Source of the DNA: a virus
Taxonomy: Duplodnaviria > Heunggongvirae > Uroviricota > Caudoviricetes
Length of the DNA: 7,129 bases
Reading direction: 5' to 3' (one strand)
IMG/VR virus record: IMGVR_UViG_2693429700_000008
Translations under genes and position numbers: made by a program
Notes under the pieces: generated by a model
The model's input: only the letters and a program-made list of their open reading frames with translations
Told to the model about the DNA's origin: nothing
Databases searched by the model: none
Part shown: positions 1 through 7,129 of the stretch, piece after piece
How the letters are laid out: each line of letters starts with the position of its first letter
Position numbering within the stretch: position 1 is the first letter of the stretch

Positions 1-903
1 CCCGCCGTACACGGTGTCGTACTGGGTAGCGTATGTATTTTTCCAGTAATACGTCGTGTCACCACAAACCCACGGCACATCTGCAGCACTGCCACCATGG
101 CACTGCGCGTTAAACACGGAGAGGTCAGCACGAAACTGTGTCAGCATGGCTGTAAACAGCGCAGGTTGCTGTGCGTGGGTGGCGGCGCTCATGTCAAACT
201 CTCCCTGCATCCAGCACACCGCCAGCAACACATTTTTCGGGTTCTTCTGTAATGCAGCTTTGGTGCGCGCAATCAGGTCCTGATATAACGGTTTACCCAC
301 CCCCCAGCGCGCCGAATCCTGGCTGGCCCCCGTGTCCGCACTGAATGTCCCCTCCGCGCCCTGGGTAAATGCCGAACCACCACGACAGCATGGTACCAGC
401 AGGATCCCCGCGTTATTCGGGATATACGGGAGCAGTTTTTTGGCAATATGTAACCCCTGGCCGACACAGCCGTACTGCCCTTTGCTCAGGTCTGCCTTCG
501 GATGATTCAGCGTACTCATATCCTGCACATCATGCAGGCAGTGGTCGGCCGGAATAATATCGTTATATCTGCAGGCAGCCCCACCCGGCGTCACTGTACT
601 GCGGCGCGCCAGCTGTTTAATGCGCGGATCCGGAGCATCGTATGAATCCGGCAGCGGAAGCCCTTCACCGTAAGCCATGGCATTGGACTGCCCGGCCAGT
701 ACGATGACGTAGTACCAATCCGGCTCAGTTGCACCACTGACCACCACATCACCTTCTGCTGTAATCGCCTGCATCAGGGTATAAGGGGTTATGGCCACCG
801 GACTACCAAACGGCTGCCAGCCCTCTTTCAGTTTGTGTGTCAGCTTTTCCGCAAGGTCTGACGGCGACGCCGCCCTGACAACATCATAATGTTTAAATGT
901 CAT
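1..903 (-). CDS. nanS-p: Sialate O-acetylesterase, NanS-p-like (DUF1737-like N-terminus + SASA/SGNH esterase domain); 5' partial gene, continues beyond window start
   Basis: Minus-strand frame is open with no stop from ATG at 903-901 down to position 1 (301 codons); absent from the supplied ORF track, presumably because it has no stop inside the window. GGAGG lies 4 nt upstream of the ATG. Translation starts MTFKHYDVVRAASPSDLAEKLTHKLKEGWQPFGSP and contains VLAGQSNAMAYGEG (GQSN, SGNH block I, codons 71-74) and LAVCWMQGEFD (W-x-QGE block), as expected for prophage SASA-family esterases. Confidence 0.7.
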   Translation of the reverse strand, partial: MTFKHYDVVRAASPSDLAEKLTHKLKEGWQPFGSPVAITPYTLMQAITAEGDVVVSGATEPDWYYVIVLAGQSNAMAYGEGLPLPDSYDAPDPRIKQLARRSTVTPGGAACRYNDIIPADHCLHDVQDMSTLNHPKADLSKGQYGCVGQGLHIAKKLLPYIPNNAGILLVPCCRGGSAFTQGAEGTFSADTGASQDSARWGVGKPLYQDLIARTKAALQKNPKNVLLAVCWMQGEFDMSAATHAQQPALFTAMLTQFRADLSVFNAQCHGGSAADVPWVCGDTTYYWKNTYATQYDTVYGG

Positions 904-946
904 TATTCCTCCCGGCCGGGATAGTGTATTAAATCAGATATGGAGT

Positions 947-991
947 GGGCTGTAGTCCGGAAGCCTGAATGACACACGGGGACTACAGCCC
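947..991. repeat. Perfect 12-bp inverted repeat (GGGCTGTAGTCC / GGACTACAGCCC) with 21-nt spacer, in the 5' leader of the esterase gene
   Basis: Arms at 947-958 and 980-991 are exact reverse complements; no adjacent T-run on either strand, so not a canonical intrinsic terminator. Confidence 0.5.
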
Positions 992-1086
992 AAGAAATGA
1001 AGAAGGCCACGCAGTTGCGCAGCCTGATAAACCCTGGTTAAAATCCACACGATAACAACACAACAATATCAGTATCTCATGCTATT

Positions 1087-1111
1087 GCCCGAACCCATTC
1101 GGGCATTTTTT
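1087..1111 (+). terminator. Intrinsic-terminator-like hairpin, plus-strand orientation
   Basis: GCCCGAA-CCCA-TTCGGGC (7-bp stem, 4-nt loop) followed by TTTTTT on the plus strand. Confidence 0.4.
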
Positions 1112-1117
1112 ACCCAT

Positions 1118-1148
1118 AAAAAATGCCCCTCCGGAGAGGGGCATTTTT
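1118..1148. terminator. Bidirectional rho-independent terminator
   Basis: AAAAAA-TGCCCCTC-CGGA-GAGGGGCA-TTTTT: 8-bp GC-rich stem flanked by an A-run and a T-run, so a hairpin plus U-tract forms on either strand. Sits between the TerB-like/small-ORF block and the esterase gene. Confidence 0.65.
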
Positions 1149-1345
1149 GCATGCACATTCTTTTTCTTGCATGGTGCCGGGTGCCTCCCGGTGAATTCAG
1201 TATCAGCACCTGAATCCGCGATTATCACATATACCTACTTGCTGATTGCCCCTCCGCACAGGGGGATTCACCATGCAGTAGTATTTTTAATAAACAGCAA
1301 ATAAAAAAATCAAGCATTATGCAGGCTGTTTCTTTTTATCACCGG

Positions 1346-1477
1346 CTACAGCAATACCACAATGCCGCAGACCAGCACCCCATCCGCCAGCACCGACATG
1401 ATTCTGCTGGTGAAATCCACCATCACCACCAGAAACAGCAGGAGTGCAGCCACAGCCAGGCGCAGTTTTACCGTCAC
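1346..1477 (-). CDS. Hypothetical small hydrophobic (membrane) peptide, 43 aa
   Basis: GTG start at 1477-1475 overlaps the TGA of the upstream TerB-like frame (GTGA), with GGAG 8 nt upstream. Translation VTVKLRLAVAALLLFLVVMVDFTSRIMSVLADGVLVCGIVVLL, stop TAG at 1348-1346. Not in the ORF track (too short). Confidence 0.25.
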   Translation of the reverse strand: MTVKLRLAVAALLLFLVVMVDFTSRIMSVLADGVLVCGIVVLL

Positions 1478-1935
1478 AGGTGATTCTCCAGACGAAGACC
1501 CAGAACACCGGCAATCTCTTCCAGCACCTTGCGCTCTTCCGGCTCAATTTCGCCGTCTGCCTCCGCAATGGCCACCGCCACATCCAGCACATCTTCCGCT
1601 TCACGCGTATCGTGTTTCACATCCTCGATCTCACGTAACGCCGCACGACGACCAATTTTAAAGTTCGTATCCAGCTGACCGATAATGGTTGCGCTAATCG
1701 CATTAATTTCTGACGTAAACGCGGACAGCGCAGGCTGATTACGCAGTACCTGTTCGATCTTCGCTTTCTAGGAAGCCTCACATTCACCATCTGCACAGGC
1801 CACCAAGTAGGCAGCATTAATAACCGCCTGTGCCAGATCGCGTTTCTCAAACTTTCCTTTTTCCGGTTAACGTGACACACCAATAACTCTTGTCGAAAAA
1901 GCCAGCAAGCTGAAAGACCGGTATTCACAACCACC
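1474..1935 (-). pseudogene. TerB-family (tellurite-resistance TerB-like) gene remnant, disrupted by in-frame stops and a frameshift
   Basis: The frame ending in TGA at 1476-1474 translates to ...KGKFEKRDLAQAVINAAYLVACADGECEAS*KAKIEQVL...EDVLDVAVAIAEADGEIEPEERKVLEEIAGVLGLRLENHL, two ADGE-type repeats typical of TerB-like domains. It has an in-frame TAG at 1770-1768 and TAA at 1869-1867. The FFDK-like N-terminal segment (LAGFFDKSYW) lies in a different frame upstream, and no ATG is present. The N-terminal boundary is approximate. Confidence 0.5.
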
Positions 1936-1965
1936 AGCGCGTTTACTGTACTGCACCAAGTTTAC

Positions 1966-1995
1966 GGGCACAAAAAACCCGCTCAGTGGCGGGTT
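1966..1995 (-). terminator. Rho-independent terminator downstream of the lipoprotein gene
   Basis: Minus strand reads AACCCGC-CACTGA-GCGGGTT followed by TTTTTTGTG: 7-bp stem, 6-nt loop, U-tract. Lies ~78 nt after the lipoprotein stop. Confidence 0.65.
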
Positions 1996-2072
1996 GCTAT
2001 CACAGCTATATATTTACTTATTATGCCGTTACTAACATTTATCTTCGACATATAATCGAAAACAAGGTTTGC

Positions 2073-2498
2073 TTAAAACTCTGCTTTCATTTTATCCGGG
2101 AATTTTTTATTTGCAGCATAATAACTACCAAGTACATAAGCGTTCATTTGCTGCTCTACATCAACCCGACATGCCGCACTAGAACAAGCTCCACTGATAA
2201 GCCCAAAAGAACTCCCTTTAGCAGAGAGATCAGCTTTGATTTCCTCTACAGTGTTTTTCCCCATAGCAACTACACACCCTGTCACAATATATCTAGCTTT
2301 CACATCATCCATGCTAAGGATAGTAGTTTTCGCAATTTTGCTGTATCCATCATTTTTATAAACATCCATGGCAAACGCACGGCAATCTGTATAATACGGA
2401 CTTGCTTTAACTTGCGAATACTCAGGTAATTTCATACCAGCACAACCAACTAAACAAAAACCTATCGCTGCTATTAATACCTTTTTCATTACAGTCAT
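2073..2498 (-). CDS. Putative secreted lipoprotein of unknown function (moron cargo), ~137-141 aa
   Basis: ORF with lipoprotein signal peptide MKKVLIAAIGFCLVGCAG (lipobox LVGC). The real start is probably the second ATG at 2489 (MKKVL) rather than 2498 (MTVMKK). The mature part has four further Cys. The gene and its flanks are markedly AT-rich (roughly one-third GC by eye) compared with the ~50% GC phage genes around it. Not recognised as Bor, Cor, Lom or a known lysozyme inhibitor. Confidence 0.75.
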   Translation of the reverse strand: MTVMKKVLIAAIGFCLVGCAGMKLPEYSQVKASPYYTDCRAFAMDVYKNDGYSKIAKTTILSMDDVKARYIVTGCVVAMGKNTVEEIKADLSAKGSSFGLISGACSSAACRVDVEQQMNAYVLGSYYAANKKFPDKMKAEF

Positions 2499-2586
2499 AA
2501 CCTAGAAGCATCATTGAAACTAATTTATTAAATAACCATCGAGTTTCTGGAATACAGACGTTAACCATCTCTCCAAAATCTAAAAG

Positions 2587-2615
2587 ATAATAAGAAAAAA
2601 TGTTTAACGCACCAA
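2587..2615 (-). promoter_or_regulatory. Candidate sigma70 promoter for the lipoprotein gene
   Basis: Minus strand: -35 TTGGTG (2615-2610), 17-nt spacer, -10 TATTAT (2592-2587), ~90 nt upstream of the lipoprotein start and downstream of the tR'-like hairpin. The region is AT-rich, so chance hexamer matches are possible. Confidence 0.35.
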
Positions 2616-2642
2616 TCCATTTCATAGTTTCATGAGACATCA

Positions 2643-2675
2643 GGCACAAAAAAACCCGCTCAGCGGCAGGTTTTT
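2643..2675. terminator. tR'-like terminator after the late promoter (weak hairpin, A-run/T-run on both sides)
   Basis: CACAAAAAAA-CCCGCTCAGCGG-CAGG-TTTTT. Minus strand gives CCGC-TGA-GCGG followed by TTTTTTT. It is a diverged copy of the hairpin at 1966-1995. Confidence 0.5.
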
Positions 2676-2703
2676 GACATTTACCAACGGTAGACATACA
2701 AGG

Positions 2704-2747
2704 CCCATCGTTGAGAAAATCTTATCCATATTTTTTGAAAAATGCAA
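2704..2747 (-). promoter_or_regulatory. Late promoter pR'-like with lambda-type initial transcribed/pause element (probable Q utilisation site)
   Basis: Minus strand: -35 TTGCAT (2747-2742), 17-nt spacer, -10 TAAGAT (2724-2719), then TTTCT and CAACGATGGG (2713-2704). As I recall it, lambda pR' has the same CAACGATGGG stretch, containing the -10-like AACGAT pause inducer. Lies ~30 bp after the Q stop. Confidence 0.5.
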
Positions 2748-2778
2748 GTATCACGTCGACATCTTCGGCGAAAATTAT

Positions 2779-3531
2779 CTATCTTGTCACTTTTCTCAAT
2801 TGCGATTCAGCATACGCTTCTTCCTGCCAGCACTTTGTAACCAGTTTATTAATAACGTCTGCATATCCTTTGTACCACTGATAATCCGTCAGGTCCGGTA
2901 CCAGTTTCTGGACATGATGCCGCGCCAGTGTGGTTGGTAAACGGCTAAACCGGTTGCCATTGCAACGCCCACAAATCTTATAAACAGGCACACCATGAAG
3001 CCGGGTTCTTTTTTCATCCAGGACAATACCTTTACCCTTACACCCTCTGCACGCTGTGCTGACTTCTCCCTTACCATGGCAATGCTGACATAGTTCCTTC
3101 ACCCACTCTTCCTTGATAACAGATTCCCCGCTTCTGGAGTGTTTCACCACTTCGCGCAATACATTATGAAATCCAGTACCAGCACAATGCTCACAGCGAG
3201 CCTTACTTGCCGCAGACCTGGAATAATCAGCAAAGGCAAAATTCACAAGGTAAGGGATGATCTGTAACCGGATTTCTTCACTCAATTTGTTCAATGTCGG
3301 GTTATCCAGTGCCATCGCGTAATTGAGCAGACCTTCAATCGCAAACTGAGGGTCCTGAACGCCAACTTTTGCCAGGAATAAAGCAAACCCAAGCGGTGCT
3401 TTCGACTGCACCATCCCCTGCGCAGCCATTACATCCGTAATTGTTAAACCACCCGAGCCTGTCGCCGGTGCGTCATCGCTCAGTTTTGGAGATTTCGGGG
3501 AGTAATATTTCGGTAAGGCTTCAAGGTTCAT
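2779..3531 (-). CDS. Q: Late-gene antitermination protein Q (250-aa, QuuQ-like family)
   Basis: 250-aa ORF; ATG at 3531 with GGAG 7 nt upstream; position immediately upstream of the pR'-like promoter. Cys-rich central region with four CxxCxGxG-type repeats. The family call is from memory of E. coli prophage Q proteins. Confidence 0.75.
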   Translation of the reverse strand: MNLEALPKYYSPKSPKLSDDAPATGSGGLTITDVMAAQGMVQSKAPLGFALFLAKVGVQDPQFAIEGLLNYAMALDNPTLNKLSEEIRLQIIPYLVNFAFADYSRSAASKARCEHCAGTGFHNVLREVVKHSRSGESVIKEEWVKELCQHCHGKGEVSTACRGCKGKGIVLDEKRTRLHGVPVYKICGRCNGNRFSRLPTTLARHHVQKLVPDLTDYQWYKGYADVINKLVTKCWQEEAYAESQLRKVTR

Positions 3532-3544
3532 GCTCGTTCTCCAC

Positions 3545-4540
3545 TTACGCCAGTACGCCTATTGCCAGCGCACGATCGATAAAACGAAATATCAGCTCCA
3601 GCTGGGAACCATACTTCTCTTCAAATGCCACAGTATCCGCATGCAGCTCGTCGTGATGCTTTCTGCACAAAGGCAACACAAAGAGGTCATGCGCTTTTGT
3701 ACCCATTCCCCCCTGACCGTGGCCTATCAGGTGGTGGGGATCATCAGCAGGCTTTCCACAACATGCACACGGCTGTGTCTTAACCCAGCGTGTGTACTTT
3801 TCATTAACCCAGCGGCGACGTTTTGGGCGTAACATAAAAGACTCCGGCGACTCCGGATCCACTTTCAGCGCCAGCACCTTTTTCGCCTTATCCTGGATGA
3901 TGCTGGTGGCAGGAACCGAAGGCACAAGGTCACTTTCCCGGGTGACAGACGGCACAACAGGCTTCGGTAATCTCAGTGCCTTACGGGCTGCACTTTCCGG
4001 TAAGGCATCCGCCAGGTCATTACGAATCAGCCACCAGCACAGTTCCGGCATTGTCACAACGTGACTGTCATCAAAACCGAGATCCCGACGCACAACAGAC
4101 AACACCCAGCGGGCACAGTTATCCGTTGCCATTGATTCCAGCCGTTCCGTGAACTGATCACGCAGCTGGTTATCGCAGTGCCAGCACAGACGGATTGCGC
4201 CCGGCGCGTGTCGCATTGTGGTCATGTTCTCTCTGTGCCAATCGGAATGAGGCCACTGGCAGCCTTTTTCACGAAGTAACCAGCTTTCAAGACATTCCAC
4301 GCCACCAGCACGACGGATCACTGCCTCATTGCGGAACACGGCCCGAACGGCAGGATCATCCACCAGCGGTTGTGATGCCGCCGGAACGGCACCACTGGCG
4401 AAAGATGAATAACGTTCCGGCTCAGGCTCCAGCAGGACACGCCCCTGCATAAACAGGGGCATCAGCTCTGAACCTGGCCTGAACAATACGATCCCCATAC
4501 GCGGGGCAATTTCAGGGGTCAGTAGTGCTCTCACGGTCAC
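3545..4540 (-). CDS. DUF968-family (YdfU-like) prophage protein with C-terminal Cys/His (HNH-like) motif
   Basis: 331-codon ORF directly upstream of Q. C-terminal CACCGKPADDPHHLIGHGQGG...LCRKHHDELHAD. Start is uncertain: GTG at 4540 is 1 nt after the KilA-N stop, and GTG at 4534 has GAGG 5 nt upstream. Confidence 0.65.
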   Translation of the reverse strand: MTVRALLTPEIAPRMGIVLFRPGSELMPLFMQGRVLLEPEPERYSSFASGAVPAASQPLVDDPAVRAVFRNEAVIRRAGGVECLESWLLREKGCQWPHSDWHRENMTTMRHAPGAIRLCWHCDNQLRDQFTERLESMATDNCARWVLSVVRRDLGFDDSHVVTMPELCWWLIRNDLADALPESAARKALRLPKPVVPSVTRESDLVPSVPATSIIQDKAKKVLALKVDPESPESFMLRPKRRRWVNEKYTRWVKTQPCACCGKPADDPHHLIGHGQGGMGTKAHDLFVLPLCRKHHDELHADTVAFEEKYGSQLELIFRFIDRALAIGVLA

Positions 4541-4541
4541 C

Positions 4542-5351
4542 TCAATGAACGGTATCGAGCAGCTTTAACAGCTCAGGGAATCGGGATTCGAAGAAATGCG
4601 GCTGCGTCTCGCGCGGATTTGCGGGACTGGTGATGTTCTTGCCGAACATGCAGCCTTTCGCCGTCAGCGACCAGAATTTTTTGATGTTGTTAATCGCAGT
4701 GCGGCTGTATCGTTCACGTTGTTCAACGATCCCCAGCTTTGCCATCTGGTGATATGCCTGATTAGCCGTCAGGCGGATACCATACTGTTTCAGCAGTGCA
4801 CTCAGTGACAGTGTCGGGCGACTTGAGCCATCGTGTGCATCAGCAGGAGCATCAATGGCATAGCGCGGTGCCAGATTCGGTAAGCCAACAGCCTCCTGGA
4901 GTTTCTGACAGGCACCAAGCACAGATGAGTTAGACAGGTTTAATTCCCGACGCATAAAGTCCAGCAGAATCACACCAGCCTGCATCTTGTCAGCAGCCTG
5001 TCCGGATAATTTTTCCGGTGTGCTGGTTACCATGTCGAAAGTACGGATCACCTTCAGATGGAATGACGGGCTGATCCACATTGCATAGGCATACACCAGT
5101 TCCTTGCAGACATACGTTCCCCGTTCATTTCCCCCATGAATCACACTCACCGGGTCAACACCCAAATTCTGGGTGTTGGTCAATTCATGAACAAGTTCAA
5201 CAGTTTGTTGGCTGGAAAGAAACTTTCCTGGCTCCTTGGTTCTGGCATTTGCACCAGATGCTACTGCTGCGTGATGTAGATCGTTCAGGCTGTAACGCCC
5301 ATAAACATCACGACGAACTTCAATACCATCAATGACCATCAGATTATTCAT
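4542..5351 (-). CDS. KilA-N domain protein (Roi/antirepressor-like)
   Basis: ATG at 5351 with AGGAG 9 nt upstream (MNNLMVIDGIEVRRDVYGRYSLNDLHHAAVASG...). The ORF-track start at 5384 would overlap rusA and lacks an RBS. N-terminal ~110 aa fit the KilA-N pattern (YSLNDL, ERGTYVCKELVYAYAMWISPSFHLKVI). Confidence 0.8.
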   Translation of the reverse strand: MNNLMVIDGIEVRRDVYGRYSLNDLHHAAVASGANARTKEPGKFLSSQQTVELVHELTNTQNLGVDPVSVIHGGNERGTYVCKELVYAYAMWISPSFHLKVIRTFDMVTSTPEKLSGQAADKMQAGVILLDFMRRELNLSNSSVLGACQKLQEAVGLPNLAPRYAIDAPADAHDGSSRPTLSLSALLKQYGIRLTANQAYHQMAKLGIVEQRERYSRTAINNIKKFWSLTAKGCMFGKNITSPANPRETQPHFFESRFPELLKLLDTVH

Positions 5352-5370
5352 ACTTCGTTTCTCCTCTTGA

Positions 5371-5760
5371 TCAGGCGGCTGCACCCGCCGTTTTCTCGTA
5401 CTTACTGATAGTGATCTCGACCTTCCCTTTCGGGATAACCGGTCCCCACTCCACCAGCATTCTTTTCACCTGACTGTCGTCTTCCCACACACCCGCGTGG
5501 GTCAGGGCGTCAAACAGCGCCTTGTTATAGTTGTCCAGATCGCGGATCCTGTTATCCGGAGGAAACAACACGATCTCCACTGAAGCAGGTGCCGACGTTG
5601 GTTTCGGCAGACGACGTAACTGCTCAATGATGGCGGCACACGCCGCGCTCTGAAATTTTCGCCCCGCCTCGCTTATCAGGCTCTTACCAGCAAATGCCCC
5701 TTTGTTGGGGTGTCGCCAGTACGTGTTCACGCTGGGCGGAAAAGGCAGTATTAGCTTCAT
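5371..5760 (-). CDS. rusA: RusA-family Holliday junction resolvase
   Basis: 129-aa ORF: ILPFPPSVNTYWRH...RIRDLDNYNKALFDALTHAGVWEDDSQV matches the RusA pattern (LPWPPSNNRYYRH...[28 protein letters not shown]). Its ATG overlaps the methyltransferase stop (ATGA). Confidence 0.9.
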   Translation of the reverse strand: MKLILPFPPSVNTYWRHPNKGAFAGKSLISEAGRKFQSAACAAIIEQLRRLPKPTSAPASVEIVLFPPDNRIRDLDNYNKALFDALTHAGVWEDDSQVKRMLVEWGPVIPKGKVEITISKYEKTAGAAA

Positions 5761-6410
5761 GCCACCATCTCCCTGACCAGTTTTTCCGCCTGCTGGCGAA
5801 CCTGCGCCAGAAATGCCTCACCACATGCCTCAAGTTCATCGCGCCCGATGTAGCTGATTGCCGGTCCCTTCCAGGTCTTGTCGAAAACAGCAATAGCACC
5901 AGCGAAGAAAGCACCTGTTGGCACCTGCTTTTCGTCTTTCGGGATAAACCAGGCAGGCAGTTCAAAACCAATACGCCCGCGAATAAAAGCAATATGATCT
6001 GCACCTTCCGGCCACCACACTTCGCCGGTGGCAGCTTTGATCAGGAAAACATAGCGCCCGCCTTTATCACGCATGGCACTGGCATGCTTCATGATGTAAC
6101 GCATGCCGGTGATGTATTGCCCCTCATGCTGACTGGCGCGGCTGTACGGGGGATTGCCAAAGGCAGCACCTTTAAGCTCCGCAAGACGTTCTGACCAGTC
6201 ATGCGCCAGCGCGTTGTCTTCCGCCGTGTAATACGCGGCACATTTGGCGTTATCACCGTCAGTGAACAGATCCAGAACAAACGGACCAAACAAGGTGTTA
6301 ATTCCCCAGAAAATGTTGTCCGGCGTGCGCCACTGATCGCCCACTTCCTTCAGTTCATGGGCTGGTTTGTTCCGCAGTTCTACCAGCGCCTGGCAATATT
6401 TATTACTCAT
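5757..6410 (-). CDS. Phage Dam-family DNA N6-adenine methyltransferase (orphan)
   Basis: 217-aa ORF with WRTPDNIF, FVLDLFTDGDNAKCAAYYT and FGNPPYS (N/DPPY catalytic motif IV). No adjacent restriction-enzyme gene. Confidence 0.9.
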   Translation of the reverse strand: MSNKYCQALVELRNKPAHELKEVGDQWRTPDNIFWGINTLFGPFVLDLFTDGDNAKCAAYYTAEDNALAHDWSERLAELKGAAFGNPPYSRASQHEGQYITGMRYIMKHASAMRDKGGRYVFLIKAATGEVWWPEGADHIAFIRGRIGFELPAWFIPKDEKQVPTGAFFAGAIAVFDKTWKGPAISYIGRDELEACGEAFLAQVRQQAEKLVREMVA

Positions 6411-6502
6411 TAAGCCCCCACGTAAAAAGCATCCGCAATGTCTCCGGAAGTACAGCCCGGATGGGCTTCAATGAATTTCTGAACGTCATTTAACAGACTC
6501 AT
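6410..6502 (-). CDS. Hypothetical 30-aa ORF translationally coupled to the methyltransferase
   Basis: ATG at 6502 preceded by GGGGG + 5 nt (TGATC); translation MSLLNDVQKFIEAHPGCTSGDIADAFYVGA; its TAA (6412-6410) overlaps the methyltransferase ATG (TAATG). It starts 2 nt after the DnaT-like stop. Too short for the ORF track. Confidence 0.35.
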   Translation of the reverse strand: MSLLNDVQKFIEAHPGCTSGDIADAFYVGA

Positions 6503-6504
6503 GA

Positions 6505-7129
6505 TCACCCCCTGAATCCTGCCGGGATCTGGCTGTAGTCCACGTTGTCGTAACTGGCTTTGAAGTACGGGTCTTCACGTTTTTCTGTGTGCGTGCTGAC
6601 GGACGGCGATAAGCGCAGGGAAAGCTCATCCCATTTTTCCCGCAACTTCGACGGGCTGAGCACGTTACGGCACCAGAACGGATCGCGGCTGACGCGGCTG
6701 TACATCTCGCAGATTTGTTTGTGAGTACGACCATCCTGCACACACATCAGGCGAATTTCGTTTGCCCATGCTGTCCAGTTCGGTTCTTTGGGACGAACCA
6801 CCTCGCCGTCACATTCGGCGGCCTGCTCGTACAGGGCGATGATTTTTTTCCAGAGCCACTGTGCGCAGGTCAAATCATCCTGCGTTCCCCACTGGCGCTT
6901 TTTAGGGCTGAATACAACCGCATCAGGATGGCGAGTTAAAAACTCCTGTTCAGCCGTTTGCGTGTCCGGTTGCGAAGCGTCCGGACGAGAAGAGGTTTTA
7001 TTCTCTGAACCGCCCCGGGTTTCCTGGAGAGTGTTTTATCTGTGAACTCAGGCTGCCAGATCATCGTTTCCGATGGAAGCATAATAAGCTTTTTCTGCTT
7101 CTGCCGGAGGAGTATGGCCCAGCCTTCCC
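6505..7129 (-). CDS. Replication-module protein with DnaT-like C-terminal domain; 5' partial, with an apparent 1-nt frame break near 7034-7038
   Basis: The frame ending in TGA at 6507-6505 is open back to TAA at 7038-7036 and ends ...DYSQIPAGFRG, matching the C-terminus of E. coli DnaT (...SQIPPGFRG as I recall it). It has no ATG near its 5' end (only TTG at 6873). A second frame is open from the window end (7129) down to 6939, and the two join if one T is added to the T4 run at 7034-7037. Confidence 0.55.

Follow-up and report, generated by a model that had tools for sequence, protein, structure and literature searches.

The window, i.e., the whole 7,129-nucleotide stretch of DNA analysed here (virus record IMGVR_UViG_2693429700_000008), covers the late-regulatory end of a lambdoid prophage of E. 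coli, reads on the minus strand, and carries at 1474-1855 the remnant of a TerB-family gene that encodes residues 18-143 of a 143-aa protein. We consider it very probable that the window here holds a non-functional relic of the TerB (TciA-like)-DUF3927 (TciB-like) accessory module of many lambdoid prophages. The feature is an ordinary prophage pseudogene and is already labelled so by public annotation: RefSeq/PGAP lists it as a pseudogene ('pseudo, internal stop') in four independent genomes, those of an O145 strain, an O157:H7 strain, and two isolates, one from a chicken and one from a pig. Over its first 7007 bases, the window shows only four differences from a 12.8-kb stretch of E. coli Z1323CEC0019 (NZ_CP148401.1), and the RefSeq annotation of that stretch covers all of the window genes listed in Table 1, and the window-equivalent of 1474-1836 is given there as TerB 'pseudo, internal stop'.

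A TerB-family remnant in the late region

The minus-strand frame that closes at TGA 1476-1474 reads ...VSR*PEKGKFEKRDLAQAVINAAYLVACADGECEAS*KAKIEQVLRNQ...AIAEADGEIEPEERKVLEEIAGVLGLRLENHL*, and both of the in-frame stop codons named in a previous sequence-only reading, TAG 1770-1768 and TAA 1869-1867, are present in it. Upstream of the TAG there is no ATG, GTG, or TTG start, save a TTG/GTG pair 12 codons before the TAG, and codons 1-17 are absent; the lack of a start codon is thereby confirmed in this frame. The conceptual translation, with the stop masked, matches the Pfam TerB profile PF05099 at 44.4 bits (E 2.3e-11) over profile positions 2-109 of 118, well above the curated gathering score of 24.4, i.e., the remnant passes the cut-off of the TerB-family HMM. 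Two acidic (A/S)DG(E/D) motifs, each followed by E-x-K/R, are found in the remnant (ACADGECEAS[*]K and AEADGEIEPEERK); they are near-invariant among 16 homologues and align with the motifs of the Klebsiella pneumoniae TerB structure 2JXU, so that the two ADGE-type repeats from which a TerB-like gene had been proposed are borne out. An intact orthologue (P0011) can be aligned with 2JXU at E 2e-7, from residue 14 to residue 137 and with the two acidic (A/S)DG motifs in register; the ter-operon TerB has the same Pfam domain (PF05099).

The gene had been placed at 1474-1935. The TerB homology, however, stops abruptly at ~1855 and not at 1935: 1474-1855 is TerB-derived, and what lies from 1856 onward is leader. 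Over codons 18-143 the remnant has 97-98% DNA identity (97.7%) to the intact 432-nt prophage orthologues annotated as 'tellurite resistance TerB family protein' (phrog_632), and intact 143-aa versions were found at the same position in related prophages. Together with the Pfam match, these orthologues support the central proposal of the sequence-only reading, i.e., an eroded TerB-family gene in a Q-dependent late cargo slot beside an intact lipoprotein gene. None of the ter-operon genes looked for (terC, terD, terE, and terZ) occurs in the window or in the 19 related loci inspected; the neighbours in the window are the DUF3927, lipoprotein, Q, and nanS-p genes. A scan of PADLOC-DB defence models gave only one marginal partial match (PDC-S48, E 0.0028), with no stretch passing alone.

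Table 1. Features of the window, in minus-strand reading order
Feature	Position	Strand	Evidence or remark
N6-adenine methyltransferase gene	5757-6410	-	
RusA gene	5371-5760	-	
KilA-N protein gene	4542-5384	-	
DUF968 protein gene	3545-4540	-	
Q antiterminator gene	2779-3531	-	PGAP 'antitermination protein' at matching site of L001; marks start of late region
Terminator	2649-2672		Downstream of Q
Lipoprotein gene, intact, lipobox LVGC	2073-2498	-	ORF list; WP_000217632.1; phrog_4748, E 7.5e-91
Intrinsic terminator	1976-1995	-	3' of lipoprotein gene; near-duplicate of the terminator at 2649-2672
Former untranslated late (pR') transcript leader	1856-1965	-	Non-TerB; similarity to leaders elsewhere
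TerB/TciA-family pseudogene remnant	1474-1855	-	Codons 18-143 and TGA stop 1476-1474; Pfam, alignment to intact L004/L005/L007, PGAP
Deletion junction, AAA microhomology, leader joined to TerB codon K18	1853-1855	-	Three-way alignment
Premature amber codon, GAG (Glu46) to TAG	1768-1770	-	Alignment to intact alleles
DUF3927/TciB-like small membrane protein gene	1346-1477	-	Pfam PF13064, E 6.8e-12; phrog_1470, E 4e-30
STnc100 sRNA gene	1112-1302	-	146 bits, E 2e-33
AgvB (anti-GcvB) sRNA gene	1050-1111	+	96.5 bits, E 2e-18
nanS-p/SASA esterase gene, 5' part	1-903		

The lipoprotein gene is the cargo neighbour of the remnant, sitting between it and Q, and the protein (phrog_4748) is 100% conserved across strains and in free phages, i.e., mEp460, Ayreon, and Stx2c phages, in agreement with the earlier view that this neighbour is kept. 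A 24-nt direct repeat (1972-1995 and 2649-2672, 92% identical) flanks the lipoprotein gene, and each copy is an intrinsic-terminator stem-loop; this suggests that the terminator downstream of Q was either the insertion site of the lipoprotein cassette or was duplicated by it. On the other side of the module, the two sRNA genes (STnc100 and AgvB) are known prophage sRNA genes, and a weaker AsxR-like match overlaps them in 1050-1302, between DUF3927 and nanS-p. Promoter-like matches in the region are at chance level (5 found versus 3.9 expected). We take the plus-strand open reading frames over the region, and an out-of-frame 105-aa ORF at 1617-1934 on the minus strand, to be by-products of the TerB frame.

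Deletion junction at the 5' end

An unannotated segment of many other prophages has 89-93% identity to window positions 1853-1996. It is located 3' of the Q-proximal terminator and 5' of the ATG of a 65-67-aa gene (phrog_331), which is followed by a DNA methyltransferase gene and then by the ileZ/argN/argO tRNAs. We aligned the window with the leaders of such intact contexts (L005, L008, L009, and L010) and with an intact TerB gene (L007). The leader reads ...GTCACGTTAACCGGAAAAAGGAA/AAAGACATG..., the TerB gene reads ...ACGGAAATTAAAAAG/TTTGAAAAACGC..., and the window reads ...GTCACGTTAACCGGAAAAAGGAAAGTTTGAGAAACGC...; the crossover falls within the AAA at 1855-1853, and TerB codons 1-17 are gone together with everything between leader and TerB. 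A deletion at this 3-nt microhomology has fused the late leader to TerB codon 18. Codons 1-17, including the start, were lost in it, and so were the 65-aa gene, the DNA methyltransferase gene, and the tRNAs. Judged from the coordinates of the L005-like arrangement, the deletion would have measured ~1.9 kb.

This junction bears on two lesions that had been claimed for the gene. The TAA is indeed in frame, and it comes from a GTTAAC that is present in all of the intact-context leaders, ~1.9 kb away from any TerB gene; it is therefore not a mutation of the TerB gene, i.e., no gene lesion, being found in leaders that never adjoined TerB. The N-terminal frameshift did not hold up, as no homologue has the N-terminus that it implies and the 5' lesion is the deletion junction. 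We regard it as extremely unlikely that a diverged TerB N-terminus, carrying a frameshift and a point nonsense mutation (the TAA), makes up the 5' end. The shifted frame (LAGFFDKSYWCVTLTGKRKV*) matches the missing segment in length and is loosely like TerB N-termini (e.g., MSFFDK), but the implied N-terminus occurs in 0 of 170 homologues, which begin with MFGIFKKK..., MFGIFGKK..., or MESSKRK..., and the same DNA, 89-93% identical and with the GTTAAC included, precedes the ATG of the unrelated 65-aa gene in other prophages. These homologues come from a search of the hypothetical frameshift-repaired protein (MAGFFDKSYWCVTLTGKRK-FEKRD...) against 5.8 billion proteins, in which no homologue with that N-terminus was found. 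This result and the junction alignment lead us to prefer the deletion junction over the frameshift model.

Prophages that differ in their Q genes and in their downstream cargo (L005, L008, L009, and L010) share the leader at 1856-1965 at ~89-93% identity. The predicted fold of the leader is unremarkable (z -0.46 over 1853-2000), and no Rfam match was obtained in that interval. The RBS-like AAGGAA that belonged to the deleted 65-aa gene is still present in it. A TTG just past this retained AAGGAA site would enter the frame of the 105-aa ORF mentioned above, which is open in the +1 frame across the TerB remnant; this ORF is most likely a meaningless by-product, though a ribosome that loaded at the old RBS would read in this frame.

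Nonsense codons, allele census, and fate of the module

The claim that the in-frame TAG breaks the gene stands: in alignment with intact alleles the amber derives from GAG, codon 46 of 143, and Glu46 is present in 16 of 16 aligned intact homologues, a set that ranges from prophages of E. coli to jumbo phages of Erwinia. The conversion of this near-invariant Glu46 to amber is the second lesion of the module. The partner gene is damaged too. The GTG start of DUF3927 overlaps the TerB stop (GTGA) and is preceded by its own GGAG 8 nt upstream; the protein has two hydrophobic segments, and in the window it is cut to 43 aa by TGG>TAG (W44>amber) at 1348-1346, whereas the intact protein has 54-55 aa. 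The nonsense codon costs 12 C-terminal residues. PGAP still lists this shortened product as a normal protein (WP_001344632.1), and 100 genomes carry its allele, at 116 places. With the TerB lesions and the W44 nonsense codon, which the downstream partner acquired on its own, both genes of the module are damaged in the window.

Of 5426 complete E. coli genomes, 2361 have matches to the 781-nt region, at 8241 places in all; the number of copies in a matching genome has a median of 2 and reaches 15. Alleles were counted in the same 5426 genomes as exact 55-mers, chosen so that the diagnostic base falls within each 28-nt seed. For the amber (TAG) allele the count is 1006 places in 577 genomes, for the GAG version with the same flanks no fewer than 928 places in at least 456 genomes (a lower bound), and for the deletion junction 652 places in 514 genomes; please note that these allele counts are inflated by heavily sampled clones, e.g., O157:H7 and O145. 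The sequence-only reading had raised the caveat that the stops could be sequencing or assembly errors in an intact gene. Nothing was found in support of this, and the chance of it is vanishingly small: the exact TAG-centred 55-mer comes from complete genomes of many laboratories and platforms, the 781-nt region is 100% identical in NZ_CP148401.1, and the start codon would still be missing if the TAG were discounted. Since the TAG and the junction are reproduced in 577 and 514 genomes, respectively, an assembly artefact is excluded.

The lesions do not always travel together. The amber occurs with a complete 5' end and an extra A in an A-run in O157:H7 PV15-279 (L011), and the junction occurs without the amber in a protein annotated by PGAP as 120 aa long from a CTG start (P0031); the 5' deletion alone may not be inactivating, since PGAP accepts amber-free junction alleles. 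From the junction onward, this amber-free allele is 100% identical to the intact allele of O111:H8 05-3004. Compared with the window, one locus (L015) shows ~10% divergence over 1960-1600 and then 0 mismatches in 240 nt, and the amber-free junction allele (L016) differs by 19 synonymous changes and 1 non-synonymous change. We considered purifying selection on the junction alleles after the deletion and rejected it, as the mosaic divergence and the identical intact O111:H8 allele point to recombination. The 97 codons after the amber are still open and almost identical to those of intact alleles, and no decay is visible beyond the lesions named; the amber allele thus appears, on its sequence, to be either young or kept homogenised by recombination. 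The simplest reading is that a few mutational events have been shuffled among co-resident prophages by homologous recombination, and recombination with functional alleles accounts for the undamaged post-amber frame and the mostly synonymous differences with no need for a function of the remnant. A separate observation comes from E. coli SD134209 (L013, 3388-4864), where the amber allele carries a 5' IS1203 insertion and a ~156-nt in-frame internal deletion, and this copy shows that erosion of the module is continuing in other prophages.

The scenario we favor, a dead relic, would then include the following steps. The same lesions recur in other prophages in varying combinations and sequence backgrounds, and they would have spread between co-resident lambdoid prophages via homologous recombination. 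They are assumed to be neutral because an E. coli genome that carries the module usually holds several copies of it. The remnant DNA would still lie within the Q-antiterminated late transcript, presumably with no TerB protein made from it.

It is highly improbable, in our estimation, that the allele still gives a useful product, for which the candidates are a C-terminal half-TerB, an amber read-through from the CTG start, or support of DUF3927 expression. A half-TerB could come from a 48-aa GTG ORF at 1474-1620 or from reinitiation after the amber, and several features would be in keeping with it: the post-amber frame is open and conserved, a 48-aa phage family (phrog_3920) corresponds exactly to residues 96-143, DUF3927 has the GGAG of its own before the GTG, and the allele is very common. 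However, phrog_3920 most simply reflects gene calls made by annotators on this same fragment, the GTG at 1620 stands in a poor ribosome-binding context, with a GAGG only 2 nt before it, and a single ADGE repeat is half a TerB domain; the conservation is accounted for by recent recombination, as seen from the identical intact alleles and the mosaic divergence. DUF3927 is itself truncated in the window. As for read-through, no suppressor tRNA was found: the window is free of tRNA genes, and those of the related loci are limited to tRNA-Arg(tct) and a CAT-anticodon tRNA.

An adaptive loss of TerB, e.g., of a costly protein or one that interferes with co-resident prophages, which would account for the recurrence and spread of independent lesions, is very unlikely as well. 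At least five kinds of lesion have hit the module, i.e., the 5' deletion, the amber, the A-run frameshift, IS1203 with an internal deletion, and the DUF3927 nonsense codon, and the related tciABC operon of P1 has been lost in about half of one P1-like phage-plasmid subgroup (PMC9603915). Against this, intact alleles are still common and under very strong purifying selection, the lesion counts are swollen by clones that have been sampled heavily (O157:H7 and O145, for instance), and with several copies per genome relaxed selection on single copies suffices. We likewise give only a very slender chance to the idea that the amber allele has been retained and spread because switching TerB off is advantageous, or because the C-terminal single-repeat fragment works with the DUF3927 membrane protein. 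Neutral decay of one copy among several remains our preferred explanation of the window.

The intact module and its relatives

The intact gene is 432 nt long and encodes a 143-aa protein of phrog_632 ('tellurite resistance', moron category), represented by WP_001302123.1 (O157:H7 TW14359), WP_001672427.1, WP_001299895.1, and WP_000466957.1 (O111:H8 05-3004). In the loci examined it is always accompanied by a DUF3927 gene that overlaps its stop codon, and it usually comes after the phage tRNA cluster and before the SASA esterase gene. The window shares with these loci the DUF3927 partner with the GTGA overlap and the site upstream of nanS-p and the lysis genes; in contrast to them, it is without codons 1-17, the start, the upstream tRNAs, the methyltransferase, and the 65-aa gene, and it has the amber at Glu46. 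In one intact locus (L005), the middle gene of the tRNA cluster (4814-4894, 81 nt) is called 'tRNA-OTHER' by PGAP and is not called by ARAGORN; it is probably a decayed argN copy.

Pairwise dN/dS between intact alleles (L004, L005, L007, L014, L018, and L019) is 0.01-0.06 at dS up to 0.69, i.e., the intact protein is under strong purifying selection. The intact ancestor of the remnant is predicted to have been an acidic helical protein with two repeats, cytoplasmic and associated with the membrane, that worked with a small membrane partner of two helices; the intact pair may form a membrane-associated complex, expressed in the lysogen or from the late transcript. Candidate roles for the intact protein would be stress tolerance, colicin resistance, or phage exclusion. 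The literature on DUF3927, TciA, and TerB in prophages gave annotation-level mentions and a P1 CRISPRi screen, and we found no functional study of the lambdoid version in it.

Three known systems help to place the module. The first is the ter operon. The phage version has low identity to the TerB of terZABCDEF and comes without terC, terD, and terZ as neighbours, and to our knowledge a tellurite phenotype has never been shown for it. The partners differ too: reportedly TerC in the ter operon versus a 55-aa DUF3927 protein in the phage module. Binding of the ter-operon TerB to the membrane protein TerC has been reported (Turkovicova et al. 2016, cited in PMC11003894).

The second is P1, a plasmid-prophage that carries tciABC, whereas the window is part of a lambdoid prophage with a pseudogene copy. 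P1 TciA is 43-52% identical to the intact lambdoid orthologue over the full length (tblastn), and the window DUF3927 matches the 'TciB-like' family phrog_1470; tciC, however, has no equivalent in the window, where no ORF follows DUF3927 and the STnc100 sRNA gene is found instead. As in the window, tciABC is accessory cargo near tRNA, methyltransferase, and lipoprotein genes; it is often lost (PMC9603915), and tciA, tciB, and tciC were all non-essential for lytic growth in the CRISPRi screen (PMC10695390). The P1 gene order is dmt-trnT-plp (lipoprotein)-upl-tciA-tciB-tciC-trnI (PMC10695390). This order resembles the lambdoid order of methyltransferase-tRNAs-TerB-DUF3927, with the lipoprotein gene nearby in the window, and by this analogy the two could be a shared accessory module.

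The third comparison is with Stx phages, in which stxAB lies after Q, the late terminator, and the ileZ/argN/argO tRNAs and before nanS-p or the holin gene, which is the same slot as that of TerB-DUF3927. In non-Stx prophages the module lies between the phage tRNA cluster and nanS-p, at the stxAB position, although the cargo of Stx phages is unrelated to TerB-DUF3927 and the window is without a toxin gene. An Stx2k phage with the same RusA, KilA-N, DUF968, Q, and lipoprotein genes has stx2AB after the tRNAs, and this matching position makes 'late-region cargo slot' an apt name.

The remnant itself matters little; it confirms a dead TerB/TciA-type gene in the late cargo slot. The mapped ~1.9-kb deletion, which includes tRNAs, a methyltransferase gene, and a small gene, implies that the prophage is more degraded than a single stop codon would suggest. 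The intact TerB-DUF3927 pair, on the other hand, is very common (the region is matched in about 2360 of 5426 E. coli genomes), extremely constrained, and located in the slot that holds the toxin genes of Stx phages, and it is this intact module, not the remnant in the window, that is the worthwhile experimental target.

Follow-up and report, generated by a model that had tools for sequence, protein, structure and literature searches.

A predicted lipoprotein moron at the Q-proximal terminator of an Escherichia coli lambdoid prophage

The locus and its insertion joint

Analysis of the window (i.e., the entire 7,129-nucleotide stretch of IMG/VR record IMGVR_UViG_2693429700_000008) revealed that all of its genes, the ORF of interest included, lie on the minus strand. 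An N6-adenine methyltransferase gene (5757-6410) is followed by those for RusA (5371-5760), a KilA-N protein (4542-5384), a DUF968 protein (3545-4540), and the 250-aa late antiterminator Q (2779-3531), which is of the ydfT/Qin type (PF03589, E = 9e-54; PHROG 127; "ydfT antitermination protein" in RefSeq). Downstream of Q are the 141-aa lipoprotein ORF studied here (2073-2498), a TerB-family pseudogene (1474-1836), a DUF3927 ORF (1346-1477), and the 5' part of a SASA/NanS-p-type esterase gene (1-903). A sequence 100% identical to the window is found in E. coli NZ_CP148401.1, where RefSeq labels the gene "hypothetical protein" (WP_000217632.1). Beyond the window, a holin gene, an RrrD lysozyme gene, and an Rz-like gene lie downstream of the nanS-p-like esterase. 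This gene order is the late-region layout of Stx-type phages, and the host element is an E. coli lambda-like (lambdoid) prophage. In addition, Rfam uncovered two sRNA matches in the window, and a tRNA search of the window found no tRNA genes in its cargo slot.

A sequence-only reading of this DNA had described an AT-rich island of ~700 bp next to Q, and the base composition bears this out. The low-GC island occupies positions 1972-2672, with a GC content of 0.36 versus 0.52 elsewhere. Its unique insert (1996-2648, minus strand) has a GC content of 0.360 compared with 0.523 in the remaining window, and the lowest value for any other 653-nt stretch of the window is 0.447. The GC3 of the lipoprotein ORF is likewise low (0.28 versus 0.47 for Q). 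The base composition of the insert is foreign relative to the surrounding phage genes.

Q is the upstream neighbor of this cassette and lies outside the cassette itself. Between the two is a candidate late promoter pR', TTGCAT-17-TAAGAT (2719-2747, minus strand), which forms an invariant block with variable flanks in five aligned phages and prophages. It fits the consensus at just 7 of 12 positions, and its putative assignment as pR' draws on position and conservation. A leader RNA initiated at this candidate would span ~65 nt and end at the tR' terminator (2648-2672, minus strand; -11.7 kcal/mol in RNAfold, with a T-run), which forms the left boundary of the cassette. The right boundary is a Rho-independent terminator belonging to the cassette (1972-1995, minus strand), which was called by the terminator scan and has a 7-pair stem followed by a T-run (-11.3 kcal/mol); the claim that the gene has a terminator of its own thus holds. 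The two terminators are the upstream and downstream copies of a 24-nt direct repeat, identical at 22 of 24 positions and 677 nt apart, and a comparable repeat occurred in none of 200 shuffled sequences. In Ayreon and an Stx2c phage, the two copies agree at every position over at least 21 nt.

We built an artificial "empty" junction and used it as a query against the complete E. coli genomes, some of whose prophages matched it without interruption. The window, phage mEp460, and an Stx2k phage were then aligned with two empty-site prophages (L005 and L006). The empty sites read Q, the invariant TTGCAT-17-TAAGAT, one terminator (AACCCGCCACTGAGCGGGTTTTTT), and then GTACCTGTAAAC..., and they lack the AT-rich body found at 1996-2648 in the window. 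The occupied sites have the same flanks with 677 bp between two terminator copies, a net insertion that counts one terminator copy. The cassette's own terminator is identical to the single terminator of the empty sites. The island is a true moron, since the sequences flanking it are directly adjacent in related prophages without the gene, and this precise insertion confirms the moron that had been proposed directly downstream of Q, pR', and tR'.

Among 5,426 complete E. coli genomes, 215 carry the gene, all but one of them (214) in this context, and 185 show the uninterrupted empty junction. Approximately 1,180 more genomes match one half of the junction only, that is, either pR' with the terminator or the terminator with the downstream DNA; the terminator therefore represents a general joint between late-region modules. 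The window ceases to resemble mEp460 and the Stx2c and Stx2k phages ~110 nt past the second terminator, near position 1861, beyond which each phage differs and carries a TerB pseudogene, a methylase gene, tRNAs, or stx.

We propose that the cassette most likely entered through recombination within the terminator sequence, which would now be duplicated at both of its ends. The event could also have run the opposite way, with a deletion between the repeats turning occupied sites into empty ones, and such a deletion would yield an identical empty site. The low GC content of the cassette favors the insertion of foreign DNA. Taken as pairs, the empty and occupied sites provide a concrete case of a short conserved sequence that links modules of mosaic phage genomes by recombination.

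The predicted lipoprotein and its family

The product of the ORF at 2073-2498 (minus strand) begins with MTVMKKVLIAAIGFCLVGC..., and its 141-aa precursor corresponds to a mature protein of 123 aa (~13.4 kDa, pI 8.6). Translation may start instead at a second ATG at position 2489, given that relatives open with MMKK, MNKK, or MIKK. The signal peptide and lipobox (2442-2498, minus strand) comprise K5-K6, a hydrophobic stretch, and a classic L16-V17-G18-C19 lipobox whose cysteine is invariant in the relatives. Four additional cysteines are found at C39, C75, C105, and C110, in agreement with the earlier description of a lipoprotein with four further cysteines. A strict PROSITE-style lipobox pattern fails for the window allele, which has a Cys at -4, and is passed by five of the eight family members tested, where Ser or Gly takes its place. 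We set this strict pattern aside and based the lipoprotein call on the classic lipobox together with its conservation in the family, with Cys19 as the predicted lipidated residue. The residue at +2 is Ala, and none of the relatives has Asp there; sorting to the outer membrane is predicted on this basis from the E. coli "+2 Asp" rule.

Relatives of 54-98% identity retain the lipobox cysteine and the four other cysteines, and the family alignment has 60 invariant columns, including the motif VYKNDGYSK (V46-K54). A distant relative (P0015, profile E = 3e-8) has the lipobox LSGC and the same four-cysteine pattern. The dN/dS values of 0.07-0.22 against the Salmonella and other homologs, obtained with synonymous sites near saturation, point to purifying selection on the gene. 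All 215 copies in the complete E. coli genomes are at least 95% identical with the frame intact, and all are full length except for one match that covers only 82%.

The family appears to be very small. A word-indexed search of 5.8 billion proteins yielded nine clusters, and searching 1.84 billion representative proteins with a profile returned eight matches, all of which were family members or fragments. The distant member P0015, used as a seed, recovered only itself. Judging from these searches, the family has no relatives beyond a few enterobacterial mobile elements among the billions of proteins covered.

The sequence-only reading could not place the product in any lipoprotein family, and our profile and structure searches gave the same outcome, with no characterized family among the matches. 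In Pfam, the protein had no match at E values up to 0.1, and searching with eight family members at E values up to 10 gave nothing beyond single chance matches. The latter search produced no profile match to the lambda Bor/Iss family, presumably PF06291, which we assume to be present in the Pfam copy searched. Likewise, no family match was obtained in NCBIfam, permissive thresholds included, in PADLOC at E values up to 1, or among the annotated PHROGs, exclusion and defense families included. The sole significant PHROG was 4748 (function unknown), which matched over the full length (E = 7.5e-91), and other sources label the product "hypothetical protein" or, through automatic annotation, "Lipoprotein." A literature search found nothing on this gene, transcript or protein data included, and the product is a protein family new to the literature searched.

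An AlphaFold2 model computed from an input alignment of eight sequences predicts a bundle of four main helices, with a short fifth helix at residues 27-31 and a short hairpin (pLDDT 79, pTM 0.75; four of the five models scored lower, at 58-71). A fold search against solved structures returned generic helical bundles only and no informative match, and these negatives are only moderately strong because the input alignment was shallow. In the model, C39 and C75 are on neighboring helices, whereas C105 and C110 lie on either side of a helix-helix turn, an arrangement that makes two disulfides (C39-C75 and C105-C110) probable. None of the Pfam, NCBIfam, PADLOC, or fold searches gave a clue to a binding partner.

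Genomic settings and relation to stx

The gene also follows Q in mEp460, Ayreon, and PhiR47_1, and the window product occurs without any change in 15 Stx2c phage records. In one Stx2c phage, the gene is followed ~1.7 kb later by the tRNA-stx block. The Stx2k phage phiSTEC1575-Stx2k carries, in this order, Q, the gene, two small ORFs, three tRNAs, stx2A, stx2B, and the holin gene. Accordingly, the proposal that the gene sits where Stx phages carry stx is right insofar as it shares the slot in an Stx2k phage with the same Q type, but the gene precedes the tRNA-stx block there and stx is not replaced. The gene coexists with stx in the same slot and is not a substitute for it. The stx, tRNA, and nanS-p cargo of Stx phages occupies this slot too and follows the same transcriptional logic, in which pR' transcripts do not reach the slot in the lysogen but do so once Q has acted; the gene differs in preceding the tRNA-stx block in Stx2c and Stx2k phages and in having its own terminator. 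Collectively, the gene is common (~4% of the complete E. coli genomes, the 15 Stx2c phage records, and one Stx2k phage), and in a phage lineage of medical relevance its place is between Q and stx2c.

Homologs in other settings are 54-76% identical. In a Salmonella prophage, the gene follows a Q of the DUF1133/Phage_antitermQ type and precedes a different lysis cassette, and the same terminator sequence is found upstream. Early-region copies beside a divergent vapBC operon occur in Salmonella diarizonae prophages (L012/L013) and in another prophage, L010. In addition, a copy with 62-65% identity is carried by ~200 non-mobilizable plasmids of ~100-120 kb from Klebsiella, Citrobacter, and Cronobacter, as well as by five phage records from Klebsiella (84-120 kb). 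In these plasmids and phage records, it sits after dnaE, and a second lipoprotein gene (99 aa) begins 10 nt later. We take these dnaE-linked plasmids and Klebsiella phage records to be SSU5-like phage-plasmids; the ~200 records with a homolog are mostly from Klebsiella, many of them clinical. Altogether, the gene stands alone in four unrelated settings (downstream of a ydfT-type Q, of a DUF1133-type Q, or of dnaE on non-mobilizable plasmids of ~110 kb, or alongside a divergent vapBC), and it co-occurs with three different lysis cassettes.

Expression and possible function

The gene had been credited with its own candidate sigma-70 promoter after tR'. The best candidate, TTGGTG-17-TATTAT (2587-2615, minus strand), lies ~90 nt upstream of the start codon, but it is weak: our custom scan scored it at 8/12, and the consensus scan of the minus strand from tR' to the start codon, whose threshold it missed, found no sigma-70 site of at least 9/12. 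The candidate is identical in mEp460 and the Stx2k phage, and a Salmonella copy (L009) has TTGGTA-18-TATCAT, scoring 9/12, at the aligned position. In L010 and L012, the upstream neighbor is the divergent vapBC operon, and therefore transcription of the gene must start in the intergenic region there. In every setting, the gene is preceded by 150-260 nt of non-coding DNA behind a terminator or a divergent gene, as would be expected of an autonomous unit. The 5' region showed no unusual folding (z = -0.23), and Rfam gave no match to a regulatory RNA in it beyond sub-threshold, terminator-like ones. The annotations of Ayreon, PhiR47_1, and the Stx2k phage include a small ORF between tR' and the gene; we judged this ORF spurious because its stop codon differs between phages (it runs to 91 aa in the window) and it is not conserved in Salmonella.

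We propose that the cassette is a self-contained unit, consisting of a ~150-nt 5' region, one gene, and one terminator, placed at tR' after Q. In the lysogen, pR' transcripts would stop at tR' after ~65 nt, and the gene, because it is located downstream of tR', would have to rely on its own weak promoter. Upon induction, Q-modified RNA polymerase would pass both terminators, and the gene would be the first to be transcribed in the late operon. The extra terminator would be harmless to the lysis genes once Q acts, and the slot may collect cargo because Q-modified polymerase tolerates extra terminators. After its export, the precursor would receive a lipid at Cys19 and be directed to the outer membrane, where its small helical domain would face the periplasm, oxidized by DsbA and probably held by two disulfides. 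Finally, the product would bind a general envelope component and thereby shield the carrier cell from agents that need to pass the envelope, such as unrelated phages, bacteriocins, or host factors. In this scheme, we infer that the promoter is used, that the protein is lipidated and located in the outer membrane, that the disulfides form in these pairs, and that the product protects its carrier.

Lysogenic-conversion genes of the lipoprotein-moron kind, among them Bor, Cor, and Llp, are well known. As an element, the island is ordinary, being a moron with a lipoprotein gene in the cargo region next to Q, whereas its protein family is new. Like the morons of Juhala and Hendrix (e.g., lambda bor, lom, and HK97 gp15), it is a single gene with its own terminator and a candidate promoter of its own between normally adjacent genes, and it has a deviant base composition and is present or absent among near-identical phages. 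It differs from them in that the insertion joint is exactly readable through the duplicated tR'-type terminator, and its product belongs to none of the characterized moron families. The best explanation, which we hold tentatively and with slightly less than even confidence, is that the cassette encodes an envelope-binding, protective lysogenic-conversion lipoprotein. A more specific version is possible but rather unlikely, namely that this new, Enterobacteriaceae-restricted outer-membrane lipoprotein family, possibly with a new helical, disulfide-stapled fold, forms a receptor-independent periplasmic barrier and that its cassette, bounded by terminators, moves between phages of the Stx2c and Stx2k types, other lambdoid prophages, and the phage-plasmids of Klebsiella. 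If so, the barrier could, for instance, hinder unrelated phages from injecting their DNA or bacteriocins from entering. The function is readily testable in K-12 lysogens of mEp460 and Ayreon.

The product might instead serve host fitness or virulence in the manner of Bor/Iss, such that the lysogen resists serum, bile, antimicrobial peptides, or other host stress, which we regard as unlikely. Its size, predicted location, and moron layout are those of lambda Bor; as with the Bor/Iss serum-resistance lipoproteins, we are dealing with a small, predicted outer-membrane lipoprotein of a lambdoid prophage whose gene lies near the lysis region. The carriers include APEC O2:K1:H7, urinary, and Shiga-toxin-producing E. 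coli as well as many clinical Klebsiella plasmids, but others were isolated from water, wildlife, and livestock, and no pathotype is evidently enriched. Moreover, there is no detectable sequence similarity to Bor/Iss, as no Pfam family matched at E values up to 10 in a copy assumed to include the Bor profile, and a helical fold with four conserved cysteines is predicted. The gene also has a different position, directly after Q, whereas bor follows Rz.

It is improbable, though compatible with several features, that the product is a periplasmic immunity protein or inhibitor whose helical domain neutralizes an incoming enzyme attacking the cell wall or membrane (for example, the tail lysozyme of a phage, a T6SS amidase, or a toxin of the colicin or pesticin kind). 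A small protein that is predicted to be disulfide stabilized and anchored in the periplasm, with the strictly conserved V46-K54 motif on its surface, would suit such a role, and the gene is independent of the tail and lysis type of its own phage.

The product could also act as a self-receptor blocker of the Cor/Llp kind, binding the outer-membrane receptor of its own phage (e.g., OmpC for a 434-type J), excluding sibling phages, and protecting progeny from debris. Cor (phi80, N15, HK022, and mEp167) and T5 Llp, which block FhuA, are likewise phage outer-membrane lipoproteins with disulfides (location and disulfides are both predicted here), and the present product is a plausible exclusion factor as well, encoded by temperate siphophages. 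A link to an OmpC-type J seemed promising at first. We compared the J C-termini of five phage carriers (two compared locally and two taken from a database search against mEp460) and five genomic prophages. In four of the five carrier kinds, i.e., mEp460, Ayreon, and the Stx2c and Stx2k phages, the J C-terminus is 90-100% identical to that of mEp460, which in turn shares 96% identity with the phage 434 J C-terminus. However, it differs in PhiR47_1 (61% identical), in MS6198 (PhiR47_1 type), and in C7 (a third type), and the link was dropped given that the carriers show at least three J C-terminal types; one empty-site prophage even has the same J type as a carrier. Furthermore, the gene adjoins Q, vapBC, or dnaE and never tail genes, its homologs occur in phage-plasmids and Salmonella prophages with other virion modules, and no annotated PHROG matches it. 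In comparison with Cor and Llp, it is thus located away from the tail genes and unlinked to a single J type, and its product is approximately twice the size of Cor. Receptor-independent action is favored because the J types are mixed, tail-gene adjacency is lacking, and the virions are unrelated. Exclusion by blocking the phage's own receptor appears less likely from these comparisons, and we give it only a small chance.

An equally small chance goes to a lytic-cycle function during virion production, for example in tuning envelope integrity or the timing of lysis. The place directly after tR' guarantees strong Q-dependent transcription, and the gene's own candidate promoter is weak, both of which suit this role. 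Nevertheless, about half of the otherwise near-identical prophages do not have the gene, and it is dispensable for growth for that reason. It is accompanied by three different lysis cassettes and, in the phage-plasmids and the vapBC context, lies outside the late operon.

Lastly, the region is AT rich and has an antisense ORF of 147 aa (1986-2429, plus strand), yet it is hardly credible that it is non-functional filler or a miscalled ORF, a reading contradicted by the selection analysis (dN/dS 0.07-0.22), by the frame being intact in all 215 genomes, and by the retention of the cysteines and lipobox down to 54% identity and in the distant relative P0015.

The tR' terminator as a mosaic joint

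Our data show that the tR' terminator, copies of which lie at 2648-2672 and 1972-1995 on the minus strand, is a mosaic joint. Using L005:3200-3380, from a prophage with an empty site, as the junction query, we found that, apart from the genomes that carry the moron or have an empty site, a further ~1,180 E. coli genomes match only one half of the junction, i.e., either pR' plus the terminator or the terminator plus the downstream sequence. On the opposite side, these genomes have other DNA, such as tRNAs, methylase remnants, and unrelated genes.

Two prophages that have the Q/late region in common, L020 with the moron and L023 with an empty site, differ in their defence-type cargo. At the integrase-proximal end, L020 encodes a reverse transcriptase plus a SLATT protein (28171-30070), whereas L023 encodes a TIR-domain anti-phage reverse transcriptase (29190-30794).

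The interval between pR' and the lipoprotein gene

Together, the candidate pR' and tR' (2648-2747, minus strand) would yield a leader RNA of ~65 nt in the lysogen, and the position of this predicted leader resembles that of the lambda 6S RNA and of the StxS sRNA of Stx phages. A search of Rfam matched no family to it. In several phage records, the stretch from tR' to the lipoprotein gene has an annotated small ORF (window 2537-2650, minus strand; 40327-40440 in phage record L017 and 14398-14511 in phage record L018). Its stop codon varies among phages (in the window, it reads on to 91 aa), and the Salmonella copy of the lipoprotein locus is without it; therefore, it is probably not a gene.

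Cargo and sRNA matches downstream of the moron

The interval from the moron to the lysis genes hosts additional cargo, namely a TerB-family gene interrupted by an internal stop (1474-1836, minus strand), which RefSeq treats as a pseudogene, followed by an intact DUF3927 ORF of 43 aa (1346-1477, minus strand). A carbohydrate esterase gene of the SASA family (NanS-p-like) has its 5' part at 1-903 (minus strand) and continues past the left end of the window; in Stx phages, the same esterase gene is the one that comes after stx. In the late region, the gap that separates the esterase gene from the DUF3927 ORF harbors two Rfam sRNA matches back to back, to AgvB (anti-GcvB; 1050-1111, plus strand) and to STnc100 (1112-1302, minus strand), both with scores far over the gathering threshold (96.5 bits versus 56 and 146 bits versus 47, respectively).

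Neighbours of the homologues in other elements

In the phage-plasmids L007 and L008, a second small lipoprotein of 99 aa (5431-5730 in both), with the lipobox LSGC, two further Cys, and no match in Pfam, starts 10 nt past the stop codon of the homologue. This arrangement suggests that, in these elements, the two genes form a two-lipoprotein operon. In Salmonella diarizonae prophages (L012 4629-5736), the homologue adjoins vapBC, a toxin-antitoxin pair, and another envelope-related accessory gene, whose 134-aa product has a TolA C-terminal domain (PF06519, E=1e-6).

Follow-up and report, generated by a model that had tools for sequence, protein, structure and literature searches.

Small lipoprotein genes such as bor of phage lambda and the cor genes of phi80 and N15 belong to the accessory genes of temperate coliphages and are thought to act at the envelope. 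In lambda, the late terminator tR' is located at about +194. Morons, which were first defined for HK97 and HK022, are extra pieces of DNA found where two sites adjoin in relatives; they deviate in GC content and have a promoter and a terminator of their own (PMC3594210). In the PeSL cassettes of T4-type phages, non-essential ORFs are flanked by repeated stem-loop terminators, and recombination between these repeats has been proposed as the driver (Arbiol et al. 2010, PMC2839356). The window that we analyzed, i.e., the whole 7,129-nucleotide stretch from IMG/VR record IMGVR_UViG_2693429700_000008, represents the region of late control in a lambdoid E. coli prophage and has a terminator hairpin of ca. 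30 nt on both sides of an AT-rich lipoprotein cassette. We consider it probable that this arrangement goes back to an old moron insertion at tR' that is bracketed by copies of the terminator, with the hairpin serving as a recombination patch for the exchange of modules. No earlier account of this duplicated terminator or of the lipoprotein cassette was found in the open-access literature, which is weak evidence of absence.

The late promoter and its two terminator hairpins

Q, pR', tR', and the late genes are encoded on the minus strand of the window, which also holds an adenine methylase-like gene, rusA, a DUF968 gene, and a KilA-N-type gene (named after its relatives), together with a TerB-family pseudogene (ORF 1836-1474, with an internal TAG) followed by DUF3927, a DUF1737/SASA esterase of the nanS type, and two Rfam sRNA matches. 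The late antiterminator Q (2779..3531, minus strand, 250 aa) is a member of the lambda-Q family (Pfam PF03589 at 9.4e-54; phrog_127) that matches lambda Q of PDB entry 7ubm at 1.6e-36 and holds an inserted DnaJ-type CXXCXGXG zinc-finger segment (PF00684). When the DNA after the Q stop codon was aligned with lambda (J02459) and SfV, the late promoter pR' (2719..2747, minus strand; -35 TTGCAT at 2747-2742, 17-nt spacer, -10 TAAGAT at 2724-2719) fell position for position on lambda pR' (TTGACT-N17-TAAATT). Six nucleotides after the -10 element begins the initial transcribed sequence AACGATGGG (2704..2712, minus strand), which is the same as in lambda, forms an invariant block in the alignment of lambda, window, and SfV, and is also kept in the flank types R1 and R6 (see below). 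In lambda, AACGAT forms the sigma-dependent pause element at which Q loads.

The first intrinsic terminator after pR' is the Q-proximal hairpin (2643..2672, minus strand), ca. 40 nt past AACGATGGG and at roughly +42 to +64. Given this position behind a lambda-type late promoter with the AACGATGGG pause element, we regard this copy as the tR' equivalent, in agreement with what had been proposed from the sequence alone, and the records of SfV and Ayreon indeed annotate equivalent hairpins as terminators. Termination at this position is predicted to yield an RNA of ca. 63 nt from pR' that would correspond to 6S RNA in lambda and to the StxS precursor described for Stx phages (PMC7547250). Rfam, searched at a permissive threshold, gave no match for the two hairpins, the pR'-tR' RNA, or the leader that follows the distal hairpin.

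The same unit of ca. 30 nt recurs in direct orientation at 1967-1995 (minus strand) with a spacing of 677 bp, so that the sequence-only reading was right in describing two near-identical copies in the same orientation. A repeat search of the window aligned 1972-1995 with 2649-2672 (24 nt, 92% identity), and the unit is 29/30 nt long including its GGCAC tail, with two substitutions and one extra A as the only differences. The 24-nt pattern with up to three mismatches occurs at these two sites only in the window and was never found in 200 dinucleotide shuffles. In an alignment of 100 nt around each copy, the likeness begins at the base of the stem and stops ca. 7 nt past the U-tract, with flanks that cannot be aligned.

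Both copies fold as intrinsic terminators on the minus strand, i.e., the strand of the phage genes. The proximal copy forms a stem-loop at 2672-2653 (AACCUGC / CGCUGA / GCGGGUU) with seven U's at 2654-2648 and a GUGCC tail, and the distal copy forms a stem-loop at 1995-1976 (AACCCGC / CACUGA / GCGGGUU) with six U's and the same tail. The proximal stem had been thought to be shortened from 7 to 4 bp by two substitutions, but one of these is an A to G in the loop, and the other replaces C-G by a wobble pair (U·G) and leaves the stem with all 7 pairs. The full stem ascribed to the distal copy, in contrast, is borne out by a predicted fold with a GC-rich stem of 7 bp and a U-tract at -10.6 kcal/mol, compared to -8.4 kcal/mol for the proximal core and only -5.1 kcal/mol for the 4-bp proximal alternative. 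Folds that include the flanks are about equal (proximal -11.7, distal -11.3 kcal/mol), and the wobble variant is a minority allele that is found in 2 of the 18 proximal copies in IMG/VR. The proximal core of the window being 2.2 kcal/mol weaker, some read-through from pR' is possible according to these folding models. A simple terminator scan of the window called only the distal copy; in our reading, it missed the proximal one because the stem was extended into the A/U tracts and then left too few T's.

The distal hairpin leads into a conserved non-coding sequence (1861..1966, minus strand), here called the L1 leader, that follows the hairpin in many prophages regardless of what comes further downstream and is common to Ayreon and mEp460 (orf47 context), strain 12089 (TerB context), and SfV. 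Its predicted fold is no better than those of shuffled sequences (z +1.04).

The AT-rich lipoprotein cassette

The DNA between the two hairpins (1996..2642, minus strand) is a 647-bp cassette with a GC content of 0.357, compared to 0.477 for Q, 0.54 for TerB/DUF3927, and 0.534 for the rest of the window, and it is missing from related phages. The hairpins had been placed exactly at the two edges of an AT-rich island, and the interior is indeed clearly set apart from the neighboring genes (0.48-0.56), but the pR' region on the Q side (2673-2778) is equally AT-rich at 0.358. It is thus the comparison with related phages, and not composition, that sets the edge of the insert on the Q side.

The cassette is made up of the lipoprotein gene, a predicted sigma-70 promoter ahead of it, and an untranslated stretch at the 3' side. 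The putative promoter (2587..2615, minus strand; TTGGTG at 2615-2610, N17, TATTAT at 2592-2587) matches the hexamers at 3/6 and 5/6 positions, which is below the threshold of our window scan, and the cassette of a Salmonella prophage with 76% identity has TTGGTA-N18-TATCAT at the same position within a poorly conserved spacer. The lipoprotein gene (2073..2498, minus strand) encodes 141 aa from the first ATG, though the likely start is MKKV at 2489, and its product carries the lipoprotein signal MKKVLIAAIGFCLVGC with the lipobox LVGC. The protein family is tiny, with nine clusters from E. coli, Salmonella, and a Buttiauxella plasmid, and copies with 62% identity are found in Klebsiella phage records of ca. 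84 to 120 kb. We found no match in Pfam, NCBIfam, or PADLOC and no likeness in sequence or fold to any characterized protein; the AlphaFold model is a helical bundle with uninformative structural neighbors. An envelope role of this lipoprotein, e.g., in superinfection exclusion, would be only a guess from analogy.

A further ORF at 2422-2697 (91 aa, phrog_37626), which spans the proximal hairpin, was ruled out as a gene since the region is poorly conserved and shows indels of 1-2 nt in the Salmonella homologue. Ayreon annotates just a 38-aa remnant at this position.

Filled and empty sites in related prophages

Across phage and E. coli collections, many matches on the Q side end at window positions 2637-2653, and matches on the TerB side end at 1995. 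In SfV (L002), window 2637-5500 corresponds to 2501-5365 and window 1856-1995 to 2396-2537, so that the two flanks overlap on a single hairpin of 30-37 bp, and a comparison of Ayreon with SfV gave an insert of 647 bp plus an overlap of 30 bp. The site is uninterrupted in close relatives, and an alignment (A5) shows the empty site as the upstream half of the proximal copy joined to the downstream half of the distal copy. It had been suggested to look at relatives without the lipoprotein gene for a single hairpin at the junction, and one hairpin is what we found there in SfV, in 18 IMG/VR contigs, and in 260 E. coli genomes.

For IMG/VR, we scanned for the hairpin core and clustered its flanks into L types and R types. 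The empty arrangement, in which the Q/pR' flank (R1) is joined to the L1 leader via one hairpin, accounts for the 18 contigs mentioned above, and the filled arrangement is present in 18-19 contigs. Elsewhere, R1 or L1 meets other sequences at the hairpin, as in the SfV type (8 contigs), the tRNA context of MS8345, or the R3 flank (14 contigs); flanks of the R3/R16 type represent the arrangement of strain 12089, where two reverse-oriented genes and a different Q are followed by the hairpin and L1. Among 5426 complete E. coli genomes, a contiguous empty junction is found in the 260 already noted, and 215 carry the cassette, which is essentially always of full length, with at least 97.7% identity, and never on plasmids. 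In an Stx2c phage and an Stx2k phage, the cassette is found with its two hairpins between Q and stx2AB, and 14 further records of Stx2c phages have the same segment of Q and cassette (in total 15 Stx2c and one Stx2k).

The hairpin copies of these prophages fall into alleles. Proximal copies are mostly GGCAC-A7 with a C in the loop, and their tail GTGCCTGATGT resembles the single site of the SfV type, whereas distal copies are GGTAC-A6 with a T in the loop, and most of them do not differ from the hairpin at empty sites of the L1 type. The distal copy of the window, with GGCAC and not GGTAC, is one base off the common empty-site hairpin. Such differences between the copies would fit recombination within the hairpin better than a single clean duplication left untouched ever since, and they would also fit a hairpin exchange during or after the founding event, with a mechanism that is compatible with gain and loss of the cassette alike.

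Several prophages point to the hairpin as the place of such exchange. In FRIK944, the cassette is present and its distal hairpin is joined to another downstream module (L5); the bases of L5 replace GGTAC up to the A-tract, while the cassette-linked T is retained in the loop, so that the switch lies within ca. 15 nt inside the hairpin. Within ST131, the filled JJ1886 and the empty 4224 match at 99.56% identity downstream and at 97.24% upstream, in alignments that overlap by 31 bp. A Salmonella prophage (L131) has the hairpin-cassette-hairpin arrangement with an L1-like leader and a lipoprotein gene of 76% identity, but its Q is of another family (PF06530/DUF1133), which shows that the arrangement is old and that the Q module was swapped at or near the proximal copy. 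In L010, this hairpin core is again the first terminator behind the promoter type of that other Q. A second cargo is seen in L093, where tR' comes after a related Q and pR' and leads into a 670-bp AT-rich insert with a PemK/MazF-like gene and then a related hairpin UACCCGCCAUCGAGCGGGU.

Several mosaic breakpoints thus lie inside the hairpin; how the modules recombined, and in which direction the single events ran, is inferred. Among the assembled E. coli genomes, no tandem or circle junction (cassette end, hairpin, cassette start) was found, though assemblies would miss free circles; the junction query matched 215 genomes, a number equal to that of the cassette carriers, and each of the matches listed shows the normal arrangement in two pieces ca. 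700 bp apart.

Origin of the arrangement and comparison with known systems

Our favored explanation is one old insertion, after which the ca. 30-nt hairpin common to many late regions would have acted as a short homology patch for module exchange. As a shared patch, it could carry the cassette into new backgrounds, and loss of the cassette by crossing-over between its two copies could restore a single-hairpin site. That the copies in the window have a common origin rests on the shared loop, the shared tracts and tail, and above all the geometry of the empty sites. The sequence-only reading had offered two routes, a duplication of tR' on insertion or a cassette that came with its own tR' copy. 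The lipoprotein gene has more distant homologues that lie outside late regions (an early-region copy in S. diarizonae and the Buttiauxella plasmid copy) and have other terminators or none of this family, which makes it likely that the hairpin belongs to the site and not to the gene, although the two copies resemble different alleles.

In a lysogen, judging from the homology to lambda, pR' would fire constitutively and the polymerase would halt at the proximal hairpin, releasing the ca. 63-nt RNA. The promoter of the cassette would transcribe the lipoprotein gene up to the distal hairpin, which would keep this foreign promoter out of the TerB-family pseudogene, DUF3927, and the nanS-like esterase of the window and out of the lysis genes and stx2 in relatives. 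It would also present a second barrier ahead of the downstream late genes. After induction, polymerase modified by Q should pass both copies, given the known mechanism of Q.

The polarity may also have been the reverse, with hairpin-cassette-hairpin as the ancestral state and the single-hairpin sites as deletion products of recombination between the 30-bp repeats, a possibility that we take seriously but do not favor. It would agree with an arrangement that is common to E. coli and Salmonella prophages at ca. 78% nucleotide identity and with the similar frequency of empty (260) and filled (215) sites, and most empty sites have the allele of the distal copy (13 of 18 are identical), as would follow from deletions that spare the part of the repeat linked to L1. 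On the other hand, single-hairpin sites are found with many different modules, on either side, that never bear the cassette (SfV type, the tRNA context of MS8345, R3, and R6), the cassette is compositionally foreign and must have been inserted at some point, and the same mechanism is compatible with both directions.

We think it quite unlikely that the cassette instead brought its own terminator of a generic family, with an illegitimate join upstream, a homologous crossover between terminators downstream, and no duplication of the resident tR'. In its favor, a terminator is typical of morons (PMC3594210), the two copies are closest to different alleles as noted above, and the stem AAAAACCCGC-N6-GCGGGTT is widespread in phages: in an unbiased scan for this stem with any 6-nt loop, most loci had other loops, and the loop seen here occurred in only ca. 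11 of 120 loci. With dozens of loop variants, this stem is that of a generic phage terminator, so that likeness in unrelated contexts proves little, and we have tempered the weight given to the same hairpin in unrelated phages. Nevertheless, beyond the generic stem the copies have in common 5/6 loop positions, both A/U tracts, and the tail GUGCC(Y)G, the homologues in S. diarizonae and Buttiauxella lack this terminator family, and the unrelated second cargo at the same site is bracketed as well.

A self-spreading REP- or MITE-like element, or a pair of terminators that arose independently by convergence, is very improbable. The exact 23-nt core does occur with more than 40 flank types in IMG/VR, high-GC phages included, but these contexts are mostly lambdoid late regions and, as described above, the loop is uncommon among loci with this stem. 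A genome-wide REP-like element, which had been named as the finding that would speak against the initial reading, was not seen: a 35-nt query found the hairpin in 2768 of 5426 E. coli genomes, i.e., in only half of them, at a median of one and a maximum of five places per genome. Convergence would further leave the shared tail and the geometry of the empty sites unexplained. Even less credible is a target-site duplication from a transposon-like insertion, since the direct repeat does flank an insert that is missing in relatives but far exceeds, at 30 bp, the usual length of such duplications and coincides exactly with a predicted functional terminator unit, the cassette ends have no terminal inverted repeats, and the lipoprotein gene, as the sole ORF of any length on the gene strand, encodes no transposase or recombinase domain.

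Under the favored insertion at tR', accessory genes enter or leave the most tightly regulated spot of lambdoid phages, from the late promoter to the lysis or toxin genes, in a clean and countable case where copies of the resident terminator are predicted to shield the insert at either end and where a regulatory hairpin of 30 nt doubles as a recombination joint. The position of the cassette between Q/pR' and stx2 could bear on the differing toxin expression among Stx2 phage types. Rather doubtful, though arguable by analogy with the role proposed for the PeSL repeats of T4-type phages, is a more far-reaching role of the tR' hairpin as a portable docking site, where exchange would free units of cassette plus hairpin that could enter any hairpin-bearing lambdoid late region whatever its Q specificity, and where the second terminator and the foreign promoter would then alter the expression of toxin and lysis genes in Stx2c and Stx2k phages. 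For questions of cassette gain and loss driven by terminator repeats, mEp460 or Ayreon (filled) and SfV-like phages (empty) form a convenient pair.

Compared with the known systems, the locus resembles lambda bor and the cor genes of phi80 and N15 in its cargo, a small lipoprotein accessory gene of a prophage. With the lambda pR'-6S RNA-tR' unit and StxS of Stx phages, it shares a late promoter after Q that is predicted to be constitutive, AACGATGGG, and an intrinsic terminator at which, in the absence of Q, a short RNA would end, but this terminator lies at ca. +42 to +64 and is present twice, whereas that of Stx1 and Stx2a phages is found at +258 (PMC7547250). The PeSL cassettes are closest in their repeat-bounded geometry, and endpoints of insertions, deletions, and replacements between relatives lie in the repeats there as they do here (PMC2839356). 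However, a PeSL unit combines a strong early promoter with the stem-loop and occurs many times per genome in virulent phages, whereas here the ca. 30-nt terminator alone is repeated, with 1-2 copies per prophage and with the predicted promoter in unique cassette DNA outside the repeat. Morons are alike in the extra DNA, the deviating GC content, the terminator, and a small envelope-protein cargo that is likely expressed from the prophage (as predicted here), but the downstream terminator of this insert is a copy of the resident tR', so that a direct repeat of 30 nt brackets it, and the insertion point is the pR'-proximal terminator and not a gap between two structural genes. In sum, the locus is of a known kind, a moron combined with recombination at a shared terminator, and represents fairly ordinary shuffling of phage genes.

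The hairpin core behind a second late-promoter type

The terminator hairpin that brackets the lipoprotein cassette in the window is not confined to a single type of late promoter. In L131, a Salmonella prophage with a hairpin-cassette-hairpin arrangement, and in the IMG/VR contig L010, the first terminator 3' of another late-promoter type (…TTGTGRTAGGCTCGGGAC…) is the same hairpin core, CCCGCCACUGAGCGGG (transcribed strand; 3822-3853 in L131), and this promoter type goes together with a PF06530/DUF1133 Q in L131. Because the core comes first after a second promoter type, a single terminator sequence appears to serve two or more Q families at their late promoters.

Paired hairpins and other cargo

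In another group of phage contigs from IMG/VR (L038, L054, L099, L102 and L126), the hairpin is present twice with the copies 1.4-2.0 kb apart, and the cores of both copies are identical in L099. They bracket a conserved gene of ca. 338 codons (MSKNWIRHFELM…), for which we found no Pfam match, together with varying small secreted or lipoprotein ORFs, and the ribosome-binding site of the next gene lies directly 3' of each hairpin. A second cargo sited at tR' was seen in the IMG/VR contig L093 (about 700-1600, reverse orientation), where a 670-bp insert with a GC content of 0.43, compared to 0.51-0.55 in its flanks, is bounded on one side by the tR' hairpin and on the other by a relative of it. 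This insert codes for a 133-aa PemK/MazF-like protein (PF02452, 5e-12) with no adjoining antitoxin ORF noted at the locus; two ORFs for small, holin-like membrane proteins come after it.

The lipoprotein gene and its cassette

Homologues of the lipoprotein (62% identity) are encoded in records of Klebsiella phages some 84-120 kb long (CP101896, CP101890, PQ492289, MK422451 and CP058330), and one is found on a Buttiauxella plasmid, so that the circulation of this gene family extends beyond lambdoid late regions. In E. coli 23CRST030 (L005), an IS21-family element (istA/istB) is inserted in the upstream region of the cassette (locus about 3122-3355), ca. 25 bp ahead of the proximal hairpin, and parts the lipoprotein gene from Q and the late promoter pR'. 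The top sigma-70-like match of the region (ATGGCA-N16-TATAAT, 10/12; window 2368-2395, +) lies antisense within the lipoprotein ORF and may be a chance product of AT-rich DNA.

Neighboring genes, small RNAs and Q

Downstream of the cassette, a TAG stop interrupts the TerB-family ORF (1474-1836, -). Its counterpart in strain 12089 is annotated as a pseudogene, likewise with an internal stop, which makes the stop a shared feature rather than a sequencing error in the window. Strong Rfam matches to the anti-GcvB sRNA AgvB (1050-1111, +; 96.5 bits, E 2e-18) and to STnc100 (1112-1302, -; 146 bits, E 2e-33) both sit between DUF3927 and a nanS-like esterase. The Q protein of the window (2779-3531, -) is a homologue of lambda Q with ca. 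40 additional residues, DnaJ-type CXXCXGXG zinc-finger repeats that are placed between two lambda-like halves.

Follow-up and report, generated by a model that had tools for sequence, protein, structure and literature searches.

Late-gene antitermination in lambdoid phages is organised as a cassette in which the Q gene is followed by the promoter PR', a pause element, a terminator and the late genes (PMC9388147). The proteins that bear the name Q fall into distinct families, the Q-lambda family (PF03589) being separate from Q21 (PF06530) and Q82 (PF06323) (Yin et al. 2022, PMC9388147). In lambda, the Q-binding element (QBE) is located between the -35 and -10 hexamers (PMC6606751; PMC9388147), and the pause is encoded by a -10-like element at +1..+6, which is read by the host sigma70 and followed by a GGG at +7-9, a discriminator-like element that strengthens the sigma-anchored pause (PMC5001585). 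Lambda also has a -35-like element, TTGACT at -7..-2, at which sigma region 4 docks anew during Q loading and is contacted by the arm tip of Q (PMC9388147); this element is needed by lambda Q and is absent from other lambdoid late promoters (PMC6606751). In phage 82 the pause element lies further downstream, with the discriminator at +15-17 and the pause at +25/26 (PMC5001585), and in phage 21 two protomers bind a QBE that consists of directly repeated TGAGCA (PMC6606751). Finally, the GenBank record of phi80 (JX871397) annotates a pR' -35 hexamer TTGCAT, a Q-binding site, a -10 hexamer TAGATT and a terminator; in the phi80 sequence this -10 is followed by AACGCTGGG, and about 74 nt separate the presumed start from the end of the annotated terminator.

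We analysed a stretch of DNA of 7129 nt (the window), in which all genes lie on the minus strand, so that all promoter elements are given here as read on that strand. Positions 2704-2747 are very probably pR', the late promoter of a lambdoid prophage, with its Q-utilisation site; together with the Q gene (250 aa, 2779..3531, minus strand) and the terminator tR', they would constitute a Q-lambda-family antitermination cassette of the phi80/SfV/mEp460/K-12 Qin type. The -35 hexamer TTGCAT (2742..2747) starts 31 nt past the stop codon of the Q gene, in the same direction; it aligns with TTGACT of lambda and is the very hexamer annotated as the pR' -35 in phi80. It is followed by a 17-nt spacer, TTTTCAAAAAATATGGA (2725..2741), the predicted QBE, which is identical to the lambda spacer TATTGAATAAAATTGGG at 11/17 positions and differs at the other 6/17, the upstream half reading TTTCAAA in the window against ATTGAAT in lambda. 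The -10 hexamer TAAGAT (2719..2724), aligned with lambda TAAATT, precedes a TTTCT (2714..2718) and then the 10-mer CAACGATGGG (2704..2713), which is identical in lambda. This 10-mer includes AACGAT at +1..+6 (2707..2712), a predicted sigma70-dependent, -10-like pause element with the sequence and spacing of lambda, and GGG at +7..+9 (2704..2706), to which a discriminator-like role may be assigned by analogy with lambda.

In the alignment with lambda J02459 (in order TTGACT, 17 nt, TAAATT, TGACT, CAACGATGGG), the distance from the 10-mer to the -10 hexamer is the same in both sequences, AACGAT lying 6 nt after the -10, and the two diverge right after GGG, where lambda continues with TTAATTCGC and the window with CCTTGTATG. 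A preliminary description of this DNA had reported the -35/-10 pair with its 17-nt spacing, the 10-mer 5 nt further on, an identity between this 10-mer and the lambda start region containing AACGAT, and an abrupt divergence thereafter; the alignment bears out each of these observations, on the minus strand. The exact 10-mer CAACGATGGG occurs once in the window, with about 0.014 occurrences expected on both strands of 7129 nt. Taken by itself it is nevertheless weak evidence, because 0.55 occurrences are expected in the window when one mismatch is allowed, whereas its position and conservation constitute strong evidence. The promoter does not appear among the sites listed by a generic consensus promoter scan, since its -35 TTGCAT matches the consensus TTGACA at only 3/6 positions, and the identification of pR' as such rests on homology. 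Transcription is predicted to start, by analogy with lambda, at the A at position 2712 (+1). A mapped start site at pR' was sought in the supplements of the Cappable-seq, ROSE and EDL933 TSS papers and gave no match, which is not evidence of absence.

The promoter of phi80 is laid out in nearly the same way. Beyond the identical -35 hexamer, phi80 has a 17-nt spacer ending in CTGGA and a -10-like element with GGG at the start (AACGCTGGG); it differs in the upstream half of its spacer (TCGCGGA), in a 7-nt instead of 6-nt gap between the -10 hexamer and the pause element, and in the pause element itself (AACGCT against AACGAT). With phages 82 and 21 the locus shares the general plan, that is, a sigma70-dependent promoter-proximal pause, a Q site within the promoter and a terminator downstream, but not their particular features: the pause element starts here at +1, no TGAGCA is present in 2719-2747, and the Q proteins are unrelated in sequence. 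A lambda feature that was not recovered at the start region is the -35-like element, the window having TTTTCT at -7..-2 (2714..2719), which agrees with lambda TTGACT at 4/6 positions and lacks the G. As this element is absent from other lambdoid late promoters, we consider it a mark of lambda itself rather than a criterion for the family, and Q loading at the window pR' may, given the degenerate element, differ in detail from that of lambda.

The 250-aa Q protein had been taken in the preliminary description for a member of a family other than that of lambda Q, an assignment that is contradicted by several searches. The protein matches Pfam PF03589 (Antiterm) with E = 9.4e-54, and Pfam gives no match to PF06530 or PF06323, the Q21 and Q82 families. 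By BLASTP it can be aligned with lambda Q over the full length, Met1 through the C-terminal VTR (34% identity, E = 7e-41), with a single 48-aa insertion in the 250-aa protein, inside the zinc-ribbon "arm". A search of PDB sequences returned Q-lambda entries only (7UBM, 4MO1 and 7UBJ; E = 1.6e-36 for 7UBM), and when an AlphaFold model (pLDDT 79) was submitted to Foldseek, the best 8 matches were all Q-lambda structures (E = 1e-12 to 3e-7), the next one, much weaker, being the zinc finger of DnaJA2 (E = 0.18). Since the 250-aa Q belongs to the Q-lambda family, there is no mismatch between pause signal and Q to explain; the apparent oddity arose because the family of the protein was not recognised in the first reading. 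What survives of that reading is thus the lambda-type pR' with its pause inducer, GGG and nearby terminator, and what falls is the mismatched Q family. The combination of a lambda-like pause signal and a longer Q is moreover a known arrangement, as phi80 has both.

The arm of this Q has about 45 residues more than that of lambda Q. The insertion, modelled by AlphaFold as a long beta-hairpin (residues 121-147), adds two CxxCxGxG motifs, giving four motifs of this type in the arm (Q residues ~113-160, 3052-3195, minus strand) compared with two CxxC in lambda. The arm is probably organised, to judge from its motifs, around two zinc sites in a DnaJ-like manner: the protein also matches Pfam DnaJ_CXXCXGXG (E = 6e-9), and the DnaJ zinc-finger domain likewise has four CxxCxGxG motifs, with two zinc centres. 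DnaJ is however a chaperone, whereas the motifs are embedded here in a predicted DNA- and RNA polymerase-binding antiterminator whose fold match to the DnaJ-type finger is weak. Expansion of the arm is common to phi80 gp17 and to the 252-, 269- and 273-aa Q types, with variable inserts, and the lambda TTGACT -35-like element is degenerate in the expanded-arm types compared (250-, 252- and 273-aa). The phi80 protein gp17 (Q; 269 aa) belongs to the Q-lambda family and has an enlarged multi-CxxC arm; it is 42% identical to the 250-aa Q in the alignment and its arm insertion is longer. Guo and Roberts reportedly compared the DNA binding of lambda Q and phi80 Q in 2004.

The same module is widespread. 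It is found in the cryptic prophage Qin of E. coli K-12, whose YdfT (QuuQ) is 95% identical to the 250-aa Q, and, with Q proteins 95-99% identical, in mEp460, SfV, Ayreon and fifteen Stx2c-converting phages; promoter, CAACGATGGG and terminator are conserved. The records of Qin, SfV, mEp460, Ayreon and the Stx2c phages annotate Q and sometimes the terminator, but leave the promoter and pause site unannotated. In K-12 MG1655 (L453; NC_000913.3, ~1,642,350-1,642,460, minus strand) the unannotated promoter, pause element and terminator lie downstream of ydfT, with a predicted start at 1,642,422 on the minus strand; the leader, about 60 nt long, points towards the convergent genes ynfS/cspF. In the STEC literature on Q and pR' variants we found no mechanistic description of the 250-aa Q type.

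We extended the comparison to 588 loci encoding Q-lambda-family proteins, taken from viral and genome collections, by examining the DNA past each Q gene. In 155/215 distinct promoter regions past Q, AACGAT is spaced 6-7 nt from a preceding -10 hexamer, and the pause element is followed by GGG in 136 and by GGA in 56 of these 215 regions. The element accompanies nearly every Q type sampled (207, 250, 252, 254-260, 269, 273 and 276 aa). In contrast to this common pause element, the -35/-10 spacer hardly varies among loci with one Q type but changes from one type to another: T(A/T)TTGAATAAA.TTGGG for lambda, TTTTCAAAAAA..TGGA for the 250-aa type, AAGTGGCGAT.TTTGTT for the 254-aa type, AAATTCGGAAAACTTGG for the 269-aa type and TTTTTCC.GAATCTGTG for the 273-aa type. 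A shared pause element with a type-specific spacer is understandable because the host sigma70 reads the former and the latter, as in lambda, would hold the QBE. Within the spacer, the -10-proximal TGG is common to the window, lambda and phi80, and the upstream half differs; by analogy with lambda, the TGG would fit QBE positions 11-13, contacted there by the arm, and the variable upstream half would fit positions 1-4, contacted by the HTH.

Two further observations came out of this survey. One locus (L057, IMG/VR UViG 2565956633_000004) is a natural hybrid in which a 250-aa Q with its own promoter and spacer is followed by the lambda 6S leader, reading TTAATTCGCTCGTTGTGG..., and as the joint falls exactly at AACGATGGG, the shared pause patch also serves as a joint for recombination and mosaicism. 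In the 273-aa Q type of E. coli prophages (L212-L291), many copies carry single-base variants of the pause element (AATGAT, AACAAT, AATAAT, AAAGAT and AACTAT) on otherwise identical leaders, which may reflect relaxed selection in defective prophages or weaker pauses that are tolerated.

Downstream of the start region, the preliminary description had placed a terminator at short distance, and this proved correct. RNAfold predicts a hairpin at +38..+63 followed by a U7 tract ending at +65, which we designate tR' (2648..2675, minus strand), and homologous sites are annotated as terminators in Ayreon and SfV. The leader RNA would thus measure about 63-66 nt, compared with 194 nt in lambda. That it is much shorter than the lambda leader had been rightly noted, but it is not unusual: it represents the commonest arrangement in the family and is also that of phi80. 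Indeed, the terminator lies at +63..+65 in 43 of 53 distinct 250-aa-type loci, and the first terminator found in the survey ends at +65 in the 273-aa type, at +54..+71 in the 252-aa type and at +55..+59 in many loci whose Q is that of lambda, a distribution of leader lengths to be read as a lower bound since the simple terminator finder used in the survey overlooked both tR' of the window and that of lambda. Leaders of about 55-75 nt are the norm and the commonest arrangement in the Q-lambda family, and the 194-nt 6S leader of lambda is a long variant. A 91-aa open reading frame at 2422-2697, starting at leader position +16, was considered as a possible counterpart of lambda orf-64 and rejected, as it has no ribosome-binding site and overlaps both the 5' hairpin described below and the terminator.

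Between tR' and a second terminator lies a gene for a predicted lipoprotein of 141 aa (2073..2498, minus strand; phrog_4748), for which Pfam gave no match. The second terminator (1966..1995, minus strand), detected by a terminator scan and annotated in Ayreon, is a direct repeat, 92% identical, of the tR' core, the two copies of the repeated core (1972-1995 and 2649-2672) being 677 nt apart. In relatives devoid of the lipoprotein gene, a single terminator is joined directly to the sequence that follows the second copy here; the moron is present after tR' in Ayreon and absent in SfV. The lipoprotein gene has the look of a moron cassette, for which the terminator repeat served either as the point of insertion or as the means of exchange. 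In an E. coli chromosome 99.9% identical to the window, the genes run in the order Q (under the name ydfT), 141-aa lipoprotein, TerB-family pseudogene, DUF3927, nanS-like esterase, holin, lysozyme RrrD, Rz and terminase, which is that of a complete late operon. The TerB-family gene (1474-1836, minus strand), annotated as a pseudogene in that chromosome, has an in-frame stop in the window; next comes the gene of a 43-aa DUF3927/TciB-like membrane peptide (phrog_1470; 1346-1477, minus strand). Between the DUF3927 gene and the nanS-like esterase, two segments match prophage small RNAs of Rfam above the gathering score, AgvB (anti-GcvB; 96.5 bits; 1050-1111, plus strand) and STnc100 (146 bits; 1112-1302, minus strand), with bidirectional terminators on their flanks.

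For the leader of the window, the minimum free energy structure given by RNAfold contains a hairpin (-6.4 kcal/mol; 2686..2712, minus strand) whose stem starts with the first nucleotide, +1, and in which AACG at +1..+4 pairs with CGUU at +24..+27 and +6..+10 with +18..+22. Such complementarity is seen in nearly all leaders, between the first 4-7 nt of the transcript and a segment whose end falls at about +20 to +33. As a single MAFFT alignment of 94 leaders placed two spacing classes out of register, gapless classes were analysed separately and complemented by an alignment-free swap test. Among the 28 lambda-like and 254-aa-type leaders, 96% of the cells are paired, a proportion of 19-52% being obtained with the partner segment slid; among the 43 leaders of the class of the window, the corresponding values are 95% and 10-44%. 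The 28-leader set includes a change from C3-G21 to U3-A21 in five sequences, and none of 500 shuffles reaches its observed score, whereas in the 43 leaders of the class of the window covariation is not above that of shuffles. Over 166 distinct leaders, the swap test shows a class-specific complementarity: CGTT is present in 84% of AACGA leaders, CATT in 74% of AATGA leaders, TGTT in 100% of AACAG and AACAC leaders and TTCTT in 100% of AAGAA leaders. From one leader family to another, the two sides co-vary as AACGA/TCGTT, AATGA/TCATT, AACAG or AACAC/TGTT, AACAA/TTGTT and AAGAATG/CATTCTT. Rare single-base variants (AAAGA, AATAA and some AACAA) retain CGTT and are uncompensated, and most one-sided changes produce G.U wobbles.

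We tentatively suggest, while giving this slightly less than even chances, that in the late leaders of the Q-lambda family the pause element, once copied into RNA, takes part in a 5'-terminal hairpin which is conserved and under selection. When +17..+36 of lambda pR' was replaced, Q still modified the paused complex and drove pause escape or arrest in vitro, in a study where the hairpin is unmentioned (PMC4005639); the stem is therefore not needed for Q loading. The most likely role of such a hairpin would be to shield the leader RNA and the late mRNA from 5'-end-dependent decay, a reading we prefer because the stem starts at nucleotide +1. It is based on the fact that 5' stem-loops influence mRNA stability in E. 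coli. Less probably, a DNA hairpin in the non-template strand would help the scrunched paused complex to release sigma; neutral homogenisation of the quasi-palindrome is another alternative. No description of a co-varying 5' hairpin was found in the searchable literature, a scope that excludes the lambda work of the 1970s-80s and makes its novelty uncertain.

From the sequence anatomy, the family membership and the gene order observed here, we infer the start, the pause and the read-through as follows. Sigma70 RNA polymerase would start at A2712, given the spacing identical to that of lambda; sigma region 2 would then re-bind the non-template AACGAT at +1..+6 and region 1.2 the GGG at +7..+9. 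The polymerase would scrunch and pause at about +16..+18, where T17-G18 together with G8 fits the G-10/Y-1/G+1 pause consensus. The Q protein, as a member of the Q-lambda family, would bind its type-specific site in the -35/-10 spacer, load onto the paused complex and travel along with it. Transcription in the absence of Q would end at tR' and yield a leader RNA of about 65 nt, and with Q it would read through tR', the lipoprotein moron, the second copy of the terminator and further terminators, to reach the nanS-like esterase, holin, lysozyme, Rz and structural genes that follow in the observed order. Two things explain the sharing of CAACGATGGG with lambda: the Q-pR' module as a whole is of common descent, and this part of it is read by the host sigma70 and not by Q.

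Three other explanations were weighed against this antitermination cassette. The first, which we regard as unlikely, holds that the main product and purpose of the module in a lysogen is, beside late-gene control, the short pR'-tR' RNA acting in trans as a small regulatory RNA. The layout is typical for such an RNA, with a 5' hairpin, a single-stranded AU-rich segment at +28..+37 and a U-tailed terminator. Transcription from pR' promoters is constitutive and ends at tR'; a short pR'-tR' RNA of Stx phages (StxS) is an Hfq-binding regulator (PMC7547250), and the 6S RNA of lambda, for which such a role in trans has been suggested, is Hfq-associated (bioRxiv 10.1101/2024.10.31.621285). The leader, however, matches no Rfam family, and close relatives differ in the stretch that separates its 5' hairpin from the terminator hairpin, which argues against a conserved seed.

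A decaying remnant, in which pR' and qut are still recognisable but Q, promoter or pause is non-functional in a possibly defective prophage, seems to us rather improbable. The pseudogene of the TerB family with its internal stop, other truncated genes and an IS1203 insertion are consistent with decay, as are the 95% identical copy in the cryptic K-12 prophage Qin and the degraded pause elements of many 273-aa-type copies (AATGAT, AACAAT, AATAAT, AAAGAT). The Q reading frame is nonetheless intact, the promoter, AACGATGGG and terminator match those of the viable phages mEp460, Ayreon, SfV and Stx2c at about 95% overall identity, and the downstream lysis and packaging genes are annotated as intact. 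Given the pseudogene and the IS element of the prophage, as seen in the 99.9% identical genome, activity of the cassette in this particular strain is not assured. Lastly, a chimeric module, in which a lambda-type pause and start region would have recombined beside a Q of a different family, is highly implausible. In its favour, Q is longer than lambda Q (250 against 207 aa) and shares only 34% identity with it, the sequence departs from lambda right after GGG and recombination at exactly that joint does occur, as in the L057 hybrid. Against it, searches by Pfam, BLASTP, PDB sequence and fold all place Q, over its full length, in the Q-lambda family, homology to lambda extends to the part of the promoter that precedes the 10-mer, with the same spacings and 11/17 identical spacer positions, AACGAT is found at +1 with nearly every sampled Q type of the family, and neither Q21-type TGAGCA repeats nor Q82-type geometry is present.

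We conclude that the module is an ordinary late-gene antitermination cassette of the Q-lambda/phi80 kind, so far uncharacterised by experiment. The finding in itself matters little, and removes an apparent paradox. It does place a late promoter, a pause site and a terminator in a very common module of E. coli, Shigella and Stx2c phages, including ydfT of K-12 Qin, that is annotated only as "antitermination protein". The four-knuckle zinc arm, taken with the degenerate -35-like element, suggests a variant way to hold sigma region 4 during loading, and it is a speculation that the longer arm compensates for the missing -35-like element. More generally, these loci offer a natural illustration of a Q-utilisation site in which the part read by sigma70 is common to the Q-lambda family while the spacer predicted to be read by Q diversifies. 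The co-varying hairpin could, for its part, affect the stability of late transcripts, including those of Shiga toxin 2c, as well as that of the short pR'-tR' RNAs, a group that includes known regulators.
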